NCBI GenBank assembly: GCA_964016885.1
Contig: OZ024740.1
Span: forward strand, 108,500,001-108,564,000
Length of the DNA stretch: 64,000 nucleotides
Source of the DNA: Eledone cirrhosa
Lineage: Eukaryota
Reading direction: 5' to 3'
Below, one piece after another: positions 1-64,000 of this stretch. A program made the translations under genes and the position numbers. The notes under the pieces were generated by a model. It did no database searches, was not told the DNA's origin, and was given only the letters and a program-made list of their open reading frames with translations. Positions within the stretch are counted from its first letter, which is position 1; the number at the start of each line of letters is the position of its first letter.

Positions 1-1362
1 CAGATACATCCAGTTTTAAATGCTAATGGTTTAATAATCAAAATTTATTTTATTAAATCACTCAAAATTTTTGATTATTTTCAAAATAATTTGAAAATCA
101 CAATGGTAAGAAACACGTGAAGCTACTAACACTTGTAAATTATGTGTAGTGACCCACATCTTTATGGTATCTATTGCTTCTCTATAGACGGTTGGAAGCT
201 GTTGGTGTATATCTCAAGAATTCAAATTCCTTTGTTCAATAGATCTAATCTAATACAATAACAACAGCAACAACATCAACATTAATAATTGCCAGGAAAT
301 CATTTTTCCTGCTAAAACAAGGGTTCCAATGACAGACTTCATACTTATGAAGGGGTCCTTTTTGAGTGGAATACCCTTCCTGGCAGCAACACTTTCAGTT
401 GCTTTAAACAACACACAGGGATACAGTCAACCTATTCTAACAGGATACACACACAACTATCTTCTACCCTAATAATCAATAAAAAAAATTATTAAATTTA
501 TTCTTTCTTTCCCTTTCTCTCATACATACACTATTCCATCGATTGGTTACAAAAAAGAAGAGATTAAATAGTTCAAATACTGGTTGATGGAAAATTTGGG
601 TCAACTTAAAAATGTATAGCTATGAAAGAATTCTCAATTCAACTTGACCCAGATTGTTCAGCCATATAATATAATTGAAAAAGTTGTTATTTTATAACAT
701 GTGTGCACACTGCCATGTCATAATTTTAAAAAACTGCAAATTCTTTTCTGGGCACCTTATTTGCATTAACCATTTTGTGATCATATTTCTGGACCTCAAA
801 TTACTGAAATTCACGAAGGAGATGATGAAGGAACATGATGAGTGGAGAGATACTGTGCTACGAATGACCCGTCCAACCCATGCAAGTGTGGGAAATGGAC
901 ATAAAAACAATGATCATGATTTCTAATGAAAAACACTGACTATAATTTTCAAATCATTTCAAAAATGATCAAGAATTTGGAAGGATTTACTATAACTAAC
1001 TTTCTTATTAAAACTGGTATTTGGTGCATAACAAGTGTTCTTACATTTCAGATAAATATAAACACTTTAAAATAAAAAGTTTTGTATCATAGAACCAATT
1101 TTGGTACCAAAATGTTTCTTTGAAGCTAATACTTTAACTCTTAATGTTTTGAACTACATGAAATGCTATTAGCAAGACATTATTGAAAAGTACAAAACAA
1201 CATTATGACTGCATCACATAAAAAATTAAAGTTTTTATTTTAATATTGCAAATTTTCAAAATGATCTGTTCACTAGAAAAGATACTATAATCATTTGAAT
1301 TAACCTACCTGTTTTTAGACATATTCTTATAAATCATTACAGGATGTTAGGAGTTAATTTAA

Positions 1363-1539
1363 CCCTTTAGCATTTACATTACTCTATATTTACTATTGTA
1401 TTTTCATGGTAAAGGCTTTATCTCACATAATTATCTTGCATTATATTGAAAATATAAAATTTTGATGTTATTTATTTGGAGAACAATACCTAAACATTGG
1501 TATGAGTGGCAGGATACAGCCAGTTTAAATGCTAAAGGG
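1363..1539. mobile_element. piggyBac-like non-autonomous MITE
   Basis: TTAA-CCCTTTAGCATTT ... AAATGCTAAAGGG-TTAA: terminal inverted repeats with TTAA target duplication; related copies at 12950-13154 and 14909-15129. Confidence 0.75.
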
Positions 1540-2529
1540 TTAAGACTTTGAGTACAAGCATAGTTGTGTCGTAAAGAGGCTTGTTTCATAACTATAGGAC
1601 TGTGGGATCAATCCCATTATGCACAACCTTGTAGAAATGACTTCTACCAGAACCATTTATTCAAGCATGGCAATGTGGTTAGGAAGTCCTTGGTTTTAGG
1701 CTCAATTATAATGTGAAGCACTCAATACCAAACATCTTTTACCATTGGCTTGGGTCAACCAGAGCTAAGCCAACAGTTCAAGCAGGGATCTAGGAAGCCC
1801 ACTTTTTCATCTGTTCTAGTTTGAAATACAATCCTACAACAAAAACATGTAATCCATCCTGTAAGGAGGTTATACTGATAACATGGGAAAAAGGCAGCTA
1901 CAAATGTACCCTATAAGATAGTAGTGCTGGTGACACAACAGAAAAGCACCCAGTAATGGTGGTCATGCTGGTGACATGACAAAAATCACACAGTCCACCC
2001 TGTAAGGTAGTCATGTTAGTGACCAGTTAAGGAAGAATGCATCATTCGTTTTTGTTTTGCACTGTTTTTGCTTTGCATTTGAAAAGAGGGTCACAACCCG
2101 GAAATATCATGTTGAAATATACAGGATAAAAAATATTACTTTGTTTTGTTTTATATTTCAGCATTGTACTGCTTTCTGAAATCCTCACCAATAAATTGAT
2201 AGCAAGTTGTGTTGTGTAAAAGCACCTTTGCTCTCGAACTGTCAAAAAATTACATCACTTGCCTGTGGTGGTGCTGGTGGCAGTGCTGGTGGTGGTTTTG
2301 GTGATGGTGATGGTGATGGTTGTGGTGCTGATGGAGGTTGTGGTGGTGGTGGTGGTGGTGATATGTAAAAATATAATAATACTGCTTACTACATCAGTCA
2401 TTGAGAATAACCTTCCTGTCCTACTTGATTAAGTGAGTCATAAGTCCTCACATTTACTGTACACTTGCTCCTTATACCTTACAGCGTCACTACCTACTTA
2501 GGGCTTTCTGAAATCTGGTTGTTGGGAGT

Positions 2530-2601
<72 letters not shown>

Positions 2602-2969
2602 CACCATAAGCTTGTGCAGAGCCAGTAGAATAAACACTAATATTATATAGATAACATTAATAACACTAATATTATATAGATGATAGCACATGACAACCTC
2701 CTTTGCACTGGTGATATGATAAAATGCACCCAAAACACTCTATGGTGATAGGCAGGACATCAGGATGTAAAAACCATGCCAAAACAAGTAGCCAGACATG
2801 CCCTCTGACCTATCTGGGAGGAAAGTAGCTCCAATTAAGGACTGACTTAATCTGTGATGACAGAAAAACAGACATTAAATGGTGATAACAACATAGATGC
2901 TGACAACAAAAACTTGGCCAAACCAGTAAAACGGTGAGGATTATGATGATAATATATATATATATATAT

Positions 2970-3194
2970 CAAGTATAAGCGAAGGAAAAAAGAGTGTTCT
3001 ATGTATAAAACAGAGCTATTTAATTAGAAAGTGAACAACACAATATATAACTACTCCATTACCAAAGGTTTCAGGATCCTAGACAGTATTAACATATGTT
3101 TAGTTCCGAACTAGACGTATGTTAATACTGTCTAGGGCCCTGAAACCTTTGGTAATGGAGTAGTTATATATTGTGTTGTTCACTTTCTAATTAA
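2970..3194 (-). mobile_element. PLE-derived fold-back unit in (TA)n with 3' half of a hammerhead
   Basis: 87-bp arms 3020-3194 centred on 3107 (4 transitions between arms); GAAA-CC-TTT-GG-TA hammerhead helix III in each arm; bulged tail hairpin at 2996-3016 on minus. Confidence 0.7.
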
Positions 3195-3205
3195 TATATA
3201 TATAT

Positions 3206-3310
3206 AGGAAAAAGTAAAACTTTTTCCTATTACCCACTCTACTACCCTAAGTATTGAGTACTCTGGTGCGTTATGGTCCATCTGGTTCCTTACCACACTT
3301 CCTTCGTTAT
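3206..3310 (+). mobile_element. short PLE 3'-tail fragment between (TA)n tracts
   Basis: Near-identical to 37300-37385; carries ACTC-TAC-loop-GTA-TT-GAGT bulged hairpin. Confidence 0.6.
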
Positions 3311-3547
3311 ATACATATATATATGATATTGGGTATAAATTGAAGTTGTAGCTGCCATATACAGATACTATTCAAGTTGAGGCAATTACAAAGCACTCAA
3401 TGGAGTTAAATTCTTAATGGATCAAGAAGTTAGTACATTATCATCCAGAACAAAAACACAAAAGTTAAAAAGTGTGACACCAAGAAAAACGACTGAAAGC
3501 AGTGCCATACATATACCACAACAATGATAGCTATATAATAGAAAGGT

Positions 3548-3780
3548 TATCATCATCATCATCATTTCATTTTACGTCCGCTTTTTCCCTGCTTGCAAGG
3601 GTGGGACGGGAACTGATTCTGGTTTTTACCGTGTTACCTACACGGCCACATTACAGCGTGGACTGTGTGTTTTTTGTCGTGACACCTACACGGACTGGAT
3701 GTTGTGGTACCAACATAACTTTACATCGAAAGGGGTGGTGTGGATGGGGTGGGGGTAGTGGGATGGGTGTTTATTATTTT
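3548..3780 (-). mobile_element. RTE LINE 3'-end fragment
   Basis: (CAT)n tail plus sequence matching the 3' UTR of the RTE at 20070-20420; similar pieces at 5315-5570, 5975-6110, 17780-18040, 36436-36535. Confidence 0.7.
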
Positions 3781-3787
3781 TTTTGTC

Positions 3788-4113
3788 TATAACAATGTGA
3801 AGTGCAAGCCATATTGGAAGAAGTGCAGTGAACCACCACAAACACCCTCCGGAGCAAGACTTCACCCAAAGAAGGTTTTGCTCTCAATTTGGTGGGATGG
3901 AGGGTGAGGGTTCTTTTATGAGCTTCTTCTCACAGGCAGGACCATCAATTTGGATGTGCACTGTGACCAGCTGGACAAATTAAATGTAGTGATCCACTAG
4001 ACGTGTCCAACACTTGCTAATCATAAGAGCATTGTCTTTCGTCACGACAATACCAGACTGCACACTTCTTTACAGATGCAGCAGAAGTTATTGCAGCTTG
4101 GCTGGGAAGTTCT
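3788..4113 (+). pseudogene. mariner transposase catalytic-domain fragment
   Basis: Translates YNNVKCKPYW..LHPKKVLLSIWWD..YELL..TIN..CDQLDKL..VFRHDNTRLHTS..KLLQLGWEVL with in-frame stops. Confidence 0.9.
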
Positions 4114-4189
4114 ATATATACAAAATACTGGCTGTTTTTCAATTGATATATCCTGTTATATATAATTTAAACGGATATCTTTATTATAT

Positions 4190-5140
4190 ACTAGCAGCAG
4201 GACCCAGCGTTGCACGGGGTAGGAAACGTGAAATAGCAACACGCATATGCAAAGATTGAGGAATGTAGCTGTGTACTTTTTGAATTCCCTTATTCTCAGG
4301 GAATGATTATTCATCTACTGGAAACGTAGAACACCAGCAGGCCGAATCCAGTAATAGCAGTGTCAGTGGGCTGATTGCAGAAATCCTGTATGAGAAAGGA
4401 GTAAGTGTTGTGGGGTGATGTATGTCGAAAGTCTGTTCAGGAATTACATTACAGATGGGGAACACACGTCAGTCTGAAGGAGCAACGTAGTCAATTGTGT
4501 GAAAACCAAGTAGGGCGGCACTGGTTACACTGCATTCACACAGCAACAAAAGAGGTCACCGTAGAATTAGCACAACCACTGTTTGGTGTACTTGTGCAGG
4601 GTATTCATACTGCGGTGTAGGTGCAACAAAAGGTGTCTTAGTAGAAGTAACACAGACGTAAGTTTTACGATGTCAATAACACGACAACGTACACGGATTT
4701 GCGCGTGATGAAAGCACGAAGCGTCAACAGGGCGCTGACAAAAATTTTAAGGTCCTCATCATTTCTTCAATCCCCCGAAAATGATCCTGCTTAAAAGTAA
4801 GTGTTGTGTCCTCTGTTAAATAAACCAAATTTTTAACGAAATATTGTATGCTACTTATGATGGTTAAGTAATATTTATATTGAAAATGAAAATGGCATGT
4901 AATGCCCAATGCTAATTCGTAAATTTCCTAGAAACCATTAATGGAATCGGAAATTTCGAGGAAATCGGCCTCAAAAGAGCCTAAAAATGCTTTAAAAATG
5001 CGGTTTTTCGCCTAATGCAGAAAAAGTTAAATTTTTTTTAGCCCATTGCACTTCAAGAAGTATAAGTAACACATGTGTAAAATCGAGTTTAAGGGATTTA
5101 CACAGACAGACAGGCATCCTCTATTTTATATATATATATA
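4190..5140 (-). mobile_element. non-autonomous Helitron-like element
   Basis: Minus strand ends ...CCCGTGCAACGCTGGG..CTGCTAGT (GC-rich hairpin plus CTAG); 5' end in (TA)n followed by TCTG microsatellite. Confidence 0.55.
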
Positions 5141-5147
5141 TAGAGAG

Positions 5148-5215
5148 ATAGAAATGACATTCCTGATGATTTCATATGAATGAAACAGTTCTAGTCCTGT
5201 AGAAGTCATTTCTAT
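5148..5215 (+). ncRNA. type I hammerhead ribozyme
   Basis: stem I ATAGAAATGAC(A)TTC/GAAGTCATTTCTAT; CTGATGA 5163-5169; stem II TTC-ATAT-GAA; GAAA 5182-5185; stem III CAG/CTG; GTA cleavage triplet. Confidence 0.9.
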
Positions 5216-5593
5216 ATGTAATAAAGATGCCTATACTTTACCAATGTATTGAGTACCTTTTTTAACTGTGATTGTTACCCCCCCACACCACTCAGGAACT
5301 TATATATATATATCATCATCATTTAACATCCATTCTCCCATGCTAGACGGGTTAGACGAGTTGTCTCATTGTGAGACAAGTCAGATCAGATGACCGAGTC
5401 TTGCTCATACAGGACTGTGTCTGTTTCTTTTTGTTGTGCCACCTACATAACCACTTTACAATGTGGACTGAGCACTTTTTGTTATGGCACCAAAATGACC
5501 ACTTTACAGTGTGGACTGGGCACTTTTTATCGTGTCATTAACACAATCACTTTACAGATTGGATTGGGTGTTTATATATAGTATATATGTATT

Positions 5594-5626
<33 letters not shown>

Positions 5627-5632
5627 TATAAG

Positions 5633-5680
5633 CACAAATTAAAGTTTAAGCAAAGAATCCCTGCTTTCACCCTTAACGAG
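5633..5680 (-). mobile_element. 5'-truncated copy of the hammerhead-bearing PLE end seen at 59493-59556
   Basis: Reverse complement CGTTAAGGGTGAAAGCAGGGATTCTTTGCTTAAACTTTAAT matches 59508-59548. Confidence 0.7.
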
Positions 5681-6180
5681 TGAAAACTAGTTTCAGTGAT
5701 TCTTTGATCGGTACTTATAATAAATATTTGCTCTATGGGTTTTTATATATATATATTTTACATATATATATTATCCTTATTGAACCCTCTTCGGATTGTA
5801 GTCTTCACATTTATTATTACTGTGTATTTTGTGCCTAAAATAGAAACAATTATTACTGGGTATATGTGTGTGTGTATATCTATGTGTGCACCTGTCTGTG
5901 TGTGTGTGTATATGTATATATATATGTGTGTGTATATGTATATATTGTGTATATATGAATATATATATGTATATCATCCTCATCATCGTTTAACGTCTAT
6001 CTTCCACGCTAGCATGGGTTTAGACGGGAATTGTCCCACTAGAGGCAAGATTGGTTGTCTTGCTCGTATAGGACTGTCTGGCAGGTTTTCTACGGCTGGA
6101 TGTCCTTCCTCAGGAAATATATATATATGTGTGTGTGTGTATATATGTATATATATATATGTATGTGTGTGTATATATAT

Positions 6181-7445
6181 ATCATCACCGTTTTACGTCC
6201 GTTCTTCCACGCTAGCATGGGTTAGACGGGTTGTCCTGTTGTGGGCAGTGTCTGGTCGGCTGACCATGCCTTGCTCATACAGGAACTGATCTGGCTTGAT
6301 TTCTAACACCAACCTCATTTACAGTGAGTGCTGGGTGCTTTTTCGTGGCGCCTACACGTCCACTTTACAGTGTGGGCTGGGTGCTTTTTTTGCCATGGCA
6401 CCTCCACGACCACCTTGCGGTGGGGGGTGTGGGGGCATATTGTCTATATGCTTCAGCTTGTACCCATGGGAGGTCGGGTACTCTGTATTACTGCGTGACG
6501 CCAGAAATCACGGTCGTGTGTCATTGCCTTTGAGAGGTGTAATTGGGTAAGGTCGGCTTTTATCACCTTATCCCAGGTCATCTTGGGTCTCCCCACTCCG
6601 CGGTTTCCATCAACTTCTAGTGCTCTGCACCTTTTTATGCAGCTGTCATCCTTCATACGCATCACGTGTCCATACCAGCGCAACAGCCTCTCCTGCACAC
6701 AGCATTTGATTCCTCTTATGCTCAGTCTCTCTCTCAATTCATTTATGCTTTGTCGTTCACGTATATTACTGTTCCACATCCATCGGAGCATGCAGGCTTC
6801 ATTTCTCTCTAATCTACGTAAGTCTTCCACCTTCAGCGCCAAGGTCTCACTACCATGCAACATTGCTGTTCGGATACACGCATCATACAGTCTGCCTTTC
6901 ATTCTGAGGGAGAAGCCTTTTGCAGCTAGCAGTGGTAGTAGTTCCCTAAACTTCTTCCATCTCGTTCTTACCCTAGTTATTGTACTTTCTGAACACCCAC
7001 CTCCGTTGCTAATTCGGTCACCTAGGTAGCAGAAGCTGTCTACTGTTTCTACAGAGCCCTCCCAGAGATTGGTGGTACTTGTTTCCTGTGGCTGTTTGCT
7101 GCTTGCTGTCTCAGCACAGCTGCTGCATGTGAAGCCTACATTCTTAATTAAGCTTCCTGAGATCCCGCTACATCTCTTGTGTACCCATTGTTTGCATTTG
7201 GGGAAGAGAATGGAGTTCCTACCTACACCTTTCCTACATACTGAGCAAGGCCATTTCCCTGAGGGGATCTGGGTTCTGTTTTCTCGTCTACTTACAAGGA
7301 CCTTAGTCTTTGTCATGTTGACTTTGAGACCCTTTCTTTCTAGTCCCTGCTTCCAAGTTTGGAATTTATTCTCTAGTTCTACCATAGATTCAGCTATGAG
7401 TGCGAGGTCATCAGCATACAGGAGTTCCCATGGGCATCCGGTCTT
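6181..7445 (-). mobile_element. 5'-truncated RTE-clade LINE (RT C-terminal half plus 3' UTR)
   Basis: ELLYADDL, GLKVNMTKTK, SFCYLG, MLHGSET, LRWYGHVMRM, GRPK-TW motifs; the N-terminal part of track ORF 6453-7595 is microsatellite read-through. Confidence 0.95.
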
Positions 7446-7521
7446 GTGTGTATATATGTATATACACACATATATATACATATATATGTGTGTATATATG
7501 TATGTATATATATCTATATAT

Positions 7522-8706
7522 ATCTCTATTATAAAGCTGATGGCCGTATGTATGTAACAAACTTTTCGCCAAATGGCTGGACAAAACAGCACCAAATTTA
7601 TACCATAGATGTAACTTTTTCCAAGTAAGAAAGTGAAGGTATTTTTGTCTACTAAATTTAGTTAAAGGATTAAAGATATTTTATTGTTTATTTAAATATT
7701 CACTGCTTTAAAATTTTCAGATGTCAACACTTCCAGTTAGCAATCTCTCTCTTTCTTAGTCTGTCTTTTTAGATATATACATAGCTATAACGTTACGCCC
7801 TTATAATATCTGTCTGTATGTCTGGCTGTTTGCATTACGAAAACCATTCAGTACATTGGCTTCGCTACCTGCGTGTGTGTATATATATGTATATATAGTG
7901 TGTGTATATATAGTGTGTGTGTGTGTATATAGTGTGTATATATATATAGTGTTAATATCATAAATAAGAGACAGTTTAATTTGTACATTTTATTACAGCA
8001 TTCCTTTATACATATATATACATACATGTTATTTACAGTTGTATAAAAAAGAAGTATAATTGTTTCTACTTTTGGCACAAGGCTAGCAATTATCCCAGTA
8101 TATTACTGGTACTTTATTATATATAATATATATAATACAACATTCCTCTCTCTTTCTTACTCTGTCTTTTTAGATAGATTCATAGCTATAACGTCGCGCC
8201 CTTATAATATCTCTGTCTGGCTGCCTGTCTGCATTGACTTTGCTTCTAACCAACTTTTAATTAATTATATATAAGTTCCGTCTAACCCATGCTAGCATGG
8301 AAGAACGGACGTAAAACGGTGATGATGATGATGATGAATTATATATTCGTATACATATTTTCAACAGTAATACTGTACTATATATTTTCAACAGTAATAC
8401 TATACTATACTATATATTTTCAACAGTAATACTATAATATATGTATTCAACAGTAATACTATACTATATATTTTCAACAGTAACACTATAATATATATTT
8501 TCAGCAGTAATACTATACTATATATTTTCAACAGTAATACTATACTATATATTTTCAACAGTAATACTGTACTATATATTTTCACCAGTAATACTGTACT
8601 ATATATTTTCAACAGTAATACTATACTATATATTTTCAACAGTAATACTATACTACACAGACGGCTTATCGTCTGTTTATCCAAGCGAAGTTAGGTACGT
8701 CAGCTA
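7522..8706 (+). mobile_element. non-autonomous Helitron-like element with internal minisatellite
   Basis: 5' TCTCTATTATAAAG start; 3' CCAAGCGAAGTTAGG..CAGCTA end resembles a degenerate hairpin+CTAG; internal duplication 7740-7840/8140-8235. Confidence 0.45.
8352..8655. repeat. 27-bp minisatellite (~11 copies)
   Basis: unit TATATTTTCAACAGTAATACTATACTA. Confidence 0.95.
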
Positions 8707-11700
8707 TATATATATATATATATATATATGGATGCTGTAGAACACGTCAATGGTAGCCGGGCACCAGCCAGACGGGCCAACTAGTACATATATAAATATA
8801 ACAAAATAAGATGCTGAGGTTACATAGATTGTTTAATCATTATAATTATTTCCACGGTTCTCCATGCAATCGAGAAGTCCTTCATGCATTTGTTGTTGTT
8901 ATGAGAACGGTATCCTCAGATGATATCCGATATGTTTGGCAGGAAAAAACACACATCCTATTGCTTGTGTGCTCAGCAGACCAGCTAGATTTTTGAAATT
9001 TCCATCAGTGACCTCAAATAATTGACTCATCGATTAAGGGAAAATTTGTTGCATCATATCCTCTGCCCCCCCCCCCCCCCCTGCATCCTTCGTTAATATT
9101 GATTGTTGCTATGGTTCAAAATAAATAAACATTATAACATGGAAGATCAATAAAATTAATCAATCAATAATTATTGATCTAATGAAGCAATCACCATATC
9201 CTCAATGTAAACTTGATCCAATTCAACAACATAACTTTTAATAATTACTGGCCATGATCACTTCTAATATCTTTAAGAAAAGCATCAACATCACAGTCAC
9301 ACTTTCTCCTTTCCACTATTAATCCCTTTTAATAGCAAACCACCTGAAACCACCTCTGGTGTTCAATACACACCTGTTTATTTTAAATTGTTTATATTTA
9401 TCTGAAAATCTTTGATCATAATTTTATGTGAGAAACTTAATATTCTAAACAGTAGCTTAACCTTTAACATCCTGTAATGATTTAGTAGAAACTATTTCAA
9501 AATGGGCTTAATTCAAATGTTTATAGAATCTTTACTATTGGACAGTTGGATTGTTGTGAAAATATGTAGTAAATGCAATGCAGTCATAGTACTCTTTTGT
9601 ACTTTTCAAGAATGTCTTCCCAATGTGGTATCATATGGTATGGGATGTTAAGAGTTGATAATGAGAAAGTTATATTATTAAATCCTTCCAAATGGAAGTA
9701 GCATTGCAAAAGACTATAAAAAAGAGGGAAGGAGCAAGAAATATTAAGCAGTCAAAGAAAGGGGGAAAGGGTGACAGGCAGCATCTTATATTAAGAAAAG
9801 GGTTAACCTAACGTCTTGTGTCTATGTTGTTGTTGTTTAACTCCAGGTCAATCTTTATCCAGCAGATCCATCCATGTTCAAAAGTATTTCATCTGTAAAC
9901 ATCCTGTCTTTTTTTTCCTGGGTCTCTAAGACTGCATTATCTAATGTGTCTTTCTTTCTTTTAAGACGGTAAGGTGTGATTTGAGGAAGATTTGAATGAC
10001 ATTTCTAACAGGTTAAGCAACCAGGTAGAGATTTCCCCATTGGCTTGTGTATATAAAATAGGATGGTAGAAACAACTGATTTTTGGACAATATATCTCAC
10101 AGTATTTGATTAAGTCCCTTGGCATTCTGGATTTAAATCACACTCATGGATGACATTGCCTTTCATCATTCTAAAGTCAATAAAATAAGTACCAATTATG
10201 TACTGGGGAATGTAATCGATTATATTCCCCTCCACCGAAATTGTGGATTCATGGCCTATATTAGAAATCTGTTTAGCACCAGGTCAACCTTGATTATGCT
10301 GGCATGGGTTGGACAGGTCTATAAAATCTGAGTTACTTCTTATTCAGAGTTATTATATTCCCAGATAGATAGGAAGGTCACATCTTGCTTGTATGTTCCA
10401 ATTTTGGCATAGTTTCTACACCTGGATGCCCTTTTTAAAACCCACTACCCTACAGAGTGTACTGGGTACATTTTATCATGGCACAGACTCTAAGAGGATG
10501 TTTTGTCAGCTGTATTGCTAAAAAATCTATCATGTCCTACATTGCCTTACCAGTGACTTAACTGGGCACATTTTATTGTGACAATAATTCAAGAAAGGGT
10601 ACTTTCTCCCCTACAAAAATAAAGGGTCCTCTGTGTCATTTGTCATTGTCTCCACTTGTTCATCAACTACTTGACAGAATATACTGGCTGCATTTAAACA
10701 TGGCATCAATTTTAGAAGGGGGTGTTTGTCCTGTACAAAGTTAAAGAACACCATTTATCTGAACACAAATACTCGGGTATTTGTATAGAGACATCAGGGC
10801 AGCAAGAAGCTGCTACTACTACTGCTGCTGGTGGTGGTGTTTCAGCAGCATGTAATATTGGAAAATGTAACCCATACCAGTAGGTTCAATTCATGATAGT
10901 ATGAAAAACTGATGTAAAATAATGATGATAATGAAAAGGCTGAAGAAGAAGAGAGTAAGAGTGTGAAGTGGGGAAACAGAGAGGGTGAAAGGGGAGAGAG
11001 AGGGAGACAGTGATAGCTACATGGTTGTTTGTTGATAGGTTATGAGTTGAAGATATCATTAGCAATTACCATCATCATAATTTTACTTTTTTTTTAATGC
11101 TTATAAGGGTTGGACAGGTCATTACAGACCAAGTCAGTACTTTATCAGAGCAATAAATAAATATATAAATAAACAATTTTTTTAATACCAAAACAGAAAA
11201 TAGAATTTTTATTTCCATAGCCAGCTGAAGTCTTTCATGTGTCTGATTAATCAAAAGCTAAAGTTCTTAGAATCAATGTAGTGTTGTTTTCTAAGAAGAA
11301 GAAAAAAGAGAATTTTTTTAATATTTGCCTTTAACAAACAACATTGTTTTGATTCATTGAAAATATAGTCTTTCTGACAGTTCAATGCTTCTGTGAGATA
11401 ATGGTTAAAAGAAGCCACAAATATTAATATTTTCTAATTTAGGCCCAAGACTAGCAATCTGGAAGAAGGAGAAAGTCAATTATATTTACCCTAGAATGTG
11501 ACTGATACTTTATTTTATCAACTTGAGAAGGATGAAAGGCAAAGTTGACTTTTGAAACCAGAAATATAAAGGGCCATAACTAAATGCTGCAAAGCATTTT
11601 GTCCAATGCTCTACCAATTCTGTTAATCTATCACCCAACAAATATTGTTAATAGTTCTTTTTAACATTGGCATAAGACCAATAATTTTTGGGAAGGGGAC

Positions 11701-12019
11701 AGTTGATTATATCAACCCTAGTATGTAATTGGTACTTTGTTTAATCAACCTTAGAAGGATGAAAGGTAAAGTTGATTTTGGCAAAGTTTTAAATTAGAAC
11801 ATAAAAGGCCATAACTAAATGCTGCAAAGCATTTTGTCTGACACTCTCCTGGTATTGCCAATTCCCTGCCCTACAGATATTGTAAATAATAACAATTTGT
11901 TTAGGTAAAAAAAAAGATAAAATAATTATCTCAATAACTAAGAGAAAACACACAAAAAGGAAACAGTTTAGGTGTGTTATGAAAAAAAGAAAGGAAAAGA
12001 ACAAGAACCAATCATCAAA

Positions 12020-12732
12020 TCAGACCAAGGAAGCAACGTTCCCTTTGGTCTTTCCATTGCTGATACTTTCTGTCATTAGATCAGACCAAGGAAACAATAT
12101 TTCCATTGCTGATAATATCTGTAATTAGATCAGACCAAAGAAACAATGTTTCCATTGGTCTTTCCATTACTGATAATATCTGTAATTAGATCAGACCAAA
12201 GAAACAATGTTTCCATTGGTCTTTCCATTGCTGATAATATCTGTAATTAGATCAGACCAAAGAAACAATGTTTCCATTGGTCTTTCCATTACTGATAATA
12301 TCTGTAATTAGATCAGACCAAAGAAACAATGTTTCCATTGGTCTTTCCATTGCTGATAATATCTGTAATTAGATTAGACCAAAGAAACAATGTTTCCATT
12401 GGTCTTTCCATTACTGATACTATCTGTCATTAGATCAGACCAAAGAAACAATGTTTCCATTGGTCTTTCCATTACTGATACTATCTGTCATTAGATCAGA
12501 CCAAAGAAACAATGTTTCCATTGGTCTTTCCATTACTGATACTATCTGTCATTAGATTAGACCAAGGAAACAATGTTTCCATTGGACTTTCCATTGCTGA
12601 TAATATCTGTAATTAGATCAGACCAAAGAAACAATGTTTCCATTGGTCTTTCCATTGCTGATACTATCTGTCATTAGATTAGACCAAGGAAACAATGTTT
12701 CCATTGGTCTTTCCATTGCTGATAATATCTGT
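12020..12732. repeat. 59-bp minisatellite (~12 copies), each unit containing a hairpin
   Basis: unit GATCAGACCAAAGAAACAATGTTTCCATTGGTCTTTCCATTRCTGATAATATCTGTAATTA; a single related unit at about 18111-18165. Confidence 0.95.
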
Positions 12733-12949
12733 CGTTTTTTTAGATCATTGCTGATACTATCTGCTGGTCACAATTCTTGCTAGGATTTTAACTCAGAATG
12801 TACAGAATAGGATCAGATATTGCAAATCATCTTGTCTGACACTTTTAACAATTCTGCTAGCCCCTCACCTCCAATGTGGTACTTTATTTATCAACCCCAA
12901 AAGGATGAAAGACAAAGTTGAAAATTATCAAGAATTTGGAGAGATTTAA

Positions 12950-13154
12950 CCCTTTAGCATTTAAACCAGCTGTATCCGACCAGAATTCTCTCACCTCTTT
13001 CTGTTCAAACCAGCCATAACTGGCCACTAATATTGATGTTAAGGTATTGTTCTCAAAATAAATATCAAAATCTCATAGATTCGATAGTATGTGAGATAAA
13101 GCCTTTACCACAAAAATATAATAGTATGTAGAGAGTAATGTAAATGCTAAAGGG
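12950..13154. mobile_element. piggyBac-like MITE
   Basis: TTAA/CCCTTTAGCATTT...AAATGCTAAAGGG/TTAA. Confidence 0.75.
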
Positions 13155-14092
13155 TTAATAAACATAACTATATTTCTTATTAAGCTAGTGTTTGGAATAT
13201 AACATAACACCAGGTTCTTCAGTAAAATTATGATGAAAGATTTATCTTTCATCATATCTAAATATGAACACATCAACCCTTTTGATATCAAATTTTCTGA
13301 AACCTCCCCAAATTCTAAATTTCAAAGCTGTTTATTTTCAAGTATTTATATACTCCTAAAACTCTGTGATTATGTGCTTGTCTGTAATTTAATACAGCCA
13401 AAACGGTGCATAATGGGAAAATACTTTCAACGGAAGTTGCCCTTGAAATGGGAATACAAATGGAATAAAACAAGCTTTGTGTAAATCGGAGCACGGGTTC
13501 TCGAAATAACGGGGTTTTTCCGGGTATCTACATAAATAGAGAGAGAGAGAGAAAGAGATAGTGGTTCTGAGAGAGTAGATTGACAGAGAGACATAGAGAG
13601 AGAGAATGAAAATGGAAGAGAGGGTGGTTCTGAGAGTAGATTGCAAGAGAGACATAGAGAGAGGGAAGGAGACAGAGAAGGAAAATGGAAGAGAGAGAGA
13701 GAGCTGGTGGTCTTGTTGAATGAAATATACACATCATACACACACACACACACACATATATATGTATACACTACACACACATATATATATGGGCCTTCTA
13801 ATTTCATTTTACATATATACATGTCTGTATATATTTTAATGATTTAAAAATTATTTTTAAGTAAACATAATTTTTTTTTAAAAATAATTTTAAGTGAACA
13901 TGACCCAATGGATCATGGGAGGTCTAGTATTTATATAAAACATTCCATCATAATTCTATGTGAGAACCTCTGTTAAGCTATGTTCCAAACACCAGCTTAA
14001 TAAAGGGAAAGTTAGTTATATTATTAAATCCCTCTAAATTCTTGATTATTTTCCAAATTATTTGAAAATCATATGTAGTGTCTTTCATTAAA

Positions 14093-14280
14093 TAATTGTT
14101 TCTACTTTAGGCACAAGGCCAGCAATTACCCAGTGCATTACTGGTACTTTATTTTATCGACCCCGTAAGGATGAAAGGCAAAGTCAACCTCGGCAGGATT
14201 TGAACTCAGATCGTAAAGGGACGTAACTATGCTGGAAAGCATGGCGTCCGACCCTCTACCGATACTGCCAATCCACCGCC
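14093..14280 (-). mobile_element. young tRNA-derived SINE
   Basis: Minus: A-box TGGCAGTATCGG, B-box GAGTTCAAATCC, central GCCTTTCATCCTTACGGGGTCGATAAAATAAAGTACC domain; near-identical copies at 32480-32665, 34920-35090, 41544-41728, 52425-52605, 63884-64000; older copies at 11430-11870, 16125-16435, 26095-26255, 32255-32460, 37936-38065. Confidence 0.9.
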
Positions 14281-14908
14281 CTTTCATTAAATAATATGAT
14301 AATGAAAGAGTTAAAGCTGGAGCTGTTGTATCATAGAAGCAGTGGTCTTGGGTTGGTTGGTTTCAAAAGGGTTGATACATTCTTTTGAAGGGTATAACCT
14401 GACATTTTAATGTTCACTAGACAAATGCTAAGTCTCTGCTTCCATATTCCATTTAAGAGAACCCACAATTACTATCCCATTTGATGTGCTGTCAATAATT
14501 TATGGGAGTTTCTATATCAATGACTCAGTTTTATACAGTAATACCCAATGTCAGCTAGCACCCAAACAAATGTTGGTTTGAAACATCATACTGTGAGATA
14601 TTGATTTATTCTATACAGAGAAAGTTCATTTTCGTGTAATATTCCCTGATTTTACATTCCTTGATACTTAACACCACTAGAGAAAATGATTTTTGTCCAG
14701 CCTTAAATATTTGTTGCATTTGTCACAGGATATTAGAGAGAAATATTCATCATAGGGATGTTGCCAGACTGACTTATAACATTTCCTTCTTTTAAAATAA
14801 GGCAGGAACATTTATCAATGCTAAACACCATCATTGTATATTTTGAGTATGTTGTAACTGGGATAAACACTGTTCTTGTATATTTTGAGTATGTAGTTAC
14901 TGGGTTAA

Positions 14909-15129
14909 CCCTTTAGCATTCACATTACTCTATATTTACTATTATATTTTCATGGTAAAAGCTTTACCTCACATAATTATCTGACATAATATCGAATCTA
15001 TGAGATTTTGATATTATTTATTTTGGGAATGATACCTTAACATCAATATGAATGGTTGGTTATGGCTGGTTTGAACAGAAAGAGGTGAGAGAATTCTGGC
15101 CGGATATGGCCGGTTTAAATGCTAAAAAG
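14909..15129. mobile_element. piggyBac-like MITE
   Basis: Same family as 1363-1539, TTAA-flanked. Confidence 0.7.
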
Positions 15130-15849
15130 TTAAACACCATTCTTGTATATTTTGTGTATGTAGTAACTGGGTTAAAGCTTCTTTTATATTAGTTTGATTG
15201 TAATTCTTGCATAAAATTGATATTATCGGCAAAAAGGTTCTGTGTGAGGGTGCTGTTTATATCTTCACTTAAGCCAATCCTATATATGGAGTTCATTCAT
15301 CATTATCCATGTTTTCCATGCTGGCATAGGTTGAAAAATAATATCTTGTTCGTATATTCCATTTTGATATGGTTTCTACAGATGGATGCCCTTCTTAAGA
15401 ACAACAATTATAAAGTGCACTGGGTGTTTTTTTATCAAAACACCATCACTGGAGAGAGAGGTTTTTATTGTCATTGACATGACTAGAGAATCTTTTCTAC
15501 CTTACAATATCTCCATTTGATCACCAACCATTTTACAGAGTGTACTGGGTGTATTTTATCACAATTCCAGATTGTCCCTTGTAAGTATAATATCATTACA
15601 GAAAACTTGTCTTTTTAGAATATAATCCTGTGATACTTTATCTAATGAGAAACAATGATATTAATACCTGCGGAGGGCAACCAAGGATGAAGACAAGTTA
15701 CCTATGGCTCTTGTTATGGCTACTGAAACTTTAACAAAGCAAAATACCTTTAGCATCCTGAAGTAGGGAATAGAATCAAATGCTTTCTCCTAAATACCTT
15801 CAAATTAACCAAATTATTGTCATACTGCTAACATTATTGTTGTTTACAG

Positions 15850-15968
15850 CCAAGAAAACTGGAAAGCAAGTATTTGTTAGCAGTAATTTAACTTCTGATC
15901 AAAAGATGGTACCTCTTGTAGAACAAAGAATATTTGAAGAACTGAAGCTATATCCAGAAAAGTTCTAA
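15850..15968 (+). CDS. PSMG4: last coding exon of proteasome assembly chaperone 4 (PAC4)
   Basis: Acceptor TTTACAG| then (A)KKTGKQVFVSSNLTSDQKMVPLVEQRIFEELKLYPEKF*, matching the PSMG4 C-terminus (human, from memory: ARKTNKQVFVSYNL...LVENRIKEEMEAFPEKF); upstream exons not found in the window. Confidence 0.9.
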
Positions 15969-16708
15969 TATTGATTTCTTCACTTTTATGGTATGTAAAT
16001 ATTTACTTTTGTTTTACCCTTTTGTATTTTTAACATAAATTTACTACCTCTATGTTATAATTATCAAAGTAATCAAGAGTTGTGGCAGGATTAATTAAAT
16101 AACTAACTTTCAACTTAATTTTTTTTAACAATGGCATAAGGCCAGCAAGTTGGAGGCAGAGGAAAGTTGATATTATCACTCCTAGTACTTAACTGATTAT
16201 CATCATATTGGGCAGATTGCCCGGGCCAACTTCATTCTCACTTTCCATTTGTCCCTGTCCTCCATTGCTGTTTTCAGGTCTTCAATTGTCAAACCAACAT
16301 CTTTATTTTATTGACCCCAGAAGGATAAAAGGTAAAGTTTACCTTGATGAAATTTGAACTCAGAATGTAGAAAGCCATAACTAAATGCTGCAAGCATTTT
16401 GTTTGACACTCTACCGATACTGCCAATTCACCACCCTAACTTTCAAGTCAACTTAGAAATAAAACACAAATATTTAACTATCTGTCATGTAATAGTGGAA
16501 TTTTAGTGCAAGATTTGAATTTAAATTTGACCATTTTAACAGAGGTGGTTTCTCACAGTTTGGTGTTTAAAGGGTTAATCACTTTCCTGTATGATTATTT
16601 AGGTGGTGTCAGCAGATTGTAACAGGTTTCATGCAAGATTCTCCAAACTGCTTACTGTGGTTGGCATAAACCTGTCTGAAGCAATGTGAACTTCCTGGTA
16701 GTGGTGTT

Positions 16709-16960
16709 GGCCTCTCAGAGGCTATATAGACACCTCTGCCCCCTCTGAGTAGACTAGGCCTCTCTAAAGCAGTATAGACACCTCTACTTCCTCAATGTAG
16801 ACTCTGCCTCTCTAAGACAGTATAGGCATCCCTGTTCCCTCAGAGTAAACTAGGCCTTTCTAAGTAAGTGTTGACACTCCTGCTCAATTAGAATGGTGCA
16901 GGCTTGTCTAAAACAATGTGGACACCTGTACTCTGAGAGCAGTGTAGGCCTGTTTGAAAC
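16709..16960. repeat. diverged 48-bp tandem repeat (~5 copies)
   Basis: units begin GGCCTCTC..AGTATAGACACCTC..GTAGACT at 48-bp spacing. Confidence 0.75.
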
Positions 16961-19372
16961 ATTGGAATGTTTCAGTGGGAATGTCTAAGGAAGTCTCACC
17001 CTGTTAATCGCATGTTCCAACAGTGTCTACCTGAGAAAACAGGTGTCAACATGATTCATATATAAGGTGATAGTGGAAATGTATTGGAAGATGTCAGGGA
17101 TGGTGGTGTGGGGTGGGGTGGATAACTGGGTCAAGATTAAGAAAATTCTTTCTGATCAGTTGCAAGTCTAAACTAGAAAGCAGGTGCACACTAGCACATA
17201 CATACACCATGTAAATACACACACACCAGGCACACACACATACACCATGTGTACACATATACATAGCAATCACTCACACATACACAATGTGTATGCAGAC
17301 ACCCCAACCACATACATACACACGCATATACACCAAGCACACACACCATGTACATATATGTATATATCTATCTATATACACAGTTATGTTCTACTTCTCT
17401 AATCTCACCAACATGAAAGCTAAGGAAACTCTGTACAAACAAAACCACAATGAAACATCATGTTTGAAATATAGAATTAAAGATCTTTAATCTCTATGTA
17501 TAGACGGCAATTTGGCAGAGTTGTTATAACGACAGATTAGATTAGCAGTGTTTTATTTTGATGCTATGATATATGTACCTTAGAATAGATGTATATATTT
17601 CAGCTGACACTAGTACACAAACACTACAAGCCTTTCATGATCAATTTCCCTGCTAAAGTAAGGGCTAACTTTGAGAGACCCTGATAGTCTTTATACTCAT
17701 CTTGAGATCCATTTTGAGGTAATATTTTACAATCAGATGCCCTTTCTTGTGTCTATCTTTTTAACTGTCTCTTATGACATCATTATCATCATTTAACGTC
17801 CATTTTTCCATGCTGGCATGGGTTAGACAAGTTATCCTGTTGTGAGCAATGCTAAGTCAGGTGACCATGTCATGCTCATACAGAACCGATTTTGGCTTGG
17901 TTTCTACAGCTGGATGCCCTTCCTAGCGCCAACCTCATTTATAGTGAATACTGGGCGCTTTTTTGTTGTGAATCCTACACAACCACTTTACAGTGTGGAC
18001 TGAGTGCTTTTTGCTGTGACATCTATAAGAACACTTTACACTACAAGGATAATTTCAGCTCACACTGCATGTATAAGTTAATAAAAACAAAAAGAAGTTG
18101 ATCATCACCTCAGACCAAGGAAACTATGTTTCCATTAGTCTTTCCATTTCAGATATTAACTGTCGATTGCAACTCCTGGCAGAAGCGTCACTGGAGGTGG
18201 GATTTAAATTAGAATGCATACAGCTGGAACAGATACTGCAAGGTATCTTGACCAGTGCTTTGAAAATTTTGTCAACCCACCAACTCTGGACAGGTTCTAT
18301 AAGTCATCATCATCATCATTGATTGCAGTACCACAATCCTTTTCCACTCATTGCAGCTTTCATACTTAGTTGTTACAGTAAAATGCTGGACTTTAAATAT
18401 CTTGATAGAATTTGAACTCAGAACATAAAGTACCACACTAGATACTGCAAGACATCTCATCTGAGGCTCTAAAAATTCATTGCTCTAAAAATCCATTGCT
18501 CTTGACTGGTATTTTATTTTATCAACCCCCAACGGAATGATATGCAGTTTTCCTCAGTAGGATTTAAACTCAGAGTGCAAAGAACCAGAACAAGGTATTC
18601 TTTGTGATGCTTTAACGACTGCCAATAGACTAATAATTCTATAGTAAATTCATAATTATCATCATCGTTTAACGTCCATTTTCTATGTTAGCAGTATCAA
18701 ATTTATAAAGATCTTTTAGAGTTAAGTTTAGAGAATAAAATTGAAAAAGAAATTGTTAACATTTTGTTTTCTCTTGTGGAAACAAAATCATTTTTATAAT
18801 AATTCATTTTCCAATAATATTTTGTTTGTTTTGCTGATTTTTTTTGTTTTTTTTTTGTCTTTCCTTTCCTTCAAAAGGAATATTAAATAATCCACAACTT
18901 CCAAAGATTATCAAGATTAACAAAATTATTCTGTTGTAAGCCAGCAAATGACTGAATCTGCTGAAATATTTCTGTTGCCATCATGTTGCATCAGTGTGCA
19001 TGTCTGTGTGTGTATACACACACAGTTATACACACATGTATAAACATTGTATGTATACAGCATGCATGTGTATGTATGTTTGTATGTATATATGTATGGT
19101 TATATGTAAGTGTACAAAGTGCCGTGTTGCATGGTAGTGAGGTATGAACATTAAATACAGAGGATGCGCATCTCTGTGCATGTGTGAATGTACGTGTATA
19201 TGTAAGTGTACAAAGTGTTATGTTACATGGTACTGTGATGTGGACATTAAATGCAAGAAATGTGTGGAATCTAGAAAGAATTGCTCCTTTGAGTATGCAC
19301 CATTGGGTGTATAATATTAGTGTGTTTAAATGACAAATGTGTGTGTTTATGACAAAACACAAATTAACAGTA

Positions 19373-19709
19373 CAGTTGTCCCCTGGTATTAGCAGGGGTT
19401 ACGTTCCTAGGGCACCCGTGAATATTGAACGTGGTCCATAAAAATGCCTATAAATGTCAAAATAGAACATAAAATATAATTTAAAAAAGAGGGAGCGTCT
19501 TATGTGAAGGGGCGTCCAATAGGCCAGCAAATACGGTATATTGTTATTAATAATTTAGCATTAAAAAAATGTATATTGCCATGAAAAAAACCATTAAAAA
19601 AATCGGGGAAGATATTTACAATTCTGCAATTATTAGTTAGGTTCTAAGAAAAATTCCGTGAATAACTGGGACCATGAACACCAGGATAGCGAATGCCAGG
19701 GGTACACTG
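19373..19709. mobile_element. Tigger/pogo-like MITE
   Basis: TA-CAGTTGTCCCCTGGTATTAGC ... GCGAATGCCAGGGGTACACTG-TA. Confidence 0.75.
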
Positions 19710-20069
19710 TATTAATCCTTTTGATAGCAATCTGGCAAAACCAACTTTGGTTTTCTGAAACAAACCCACTGAATTTTTTAACATAATTTTATATAAGAAT
19801 GATACATTAAGTTACGATTTAAGAAATAAAGTAATTTTAGAAAACTCCTCATTAATTAATTGAAATTTCATTAGAAATCTTGTGATGAAAGGGTTAAAAA
19901 AATTAGATGTTGTGTGCTAAAGAGAAGATTGCACTTGTATGAAGAAGTGGATGGAAGATATGGTAGAGATTGATCAAGGAAAATTTGGCTGAAGTGATGA
20001 AAGAAGGTTTCAGGATGCTGACCTTCAGAACAGATATGACAAAGGAAAAAGACAAATGGTGGTATGGTG

Positions 20070-22195
20070 TCATCATCATCATCATCATCAACGTTTAACG
20101 TCCGTGTTCCACGCTTGCATGGGTTTGGACGGGGGTATTCCCACTTGAGGCAAGAGTGATTGTCTTGCTCGCATAGGACTGTCTGGCAAGTTTTCTACAG
20201 CTGGATGCCCTTCCTAACACCAAGCACATTTACAGTGTGGGGCTGGGAGGTTTTTACTGTGTTGCCTACACGGCCACATTACAGCGTGGACTGTGTGTTT
20301 TTTTGTCGTGACACCTACACGATCTCATTTGTTTCGGCCTGGATGGTGTGGCACCAACATAACTTTACATAGAAGGGGGTGGTGTGGATGGGGTGGGGGT
20401 GGTGGGACGGGGTGTATTTTGTTAGAGATGCCTACTGGCTGTAGTAGGTTTTACTATGTATTTAGGTAAGGCGGGTCTTCTCTATTACTGAGTACCGCCA
20501 AAGGTCTCGGTCCAGTGACATTGTCTTGGAGAGATGTAAGTGTGTGAGGTCGGAGTTTATCAGCTCGTCCCAGATTTTTCTAGGTCTGCCTATTCCGTGG
20601 CTACCGTCTATCTTTATTGCCCTGCACTTTGTTATACAGCTATCGACTTTCATGCGCATCACGTGTCCATACCAAAGTAGCCTTCTCTCGAGTAAACAAC
20701 ATCTGATCCCTCTTATTTCTAATTTTTTCCTTAGTTCGTTTATGCTTTGCCATTCACGTATATTACTATTACACATCCAGTGGAGCATGCAAGCTTCGTT
20801 CCTCTCTAGTCTGCGTATATCCTCTACACACAATGCCCAGGTCTCACTGCCATGCAACATTGCTGTTCGTATGCAGGCATCATACAACCTGCCTTTCATT
20901 TTTAGGGAGAACCCTTTAGCAGCTAATAGTGGTATAAGCTCTCTGAACTTTTTCCATCCAGTTCTGACTCTAGCTACTGTACTTTCAGAGCACCCTCCCC
21001 CACTGCTGATTTTGTCACCCAGGTAACGGAAGCTGTCCACTATTTCTATAGAGCCCTCTGCGCAGTTGTAAGAGCTAGTATTTTGTGGGCACTTGCTGCT
21101 ACTTATTGCACCAGAGCACCGGCCACATGTAAAATCTATGTTCTTAGTTAGCTTACCTGTGATCCCACTACATCTTTTATGCACCCATACTTTGCATTTG
21201 GGACATAAAATGGAGTTTCTACCTACGCCTTTCCTACACACTGAGCATGGCCATTTCCCGGAAGGGACCGCCGCCTTATTTTCTTTCCTACAAACTAGAA
21301 CTTTAGTTTTAGCCAGGTTAATTTTAAGGCCTTTTGATTCTAGGCCGTGCTTCCATGTTTGGAATTTCTTCTCTAGCTCGGCTATTGATTCAGCTATGAG
21401 TGTCAGGTCGTCTGCGTATAGGAGTTCCCATGGGCAGCCGGTCTTGAACTCCTCTGTTATAGCCTGAAGGGCAATAATAAATAGTAGGGGGCTGAGAACA
21501 GAGCCCTGATGGACGCCAACTTTTACGCTAAACTCTTCACTATATTCGTTGTTAATTCTAACCTTGCTGACTGTTTCTTTATACATGGCTTGTATAGCTC
21601 TCACAAGCCATTCGTCGACACCTAGTTTTCTAAGGGCCCACCAGATAATGGAGCGGGGGACTCTGTCGAAGGCTTTCTCCAAGTCGACAAAAGCTAAGTA
21701 GAGGGGTTTACCTTTAGCTAGGTACTTCTCCTGTAGTTGTCGTACAATGAAAAGAGTGTCTGTGGTACTTTTGCCTGACACAAACCCGAACTGCATTTCA
21801 TCTAGATCAATTCTCTCTCTGATTAGTTGCGCTATTACTTTTTCCGTGACCTTCATGACCTGGTCGATTAATTTAATGCCTCTATAGTTACTCCTATCTA
21901 GGGCATCTCCTTTACCCTTATAACAGTTAACGATGATGCTGCTATGCCAGTCCTTCGGAACAACCCCATTCTGTACGACTTGGTTAACTATGCGGGTGAC
22001 CATGGTGTGTCCCACCGTGCCAGATGCCTTCAGCATCTCAGCAACTATTTCCGAAGGCCCAGCCACCTTACCCGTCTTCATATCCTTGATTGCCTTACTT
22101 ATTATACTACCCTCGACTAACACTGCTGGTCCCTCTATTGGGTCGATGTGGGGGAGACTGTCTTTCTCCCATTTATTCTCCTCATTTGTACTGGA
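20070..22195 (-). mobile_element. 5'-truncated RTE-clade LINE
   Basis: Open RT ORF followed by 3' UTR and (GAT)n tail. Confidence 0.95.
20462..22123 (-). CDS. RTE reverse transcriptase (endonuclease domain missing) with embedded C4HC3 finger
   Basis: NYRGIKL, QFGF, FVDLEKAFD, GVHQGSVLSP, YADD, CSVC..CPKCKVWVHKRC..CGRC, FRYLG. Confidence 0.92.
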   Translation of the reverse strand: MLVEGSIISKAIKDMKTGKVAGPSEIVAEMLKASGTVGHTMVTRIVNQVVQNGVVPKDWHSSIIVNCYKGKGDALDRSNYRGIKLIDQVMKVTEKVIAQLIRERIDLDEMQFGFVSGKSTTDTLFIVRQLQEKYLAKGKPLYLAFVDLEKAFDRVPRSIIWWALRKLGVDEWLVRAIQAMYKETVSKVRINNEYSEEFSVKVGVHQGSVLSPLLFIIALQAITEEFKTGCPWELLYADDLTLIAESIAELEKKFQTWKHGLESKGLKINLAKTKVLVCRKENKAAVPSGKWPCSVCRKGVGRNSILCPKCKVWVHKRCSGITGKLTKNIDFTCGRCSGAISSSKCPQNTSSYNCAEGSIEIVDSFRYLGDKISSGGGCSESTVARVRTGWKKFRELIPLLAAKGFSLKMKGRLYDACIRTAMLHGSETWALCVEDIRRLERNEACMLHWMCNSNIREWQSINELRKKLEIRGIRCCLLERRLLWYGHVMRMKVDSCITKCRAIKIDGSHGIGRPRKIWDELINSDLTHLHLSKTMSLDRDLWRYSVIEKTRLT

Positions 22196-22954
22196 GAGAA
22201 TTCATCTAACTCATACAAGTATGGAAAAACTGACATAAAAATGATCATGATGACGATGATAACAACAATGGCATTGATGATAAAAACAAAGGTCTGTTTC
22301 CCCAGTGGCTAGCATTACTTTATCAGTAAATATCAGTGAAGCTTCAACTATTTCTGAATCCATTTATATAATCAAAACAATTTATGAAATTCTCAATGAA
22401 TGTAATGTTTTGATCCATTGATGTGCCCTCCGTAGGTTTCAACAATGTGTATCCAAACTAGACATCCAGTTTATGAATTAATGTGTAAGTGGTCAAATAT
22501 TCCACAGACATGTGTGCCGTTAACATAATTCCCAAGCTGAATCAACCTGACACAGTAACACAGCCGAACCTTTGACTTACAGGTAAGGTTCATCTAACAG
22601 GCTGCCACTCAGTTTCTGTCTTCCAAATTTCAGTCACATGGCTTAAATCAACCAGAGACTATGGTAAAAACACTTGTCCAAGATGCCACACCATGTGATT
22701 GAACCTGTGACCTCATGATTACAAAGCTAACTTCTTAACCACACCAGCCATACCTGTATCCATTATTAAAACAGTGGTAGCAGCAATCAGGCCAGTTTAT
22801 CTTATTTGATATTCTGCTGAAGAAGAGTTACGAGAATTTAATATAGGCAGAACTAACTATTGAACAATAGCAAACATAATTTTTCATTCTCGTTCACTGC
22901 TAATTGCTGTTTTATTATTGGTTTATATTAAAGGAGAGCTGTTGTGTATTGAGG

Positions 22955-23075
22955 TAGACTGTGGTGGATGTACCCCTCTATAGCTAGATGGATTGTGGTG
23001 AATGTACCCCTGTATAGCTAAATGGATTGTGGTGAATGTACCCCTGTATAACTAGGTGAATTGTGGTGAACTGTG
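22955..23075. repeat. 34-bp tandem repeat (~3.5 copies)
   Basis: unit GGATTGTGGTGAATGTACCCCTGTATAGCTARAT; one further unit at about 23788-23822. Confidence 0.85.
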
Positions 23076-23760
23076 AAATGGACCTCCTTTAGTTTCAACA
23101 ATGAGTGTTCCAGTTGCTCAAAGAACAGAACAGCCTGTTCATGAAATTAACATGTAAATGATTGAGCATTCCATAGATATGTAATTCTCAGGAAGATTCA
23201 ATATGATATGATACAGTATGCACAAGGCTGTCCCTTTGAATTACTGGTGTAGTCGATCCGATGGATTTCTACACAGTTTCCATCTACCAAATTTCACTTA
23301 CAAGGTATGGGTTGACCGAGAAGACCCCCCCCCCCTCGATCACAAATGACCATGGGATTTGCACCTAGAAAGTTTCCCTCCGAGGCACAAGTCTGGGCAA
23401 GGTTGTTTGTGGAAGACCAGCAGTCGCCCATGCATACCAGCCTCCTCTCTCCATGCCACCGATGATGTCCAAGGGAAAGGCTATGGGCGATACAGCTTGG
23501 CACAGTGACGTCACAACTCATTTCTACAGCGGAATAAACTGAAGCAACATGAAATAAGTGTCTTGCTCAAGGACACAACACATCACCCAGTCTGAGAAGC
23601 ATACTCACAACCTTTCAATTACAAGCCCAATGCTCTAACCACTAAGCTATGCGCTTTCAAGGCTATGGTAAATGACACTTGCTGAAGATACCACACAGTG
23701 GGATTGAACCTGGGACCTAATGATTGCAAAGTGAATGTCTTAATCATTCATCCATACTGA
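23070..23760 (-). mobile_element. nested tRNA-derived SINEs of older families
   Basis: Minus-strand tRNA-like heads (TAGCTTAGTGG; GGTTCAATCCC) and a TGTCCTTGAGCAAGACACT body; related copies at 22420-22760, 26355-26500, 33590-33860. Confidence 0.65.
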
Positions 23761-23994
23761 GTTTACAGTGAACAGTAACAAGCTATGGTACCCCTGTATA
23801 GCTAGGTGAACTGTGGTGAACTGGAGTTCTCACAGATACTCAAATGTCTTGGTTTTGGGTACAGAGATGAGCAGTAGGTTAGAAACCGTGGAACCATTAC
23901 ACAATTGTAATCCAACACCTGGTAACTCTGGAATTTGGAAGTCTTAGATAATATAAATCAACTTATATTGTTAAAGAAGAGGAAGAATGGTCAC

Positions 23995-24443
23995 TCCTAC
24001 TACTCACCACAACCATCACCACTGCCACCATTACCATTACCACCATCAGCAGCAACACCACCACCACAAAAACAACAACACTAACCATTACAACAGCGAT
24101 AGCTATCACTATTACTACAACAAAAACCACTACCATAGCAATTACCACCATCTCCACCACCTCAGCAAAAGCCACAAAAACATAAACAACCACCACCACC
24201 ACAACAACAATAACCATCAGGACAACAACTATATTTAAATCATTCCTCCCCCACCTGGATACCAGCTATAAGCATTGAATAGCTGGCATTGTTGTTGACC
24301 AACTCTGGGGGGTATGGTGGTGGCAGTGGCAGCAGTGGTCATGGCTATAGTTGTGGTGGTGGTGGTGGTGGTGGTAGTGGTAGTGTTTGTGGTGGTGGTG
24401 GCAGCGGTGGTGGTGGTGGTGACAGTAGTAGTGGCTGCAGTGG

Positions 24444-24483
<40 letters not shown>

Positions 24484-24495
24484 ACCCACCACCAC
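23995..24495. repeat. compound (CAC/CAA)n, (GGT)n and (GT)n simple repeats
   Basis: Visible low-complexity tracts; source of spurious His/Thr/Val ORFs. Confidence 0.9.
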
Positions 24496-26555
24496 TGGCC
24501 ACTGGTCCAGTTTACAAGTTTCTCATTCTTGAAACATGTAAAATCTTGTCTGTGAGAACTGATTTATTCCAGTGACTATTTAATAACCATATATTTCTCC
24601 AGACCAGTGGCAACAAGTATGGATGAAAAATCATAATAATACACAAGTGTCTGTATGTCTATGTATATGTGTGTGTGTGATGTATGTCTTTGTATGTGTA
24701 TGCCATATGTATGTCTCTGTGTGTGTTTTTTTGTAGAAGAGACTTTAAATCTCACCACTTTCTGAATTCCCCTTCTCTCTCTCTCTTTCTCTCTTCATTC
24801 TCTCCCTCTTTCCCTTTCTTTCTCAAACACACACAGCACACTCTAAATATTTCACGTATACACTTGTTAAACCTCTCTCTCTCTCTCTTACACACACACT
24901 TATTAAATCCATGTCTTTCAGACTCCCCCCTACTTCCCTTCTAAATCCTTCTAAATCTGTTTTAATTAGCTAAACAATCACCAGCTTCCACAAACTGCTT
25001 AAGTACACATTTCCAAGGCCTACCTTCTCTTCTATACAGATATTATTAATATTATTATTATCATCATCATATATTTAGTTATGAAGCAGATCAGTAGTAA
25101 TGGCAGATATGCTCACATTTTTATTATATATTTTGAAAATGAACAAACTTGTCTGGGCATGGCTCTGAAAATCTCCATCTTTATGGTGACTGTTCACTAT
25201 TTCATGGATAACTTTGTTTGGAGACAAAGTAAAGTAGTTAGGTGTATAAGATGAATTAAACAGCAACTCATTAGTTGTAGATTCAAATCCATTGTAGATG
25301 TTTTTGTTTCTGGGTAGGACTCATTTTACCTTTTTCATACCAAACTACCTAAACCACTCCTGGTTCTATGATAAAAAGCTGTTTATTTTAAAGTATTTAT
25401 ATTTATCTAAAAACCTTCCATCATAATTCTATGTAAGATCCTTTGTTAAGTTATGTTCCAGACACCAGCTTGATTATTTTCAATATAATTTTCAAATAAT
25501 TTTGAAAATAATTAAGAATTTAGAGGGCTAACTAACTTTCTTATTAATTAGTTCTGGTTCTCAAAAAAGATAAACACCCATTTTATAATGTTCCTATTTA
25601 AAAATCCAAGTCTTCCAGCATAATTTTATATAAGAACTATTTAAGTTATTAGCTTAGTAATGAAATAATTAATAATTTCAATAAACCTCTCAAAATTTTT
25701 CATAAATTAATTGAAATAGTCTGTATTTTATTTTAAATAATCATGAAAGGGTTAAGCTGGTGTTTGAAGCATATCTTAACAAGATTCTTACAGACTTATC
25801 ATGGAAGCTTTTTAAATAAATACCATCTCATCTCATCTATTGCTCTTGCTTGATGGGAATGGGGTCATCCTGGCCAGCAATCTCAGAGGTGTCATCATGC
25901 ATAGATAAATGATATGGTATGGTATGGTCCCGTAACTTCCAAGAGTTGTAGGGGTACCATATTGACATACAGCGTTTCTTGGGCATTTAAAGCCTAGCAC
26001 AGCCCATCCCTCTTCAGGCCTGAGAACAGCAGTTTTCATCCAGAGTGATAGATAGAAAGTGAGAGAGAAGAAATGAGAAAGAGATGTAGAGGAAGGATCG
26101 ACTCCAGTACTAGACTGGTACTTTTTTTATGAACCTTGAAAGATGAAAGGCAAAGTTGACCTTGGCGAGATTCGAATTCAGAGAGCAGAGAGCCAGAACA
26201 AATACCCTAAAGCATTCTATCCGACGTTCTAACGACTCTGCTAATTTGCTGCCTGTGTAGATAAATATAAGCGTGTAAATACAATTTTGTATTGTAGATG
26301 CAGAGGAGCAGTTACAGGTGGTTTGGTATCAAAAGGGCTAATTTGTCAGCATATACATGGCTGTGTGGTTATAAAGTTCTCTTAGCATCTCTGTGGTTTT
26401 GGGTTCAATCCTATCACATGCTGTTATGAACAAATGTCTTCTACTATATCCTTAGGGGTCAACTAAATTTGGTAGATGGAGATGGAAACTATGTATAATT
26501 TTGTTAGGTACACCATTATTATATTTGGGGGCAGGTAGGCATAATTAGTCACCCA

Positions 26556-26749
26556 CAGGGCTGGATTAATCATTAAGCAAAATAATTACATGCATAGGGT
26601 ATTAAGGGAAGAGAGGCCTCATTTGATTCAACTTAAGTGTATTTGTTATCTCCATCCCCAACTATTTTTGCAGACTTTATATATGTGGTGGTGTGGGGGC
26701 ACCATAATATTATGCTTATAGCAGCCCGAAAAGATTTAATCCAGCCTGG
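26556..26749. mobile_element. hAT-like MITE
   Basis: CAGGGCTGGATTAA...TTAATCCAGCCTG termini with 8-bp duplication GTCACCCA (26548-26555 and 26750-26757). Confidence 0.75.
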
Positions 26750-27233
26750 GTCACCCAGTTTAACATGACTACCTTGTCCATGGGTCTCTTAAGTAGAGTC
26801 CACGAGAATAACTTTGTCCCTTCCTCTCAGTAGTCTTGAAGTTCTGACAAATGGTCATAGGTACTGCCCTTCCTCTTTTGACTAAACTATACTAAAACTT
26901 TTCAATGTTGGTACTTGTTTAGTAAGGGACTAATTTTGTGACCATGTGCTGAAACTAAAGCAACTACATCACAGAAGAGTCAATTTGGTCATTAAAAAAC
27001 ACACACACAAGAACTGTTAAATTCACTTTACATTTATCTATCAGTTTTCATCAGACTCTTAATGGCTTGGTCACTGACATAATTCTTTGGCAAAGCTTAC
27101 TGTAAAGAAATTGTGAATATTATATTATGTATTGTTATTTTTATTTGCTTGGTCTGTCTAATCTATATATATAATGTCCCGTGTTAACTGAGAAAGTAAA
27201 TGATGATGTGTTCTTTTTATATTTGATTTGCAG

Positions 27234-27600
27234 ATAAATTTGCTGCTTCAGTTGGTTTGCTTCCTTTTTCTTCTTCTCCATAAACCAGCCAACATTCCAT
27301 TCTTCATTCCATCACACACAGAAATAAAGAAAAAATAAACAAAGGATGGAACAATCCAGAAATAACTAAAGGTCTGGTGGTGATGCTGGTGCTGGTAGTG
27401 CTGGAGGGGGCTGGTGGCATTGAACGATTGAACTACATCTAAACAGAAGATTGCAAAACTATTACAGGAATTTTAGTCAATATTCTCTAGCTAATTGATA
27501 AAAATTCCAAACATTTTTGCATGCAAGTGAGTGTGTGTATGCATCAGTGATTATTTTTTTCCTGTTTAATATCATAAATTGATAATTTAATAAAATCATT
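27234..27600 (+). other. candidate non-coding terminal exon (3' UTR) of PSMG4
   Basis: Strong acceptor TTCTTTTTATATTTGATTTGCAG| at 27233, non-repetitive sequence, AATAAA at 27589; could pair with the donor G|GTATGT at 15991. Confidence 0.3.
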
Positions 27601-28065
27601 AAAAGTCACTCTAGTTATGTTGTTGTTTTCTTGTATTGTATAATTGAGAATTATTTGTTGTTCACCAGACATGCAAAAGCAATGACACCACCATTTGAAT
27701 GTTTCAGAATATAAATAATTAGTTTAGGTATTATTTTCATTTCAAGAATTTAATCAGATATTTTCAGGAAAATATACAATATAATTAATATAGGATTAAT
27801 AAGTCATTAAACATTTTTTCTTTTAATTTTGTTTCATTTATTTATTTACTTATTTATTTTAAAAATAATTTCTCTTTGTAATTTCAAAATCTGTGTGTGA
27901 CACTAGCATAGAAAACGTCAATAATACCATTATTTTCTTCAGAGCTTTTTAACTCTCTTCAAAAAGACTATTAAATTCTAAATATTATATAGTTGGTTCC
28001 ACTCAGCCACTTTAAAACAAACAACACTACCTAGCTACTAATTTCTTTTGAAGGATATATATATA

Positions 28066-28135
<70 letters not shown>

Positions 28136-28154
28136 TGTATGTATGTATGTATGT

Positions 28155-29059
28155 ACATCATCATCACTGTTTAATATCCATTTTCCATGCTTGCATGGGT
28201 TGCCCATGTCATGAGACAAGTTTGTGTCATACCTTGTTCAGACTGAACTGTAAATTTGGCTGGGATTTTTACAGTTGAATGTCCTTCCTAACACCAACAA
28301 TCTTTATAGTATGGAACTGGATAGCACTGTTATGAGGAGGGACAGGCCAGTCGGCCGTGCTATACCCTGCTCACAATGGAACCATAGTTTGGGAGCCGAG
28401 TGGTCCCACTATGAGGGAGGTCTGGCCAGTTGGCTGCACCAAGCCTTATACATAGTGGAGCCGTGTTACTGGGTGGTCCTGATATAAACCATGTCTGGCC
28501 AGATGGTTGCCCCGTACCTTGCACAATGTCAGAACTGTTACTGTGTTTTGGGATCTGAGTGGTCCCATCATGAGGAAGGTCTGGCCAGTTGGCCGTACCA
28601 AGCCTTACTCATAGTGAAGCCCTGGGATACACTGTTATGAGGAGAGTCTTGCCAAGTTGGCCACGCCATACCCTGCTCACATCGGAACCATAATTTGGGA
28701 TCCGGGTGGTCCTACTATGAGGGAGGTTGGGCCAGTTGGCCACATCAAGCCTTACTCATAAAGGAGACATGTTACTGGGTGGTCCTACCATCAACCACGT
28801 TTACAGTGTGAAGCTGGGTGGCACCATTATGAGCAGGGCCTGGGGCTGGGTTGTCAACATGGGTCTTTTGTTGTATGTTGTAGCGCCAGAGGTCTTGTCT
28901 TGTGTCATCTCTGTTGGAAGATTCAGCTGAGTCAAATCAGCCTTTATTGTTTCATCATACATCTTCCTGGGTCTTCCTCTTTCAGGCCGTCCTACAACCT
29001 CAAGTGCCCTGCACCTTTTTATACAATTGTCATCCTTCATGTGCATTACATGTCCATGC

Positions 29060-29060
<1 letters not shown>
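28155..29060 (-). mobile_element. RTE 3' fragment with internally duplicated 3' UTR
   Basis: HMKDDNCIKRCRALEVVGRPERGRPRK C-terminus; repeated GTGGTCCCACTATGAGGGAGG..CCAAGCCTTA blocks at about 28400, 28558, 28705. Confidence 0.85.
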
Positions 29061-29099
<39 letters not shown>

Positions 29100-29100
<1 letters not shown>

Positions 29101-30475
29101 AAAGGAAAACACAAATAACAACACAATCGGTACAGTATATGGAAGGAATATATTAGGTTAACGCTTGATATAGCAGACAGAGAGTCTTAACGTTTCGGAC
29201 GCTAGTCCTTCATCAGAAGAAAGAATGAGAAATAAGATAGAATGAGAGGACGAGCGGGTTGAAATTGGAAAAAATGTCTTTAGATCAAAATAACAGGTCC
29301 ATTCATGTTGACTTCTCTTGCAAAACTGTTGGTACTGGCGTTTTGTGTATGATTTATTTTTTAGAAAACTGGATGATGGAGTGCGTCTACCTGAAATGGA
29401 AAAAAAAAACGTTTTGTAAAAAGAGCTATACTTGTGCACGTGCATAAGTGTGTGTGTGTGTGTGTGTTATACATCCGTACGAAGCTAAGAAGAAATGTGT
29501 GTATATGTGAGCAAAAGTATGTCGATATAAGGGTGCATATGTGAGTATACAGAGCAGTGAAGGAAAAAGTGGAGTGAGCATATATAGTCGGCTTGTATTA
29601 GTTGTAACAGAAGATGATCAAGAGAAAGCGATAGCAATCTAGGAGTGCGATAATGGATGGGGTATTAGAGAAATTGGGGAGGTGAGTTGAGTCCAAGAGG
29701 GGAATAGGACCCAAGGCGGTGAATCAGACTTTGTTCAGTCCTGGTGCGCGAGGCCTATGATCCATGATGTAAAAGGACACCCAGGGCTGAAACATGTAGG
29801 GAAGAATGACCAGGAGAACAGAAATGACGGGCGATAGGAGTATCCAAACTGAGTCGTATGTCCCTCAAATGCTCGGCAAAACAGTCCATACGCCGTCCCG
29901 TTTGTTAAATATAAAAAGACCCGCAAAGGGAACATCAGAGGGCATAGACAACGTGGGTGGATGTGCAGGTGAAGGAGTGGCGGATAGGGAAAGACCCGTT
30001 AAGGCCTGTAAGAGTGGTGAGGGTGGAAATGAAGGGACAAGTGTTGCAGCAGGAACGGGAACAAGAATGAGAGTCGGGTGGAGTCGTGGGAGAGGACGAG
30101 AAGGAACTGCGAACCAAGAGGTTGCGGGCGCGCTTAAAAGCAGTAATGGGTCGGTTTGGAAAAAAGTGAGAAGTGATGGGGTCAGAAGAGAGGATGCGGA
30201 AGGAACGGAGGATATGTCGCCGGAGTGGTAGGGTGATGGGGTGGTAGGTGAGAGGGAAAGGAACATGGGTGTTGGGAGGGCGGGGATGAGGTGAGAGGGC
30301 TGTGGTGCGGTCTGTTTCACGGTTGCGGGTGAGAGCAGCTTGGATCGGGGGGGGGCGGAGGGATATCCACTCTGGATGAAGCAAGAAGCCATGCAAAAGG
30401 AATGGGTTTCGAAATCGTCGTCCTGGCTACAGAGCCGACGAAGACGGAAGAATTGGGAAAATATGTGTATTTTGA
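29100..30475 (-). mobile_element. Penelope-like element, Neptune-type, 5'-truncated and degenerate
   Basis: FSQFFRLRRLCS..GYP thumb, LTYHP, AFKRARNL, C..C.TC knuckle, FTCTSTHVVYAL*C..C..LYI*QT GIY-YIG, EHLRDI; hammerhead in the 3' region. Confidence 0.85.
29185..29220 (-). ncRNA. minimal type I hammerhead ribozyme
   Basis: TCTT-CTGATGA-A-GGAC-TAGC-GTCC-GAAA-CG-TT-AAGA; palindromic AACGTT helix III. Confidence 0.9.
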
Positions 30476-31834
30476 GCAATGAAAACAAAACAAAAGTCAG
30501 ATATAGGCTGTTAAGTATACTTCATTGTTTTACGATCATTTCAGAGGGCTGACTGATCATGATGAATCTACCACTACAATGCTGCATTGAGTTCTATCAA
30601 CATTATCTGCCCCAGTGTGGAAAAATAGACGTTAAATGGTGATGATGATATATATATGGTTGTTTTATGGGTTTGTGTAGTAAACACATGAAACATATAC
30701 TGAATTAAGGACACATATGCTCTATACAAAGTCAAAATAATATTTGTTATTAATGGGGACTGCTTACTTAGGTACACTCTATCCCTGTGTCATAATTAAA
30801 GAGGTTATTGTCAGGAAGAGCATCCATCAGTAAAAATATTGCCTCAAAAAGAATCCCATGATCAATATGAAATCTGTTATGGGGTGCACAAAACTAACCT
30901 CTGCTTTAACAGGGAAAATGGCTTTCAAATGCTTGTGGTTGTTGTTGATGTTCTTGTAGTTGTTGTAGTCATGGTTGTTGTTGTTTATATTGAAGTTTTG
31001 CTGAAGTTTCTGGCTTATCAAAACAGAACATTTTGATCAGCTAGTAACTTCAGTAAAATTTCTAACTAAACAGTCACTATTAAAAATAAGTATTATATCA
31101 TCATTATTGTTTTATATTCGTTTCCATGTTGGCATGTGTTGAGTGGGTTGACACAGACTAAGAATAGACAGGTACAGAGCATCATATCTCACTTTTACAT
31201 TCCATTTTGGCATGTTTCTATGGCTGGATGCTCTACCTAATGCTAACTACTTTACAGACTGTACTGGGTGCCTTTTATTATAGCACCTACACTAAAGAGG
31301 TCATTTACTTGGCAAGACTGAAGAGTCTTCTTTATCACATATCCACACACACATATAAAGAAAGAGAAAAGGAGAGAGAGAGTGCAAATAGAATGGAATG
31401 TTATGTTAGCTACATTTTCCCCAAAGGCATTATCTGTGCAAATGCAGTAAAAGAGACCACAACTATAATTAAAAGCTGCTCTGAAATAACATTAGCTGAG
31501 GATTTGTCTATTTTCAATCCTACTATCTTTAACCTTTTCCTTGCTATATTTCTAATGAAATAACACGCCTATTTCAATTAATTCATGAAAAATTCAGGAT
31601 GATTTACTAAAATTATTCACTATTTCTGAACTAAGATAATAACTTAACATATGCTAGCGTGGAAGATGGACGTTAAATGAAGATGATGATGATGATGGTT
31701 CTTATATAAAATTATATCAGAAGATTTTAATTTAAATAGGAACACTTTTAAATGGGTGGGGTTTTTTTGTTTGTTTTTTCATAGAGGCAGGGGTGGTTTG
31801 GGGTGAGTTGGTATCAAAATGGTTAAAGTTTAAA

Positions 31835-32032
31835 TACGAGGGCCAGCTGAAAGGTTCATAGGCTGACCAAGATACTCTCATGGAATGACCAAATGAGGTT
31901 TATTTTTCAACATAGTCCATGGAAAGAAAAAATGCAGTTATTCATAAGAATTGAAATTAATGCATGCAAGATTTCACAGCACTAGCATCACTCCTTCATA
32001 GTCAGCCTATGAACTTTTCAGCTGACCCTCGT
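31835..32032. mobile_element. mariner-type MITE
   Basis: TACGAGGGCCAGCTGAAAGGTTCATAGGCTGAC ... GTCAGCCTATGAACTTTTCAGCTGACCCTCGT ~32-bp TIRs. Confidence 0.85.
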
Positions 32033-35000
32033 CAAACTATGATAATTGGTTTCACCCTAAAGAATTATTGACTTGTGCCTTCAATTAAGCTATATATAAA
32101 CCTGGTTAAATAATTAATATTTCTGTAATTCTCATTCAAAAATAATAAATTGATAAATTTAGGAATTTTGTAATAATTAAGTAAAGTAATTACTATTACC
32201 TTCATTAATTATAATTAATTTTTTTAGAACAATACTTACTGCTTCAAGAAATTCCTGGTTTCTAATTAAGGCATAAGGCTAGTAATGTGAGGAGAGGAGA
32301 AAAACTGCTTCAATTAACTCCAGTACATAGCTTTATTGATCTCCAGAAGGATAAAAGGCAAAGTTGACCTTGGTGGGATTTGAACTCAGAATGTAAAGAG
32401 TCAGAACAAATACCACAAAAAGCATTTTATCTAATGCTCTAACAATTCTGCCAATCCACAAAAATAAATAAATAATAATAATTGTTTCTACTTTTGGCAC
32501 AAGGCCAACAATTATCCCAGTGTATTACTGGTACTTTATTTTATCGACCCCCGTAAGGATGAAAGGCAAAGTTAACCTCGGCGGGATTTGAACTCAGACC
32601 GTAAAGGGACGTAACTATGCTGGAAAGCATGGCGTCCGACTCTCTACCGATACTGCCAATCCACCCCTGATAATAATAATAGTAAATCACCAACATTATC
32701 ATCATTATCATCACCATCAGTTTTACATCCGTTTTTACCCAGCTGACATTAATTATACATAACTTTTTCAGACAAAAGTTTTACAGGTGGATGTCCTGCC
32801 CTCCCTGATGCCAACCCTCACAATTTTCCAACAATCTATCTATTAATAAACCATTATTGGTCTTATTGTAGTTGTTGTTGTTACCATCATCATTGTAGTG
32901 AGTGTTGCTGTTATTATTGTTGTTGTGGTCTTTGTAGTTGTTGTTTTTGTTGTTCTTTTGTGTTGTTGTTGTTGCTGTTGTCATATTATTTGTTGTGTGA
33001 TTATCATATAAGTAACTTATTTAACATCAATATTGAAACATAAGGTGGAGATTTGGCAGTCGTTAAGATGTCAGATATTTCTTGATATTTCTTCTGGTTT
33101 TCTTTTCAAATCTTGCCAAGGTTAATTTTGTCATTTTTTCAAGGTTGATAAATAAAGTGCCAGTCCAGTACTGGAGTCAAGTCTTCCTCTATCTCTATCT
33201 CTCCCTGGAAGAAATCGGCTGTATTCCACTTGGAGGGGAATGGGTTCCACCAAGTTTTAAATGCCCCAAACACGCCTTGCATCAAGCCAGCATCTTTACA
33301 ACTCTACCAGGAGTTAAGTGTCTTTTACCATTACTTTTTATATTGAAAAATACTAACAAGTCAATAAAATGGCCTCAATATGGTCATTCAATCTGCTGAA
33401 AATTGAAGCAAAATCTCCTTCACATTGCTTTCTGCCATGTTGGGAAAAAAATACACAGGATAATATGATACTGACTACACAATCCATAAAACCAAGATAG
33501 GAGGATCATGGCTGGAATGTTTTTGATCATAGGTCTGACCTGGGGCTAAACAATAATAACAACACTGATGTTTGGAGTGTAAAGGTGAATGCCATGGCCA
33601 AATGGTTAAGAAGTTCAATTGTGCAATCAAGATGTCTTGAGTTCTATTCTTATGTATGGCATCTTGAGCAAGTCTCTTTTATCATAACTTCTGGTCAATC
33701 CAAGGGAAATTGAGTTGATGGAAATTGTGTGGAAACCCATCAGATGGACTGTACATGTATTGAAAAGTCCAGCCTTGTCACACATTGTGTCATGCTGACT
33801 CTCTACCTAAGAATTGTATTATGGGCTCACCTATTTGTGGAATATTCAGCCACACATGTAACGATATCTTTTATTTTGATGTAGCACGAGAGATGAGTTA
33901 GCTCTGTTGGTACTGTGGTTCGTTGTTCACTTTATTGTGGCAGGTGTTGTAGTAATAATGTTGTTGGCTTGATGGGTGATTATGTATAAGGTAGGCCTGT
34001 CATAAAGCACTGTGTGAAATTTCGTTGAATGAACAAATAAAACATGATCACTACTTAAATATATTTATTAATTTAATAACCTGCTTTGTGGCTATTATTG
34101 ACAATGTAAGAAAACAAGGCTTACGTTGTTGGGGGTGTATGCATGTATGCAATGATTCAAAAGATGTTATTTACTGTACTTCTGTAACACGATGAATATC
34201 GTTGGCCTGGCAGCGAGGGAGACCAAGAGAGAGAGTGAGAGACCCTAAGGGTGTGAGTGAGACAGTGGACTACATCTTAACTGCTCAGTATCAACTCTGC
34301 AAGTGTCCCTTTGACTCTGGAAGCTCGCTATTTATCCCTATCGCTCATTCTGTCTCCAGAATACAGGAACAAGCAGATGACCGTTTGCTATGTCAAAATC
34401 TCAGATATATTGGCAACTAAAAACCATTCACAATAGAAACTTAGCTATGATGTCACCAATGATCAACTTAATGGTGGCCGCTTGATAGTGTAAAAGAAAC
34501 TCTATTGAGGAGTGTATCAAATTACTTCTACACATATACTATAATTTAACAAGTAGGTAGTACAGTTGAATGCTCATTGTCAAAATCATGAGAGGATCAA
34601 TCACCAAGTCTTGTGAACCAGGCTACGCTAATGTTATCTTACTTGGATGTCATTTGATAAAGTAAATGTCGTGTTTATTTAAACAAAGATCTAAAAGATT
34701 GTTTAAATAGTACATTGAAGGTGAAATAGATAAGCATAATCTAGAATTGCCGGATTTAACTGGAAATCTTGAATTATTGGAAAAAACAGAATCAACCCTT
34801 GAATCTCATTACTATCATCATCATTACTATTACTGTTTAACATCTACCTTACATACTTACACGGTTTAGGCAGATTGTCACTTACTAAGTCTAGACTTGT
34901 CAAGATGACCATGATAAATTATTGTTTCTACTTTTTGCACAGAGCCAGCAATTACCCCAGTGCGTTACAGGTGATTTATTTTATCGACCCCATAAGGATC

Positions 35001-35899
35001 AAAGGCAAAGATAACCTCGGCTGGATTTGAACTCAGATCGTAAAGGGCCGTAACATGGCGTCCGACTCTCTACCGATACTGCCAATCCACCCCTGATAAT
35101 AATAATAGTAAATCACCAACATTAGTGGCAGTAAACTATAGTAATGTCACTCTGATATTACATGCTTATTCTATTTCCTGCGTAGCTGTGCTAACTGGGA
35201 AGTGTGTGTGTGTGTGCCTATATGTATGTGCTTAAGTATAATGTGTCAGTGTGTGTGTGTCGGTAAGTATAATGTGTGTGTGTGTGTGTATATCTGTCAT
35301 GTGTGTATGTGATGCATATATGGTGCAGTTCTATTTGTGTTTCGAGGGTGTTTCTGAGAATAATGTGTATGTGTGAAATGAGTGTATATATGTGCTTAAG
35401 TATAATGTGTCCGTGTGTGTATATGATACAGCTGTGTATGTGTTTCGTGTGTGTTTGTGAGTATAATGTGTATGTGTGGAATGAGTGCATGATGTGTGTG
35501 TGCAACCTCAACAATGTGATATCAATGCAGCTGCAGTTGGTGTTGTAACTTCAACTAGAACGCAGCAGAAGGAACCTCAGTCTGACACTAATATACTTGA
35601 GACACCTGAAACGATTCTTTAAAATTACTGAATATATTCATGTATAAATCGCGTCGGTAGAGAAGTTGAACTTGTATATATATATATATATACACACATA
35701 TATATATGTGTGTGTAATAGTTGTATTAATATCATGTTTATGATAATATTCAGTTTGATAATGCTTTAAATCTTTAGTATTTCTGAAATTAATATATATA
35801 TATATATATATATACAAGCCAGAATCAGTTCCCGTCCCACCCTTGCAAGCAGGGAAAAGCGGACGTAAAATGATGATGATGATGATGATGATATATATA

Positions 35900-36030
35900 T
35901 TTGATGATCCTGCGAGGTGCAGGTGAAATTACAGAATAACAAGAGTCACTGCTTAGCCATAATAAATAAATATTTAAACTCTACTTCGGTATTGAGTACT
36001 CTTTTCTTTCGCCCGTCAACTACATAAGTA
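35900..36030 (+). mobile_element. short PLE-derived hammerhead/tail unit (5'-clipped)
   Basis: TGATGA-T-CCTGC-GAGGT-GCAGG-T-GAAA-TT-ACAG-AA-TA, then AATAAA and a bulged hairpin with a TTCG loop. Confidence 0.75.
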
Positions 36031-36279
36031 TGTGTATATATATATATTATATGTATGTGTGAGTAGTAAACCACCCTGCTCAATCATTTCTATTGCAACC
36101 AGGCTGGTAGACAAGAGCAATCGTCAAATACTGTATATACTTGTGTATAAGTTGTACTGGTAGATAGGTCAGACCTCCATTTTACATACACTTGCGATAT
36201 ACCATATATTTTAAATTGAGTTTTTTTTAAGTTCAGTAATGGTTTTTCAAGTATTTTTGTGAGAGAGAAAAATATATAT

Positions 36280-36400
36280 ATAACTGTATGTAGCTTACGA
36301 ACGAGAGAAAAAAGTACTCAATACCGAAGTAGATTTAAATATTCATTTATTATGGCTAAATAGTGAGTTTTGTTACTCTGGAGTTTCACCTGCACACTCC
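36280..36400 (-). mobile_element. second copy of the 35900 unit, opposite strand
   Basis: Minus: TGCAGGT-GAAA-CTC-CA-GAG-TA ... CTACTTCGGTATTGAGTAC. Confidence 0.75.
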
Positions 36401-36544
36401 CAATTTTACATATAGCATTTTCAATGCACTATATAATCATCATCATCATCATTTTACGTCCACTTTTCCCTGCTTGCAAGGGTGGGACGGGAACTGATTT
36501 TGGCTTGATTTCTACAGCTGGATGCCCTTCCTAACAGTGAAAGA

Positions 36545-36652
36545 AATGGAGAGAGGAGGGACAAACACTACATTCCCGTCTGGGCGGTGCTTCAATCGCC
36601 CCCCGCGAACAAAATGGCAAAGGCATTACCGCGGAGAATGGCCAGATACACC
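36545..36652 (-). mobile_element. CRE-like retrotransposon extreme 3' fragment
   Basis: Translates VYLAILRGNAFAILFAGGD*, the same C-terminal motif as 57770-57830. Confidence 0.7.
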
Positions 36653-37239
36653 TTATGTAAGAACTTCAGTCAGATAATTGAGAAATATTTTTAACAACAT
36701 AAATTACGAAATACACAATACATTATATAACATATTTACGTTATAGTAATAACTCTCAAACGGGAGGCACTTGACTCCCAAATGAGGAATTTTAGCCGTG
36801 GGAGAGATTGGGGAGGAATCCAAATTGGAAAAAAATTCAATTTGGGATTCTATAATTGTTGATGTTTGTAAAGCTTGCTCATCATGTTAATATGGTGCTC
36901 AATTACTAGATGACAGGGAACAACTGCGTTATAATAACAATAAGAAAATATTTCTCTTATTCAATATCCGCCAAATAAACTCCTGCAAATATGCAACAAA
37001 TTATCAGATGTCCCAATGAAAGTAAAATAATAATGAAGCAATTTGAATACAGCATACGAAACTAATGTACTGATATTTATCCATCAATTATGAATTCACT
37101 TTCATTTTCAATATAATGATACACCATGTGCGTGTGTGTTTGTATATATATATATTCTGAAATATGTATAATAAAATATACTTGATCACAAGAATATCTA
37201 TTTTGTTAATATTTTGAATTAATATATATATATATATAT

Positions 37240-37385
37240 TTAGGAAAAGAGTCAGGACCCCCGACAGCTGAGCTTCAGCCGTTTTGACAGCTAGATCCGA
37301 ACTATTACCCACTCTACTACCCTAAGTATTGAGTACTCTGGTGCGTTATGGTCCACTTAGTATCTTACCACACCCTCTTTGTTAC
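37240..37385 (+). mobile_element. short PLE 3'-tail fragment
   Basis: Matches 3228-3310, including the bulged hairpin at 37311-37334. Confidence 0.6.
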
Positions 37386-38738
37386 ACACACACACACACA
37401 TATATAGCCTGTAACTCTTAAAAATGTATACAAACAATGCATTTCCTCTATGTGTCATGTTGCTGAATAACTTTGCTTTCCAATCACAAGGTTTTGGCTT
37501 CTAACCCTACATTTGTTCATGTAAATAGATATTTTCCAAAGTTACTCACGTTATCAATCGGGCCCTGGCTCGAATCAATATCCCCTCAATTCTAGAGCCA
37601 GTTGTATTTTCCAGGTTTGATGGGGAAAGGGTCAGATGGTTTTCCCCTTTGACTTTTAGCAAGAGCCAGATGTTTTAATTCTGCATAGTATTATTCATTA
37701 AGGAAAAAGAATTGCAATATAATAGTTACTCATACATTTATAAAATTATATCCTAGAAATAAATCATTATAATACAGGGGCGGAGGAATTGGCAGTCCCC
37801 GCCCCTCCCCAATATTATATTTTTCTCCCCAAACTACCAAAACACACATCTATTTGTAAATGCGCTACAATTTATGTATGTTCTGTTTATCGTACGTATA
37901 TCGAAGTTTTTTTTATATCTTGGCTGATATTTAATAATGGTTTCTACTTTTGGCACAAGGCCAGCAATTACTCAGTGCATTACTGGTACTTTATTTTATC
38001 CACCCCGTAAGGATGAAAGGCGAAGTTAACTTCGACGGAATTTGAACTTAGAATGGCAAGGGCCATTGATATTTGATAACAGCTAAACTAATCACTACAA
38101 CTAAATAAATTGACCAAATTTGCCCCCCCCCCCCTAATTCAGAAAGGCTTCCACTTTGTAATATCATTATTTTATATCTTTAATCACTAGCACGTGTCAG
38201 TAGTCAAAATAAACTATAGGGTTTCTCTTATGCAAACCATTAATTTATCAAAAAACAAATTTCCCAATTTGTATGATCGTTTATATATCCAGTAATCCTG
38301 GTATATATGACATACAAATCCTGGACTCTAAAAATTAAATGCTTTCAATAATATTGCTGTCATTATTGAGAGCACTGGTCCACTAGTAAGTTATGTTAAA
38401 TTTAAAAAGCTAATGGTGTGCCATAATACATTTAGCGCCTTCTTCAGTTGGCAGTGAATGGAAAAGTCTAAAAATTGCTGTTCTAAACATGGTAGACCAG
38501 TTCAACCGATTTCAAAGACACAGATGAAGAATTAAGAACCAGGGATGCAAAGTAAAGAAAGATATATGTTTATCCTACGACCCCAATAAAACGAAGGAAG
38601 ATTTATGAAGCTCAGAATAACATTTGTATCATTTTATGTATTTGTTTATAAACACAGACATACACAGCGCATAAACACACACACACATATAGGGATGCAA
38701 TTAAGTTTGTTTGTGTTGTGGATATATATATATATATT

Positions 38739-39304
38739 GGCATAGGTTAAGTTTAACGTCCGAGATAATGAAAGTATATTTTCTGACAAGTGAATGTGTT
38801 TTTTTTTTTTTTTTACAGTGACAATTACGATACAGTTTGTTTATTTACAACAGGTCTCTATAGTGATATGGTGTTAATTAGTATTGCTTGTGTGATTATT
38901 TTTTATTTTTATTTTTTTGTGTATTGTGTGTACGGAAAATGACATTGTGTGTTGAAAGAAAGAATTTTTTTTTAAATAACTACATAGTTAGACGGTCTAA
39001 TAAGGATGTTGATAAGGTACGTCAATTTATATGTTATATGCAACAAACGTCTAACTATGTAGTTATTTAAAAAAAATTTCTTTCTTTCAACACACAATGT
39101 CATTTTCCGTACACACAATACACAAAAAAAGAAAAAGAAAAAAATAATCACACACACAATACTAATTAACACCATATCACTATAGAGACCTGTTGTAAAT
39201 AAACAAACTGTATCGTAATTGTCACTGTAAAAAAAACAAACAAACACATTCACTTGTCAGAAAATATACTTTCATTATCTCGGACGTTAAACTTAACCTA
39301 TGCC
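38739..39304. repeat. long fold-back inverted repeat (~250-bp arms, ~50-bp spacer) flanked by (TA)n
   Basis: GGCATAGGTTAAGTTTAACGTCCGAG... / ...CTCGGACGTTAAACTTAACCTATGCC. Confidence 0.9.
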
Positions 39305-39499
39305 TATATATATATATATATATGCATACTAGATTTTTTTTTAGCAGTCTATCAGCTGAAAGTTTTATTTTTTGATATATACAATACGTAATTGATACTT
39401 CTTACAGAATGGAAATATAAACTCATAATAAATACTATTAATTATTACTAGGGACCTTATATGATCAAAGCAAAAAAAAAAAAAAATACTTCAATTCAC

Positions 39500-40710
39500 A
39501 ACCAGGTGCGTCAATCGGTCACACACCACAAGGGTCAACGGAAATTTTTAAGGCAAGCTCGCAGCGTTGCCGTGGGTGATGGCGAGGCTAAGGCGCTGAA
39601 ACAACCAGGCAAGCGAGCCGCAAACGACGACAAGAACTTCGCTGTCAGCGTCCTAACTCCACCAACGCCACAAGCTTGTCAAAATAGCTATTTGAGAGAT
39701 CCCGGAATTTTTTAAGATTTTATTCCATTCGGCAACGGAAGCAGTGACCCTCACATTCACCGCGTCATCCATGATGTGGGAGGGAGCAAAAGAGTTATTG
39801 ACTGTGGTGTCCCAGATTAGACACCTAGATCTTACCCAGGGACAAAGGGTAAGACCATCTGGTCTCTTCCCATCAATTCTGAATAATCCAGCCGACGCCA
39901 AAACTGAGTGGATATTTACCCGAGCTAGGGCCCGCTAAAATGATTATGTTTAGCTCGGTATGACAGGCTAAGCGAATAGCATTCAGGCGGCCTATGGAGT
40001 TGAGGAACCTACCACAGAGACATCTCAGACCCCCTATAGACACCGGCTCCCCCTCGGAATGCAATGGAGATGCGGAGCTCGTCCAGACTGAGAAGACCAC
40101 CAATGTTGGCCACAGGCTGGGCATCAACCTAATTAACTGAGAATTTTGCGCTTGCAGAAGAAAGTAAGCGGCACCTTGAAAATTGAGCAGCTTGATCAAA
40201 GAAAGGGTTGAAGGAGTCGCTCAAATACAGATTGTCCCATATTCTCTGCTTCCGTCTATCATCGTCACCTACTAAACGGGAGGAAGCGTGGATGGAGGAA
40301 AGAAAGCAAAATAGAGACAGAGACGAGCATTTACTCAAACCGAGACCGCCAAACCGTTTGGGCAAGGCAGCATGGTCGCGGGACTCTGGAGAGAGTCTGG
40401 CATTGACCAAGTCCTCAAGTTCACTAAAGATTAAGTCGCCAAAGCGCTGGACAGACGACGAAAATCTGTAAGAGGAAGTAACTTTGAGAAAAGACAACTT
40501 AGGAATCAATAAGTAATTCCACAGTATAAAAAAAAACTTGGTGAGGCTCAATAACTTCGAGGTTTTTTAAAAATTGCTTGAGGTTAGCCAACTTTGATCG
40601 AAAGATGAACTCGAAGGGTTGGTCAGTAATGGGACTCTAAGGGAGCACAACACCGACGAGGGAGGAACTGCAATAGAGGGGAAGGAGTCTGTAAAGAGGT
40701 TAACAGTGGG

Positions 40711-40713
<3 letters not shown>
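39500..40713 (-). mobile_element. degenerate CRE-clade non-LTR retrotransposon (thumb plus restriction-like endonuclease)
   Basis: AALPKRFGGLG, DGKRPDGLTLCPW, LIWDTTV, QRLSLAITHGNA motifs; frameshifted; different family from the 51-58 kb copies. Confidence 0.85.
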
Positions 40714-40753
<40 letters not shown>

Positions 40754-40801
40754 TATACAATGATATTAAATAAATGGAAACTATATTTATAAAACCATAT
40801 T

Positions 40802-40865
40802 TATTTTATTATATATATTTCAAGGGCAACCAAACAACATTGGTACGCTTTCATCAGATAAAATA
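40802..40865 (-). ncRNA. type I hammerhead ribozyme
   Basis: TATTTTAT-CTGATGA-AAGCGTACCAA..TTGGTTGCCCTT-GAAA-TATATA-TA-ATAAAATA. Confidence 0.85.
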
Positions 40866-41543
40866 CAAAGTTTGTTTTATAAATAGAGACGTACCCATGA
40901 AAATCATACCTTATCGGTTGGAAATTCACTGGATAGTGGAAATATATTAGGGATTATTCAAACTTATGTGTGAATATGCAAATGAATATGTAAATAATTG
41001 AAAAACAACCGTTTATTTAAATGACACTGGAGAAAGAGAGAGAAAGAGAGAGAGAAAAAAATAATATTACGAGAGAGATAGAGAGAAGAAATTAAAATTA
41101 AGTAATTTTTAAAAATATATGAAAAATTTAAGAAATAAAAAATAAAGAATTAAAAAAAAAATTATTAAAATTAAAATTTAAATTAAAAATTTAAATTTTA
41201 AAATTTAAAAGTTAGGATCATATATGTATATATTTTAAGAAATTTTAAGAAGTGAAATTATAGCAAATATAGATATGATTTAGAGATAACAAGAGTGGAT
41301 AAGATTGTTATGGAAATAAGTAGAAATATTATAAGTGTAATTATAATTTATATATAGTTCTAAACGTTGAAATTAGGCGATGTTTACAAGAACTAAATAA
41401 ATTCGTACGTACATTAATAGAGTTCTTACATTTAATTATGAAGAAAATTTCCTCAACACACAATTTGCAAAATCTAGATAAAGCTGTGTTTCGGTGATGA
41501 TATTCTGCTTTTAATTGAAAATCATAGTAATTGTGAAATTAAT

Positions 41544-41728
41544 TGTTTCTACTTTAGGCACAAGGCCAGCAAATTACTCAGTGCATTACTGGTACTTTAT
41601 TTTATCGACCCCATAAGGATGAAAGGCAAAGTCAACCTCGGCGGGATTTGAACTCAGATTGTAAAGGGACGTAACTATGCTGGAAAGCATGGCGTCCGAC
41701 CCTCTACCGATACTGCCAATCCACCGCA
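41544..41728 (-). mobile_element. tRNA-derived SINE inserted in the PLE RT
   Basis: 20-bp target duplication ATAGTAATTGTGAAATTAAT at 41524-41543 and 41729-41748. Confidence 0.92.
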
Positions 41729-43981
41729 ATAGTAATTGTGAAATTAATAGAAAAAGAAAATCAATACAATTTTTCAATAGCTACAATCTTAAATTAGAAA
41801 TAGAGAATAACTATAAAATTGTTAACTTTTTAGACGTAACATTAAACCTTAACACAGGGCTCTACTATCCATTCTATAAAATTAATGAAAATCTAAACTA
41901 TGTAAGTTTTAACTCTAATCATCCTAGATCTATCAAGAACACTATTGTAAATTCTATCCAACAATGTATTTCACGCATCTCCGCTAATAAAAAACATTTT
42001 TGACGATAAGGCAGAATATTATAATGAAGCTTTAAATAGAGCAGGCTATATAAATAAGATTAAATACATCAACAACAGTGATAAGGCAAATAACCCTACT
42101 ATTAATTATAATTACAATAAAAAATTTAACTTAAACTCTAAAACTAACAGAAGAAATAGAACTAGAAATATTATTTGGTACTCACCACCATTCTCATTAA
42201 GCGTTAAAATACCTTTAGCAAAGCTATTCTTTAAAGCACTAGATAAATGTTTTCCAAAAGCCCATAGAGACCACTCAATCTTTAATAGACATACAATAAA
42301 ACTATCTTACTCTACTAGCACAAAATATAAATAAAATCAATAATAGAAATTTAAACCATAACCAAAATAGCAGTAATATCTCTAGCAATATCCAACATAA
42401 TTGTACCGTTCCGAATAACATCAACTCCGCTAAATGTAACTGTAGAATTAAATCAAACTGTCCTTTAAAAAATAAGTGCTTAGATAAGGACGTGGTCTAT
42501 AAATGCACAGTCAAAACCAGTGATAATATATTTAACTATGTAGGTTCAACTTCTACAGACTTTAAAAGTCGTTGGAATAATCACAAATGCTCTTTCCGAA
42601 AACTTGATAAAAAATCTTCAACTTCTCTATCAAACCTGATATGGAACTTAAAATGCAAAAATATGGACTATTCTTTAACTTGGGAAATAATTTCGAAGCA
42701 CCTGCCTACTGAAACACAGCTTTATCTAGATTTTGCAAATTGTGTGTTGAGGAAATTTTCTTCATACTTAAATGTAAGAACTCTATTAATGTACGGACGA
42801 ATTTATATAGTTCTTGTAAACATCGCCTAAATTCAACGTTTAGAACTATATATAAATTATAAGTACACTTATAATATTTCTACTTATTTCCATAACAATC
42901 TTATCCACTCTTGTTATCTCTAAATCATATCTATAATATTTGCTATAATTTCACTTCTTAAAATTTCTTAAAATATAGACATATGATCCTAACTTTTAAA
43001 TTTTTAATTTTTAATTTTAATAATTTTTTTTTTAATTCTTTATTTTTTATTTTTTATTTCTTAAATTTTTCATATATTTTTAAAAATTACTTATTTTTTT
43101 AAAAATTTACTTATCTCTTATAAATTTTTTTTTTAATTTTCCCGAATTTTTAATATTTAAAAAAAAAAGTTTTAATATCCTTTATTAGATTTATAACCAC
43201 TAACTAATTCAGGCTAAATATATTTTTCAACATTTATATCTTTAACATTTATACTTATTTTGACAAAATAGTCTCATACTAACGAATAAATAAACAAAAC
43301 TGGAGTTTTTTCCGTATCTTCCCAATTTAAAATATATAAATATAAATATTCTTATTAACTCAGTTAACTTAATTTAATTTAACTCAATATTTACTTACAT
43401 TAAATATAAACCAATATCCCTCATTAAAACAATTATCTATAACACGATATACCCATCTATCCATTTATCTATCTATTTATCTATTTATTGATTTATTTTT
43501 CTATTTATTTTTCTATCTATCTATTTTTCTATCTATTTATTTTTCCATATATTTTTCTATCTAATTTTCTATATATTTATTTTTCTATATATGTATTTAT
43601 TTTTCTATCTACTTATAACAGTAAATATTATATTAGAAAAGAATTTTAACAACTAAATAATCGTAAATATACGTACCATTAGTAGATATATACTTAAAAT
43701 TTATTCCCCCATATTAACGTTACATGAGTTCTATTCATGCTCTTGTTAATTTCTTCTCTCTATCTCTCTCGTAATAATATTATTTTTTTCTCTCCCTCTT
43801 TCTTCTCTCTCTTTCTCCAGTGTCATTTAAATAAACGGTTGTTTTTCAATTATTTACATATTCATTTGCATATTCACACATAAGTTTGAATATTCCCTAA
43901 TATATTTCCACTATCCAGTGAATTTCCAACCGATAAGGTATGATTTTCATGGGTACGTCTCTATTTATAAAACAAACTTTG

Positions 43982-44040
43982 TATTTTATCTGATGAAAGC
44001 GTACCAATGTTGTCTTGGTTGCCCTTGAAATAATAAAATA
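43982..44040 (+). ncRNA. type I hammerhead with helix III deleted
   Basis: Same as 40802-40865 but GAAA-TA-ATAAAATA (6-nt deletion). Confidence 0.7.
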
Positions 44041-44174
44041 AATATGGTTTTATAAATATAGTTTCCATTTATTTAATATCATTGAATATTTACTCCAGTA
44101 ACTTGTTGAGTGCTCTAAATCAGTTATAAACATTTATGTTTGTCGGACTTCCAACAAATTAAATACAACTTCTA

Positions 44175-44249
<75 letters not shown>

Positions 44250-44318
44250 TATGAAGAGAGAAGAAACATTTAGATATAATTAGTAATAAAATGTATCATA
44301 CCTAAACTGTTCCTAAAT

Positions 44319-44406
44319 TCCTCGACTACGTAGTTTCGTGGCATAAACAAAAACAATATATCAAAGATATAGAGTCCTTGCGAGGTCTGCCGACTTATCA
44401 AGAGGA
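44319..44406 (-). ncRNA. type I hammerhead, U3:A8 core variant with long stem II
   Basis: TCCTC-TTGATAA-GTCGGCA...TGCCAC-GAAA-CTACGTAG-TC-GAGGA; 3' half repeated at 44836-44929. Confidence 0.75.
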
Positions 44407-44929
44407 TACCTCATTTTACTAGTCTCAAGAACGCGTCTACACGACGTGAGAAAGAATCCCAAAAGGCGGAGGGGGAGATAGTCACGCGATATAACGGTCG
44501 AGAAACAGAGCTAAGCCTCTTATAACCACGAAGAAAATACCACGGAGGCGGAGGGGGTATTCATATCGAGGCCGCAGAAGAGGTAGTGAAGAAGGCGAGA
44601 AGTATGAGTAATGGAAGCTTTCCAGTTGTCCCCACACTTCAAAGATTGCTCGACCAGAGGGAGTTATTAATATATTTAGAAACACACAGATACATGCGGA
44701 CACACACATATATACATGAGTGCATCCGCACCCAACTGTGAGTTAAGGGTGCCAACTTCACCGATGTTGCTCAATGAATGACTGGGACAGACCAATTCAG
44801 TTTGAACTAGACTGAACCAGTATCAGAGTTAAAAATACATTATGAAGAGAGAAGAAACATTTAGATATAATTAGTAATAAAATGTATCATACCTAAACTG
44901 TTCCTAAATTCCTCGACTACGTAGTTTCG

Positions 44930-45652
44930 ATAGAAAGATTTGAATGGATACAGTTTAGTTGAAAGGAATTTATTGACACGTGTTTCTGTAACAGTTACAT
45001 AACCTGAAAACAGCTGCTATCTACAAAAGTTTTAGTTATGCAGACATTCAATATTTCAATGTTATTATTTACTGTCATTTCATCAGAATAATATTATTGA
45101 GGACCTATTTGGTTTTTATAGAGAATATTAGGGGGGAGGGGTGAAGTTGTTAGAAGAATAGTTGAGGGAGTGGTTTGTTGATAGCAGTGAGAATTGTTTG
45201 GTGGCAGTGAGTAATTAGATTCCCATCTGTTGTTTTGACATTTTTATAGAATATATTATTGGTTATTTTTCTAAATTTATAGAAGGATTAGAGATAGTAA
45301 AGATATGCGTGGTTGGTTTTGTGTTTGCACTTAATTAACATTCAGACTTAAATTTTTCTTTCAAGTGTACGTATCCTTTCACCCACGCATTCACACACAA
45401 ATATATTTGCACACCTCTACAAAATACATATACTCACATTCACATATTCATACTTACATACATATACACATGCATACATATATATATACACACATGTATT
45501 CATGTACATACATACGCGTTCATGTGTATACATTTTCATACTCAACTTATCTTTATATACACACGCATAGACACACACATATATACATACATACTCTAGT
45601 CTATGTGTACACATATACATATACATACACATCTATACATACATACATATAT

Positions 45653-45683
<31 letters not shown>

Positions 45684-47260
45684 AGCACTTTAATACATGA
45701 ATACACTTACATCCTACTATACACATCGAACATATATATATATTTACTTATTTATATACATTTTCACATATATATACATACTTATGGACGTTTTTTAGAC
45801 ACATTCATTATCGCATATTTGCACCTATTTTCATCAGCATATCTTTCCATTATTAGTGTGGTAATTTAAGGTTATTAATATATGTTGAGAAGAGATTGTT
45901 TTTATATTTTTCTAACTAGAATGAGGTTTATATAGTTGGGGGGATGTCCCTCTTTTATGTAATATTCGGCTTGTAGTGGGAAAAAAGGGTTTTAGTTCTG
46001 TGACGGCAGAATAATATTCGTTCAATTCTGTTATTCAGCAATTTCTTCTTGTGTGTGATTATGTAATAAATCTCAAGATTACATAATTTGCAGAAATTTT
46101 GGCTCCTGGAAAAGCTTTGGGTTTTAGCTAATTTCTCCCATTTTAGAGTAAACTTTTGATCACTATCCCTGAGCGTCCAAGCTTTTTCTGCTAAAGTTGT
46201 TACATTTCTTTGGCTCTGGTGTTTTATTGAGTAAGAATGCCTATATAATCGAGATTTGAACGATGTTGCCGTTGATCCCACGTAATACCACTCGTTGCCT
46301 CCGGATTTAATGGTACACTTATAAATAATATTTTTTTCCAGGCAGTTATTGCCGAGGGGGCAGTTGTCAGGATAGATGCAGTTACAGTTGTGTACGTTGG
46401 GTTTTCTCTGGAGTAGTATTGCGGACGAACTTAGGTGTGGTTTATTTATGTTCTGTAGTGTATTGTCTACTGTGTTTTTTTGTGTTTTTTGTACTTAAGT
46501 TCTTAGTGTTTTCGTTTAACCTTCTAGTATTGATCTTTTTTTATGTGTTGTTCAAGGTTTAACGCTGTAGAGTATGACAGTCTTATAGTGGTTGGGTTTA
46601 GGATTTTGTGGTATTTGTGTGATGTAGGAAAATGTCTCTTAATTATTTTAAAGAAGAGTACTGGTAAATTTGTACTAATGGAACTATTGTATTCGGGGTT
46701 ATACCATAAGTACTCTTTGCATCGCTTTCTATTAGTTTTGTTTGTTGGTTTACTGGTGTGCATACTACGGTAGTAAGTGTGGTTTGGTGTTGTGTTATTA
46801 TATCTACCTATGTGGGATTTATTTTGGGTGTTTTGATTGTTCCCATCTATATACTCTATTTTGTTGAGGTAGCCTGCTTTACTAAGGGCGTTATCGTAGT
46901 ACTCGGCGTGTTCCTTAAATACTTGTATGTTAGAAGATAGACCCGAGATTCTAAGGGAAATATTTTTAGGGATAGATTTAATTATAGAGATGGGGTGGTT
47001 AGATCCAACATTTACATATTTGAGATTTTCATTCAATTTATGAAACGGTTTAATCAATCCAGAGTTTAAATTGAGTGTGACATCCAGGAAGTTAACTACT
47101 TTAAGGTTGTATTCATATGTTAGTCCTATTTCGAGTCCTATTCATATGTTAGTCCTATTTCGAGTAGTTTTCTTATATCTTTGCATAGTTTTTTTAGTTT
47201 TTGGTTACTTAGGTTTTTAACTAGGAGGAGAACATCGTCGCGGTATATTCCGCAATAGAT
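44930..47260 (-). mobile_element. Penelope-like element (probably Hydra clade), 5'-truncated
   Basis: IYRDDVLL, VNFLDVTLNL, SNHP, LWYNP, CNC-x5-CPLGNNCL, IIYKC..YVGSTATSFKSRLYRH, CKLCNLE; 3' region carries a hammerhead. Confidence 0.92.
44970..45091 (-). ncRNA. type I hammerhead with ~90-nt stem II
   Basis: TTATT-CTGATGA-..TGACAGT...ACTGTTA..-GAAA-CACGTG-TC-AATAA. Confidence 0.85.
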
Positions 47261-47295
47261 TAGAAGCACTCCACAGTGGCGGTTTTCCGGAGTTA

Positions 47296-47335
<40 letters not shown>

Positions 47336-47411
47336 TAACTCCGGAAAACCGCCACTGTGGAGTGCTTCTAATCTATTGTAAAACTTTATTCATTGAACCT
47401 TGTTTAACCTT

Positions 47412-47489
<78 letters not shown>

Positions 47490-47492
<3 letters not shown>

Positions 47493-47842
47493 GATATTAA
47501 CAAATGGAAACTATATTTATAAAACCATATCTATTTTATTATACATATTTCAAGGATACCATGTTAAATTATGGTGTGCTCCAAAAGTAACGGTTGCATT
47601 TTGAAAGAGTATGTCAAAATTTATTTATAAAACTGGTATATATTGTATTTTGTCTGATGAAAACATACCATAATTTAACATGGTATCCTTGAAATATGTA
47701 TAATAAAATAGATATGGTTTTATAAATATAGTTTCCATTTGTTAATATCGTATATTTACTCCAAATATTTGTCGAGTGCTTTATATCAGTTATAAAAATA
47801 TTTGCTTGTTGTATCCCAACAATTTAAATAGAACTTTTGCAT
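47490..47842 (+). mobile_element. non-coding PLE-derived fold-back unit with hammerhead (47646-47710)
   Basis: TATTTTGT-CTGATGA..GAAA-TATGTA-TA-ATAAAATA; same family as the end of the 40757-44178 PLE; (TA)n on both sides. Confidence 0.85.
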
Positions 47843-47860
47843 ATATATATATATATATAT

Positions 47861-48042
47861 AGATGATATTCTACAGGACTAGAACTGTTTCATTCATTAG
47901 AAATCATCAGGAATCTGATGATTTCTAATGAATGAAACAGTTCTAGTCCTGTAGAATCTCATCTATATTAAAACTTTTATACTCTGCTATGTATTGAGTA
48001 CCTTACTTACTGTGGTTACCTCCGATTCAACCCGGAATAACG
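47861..48042. ncRNA. head-to-head hammerhead pair plus tail
   Basis: Minus hammerhead 47868-47914 (ATTC/GAAT stem I) abuts plus core 47915-47957; same family as 5148-5300. Confidence 0.85.
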
Positions 48043-48096
<54 letters not shown>

Positions 48097-48164
48097 TATA
48101 GTAAGATTGATACATATACGAGACATGTCCGTGCAAATTAATGACAGTAGTAAGACGTGCGTAG

Positions 48165-48210
<46 letters not shown>

Positions 48211-48504
48211 TTCTTTGTGTATATATTAGTATGTTTCTAAAGCAACATTTTGTAAATGACAGTAGAGAGACAAAAGCGGAAATGGAGACGGGGTAGTGTG
48301 GGGGAATAAAGGGTTATAACAATAATGTATGTTTATAAACAAACAATGATGTATGTATGTTTGTGTTTAGATACACAAACAAAACAGAAAAAGTATCTAT
48401 GTAAATAGTGGCCTGCATTTATTATCAGTGTCCTTGCGAATGATATATATATATATATATATATATATACCTATATATATATATACCTATATATATATAT
48501 ATAC

Positions 48505-48657
<153 letters not shown>

Positions 48658-48694
48658 TATATTGTTATCCTTTCAATATATATATATATATATT

Positions 48695-49108
48695 TTGAGT
48701 ATATGTTGGTTGTATACCAACACCTCAGTATGCAGATTGGGGCACTCGACGAAGTGCGTAGGTTGGTTTGGTTACTCCGGAGTAATGTAAAATAAAATAA
48801 AATAAAATAAATAAGTCAAATGTTTTAAATTTGGCTTCGTTTATTACTGCTATATATATTTCGGTGACAGCCATCTTTGGCTGTATATGATTCCAGTTCC
48901 TCAGTGAAATAACAACCCAACCAGGAACTGGGTATATCAGAGTACTGACAAAGTTATACACCTCAACAACTTGTGTACTCGTCTCTACCACACTAATTCG
49001 GACTGCATGAAGAGGTCACAGCCAAAGATGGCTGCCACCGAAATATATATAGCAGTAATAAACGAAGCTAAATTTTAAACATTTGACTTATTTATTTTAT
49101 TTTATTTA
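48695..49108. mobile_element. fold-back unit with hammerhead (49002-49056, C3 changed to A)
   Basis: ACTGC-ATGAAGA-GGT..CAGCCA-AAGA-TGGCTG..ACC-GAAA-TATATA-TA-GCAGT; inverted arm at 48795-48883. Confidence 0.8.
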
Positions 49109-49126
49109 TATATATATATATATATA

Positions 49127-49572
49127 TGCAAAAGTTCTATTTAAATTGTTGGGATACAACAAGCAAATATTTTTATAACTGATATAAGCACTCGACAAGT
49201 ATTTGGAGTAACTATACGATATTAACAAATGGAAACTATATTTATAAAACCATATCTATTTCATTATACATATTTCAAGGACACCATGTTAAATTATGGT
49301 ATGCTTTCATCATACAAAATACAATATATACCAGTTTTATAAATAAATTTTAACATACCCTTTCAAAATGCAACCGTTACTTTTGGAATATCCTGATGTC
49401 TTCCAAAAGTAACGGTTGCATTTTGAAAGGGTATGTTAAAATGTATTTATAAAACTGGTATATATTGTATTTTGTATGATGAAAGCTTACCATAATTTAA
49501 CATGGTGTCCTTGAAATATGTATAATAAAATAGATATGGTTTTATAAATATAGTTTCCATTTGTTAATATCG

Positions 49573-49573
<1 letters not shown>
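49127..49573 (-). mobile_element. fold-back unit of the 47490 family, both hammerheads with ATGATGA core
   Basis: Arms about 49215-49388 and 49403-49573. Confidence 0.85.
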
Positions 49574-49599
<26 letters not shown>

Positions 49600-49603
<4 letters not shown>

Positions 49604-50633
49604 AGAAAAAATTTACGAAATGGAAATGCGGGTATATAGAATTTATTAGGTAACAATTGTTTCTATAGTGTATGAGTTACCTATACCTCGCTATTTGAAT
49701 AATACACAAATATTATCAAAAACCGAAAGTACACTGTAAGCCAACACACCATGTCATCAGACCTTTGTATTAGAATGATATGAAAATATTTTATACACTA
49801 GATAAAAGATAAAGAAGGAGGTAGGAAGAGAAGGGGAAGAGGGAAGTGAGTAAGGTGGAGGGAGTCTTAGGGTTTAAGACTGTCAGACTAGTAGAGATTG
49901 TGAAGAGAGAATGTTTTGGCAGCAGTTAGCTTAATGAGGCGTGCTAAGGTTGGCTGGGAAGTAGATACTTCTAGTGGTGTTGTTCGGACAAAATTTAGTT
50001 AGAGGGGTCAAAGTGGTACAATGTCACAGACAAGTTATTAGGGCTATTATAGTAGCAGGTTATTTCTAAAGGGGTCCAGAAAAACAGTGTTTAGTACTAT
50101 TATTATAGAAAGCCATATCTAGTGTATAAACATATAAGACAGAAATTTGCAAACGTTGGTGTAAAAAGGTAACATTATATGCATTTAAAAAAAGAAAAAG
50201 TCGTTTTCAAACGATGGTTACAGTATAGAGAACGTTCAATTTTGCTGTTCAAAAGTTTGTTTACCGACGTTAAAATGCAGTATATCTCTAAATTGCATAA
50301 CTTGCAGAATCGATGATTTTGCTGATATGCAGGCGCAGCTGCAATAATTTGCCAATCAAGGGAGAACGCTTGATTGTTCCTCCGAAGCTGCCAGGCTTTA
50401 TCGGCGAGGGTTGTTACGGAGCGCATTTTCTCGTGCCTGATCGAAGATCGATGTTGGTATAGGCGAGCCTTGAAAGAAGTTGCGGTACATCCGACGTAAT
50501 ACCATTTGTTAGTCCCGGAATTTATTGTACACCGGTAGACAATATTGCGTGCTAGGCACTGGTTATTCAGTGGGTACGTACCTGGTTTGGTGCAGTTACA
50601 ACAATTTTTATGTTTTGCAGTAGAATCCTGCAT
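49600..50633 (-). mobile_element. Penelope-like element 3' fragment (GIY-YIG plus 3' region)
   Basis: CNC..PLNNQCL, IVYRC..YYVGCTATSFKARLYQH, CKLCNLE. Confidence 0.9.
49648..49764 (-). ncRNA. type I hammerhead with ~90-nt stem II
   Basis: AGGT-CTGATGA-C-ATGGTGTG...TACACTAT-A-GAAA-CAATTG-TT-ACCT. Confidence 0.85.
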
Positions 50634-51569
50634 ATATATATATTATTCTTGTTTGTATATTATATTTCCGTTGCTATATAGTTGTGTATGTATGTTTGTT
50701 TCTGTTGCTATACGCATGTGGGTGTTTGGTGGAAGCGTGTATCTATCTATCTATATGTGTGTCTGTTGTTCCATGTAATTGTATGTATATGTTTCTATTA
50801 TTCTATGCACGTGTGTGTTTGCATGTCTGTATGTGTTTATATATTTCCATGGCTATATACGTGTGTATATTTGGTTGTGTGTGTAAGAATATATTGAAAA
50901 AGTTTTATACAAATCGAAAATCTAGATAAAAAGTAAAAGTAGAAATGAACATGAATATATTTAAAGATCCTTGTTTTTCTTTAAATCCAACAATAGATAT
51001 TTTTATATTTGCCAGGCATAATTACATCTTTAGGAAGATGCTTCACATTCATTCAGCTTCGCTGAATATAGCCTTGGCCAAGTGTTGATGTCATCAGCTG
51101 GTGTCCCAAGCCAAAAGTATGATATTATTTCCGATTACCCTTTATATTTTGAACTATAGGCATAATAACATCTTCAAGAAGACGCCTCACATTCATTCAC
51201 CTTTGGTGAACATAGCCTTAGTCAGGAGGGTGTTGACGCTAGTGGGTCAGCAGTAGTAGCCAAATTACTGTCCATCTTCGCCTCCTGGCTTCCACATTAT
51301 CTCTCTCCTCCTCCAAAACCAACAAGAGATCCTTTCTGCAGTCTCCCACATCCTACGAATTTCACCATTTTCTCTTCCTATCATTCCATGGCCGTGAGCA
51401 TTCTCCATAGTGAATGAGCCGGTAATCCCCTGTAACCCACCTCGACTGGAAATAGCCATGCCTCTCAACCTTTCTCCTTACACTATTGCACAAGTACATT
51501 AATATTATCTACTTTTTGTTTATATATTTGTCTTTTGCATTTTCAATAGAACTTTCAATCATCTTTATA

Positions 51570-52310
51570 AACTTAGCCCAGTAGACGTCCCTTCTCCTTC
51601 TCCCTCTGTTGACGCCAAGTCTCTCCTGAGTATTTGAGTGCCATCCAGTGCAACCTGGCCTCGAACAGGCTAGCGCGCCAGCTCGACCAGCACCGCTTTG
51701 CATGTTATCGCGCGGCCTCACAACCCCACGGCGGTGCCTGGCTCCATGTCTTACCCTCATTCTCTGCTGGCACGCAGCTGGACAATGGTAGCATATGCAT
51801 CGGGGTTTCCCTGAGGATCGGCCTCCGGATCTGCGAACCACACAAATGTCGCTGCAGATCCACCGTAGACTCTTTCGGCCTCCACCCACTTCCCCTCCCA
51901 GCTCGAGATAGTGAGGCTGGACCGAGAGGACGGCATGACCGTCTTCCCGTTCCATAGTGGTAAACCCCCTCATCTTGGATGCAACATGTAGTGACACATT
52001 CTCCAGCGACAACCTGGTGCACTCTGCGACTAACGCAGGCTCTGCTGCACTTCGGGCTGAGGAGGGTAAACTCTCCATGTATCTGTTGCTCTCCGACAGG
52101 TTTGCAATCGAGCCCCTGCCAGTGTAGACTTCTAGTGTCCTTGGCTCTAGGGCTACCTCCTTACTTACCACGATAGGCGCGGAGCTGATGAGCCGCAGGT
52201 GTGAACCTCTCGAGATGGAATGGCTCTTCCAGCGCATCTCGCTTACCATCCTCCGGGAAAACGCCTCTATTCTGTCCGCCGGGGACGTGGGGCGGCCAGC
52301 GCGTGGGATC
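51570..52310 (+). mobile_element. CRE-like 3' fragment, degenerate
   Basis: Nucleotide and protein match to 57010-57830 (GAWLHVLPS, CRC..H, QRISLTILR) with internal deletions. Confidence 0.9.
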
Positions 52311-52839
52311 CCATTTTCTCATAATAGTGAGAGATGGGGAGGGTGAGAGAGATTGAGTTAATGACAGTGGGAGTTCGGCTCCTCTGTGTCCGAACCTGGT
52401 GTACGTGTATGTGTGCGTTTACGTAGATTGGCAGAATCGGTAGAGCGTCAGACACCATGCTTTCTAGCATAGTTACGTCCCTTTACAGTCTGAGTTCAAA
52501 TCCCGCCGAGGTTAACTTTACCTTTCATCCTTACGGGGTCGATAAAATAAAGTACCAGTAATGTACTGGGTAATTGCTGGCCTTGTGCCTAAAGTAGAAA
52601 CAATTATTATTATTATTATTGTTATATTCTATTTAGAATAACCAAATGATTTCCAGTGGCAAACATCTACTTTTATCTATTTATATTTATTTTCCTTTAT
52701 TCTTTTGTTTTTGTATTTATCTACAAACCCTGAAAATAAACCCTTGACAGAGACACAGAACTCTAAAGGAGTGGTTAGTGCTGGGAATTATAAAAGATAG
52801 GAAAAGGACGTTTTCTAAATGTGTGATCAGTATTTACCA

Positions 52840-53600
52840 CTCACTGTTCAAGGGTCAATCCGCTCGTGGTCCAGGCCGACAGGATGGAGAAGACATTGCC
52901 CAGGAATATGGCGAGGGAGACGCGCTGAAAAAGCCATTCCACCTCGCGGGGCTTGTATTTGCAGATAGCCAACACCGTCTCGTAGGGATATGGTCCGAGG
53001 CCAAGAACACCGGAAATCTCCACTGTCACATGCTCAAACTTATCAGAGAGCAGCCGATACTTTGACAGTTTGCTCTCTTCGGCCTGATGAACAGCGAAAT
53101 CTGGGATTTTCGCCGAATTCATCAGGTTGCCGCTAGAGAAAGTGTCACATTATGTGGCATCCCAGATGACGGGCCTACCGACGCGGAATAGGAAAATTGT
53201 TATGCCGTGTGGCTTTTTACGCCTCCTCGGTCCAGCTTCGCTGGCTAGAGCTGGGTAGGGAAACCTGTGGCGTCCAGGTCATGCTTTATGACCTCCTTGG
53301 CGTGGGAGAGGGCGTGGGAGAGGGCCAGCACTATAACTGTCTGACAGTGGGTGGACACCGAAAGAATTCACAGAGAATCCCCAGCGGCATTCGTGAGGCT
53401 CACAAATCCGGAGGCCGAACCCCAAGGATATACCGATTCGCAAACAGTTGCTGTCCAGCTGAATGCCAGTCGAAAATGATGGTACTGCGTTATGCCAGGA
53501 GCCGTTGTAGGTTTGGGAGGGCGACCGAAAACATGCCAGGCGTCTAGGTCAGCCGGCGCACCAACCGGTTTGGGGTCAAGTTGCTTTGGATAGCGACTCA
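52840..53600 (-). mobile_element. CRE-like 3' fragment, degenerate
   Basis: KYRLLSDKF..VEISG..EWLFQRVSLAIFLGN. Confidence 0.85.
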
Positions 53601-54059
53601 ATTGATTTGGGGGGAATGGACAACAACAAAGGTGAAAGGGAGATCAACAAGACACAATGGAACCCTAAACTCTTAACACAATGGAAACCCATCTAAATAC
53701 TCACACAGATATGCCGAATAAAAAATTCCTTTTCTAGTAAATCAATTAAATCCCGATCTGTTGAACCCCACATTCACCCTCAACACACCACTTTCATAAG
53801 AATAGATTTTGAGAGAAAATTCACGCGTTTTAACTGAACATAGAATCTAATAAAAAACTTTTTAAATATTTTATAAGATTTACATACTAATCGGTAATAT
53901 TTGGTAAAACTTATATTCATTTAATGTAATAAATATAAGAATATTTATTCTGTCTAATAAAAGAAAAACAAATCTTTAAATGTAGTTCTTTTTCACTTTT
54001 ACTCCCCCCCCCCTCCACATCTATGTGTGTGTATGCATATACACACACATATTTACATA

Positions 54060-55270
54060 GGGCACCATGAATGAGCCTATTGGTGAGCGCCACAATTGCA
54101 CTCAGAAGGCGGCGCCCGGCCCCAGCAGAGAAGGGGGATGTCAACTCCTTGAGGTGGCCTGGTCGGAGACCATCAACACCTCCGCAGCTGCTAACTGGGA
54201 AGGACTTGATAGCGGACATGATATCTGCATCAGTAGCCACAAGGAGCAGGTGGGGGTCGGGTGGGGGTATGGGTCTGAGATCAGTGGGTGGCTCAGGGTT
54301 TTTGAGCCGCAGAGCAGCCAGGATTTCCTCGGTGGGTTGGAGGACAGTGTCCTCTGAGGCAACAACTCTGACTGCGGCCGAGACATCACCCATGATAAGC
54401 TTTGCGTTTACCTGGTCACGCAAACGCTTGGCGCTGGCCTTGGGGGTGGAGGGTAGGGGGTACCTGAGGGTGGGGTGTGTGGCGTCCCTGGGCACGCTTG
54501 GAATGGGCGCTCGCCCAAATGACGAGACATTGGCTTTGACGAAGGCTGCTGCTGACCGGCCGCCCCGGTCAGCGCCAGAGCTGGGGAGGCCGAGGGCGAG
54601 TGGGGCGAAATAGAACAGCCGCTCCCAGTCACTGGCTCGATTGGAGTCCAGAGCGCTCTCAATCGAGGAAGCGAGGGCATCGGCCACCGGCACCCGTGCC
54701 GCTCTCGGGATCCTGAGTGGGATCTTCCGGAGCCGCCTGAGCCGAGCGATGTTGACCAGCGAGGCTCTGGCGTCAGGCAAGCTCGCTGTCCCATCTGGTG
54801 GTGTGCCAGACGGCCGTGGCTGGGAAGACGTGGGGGAAGAGGCAGCTCCTGCACCTCCACGCTGCGAGGGCATTGAAAGCTCGACGAGTCAAGCCAACGC
54901 AGGTGAGGTGGTGGAGGAAGCAGCCGCACCCCAAACAGTTCCTACCCCTCTTCCGTTTGTTAGTAGTGCCGCAAGTGCTGCAGGTGTCTATTTGGAGGGG
55001 TGGGGGATGGGGCGTGGGGTCGGGGACTGGGGCACCGAGCGGCATCAGGGGTGGGTGGCTGGTGTGTGTGGTTGGAAGAGAAAGTACTGGTAAGAGGGCA
55101 GCATAGCTCACCTATATATATGGAGGTGCCAGAAAACGAGAGCGAAAGAGGGCTGCATGGAGGGGGAGACACAGGAAGGTAGAATGGCAGTAAATGAATG
55201 AGTGAATGGATGGATGTACACAAAAATAGGGGGGCGGGGGGGACAAGGGTTGTTCCCAGCGGAAAGACCC
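54060..55270 (-). mobile_element. CRE-like 5' fragment: PHD finger plus pre-RT domain
   Basis: CSTC..CLGC..HLTC..WRCRSC, then RIPRAAR, WERLFYF, GDVSAAVR, IKSFP..GGVDGLRPGHL. Confidence 0.85.
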
Positions 55271-55940
55271 AGAATTCAGCACGCACACATGCGAGCAACT
55301 GAGCAGTTTGTCAAAGACGATATTCTCAATGGACGTGCTTACAATATTTGAATATAACTGAACCGTCGTGTCATTTAATTTGAAAAGTGGAGCAAAGTAA
55401 AAGGAAAATAGTGAATTTGGAGTGTCAATCTCTTGTGATTTTTTTTTTTTTTTTTCCAATACCGGACTTACAGTTTTCCAGGATTTATACTCATTTTTTT
55501 TTTTTTTTTTTTTCTTCAAAAGGATGGAGGCGTTTTATCTCCTCATGAAACTGACATTACTTAATGATGTTCGTCATCTATGGCTTATTCATATGTACTA
55601 TTTCACTGGCCTTGTGCCAAAAGTAGAAACAATTATTTCATAACTTTATAGAACTATTAGAATGTTTGTGCAGTGTTCTGTGTCCAGCCAGGTTTGTACA
55701 ACAGGTAAGAAAAATGATGATTCGGTGACGGTTTCTTCTAATAGGAGCCTCTTCCACCTCGGAAGATCGAAGTGTGTTTTCTTGTCTTCTTCAATACTTT
55801 CATAAACGGCTTCGGAGATTTAAAACTTATGTTTCAATTGGTGCTTCCATTTCCACACGGTTCTATTGTCTTATTTACAAAAATATTTATTTCTATATAT
55901 TTCTTTATTTATTTCTCTTCTTTTAGTATAATATAGCAAG

Positions 55941-57859
55941 TTGTCACCACTGGATGAGGAGTTTAGTCCGGTCCAACTGGGTCTCGGCGTGTCCGGTGGC
56001 TGTGAGGGAGCCTCTCATGCAATCAGGCAGTTCTTCAGCAGCTGCCCATCGGTACCGGCATCCAGGGACTCCAGGCACCTCATTGTCAAGCTTGCCATAA
56101 GGAATGCCTTTAACTCTTTACGCCGGGATCATCTGCTCGAGGCCTGCCTCAGCCGAGCCCCCTCTGCCTACCCGCTGGCCTACCTGTCATATGGAGCCCC
56201 GAGCATGCTCCTAGCTGCTGATACGGTCATAACCTCGGCTACTGGGGTCCAACAGGGCGACCCATTGGGACCCCTCCTGTTCGCCCTTGGTATTGACCAC
56301 ATCGCCCGGAGTATCACGGCCCCTCTCAACGTTTGGTATCTGGATGATGCTACGTTGGGCGGGCCCGTACGGACGGTCTGCCAAGACCTTCAATCGGTGA
56401 TTGCTGCCCTGGCGGGAATCGGCCTCCAGGTCAACTCGGCCAAGTCGGAGGTGGTGAACGTCAGCCTCGATGCTGTGAGCTTTTCAGCCTCCGTCTTGGA
56501 CGTGCGGTCCATTCTCCGCCAAGTTCAGGTGACCCCCCAAAGAGCATGTCCTCATCCTCGGGTCACCGATCCACCCGCCGGCCATCCGCTCCACCATCAG
56601 GTCCAGGCTTCAACAGCTCCAGACTCTCACGAGCCGACTGGGCTTGATTGACGGCCACCCAGCTCTCTTTCTGCTGAGGAACTGCTTCGCCATGCCGAAG
56701 CTCCTCTATACACTCTGCAGCGCTCCATGCTACACCCAGACATCTCTCCTCGCTGACCTCGATACTTGTATCCGAGCAGCAGCCGAGGGGATATGCAACG
56801 TCAAGTTTGACGACATAGGGTGGCAACAGGCCACTTTACCGGTCAGGTATGGCGGCCTAGGCCGCCGGTCCCCGATCTCACTAGCTTTGCAGGCGTATCT
56901 TTCGTCGGTAACCTCGTGCCGCGTCCTCGTCAGCAGGGTTCTTCAAAACACAACAGAACCCTGTGTTCAGAGAACGTGAGGCCGCCTGTGAGACGTCAGA
57001 CCGGCTGGGACTTGGCCCAGTAGACGTCCCTCCTCTTTCTCCCCCTATTATCGTCAAGTCCCCCCAACGCACTTGGGATGCCATCCAGTGCAGCCTGGCC
57101 TCAGACAGGCTCACGCGCCAGCTCGACCAGCACCGCCTTGCTTGTTTTCGTGCGGCCTCCAAACCCCACAGTGGTGCCTGGCTCCATGCTCTGCCCTCCT
57201 TCTCCACTGGCACGCAGCTAGACAACCATAGCCTGCGAATCGGCGTTTCTCTGAGGCTCGGCCTCCGGATCTGCCAGCCACACCAATGTCGCTGCGGTTC
57301 CTTCGTGGACTCTTTCGGCCTCCACCCGCTTTCCTGTCGCCACAGTGCCGGCCGCATTCCACGCCATACTGCCCTCAACGAGGTCATTAAGCATGGCTTG
57401 GACGCTGCAGGCTTCCCTACCCAGTTCAAGCCGGTGGGGCTGGATCGAGGGGACGGCAAAAGGCCAGATTGCATGACCATCTTCCCGTTCCGCGGTGGCA
57501 AACCCCTCGTCTGGGATGCTACTTGCACCGACACTTTCTGCAGTCGCAACCTGGTGCAGTCTGCAACTGACTCAGGTTCTGCTGCACGTCGGGCTGAGGG
57601 GGCCAAACTCCTCAAATACCGGTCGCTCTCCGACAGGTTTGCGGTCGTTCCCCTGGCAGTGGAAACTTCTGGTCTCCTCGGCCCCAGGGCTACCTCCTTA
57701 CTCACCACCATAGGCGCTGAGCTGGCCAGCCGTAGGTGTGAGCCTCGCGAGTTGGAGTGGCTTTTCCAGCGCGTCTCCCTTGCCGTCCTCCGGGGAAACG
57801 CCTTCTCCATTCTGTCCGCCGGGACTGTGGATGGGCCCCATCGCGTACCAATACATTAG
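55941..57859 (+). mobile_element. CRE-clade non-LTR retrotransposon, RT + CCHC + RLE, two frameshifts
   Basis: QLGLGVSGGCEG, NAFNS, GVQQGDPLGPLLF, WYLDD, LP..GGLG, CRC-x8-H-x3-C, RH, RPD..WD, K..KY, ETSG, RGNA. Confidence 0.95.
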
Positions 57860-57959
57860 TTAAATACCATTCTTTCATCCCAGTAGAGTTAAATAAACCA
57901 GACGACACAATATGAAGTTTTCACAAAGTTAGCGCAGAACAAAATACCTGTTGATAACG

Positions 57960-58330
57960 TAATATTCCTTGTTCGATCATTATACCAAAAGCTTATAGTT
58001 TTAAGCAGACAGTTTTACTGATTTAGGTGTCATAGAAACCCTGTATTTGGATTTTACCATCAATTCCAATGGGTCCAGGTCGGTTATATATGTGTGTATA
58101 TGTAAATATATATATATGATTTTATCTTTTATTTTGTTTAACTTGTTTAGCTTGACTTGTTTTTTGGCTTAGGTAGTTAATTCCTTCTTGACCACTTTTT
58201 CAGTTTGTATGGCGTTTTAACATATTGTTTAGCTCTGGTTTTTTAACAATAGAGCGCTTGCCAGCATAACTCTGATTTTGCGTTTCGTTTCGCTTTTTCT
58301 ACCCGCCGAAATGCGATTCTCGCTTACCCT
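57960..58330. repeat. unclassified dispersed repeat family adjoining (TA)n
   Basis: Related copies at 60910-61260 (inverted) and 62935-63150. Confidence 0.65.
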
Positions 58331-58945
58331 CAATTTATCGAATGGCTTGTATTACCCGTATAGAAAGCCGAATGATACGTTTAATTACATAAGTAAGCAT
58401 TCCAACCATCCTGTCAGCATAACCAAGAACCTGGTAAGAAACGTTTCGTTGAGGCTTTCCCGTCTATCTACTAACGAGCATATTTTCAACGACCATTCCA
58501 CACATTACAATGAAGCTCTTGCTCGGAGTGGATTTGTCGATAATACGATCTATACGATCTATACGCGGATATTTTACGTCTTGATGTGGTAGCTAAGTAT
58601 ATGTTATGTTTATACCGTTACTTATTTGCATAGGTAAGTATATATTACCTGTATGTTTTGTGAAGGTACGTATACTTTCTCGTACGTATATTTGATTGTA
58701 TATGTTATGGCGTATATTTTTATATATTCTGGTACATATGCTTTTGGTTATGTGTATACGTGTGTTTTGCGTCTGTGTGAGTATGCGGGTTCGTACGTAT
58801 GTAAGGTGTGTGTATATGTGTACTTCGTGTTTTGGTCGACGTACGTCTCCGAACATTTGTGTATTTACATGTAAGTATGTGTGTGTGCGCTTGTTATATA
58901 CGTATTTATTTATTTATTTATATACGTTTATTTAATTATTTGTAT

Positions 58946-58992
<47 letters not shown>

Positions 58993-59554
58993 TACATATT
59001 TATATGTGCGTGTATTTGTATACCTATGGCGAGTGTTTTCGCGTATGCTTGTGTATGTACGTATTTGGATGCGTGTATGTATTTATTTAATTTCAATTAC
59101 CTCTGTATTTTATTTATTTATTCTTAACTCTGAAGCGGAGAATCATTCGGTTTCCTAGTTAGAATTTTAGTCTATATACCATTTACATGGTTTTGTCTTT
59201 GCGTGCAATTGTTCTCCACGCTCCACATATGACGTATTATCTTCGTTTTTTCCGTTCATTGCCAGAGAACGTCTCTATGAACCAGCTAAGAGAATATTAG
59301 TCTACGACTTCTTTTATACCATAAACGTGGTTCTGTCTTTGCGTGTAATTGTTTTTCACCGCTCCAAATAATGACGTATTATATTCGTTTTTTCCCGTTC
59401 TTTGCCACGAACCACAGTATTGTCTTCCTGTCTTTCTCCGGTTGCAACGTTTTTTGAAATATTCACTTCTGCGTTTACAGATTGACTTTGTTAGTTTCAG
59501 AAGATCCCGTTAAGGGTGAAAGCAGTGATTCTTTGCTTAAACTTTAATCTGTTA

Positions 59555-59556
<2 letters not shown>
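58325..59556 (+). mobile_element. Penelope-like element remnant (RT thumb fragment, low-complexity middle, hammerhead end)
   Basis: TLNLSNGLYYPYRKPN..SNHP..YNEALARSGF; ~130-bp tandem duplication at 59165-59410; linking the two ends into one element is inferred. Confidence 0.7.
59493..59543 (+). ncRNA. type I hammerhead, CAGAAGA core variant
   Basis: AGTTT-CAGAAGA-T-CCC-GTTAA-GGG-T-GAAA-GCA..TGC-TT-AAACT. Confidence 0.75.
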
Positions 59557-59623
<67 letters not shown>

Positions 59624-59657
59624 GTATATATATATATATACATGTGTATGTGTGCAT

Positions 59658-59731
<74 letters not shown>

Positions 59732-59732
59732 G

Positions 59733-60210
59733 ATTTATTTTCTTTTGGTCGTTTTGGAAGCCTCAACAATGTGGATGGGTAATTCTCCGGGTAACAGGAT
59801 CCGGTGGTGAAGAGGGAGATGTAAAGGAATGTAGAATGAGATGTATAGTGTGTAGAGGAACGTAGCGTAAAAAATAAAAATAATAACACGAGATAGAGTT
59901 ACCTTGGGAGAGATTTAATTGTCCCTATATTTCGTATCGCCCCCCCCCCCCGAAAAACTCCCCAGTTGATGGGTGCGAATCCGAAATATAGGGACAATTA
60001 AATCTCTCACAAGGTAACTCTAGCTCGTGTTATTATTTTTATTTTTTACGCTCTTTCCTACGTTCCTCTACACACTATACATCTCATTCTACTCTCGCTT
60101 ACATCTCTCTCTTCACCACGGGATCCTGATAACCGGAGAATTACCCATATGCATTGTTGAGGCTTCCAAAAGAAAATAAATTTTATTATTCCACAATGCT
60201 TCAATGGTCT

Positions 60211-60212
<2 letters not shown>
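59733..60212. mobile_element. fold-back unit in (TA)n with degenerate hammerhead at the centre
   Basis: ~200-bp arms; TCCC-CAGTTGA-TGG..CC-GAAA-TA-TA-GGGA at 59959-59994. Confidence 0.7.
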
Positions 60213-60266
<54 letters not shown>

Positions 60267-60310
60267 AAAATGTGGAGTGGAGGCACACGAGTTAGTATAT
60301 ATATATATAT

Positions 60311-60714
60311 ATGAAAACAGGGAGAAAGACGATTACGAGGAAGAAAAAATATTTTTTTCTCTTTTTTTGTCTCTCTCTCTTTTCTGGGTTAGAAAATGAT
60401 TAAAACGAAATGTTTCACTTCTTAAACCTTGTTTGTATATAACATTATTCTTTCTGCACCTTCTGTTTAACATGTGCGACACCACACTATCATTTGATAA
60501 TACATATAAATGCAGAAACCGGTAATAGACAATAATTAAATATATAAATAGATAAATAAATGCCATTGTTAAATATTAAACAAATCAACTAATACCTTAA
60601 CACTTCACACAAAGTAAAACATTTCGTTTTAATCATTTTCTAACCCAGAAAAAAGAGAGAGAGAGAGACAAAAAAAGGGAAAAAAATAAATCATAATCGT
60701 CTTTTTCTCCCTGT

Positions 60715-60720
<6 letters not shown>
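60311..60720. repeat. fold-back inverted repeat (~110-bp arms, ~190-bp spacer) in (TA)n
   Basis: ATGAAAACAGGGAGAAAG... / ...TCTCCCTGTTTTCAT. Confidence 0.8.
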
Positions 60721-60786
<66 letters not shown>

Positions 60787-60869
60787 ATATATATATATAT
60801 AGTGAAAAATGGAACGGGAACAAAACAGAGAGGCAGTACGAACAAAGGTTTATTAGTTTAACGCTCTTG

Positions 60870-60901
<32 letters not shown>

Positions 60902-61458
60902 TATACAAATATAAATTTAGCGAGAATCGCATTTCGGCGGGTAGAAATTAGCGAAACGCAACTTCCATATTGTGCAGACAAGCGCTCCATGGATATGAAG
61001 AAGATACCAGAGCTATAAACATAAGTTAAAATGGTCATACACGCTGAGACGATGGTTAAGAAGCCATTAACCACCATAGCCAAAAAAGCGAACAAGCTAA
61101 ACGGGTCAAACAAAATGAGATATGATTGAAATATTTACCCAGACCATCGAAGAAGATGGAATACTCCGAAATTGGGTTTCTGCAACACCTAAATCAATAA
61201 TTCTGTCTGCTTATAAAAAAAATAAGCTTTTGGTATAATGATCGAACAAGACATCGCTTTCTCAACGGGTTTTTGTTCTTCTTGCGCCAGAATCTCGTAG
61301 GTTATGAAAGCACATGCGAAATTCTAAGGGGAGAAAACCCCTATTTTGGCCAGTGAATTCAGCATGTGTAGTTATTGCAAACATTTGCAAAAACCGCACA
61401 AAACAAATTAAGCTCTCTACCGAGTTGTTTTTAAAATAAACTTAAGCGATTAATCAGT

Positions 61459-61547
<89 letters not shown>

Positions 61548-61578
61548 CAAATGGAAACTATATTTATAAAACCATATT

Positions 61579-61643
61579 TATTTCATTATACATATTTCAA
61601 GGACAGCAAAGCAAATTATGGTGCGCTTTCATCAGATAAAATA
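61579..61643 (-). ncRNA. type I hammerhead (47490 family)
   Basis: TATTTTAT-CTGATGA..GAAA-TATGTA-TA-ATGAAATA. Confidence 0.8.
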
Positions 61644-62359
61644 TAATATAGATCAGTTTTATAAACAAATATTGACATACCCTTAAAGAATGCGACCATG
61701 TCGGTTGGAAGCTCCCGTGAGCGTCCAACCGACATGGTCGCCAACAGTAATTCAGACATATAAGTGACTATTACGTCAAGATGAAAGATATTTAACGTAA
61801 GAAATGAGAAAATAATTTAATCCCAATTCAAAACAAGTCAAGACCAGAAATTTTATCCACAGATTTTGTGTAATCCCGGAAAAAAACCCAATAGAATCTT
61901 AACTCAAAATAAAATTAAGAGTAAAATCCGTCAATTTGGAAAAATCTACAAATATATATATATATATATACACACATCCTTCTGTTGCTTTATGTGTTTG
62001 AGTGTGTATATGTGTGATTGTGTGTCAGTCTGGTTTGTTTTGTGATTATGACTTACGGATTTTCCATAAATGAATTGTTGCCTGTGATGTTGGCAACTAG
62101 AAATATGAGTTGACAGGGAAACATGGCTGAGACTGATTATTATAATTGTCGTTACTAACACAAGTACAGATACATTATTAGTTTCTATATCACTGTAGCA
62201 ATGACCGTGACCCTAGCAAACAACTGAAAAGGGAATACACTTCCCACTCATCACACACACATACTATATGCATATATACAATGTTTTAATAGTAATCATT
62301 GCCTAAACCTTCGTTTCACACACACGTACACTATATATATATACATATATACATATATG

Positions 62360-62648
62360 CAGAAGTTATATTTAATTTGTTGGGATTCAACAAGCTTAAA
62401 CATTTTTATAGCTGATATAAAGCACTCAGCAATTAGTGGAGTAAATACACAATATATTAATAAATGGAAACTATATTTATAAAACCATATTTATTTTATT
62501 ATACATATTTCAAGGGCAACCAAGGCAAATTATGGTGCACTTTCATATCTGATGAAAACGCACCATAATTTGCCTTGGTTGCCCTTGAAATATGTATAAT
62601 AAAATAAATATGGTTTTATAAATATAGTTTCCATTTATTAATATATTA
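62360..62648. mobile_element. fold-back unit (47490 family) turning inside the hammerhead core
   Basis: Plus-strand CTGATGA at 62549 and GAAA at 62587; arms meet at TTTCAT-ATCTG-ATGAAA. Confidence 0.85.
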
Positions 62649-62809
62649 GAAACAATTAATATATTATATATATATATAAGTATGTATACGTACATACATA
62701 CATGTATACAGACGTACAGTAGTATGTATATATACATACATGCACACATATATATATGTACGTATGGATTTACCGAACATTTATTATAATGCTCGGTGTG
62801 TTTGTAAAC

Positions 62810-62897
62810 AAACATCCCGAATTAAGCCGTACAGTGTATAGCAACCATCGTTGCAACGATGGTTGCTATACACTGTACGGCTTAATTCGGGATGTTT
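62810..62897. repeat. perfect 88-bp palindrome with no spacer
   Basis: Centre ATCGTTG|CAACGAT between 62853 and 62854. Confidence 0.9.
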
Positions 62898-63146
62898 ATA
62901 TATATATAATTCGGGATGTTTATATATATATAATCGTTTTTATCATTTATTTTGTTTGACCTGTTTAGCTTGATTTGTTTTTTGGCTTAGGTGGTTAATG
63001 CCTTCTTGACCACTTTTTCAGTTTGTATGGCGTTTTAACATATTGTTTAGCTCTAGTTTTCTTAACTATTGGAGCGCTTGCCAGCATATCTACGATTTTG
63101 CGTTTCGTTTCGCTTTTTCTACCAGCCGAAATACGATTCTCGCTGA

Positions 63147-63230
<84 letters not shown>

Positions 63231-63246
63231 TATATATGTGTGTGTG

Positions 63247-63580
63247 TGAAGTATTTCCGTAGGAAAGGTACAGGAAAAGAGAGTGCTCTATGTAGGCTAC
63301 AGAGCTTTTTAGTTATGTAATAAACAACATAAGATAATTATTTTATTTACCAGTGGTTTCTTGAAGACAGATATTTATATCTGTCTTCAGTCGTCAGAAC
63401 GAATAAATAACATGGTGTGTTTATTAAATATGGATTTGAAATATGGTTTTCAAATCCATATTTAATAAACACACCATGTTATTTATTCGTTCTGACGACT
63501 GAAGACAGATATAAATATCTGTCTTCAAGAAACCACTGGTAAATGATATAATTATCTTATGTTGCTTATTACATAACTAT
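63247..63580. ncRNA. fold-back unit with complete hammerheads on both strands (minus 63343-63402, plus 63487-63546)
   Basis: TCGTT-CTGACGA-C-TGAAGACAGATAT-AA-ATATCTGTCTTCA-A-GAAA-CCA-C-TGG-TA-AATGA. Confidence 0.9.
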
Positions 63581-63589
63581 ATATATATA

Positions 63590-63883
63590 AACAATGGGTT
63601 ATTTAATTTGTTGAATTTTCAACAAATTTAATTTATAACATATTAAAAGCACTCAACAGTCTTCTTCTGGAGTATAATATCAATAATATTAATAAATGGA
63701 AACTATCTTTATAAAAACCATATTTATTTTATTATATATATTTCAAGGGTACCAATATTTTGGTACGCGCTCATCAGATAAAATACAAAATTTGGTTTAC
63801 AGATAGTGACATATTCAGATATTGCTACCCTTGAAATATATATAATAAAATAAATATGGTTTTTATAAAGATAGTTTCCATTT
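63590..63883 (-). mobile_element. fold-back unit (47490 family) with hammerhead at 63727-63783
   Basis: TTTTAT-CTGATGA-GCGC-GTACCAA-AATA-TTGGTAC-CCTT-GAAA-TATATA-TA-ATAAAA. Confidence 0.8.
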
Positions 63884-64000
63884 GTGGATTGGCAGTATCG
63901 GTAGAGGGTCGGACGCCATGCTTTGACGCAGAGAGTTACGCCCCTTGCCATTCTGAGTTCAAATCCCGTCGAGGTTATATTTGCCTTTCATCCTTACGGG

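Follow-up and report, generated by a model that had tools for sequence, protein, structure and literature searches.

The window analysed here comprises 64,000 nucleotides of Eledone cirrhosa genomic DNA. Close to its right end lies a palindrome of 270 bp (63310-63579), which consists of two arms of 132 bp each (63310-63441 and 63448-63579) separated by a 6-nt spacer. The arms differ at three paired positions (63324/63565, 63342/63547 and 63344/63545). The near-perfect palindrome of about 270 bp claimed in the preliminary description is therefore borne out. Of the wider span given there (63247-63580), the part from 63310 to 63579 is palindromic, whereas 63247-63309 is occupied by a non-palindromic, one-sided tail. 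The predicted fold of the palindrome has an energy of -202.5 kcal/mol (z = -35.6), which none of 200 shuffled sequences reached. The longest ATG frame at the locus encodes 19 aa. All three mismatches are located in the outer 35 bp of the arms; central homogenisation or selection on the cores was considered as a cause and rejected, since other palindromes carry mismatches in their inner part.

The palindrome is embedded in TA repeats. To the left, a (TA)n microsatellite ending in (TG)6 was found (63150-63248; TRF counts 44.5 TA copies at 63150-63237), and a short (TA)n run adjoins the right arm (63580-63590). The 3' tail on the left (63249-63309, minus strand) is about 61 bp long and contains two small hairpins. 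It was delimited by its lack of symmetry, its fold, a drop in sequencing depth and a match near 3 kb of the window, where the one-sided flank of the fold-back 3020-3194 agrees with it at 82.5% over 40 bp. The sense strand of the element is the minus strand. The left arm (minus strand) is interpreted as an outward-pointing, 5'-truncated PLE 3' repeat (pLTR) and the right arm (plus strand) as an inverted copy of the same repeat, which stops at the tail boundary and has no tail of its own. The locus thus combines insertion into (TA)n with a tail at one end only. The 6-nt junction between the arms (63442-63447) departs from the letters of the family at 63443 and 63445. An 8-mer reaching into it (63439-63446) repeats positions 63426-63433, which suggests that the junction is a locally templated filler made by slippage on a nearby template; a 5-nt filler of this kind has a chance of about 0.001 at a given site and was spotted post hoc.

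Hammerhead motifs and folding of transcripts

Each arm carries a type I hammerhead, a call based on our own descriptor and on comparison with published PLE hammerheads, not on Rfam. The minus-strand motif extends over 63345-63400 (C3 at 63397, A17 at 63348) and the plus-strand motif over 63487-63546 (C3 at 63492, G12 at 63529, A17 at 63541). The CUGACGA...GAAA...GUA core is complete on each strand and both hammerheads point outward, with one predicted cleavage site per strand, after 63541 (plus) and after 63348 (minus). A strict hammerhead descriptor gave 6 matches in the 64-kb window, whereas 100 shuffled sequences averaged 0.02 matches and never had more than 1. In the palindrome region, Rfam reported no hammerhead at the gathering score and none among 62 matches at E ≤ 10; these sub-threshold matches, mostly of microRNA type, were dismissed as generic hairpin matches. 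A second complete core of the studied family on the same strand was not found in the 64-kb window, and the 23-nt core pattern had no match in metagenome or viral contigs.

The hammerheads had been described as intact, with a stem II of 13 bp on each strand. This applies to the cores but not to the stems. Stem II comprises 12 bp (63500-63511/63516-63527 on the plus strand) and is capped by a loop of 4 nt, which a 13th pair would reduce to 2 nt. The core-adjacent position of this stem is a C·A mismatch, so that the G10.1-C11.1 pair is absent. Stem I is shortened to 5 bp on the plus strand (one G·U) and to 3 bp on the minus strand (one G·U, then C·A), whereas the letters of the family majority give 6 Watson-Crick pairs. 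Stem III has 3 bp in both hammerheads. Helices I, II and III are all able to form on both strands, and the ribozyme fold is not the lowest-energy fold of the arm. Helix III and loop 3 are palindromic and capable of dimer formation, with -10.2 kcal/mol for the self-duplex and -0.6 kcal/mol for the monomer. In the predicted fold of the arm at 63445-63579, stem I is prolonged by a long imperfect helix which closes near the tail-less end. The same extension is present in the family at 43960-44075.

In read-through RNA from either strand, the antisense arm is transcribed first. The hairpin lies below the ribozyme fold by 75.8 kcal/mol on the plus strand and by 71.2 kcal/mol on the minus strand. Prefix folding of the plus strand predicted all 44 sense-arm bases preceding C3 to be paired already, and 94 of 94 at the cleavage site. 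The competition between hairpin and ribozyme folding that had been proposed for this arrangement is therefore overstated. According to this model, read-through RNA would fold into the hairpin of 132 bp, for which self-cleavage in cis is not expected, and would serve as a double-stranded RNA substrate. In isolated arms the ribozyme fold is only 5.0-5.5 kcal/mol away, and because the folding model omits Mg2+ and tertiary contacts, these energies do not show inactivity.

Family copies and fold-backs in the window

Four of the 9 listed sequencing runs were compared with positions 63245-63900 at 80% likeness. In one of them (X1) the outer end of one arm reaches a summed depth of 775k and that of the other 251k; the tail is covered at 300-360k, and the cores at about 18-22k. 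From the 3' end to the core it falls approximately 14- to 35-fold, a drop in summed contig depth, which is not copy number, and to which divergent subfamilies may contribute. This profile is that of 5' truncation with an optional tail. Ten fold-back joints were read, with 21 further joints outside the reading, and all ten centres are different. Seven of the 10 lie within 5 nt of symmetry; the placement of 4 of the 10 is less certain, as they fall in stem II, which is self-complementary. Both cores are kept in 3 of the 10. When its filler is taken into account, the joint 63369>63514 turns out asymmetric. Joint depths in X1 are 12-25, with 4-21 for single long contigs, and at 63443 and 63445 the family letter, not the junction of the studied palindrome, accounts for about 99% of the depth. 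Its centre has therefore not been amplified.

At two paired positions both arms share a minority letter (63400/63489, with the majority at 15,286 of 16,434 for 63489, and 63419/63470), and hence both arms derive from one template. At each of the three arm differences one arm agrees with the family majority and the other deviates: the left arm at 63344, the right arm at 63547 and 63565. One shared change converts an A-U pair of stem I into G·U, and two of the three private changes break pairs of this stem. No listed contig or read in the four runs spans the whole palindrome. The family is also present in a genomic RAD-seq run. No RNA data set appeared among the listed runs, which speaks neither for nor against expression. 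Pile-ups of read ends in run X7 at 63336-63339 and 63550-63553 were considered as ribozyme ends and rejected; they lie on AATT and we take them to be cuts of the RAD-seq enzyme.

Including the studied palindrome, 14 fold-backs picked from inverted-repeat scans were catalogued in the 64-kb window. In 12 of these, one end is located within 20 bp of (TA)4+, as compared with 8.6% of random 250-bp intervals, and most show a gap of 50-110 bp to (TA)n on the other side. The arm which owns the spacer is not consistently the tail arm. Apart from a distant relative at 3 kb (2969-3194), which carries the same tail, the arm of the studied palindrome has no significant match in the window. The palindrome of this relative (3020-3194) contains no complete core; its centre lies inside the extended stem II region, so that neither arm keeps CUGANGA. 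A 90-bp palindrome with a 4-nt spacer (47868-47957) belongs to another family, which is also present as a single copy at 5163-5201 (plus strand); each strand of this palindrome holds a CUGAUGA/GAAA core. Only one core is present in the fold-backs 47487-47755, 62453-62645 and 63694-63883. In 49213-49576 (176-bp arms, 12-nt spacer), the hammerhead cores of both arms carry the same C3 mutation and were therefore copied from one already mutated template. Since other fold-backs have one, no or mutated cores, the keeping of both cores is not required.

Four places in the window match proteins of 700-760 aa by tblastn (41.7-42.8, 46.0-47.3, 50.2-50.7 and 58.3-58.6 kb). The 9 homologues that were aligned, out of 150 listed, show the RW motif, DKT, YRDD, CxCx5C, CxxC and CxH, matching the Hydra-clade features given in section 11 of PMC8557442. 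CxCx5C occurs in the neighbouring window fragments and DKT in their full-length homologues. In Pfam, GIY-YIG stayed below the cut-off in 2 of 5 PLE-like fragments of the window, and neither RT nor GIY-YIG was reported for any of 8 long homologues. The clade call rests on the motifs because this Pfam support is weak. A search for longer protein homologues yielded none from 186 candidates, a PDB sequence search with P0058 gave two chance matches only, and cluster look-ups supplied no informative names. The textbook layout is seen in 40762-44070: a 3' ORF fragment carries a hammerhead at its end, and this end recurs in inverted orientation ahead of the fragment. The surrounding segment (40762-44180) has the appearance of the 3' half of a Hydra-type PLE (RT end and GIY-YIG); its tail is confined to the right side, and a SINE-like repeat interrupts the segment at about 41538-41727. 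A hammerhead-like sequence at 49652-49760 (minus strand), with about 90 nt from CUGAUGA to GAAA and a palindromic loop III, is located downstream of the GIY-YIG fragment 50175-50642, which shares its strand.

Several further repeats accompany the fold-backs. The segment 62810-62934 has perfect 44-bp arms without spacer, followed by a 24-bp tandem duplication, and a unique stretch on the left only. A SINE-like repeat (63884-64000), which we take to be octopus-like, adjoins the right arm of the fold-back 63694-63883 and has at least 8 other copies in the window. LINE-type RT frames are located at 20462-22201 and 6453-7661 (both minus strand), the first with an RVT_1 domain and an inserted PHD-like finger. 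At 55932-57859 (plus strand) a GC-rich RT fragment is followed by a Cys/His-rich frame, presumably a restriction-like endonuclease, with a related copy near 51963-52262. Tandem arrays occupy 11978-12887 (61-bp period) and 8316-8709 (27-bp period). A bacterial promoter and terminator scan was set aside as inapplicable to an animal genome.

Comparison with published PLEs, retrozymes and viroid-like RNAs

Hydra-clade PLEs are described in PMC8557442 as carrying an adjacent inverted, 5'-truncated copy and a one-sided tail of 30-40 bp. The locus shares with them the (TA)n target, the hammerhead near the 3' end and the inverted 5'-truncated copy at the 5' end. Its 9-nt helix III geometry is that of Hydra-1_oBim and, by our own count from the table of that study, of 19 of 25 Hydra-clade families. 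In the same table, positions 10.1 and 11.1 are unpaired in 15 of the 25 families, so the G10.1-C11.1 pair does not define this clade. Differences were also found. Stem II has 12 bp here and 3-7 bp in all 25 tabulated families, and the mismatch is C·A instead of U·U or U·C (C·A is given for PLE-X1_cBra). The tail of about 61 bp exceeds the described 30-40 bp; furthermore, there is no ORF, and the arms meet across 6 nt and not around kilobases as in the elements presented there. We regard the C·A mismatch as a probable trait of the family, and the length of stem II (12 bp) as a modest variation.

Opposite-strand hammerheads in PLEs are an already published layout. Cervera and de la Pena 2014 (PMC4209133) report dual minimal PLE hammerheads on opposite strands, separated by about 100-700 bp; single minimal hammerheads showed no cleavage there, dimers low cleavage. 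In PMC8557442, the entry for Penelope-13_HM in File S2 gives an identical hammerhead on either strand, and its attached inverted copy is noted in File S1. The locus resembles the dual hammerheads of Schistosoma PLEs in the opposite strands, the palindromic, dimer-suited helix III, the long helix II and the short helix I. Unlike those described in that text, its cores are 95 bp apart within a near-perfect palindrome, G10.1-C11.1 is missing and helix III has 3 bp. In PMC11167929, an anole hammerhead motif depended on protein, and insertion in vitro did not require the motif.

With non-LTR retrozymes, as presented in PMC7229834 and bioRxiv 10.64898/2026.07.22.740005, the locus has in common that it is non-coding, PLE-derived and equipped with a type I hammerhead. 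Retrozymes, as characterised there, are head-to-tail tandems with at least two same-strand hammerheads and release circles, whereas the palindrome is a single inverted pair with one site per strand; tandem units with at least two same-strand hammerheads were not found at the locus. A resemblance to viroid-like RNAs had been noted as well. It holds for the layout, since Avsunviroidae and FHVd-LR (PMC7461866) also combine a rod-like fold, opposed ribozyme domains and both polarities. It does not extend to the mechanism. Viroid-like RNAs of this kind are circular RNA replicons that lack a DNA form, as demonstrated for FHVd-LR, and their ribozymes cleave co-transcriptionally. The palindrome is genomic DNA with one motif and its 98% mirror copy, antisense-first on both strands, and lies within microsatellite-rich genomic DNA and not in an RNA-only replicon. 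One site per strand was found instead of two same-polarity cleavages that release a circle, and no tandem unit is present at the locus. It is a far-fetched idea that PLE fold-backs could seed viroid-like RNAs, in that retrozyme-like tandem amplification and arm drift would lead to rolling transcripts releasing rod-like circles with a ribozyme in either polarity, and that this locus or a sibling might already do so.

Origin and meaning of the palindrome

The locus is best explained, with a probability of roughly 0.87, as a 5'-truncated PLE insertion, probably of the Hydra clade or a non-coding dependant, which consists of a 3' repeat joined to its own inverted copy. The origin by PLE inversion suggested in the preliminary description is supported by the (TA)n target, the one-sided tail, the 5' truncation, the variable joints, the Hydra-type core geometry and the neighbouring elements. 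Judged from its sequence features, membership of the studied family in the Hydra clade is likely. No ORF at the locus or in the window could be tied to this family, and the RT-GIY-YIG ORF is absent from the truncated copy. The palindrome itself is most likely an inert, ordinary by-product of retrotransposition. Only because the truncation fell upstream of the hammerhead core is a hammerhead found on both strands.

Such an insertion could arise as follows. A PLE endonuclease would nick the (TA)n target seen at the locus, as known from the family. Reverse transcription would begin in the tail and halt about 195 nt in, some 44 nt past CUGA, at the observed truncation. The new DNA may then fold back and be copied, with locally templated filler at the turn, until copying stops at the tail-less end. 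Subsequently the arms have drifted neutrally, with the three one-arm changes found, two of which break stem I pairs. In intact elements, the hammerhead would be a dimer-type or protein-assisted ribozyme.

Fold-back copying is favoured over two independent cDNAs because the joints are near-symmetric. A course in which two independently primed cDNAs are joined 5'-to-5' with filler, or in which an inverted duplication follows the insertion, would be a variant of the same PLE origin and is possible but rather unlikely. The anole PLE protein is reported to nick and extend both target strands, with two start sites defining the tail (PMC11167929). Two cDNAs would also agree with the presence of the tail on one arm only, the second arm stopping at the tail boundary, and with the asymmetric cases (40762-44070, 47487-47755 and joint 63307>63445). 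However, the near-symmetry of 7 of 10 joints (≤5 nt) at unrelated positions would rarely be expected from independent truncation, the minority letters are common to both arms, and a post-insertion duplication would not halt at the tail boundary. An assembly or library fold-back artefact is extremely improbable. No listed piece spans the palindrome and such structures trouble assemblies, as stated in PMC8557442, but both arms contain one-arm departures from the family majority (one left, two right), the tail is on one side only and the filler is non-palindromic. Moreover, 13 other fold-backs in the window have mismatches of their own, and independent runs show fold-back joints of the same family.

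The abundance of the family and the long inverted arms around a tiny centre would also suit a non-autonomous mobile unit, MITE-like or a hairpin retroposon, which amplifies as a whole. We consider this very unlikely, as the centres differ among copies, the joints are of low depth (12-25 in X1), about 99% of the depth at 63443/63445 has the family letter and the ends are asymmetric. Instead of the fixed ends and uniform copies of MITEs and fold-back DNA transposons, ten different centres and a tail on one side were observed. Similarly little credence is given to a functional two-polarity ribozyme locus, whose outward transcripts from near the centre would cleave with protein help or as trans dimers. 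Both cores are complete, and transcripts initiated at 63410-63475 would reach the ribozyme fold at a cost of only 4.7-6.6 kcal/mol relative to the ensemble, as in the isolated arm (in the model without Mg2+ and tertiary contacts). PMC11167929 describes protein assistance of a PLE hammerhead in vitro. On the other hand, just 44 nt separate the centre from the core, two of the three changes after formation break stem I pairs and the shared change turns A-U into G·U. Elsewhere in the window, fold-backs occur with a single core, with no core at all or, as in 49213-49576, with an identical core mutation in their two arms.

As a single locus, the palindrome is of little weight by itself. The 14 fold-backs in 64 kb are good material on how PLEs make inverted copies, a mechanism called undefined in PMC8557442. 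Their number allows junction symmetry, fillers and tail side to be tabulated copy by copy. In the searched literature, from which many subscription papers are missing, no study dealing with the symmetry of PLE fold-back junctions was found. If transcribed, the fold-backs would provide, at high density, near-perfect hairpins as RNA substrates of Dicer or ADAR. For sequence scans, two-strand hammerheads in animal DNA should be read first as PLE inversions and not as viroid-like elements.
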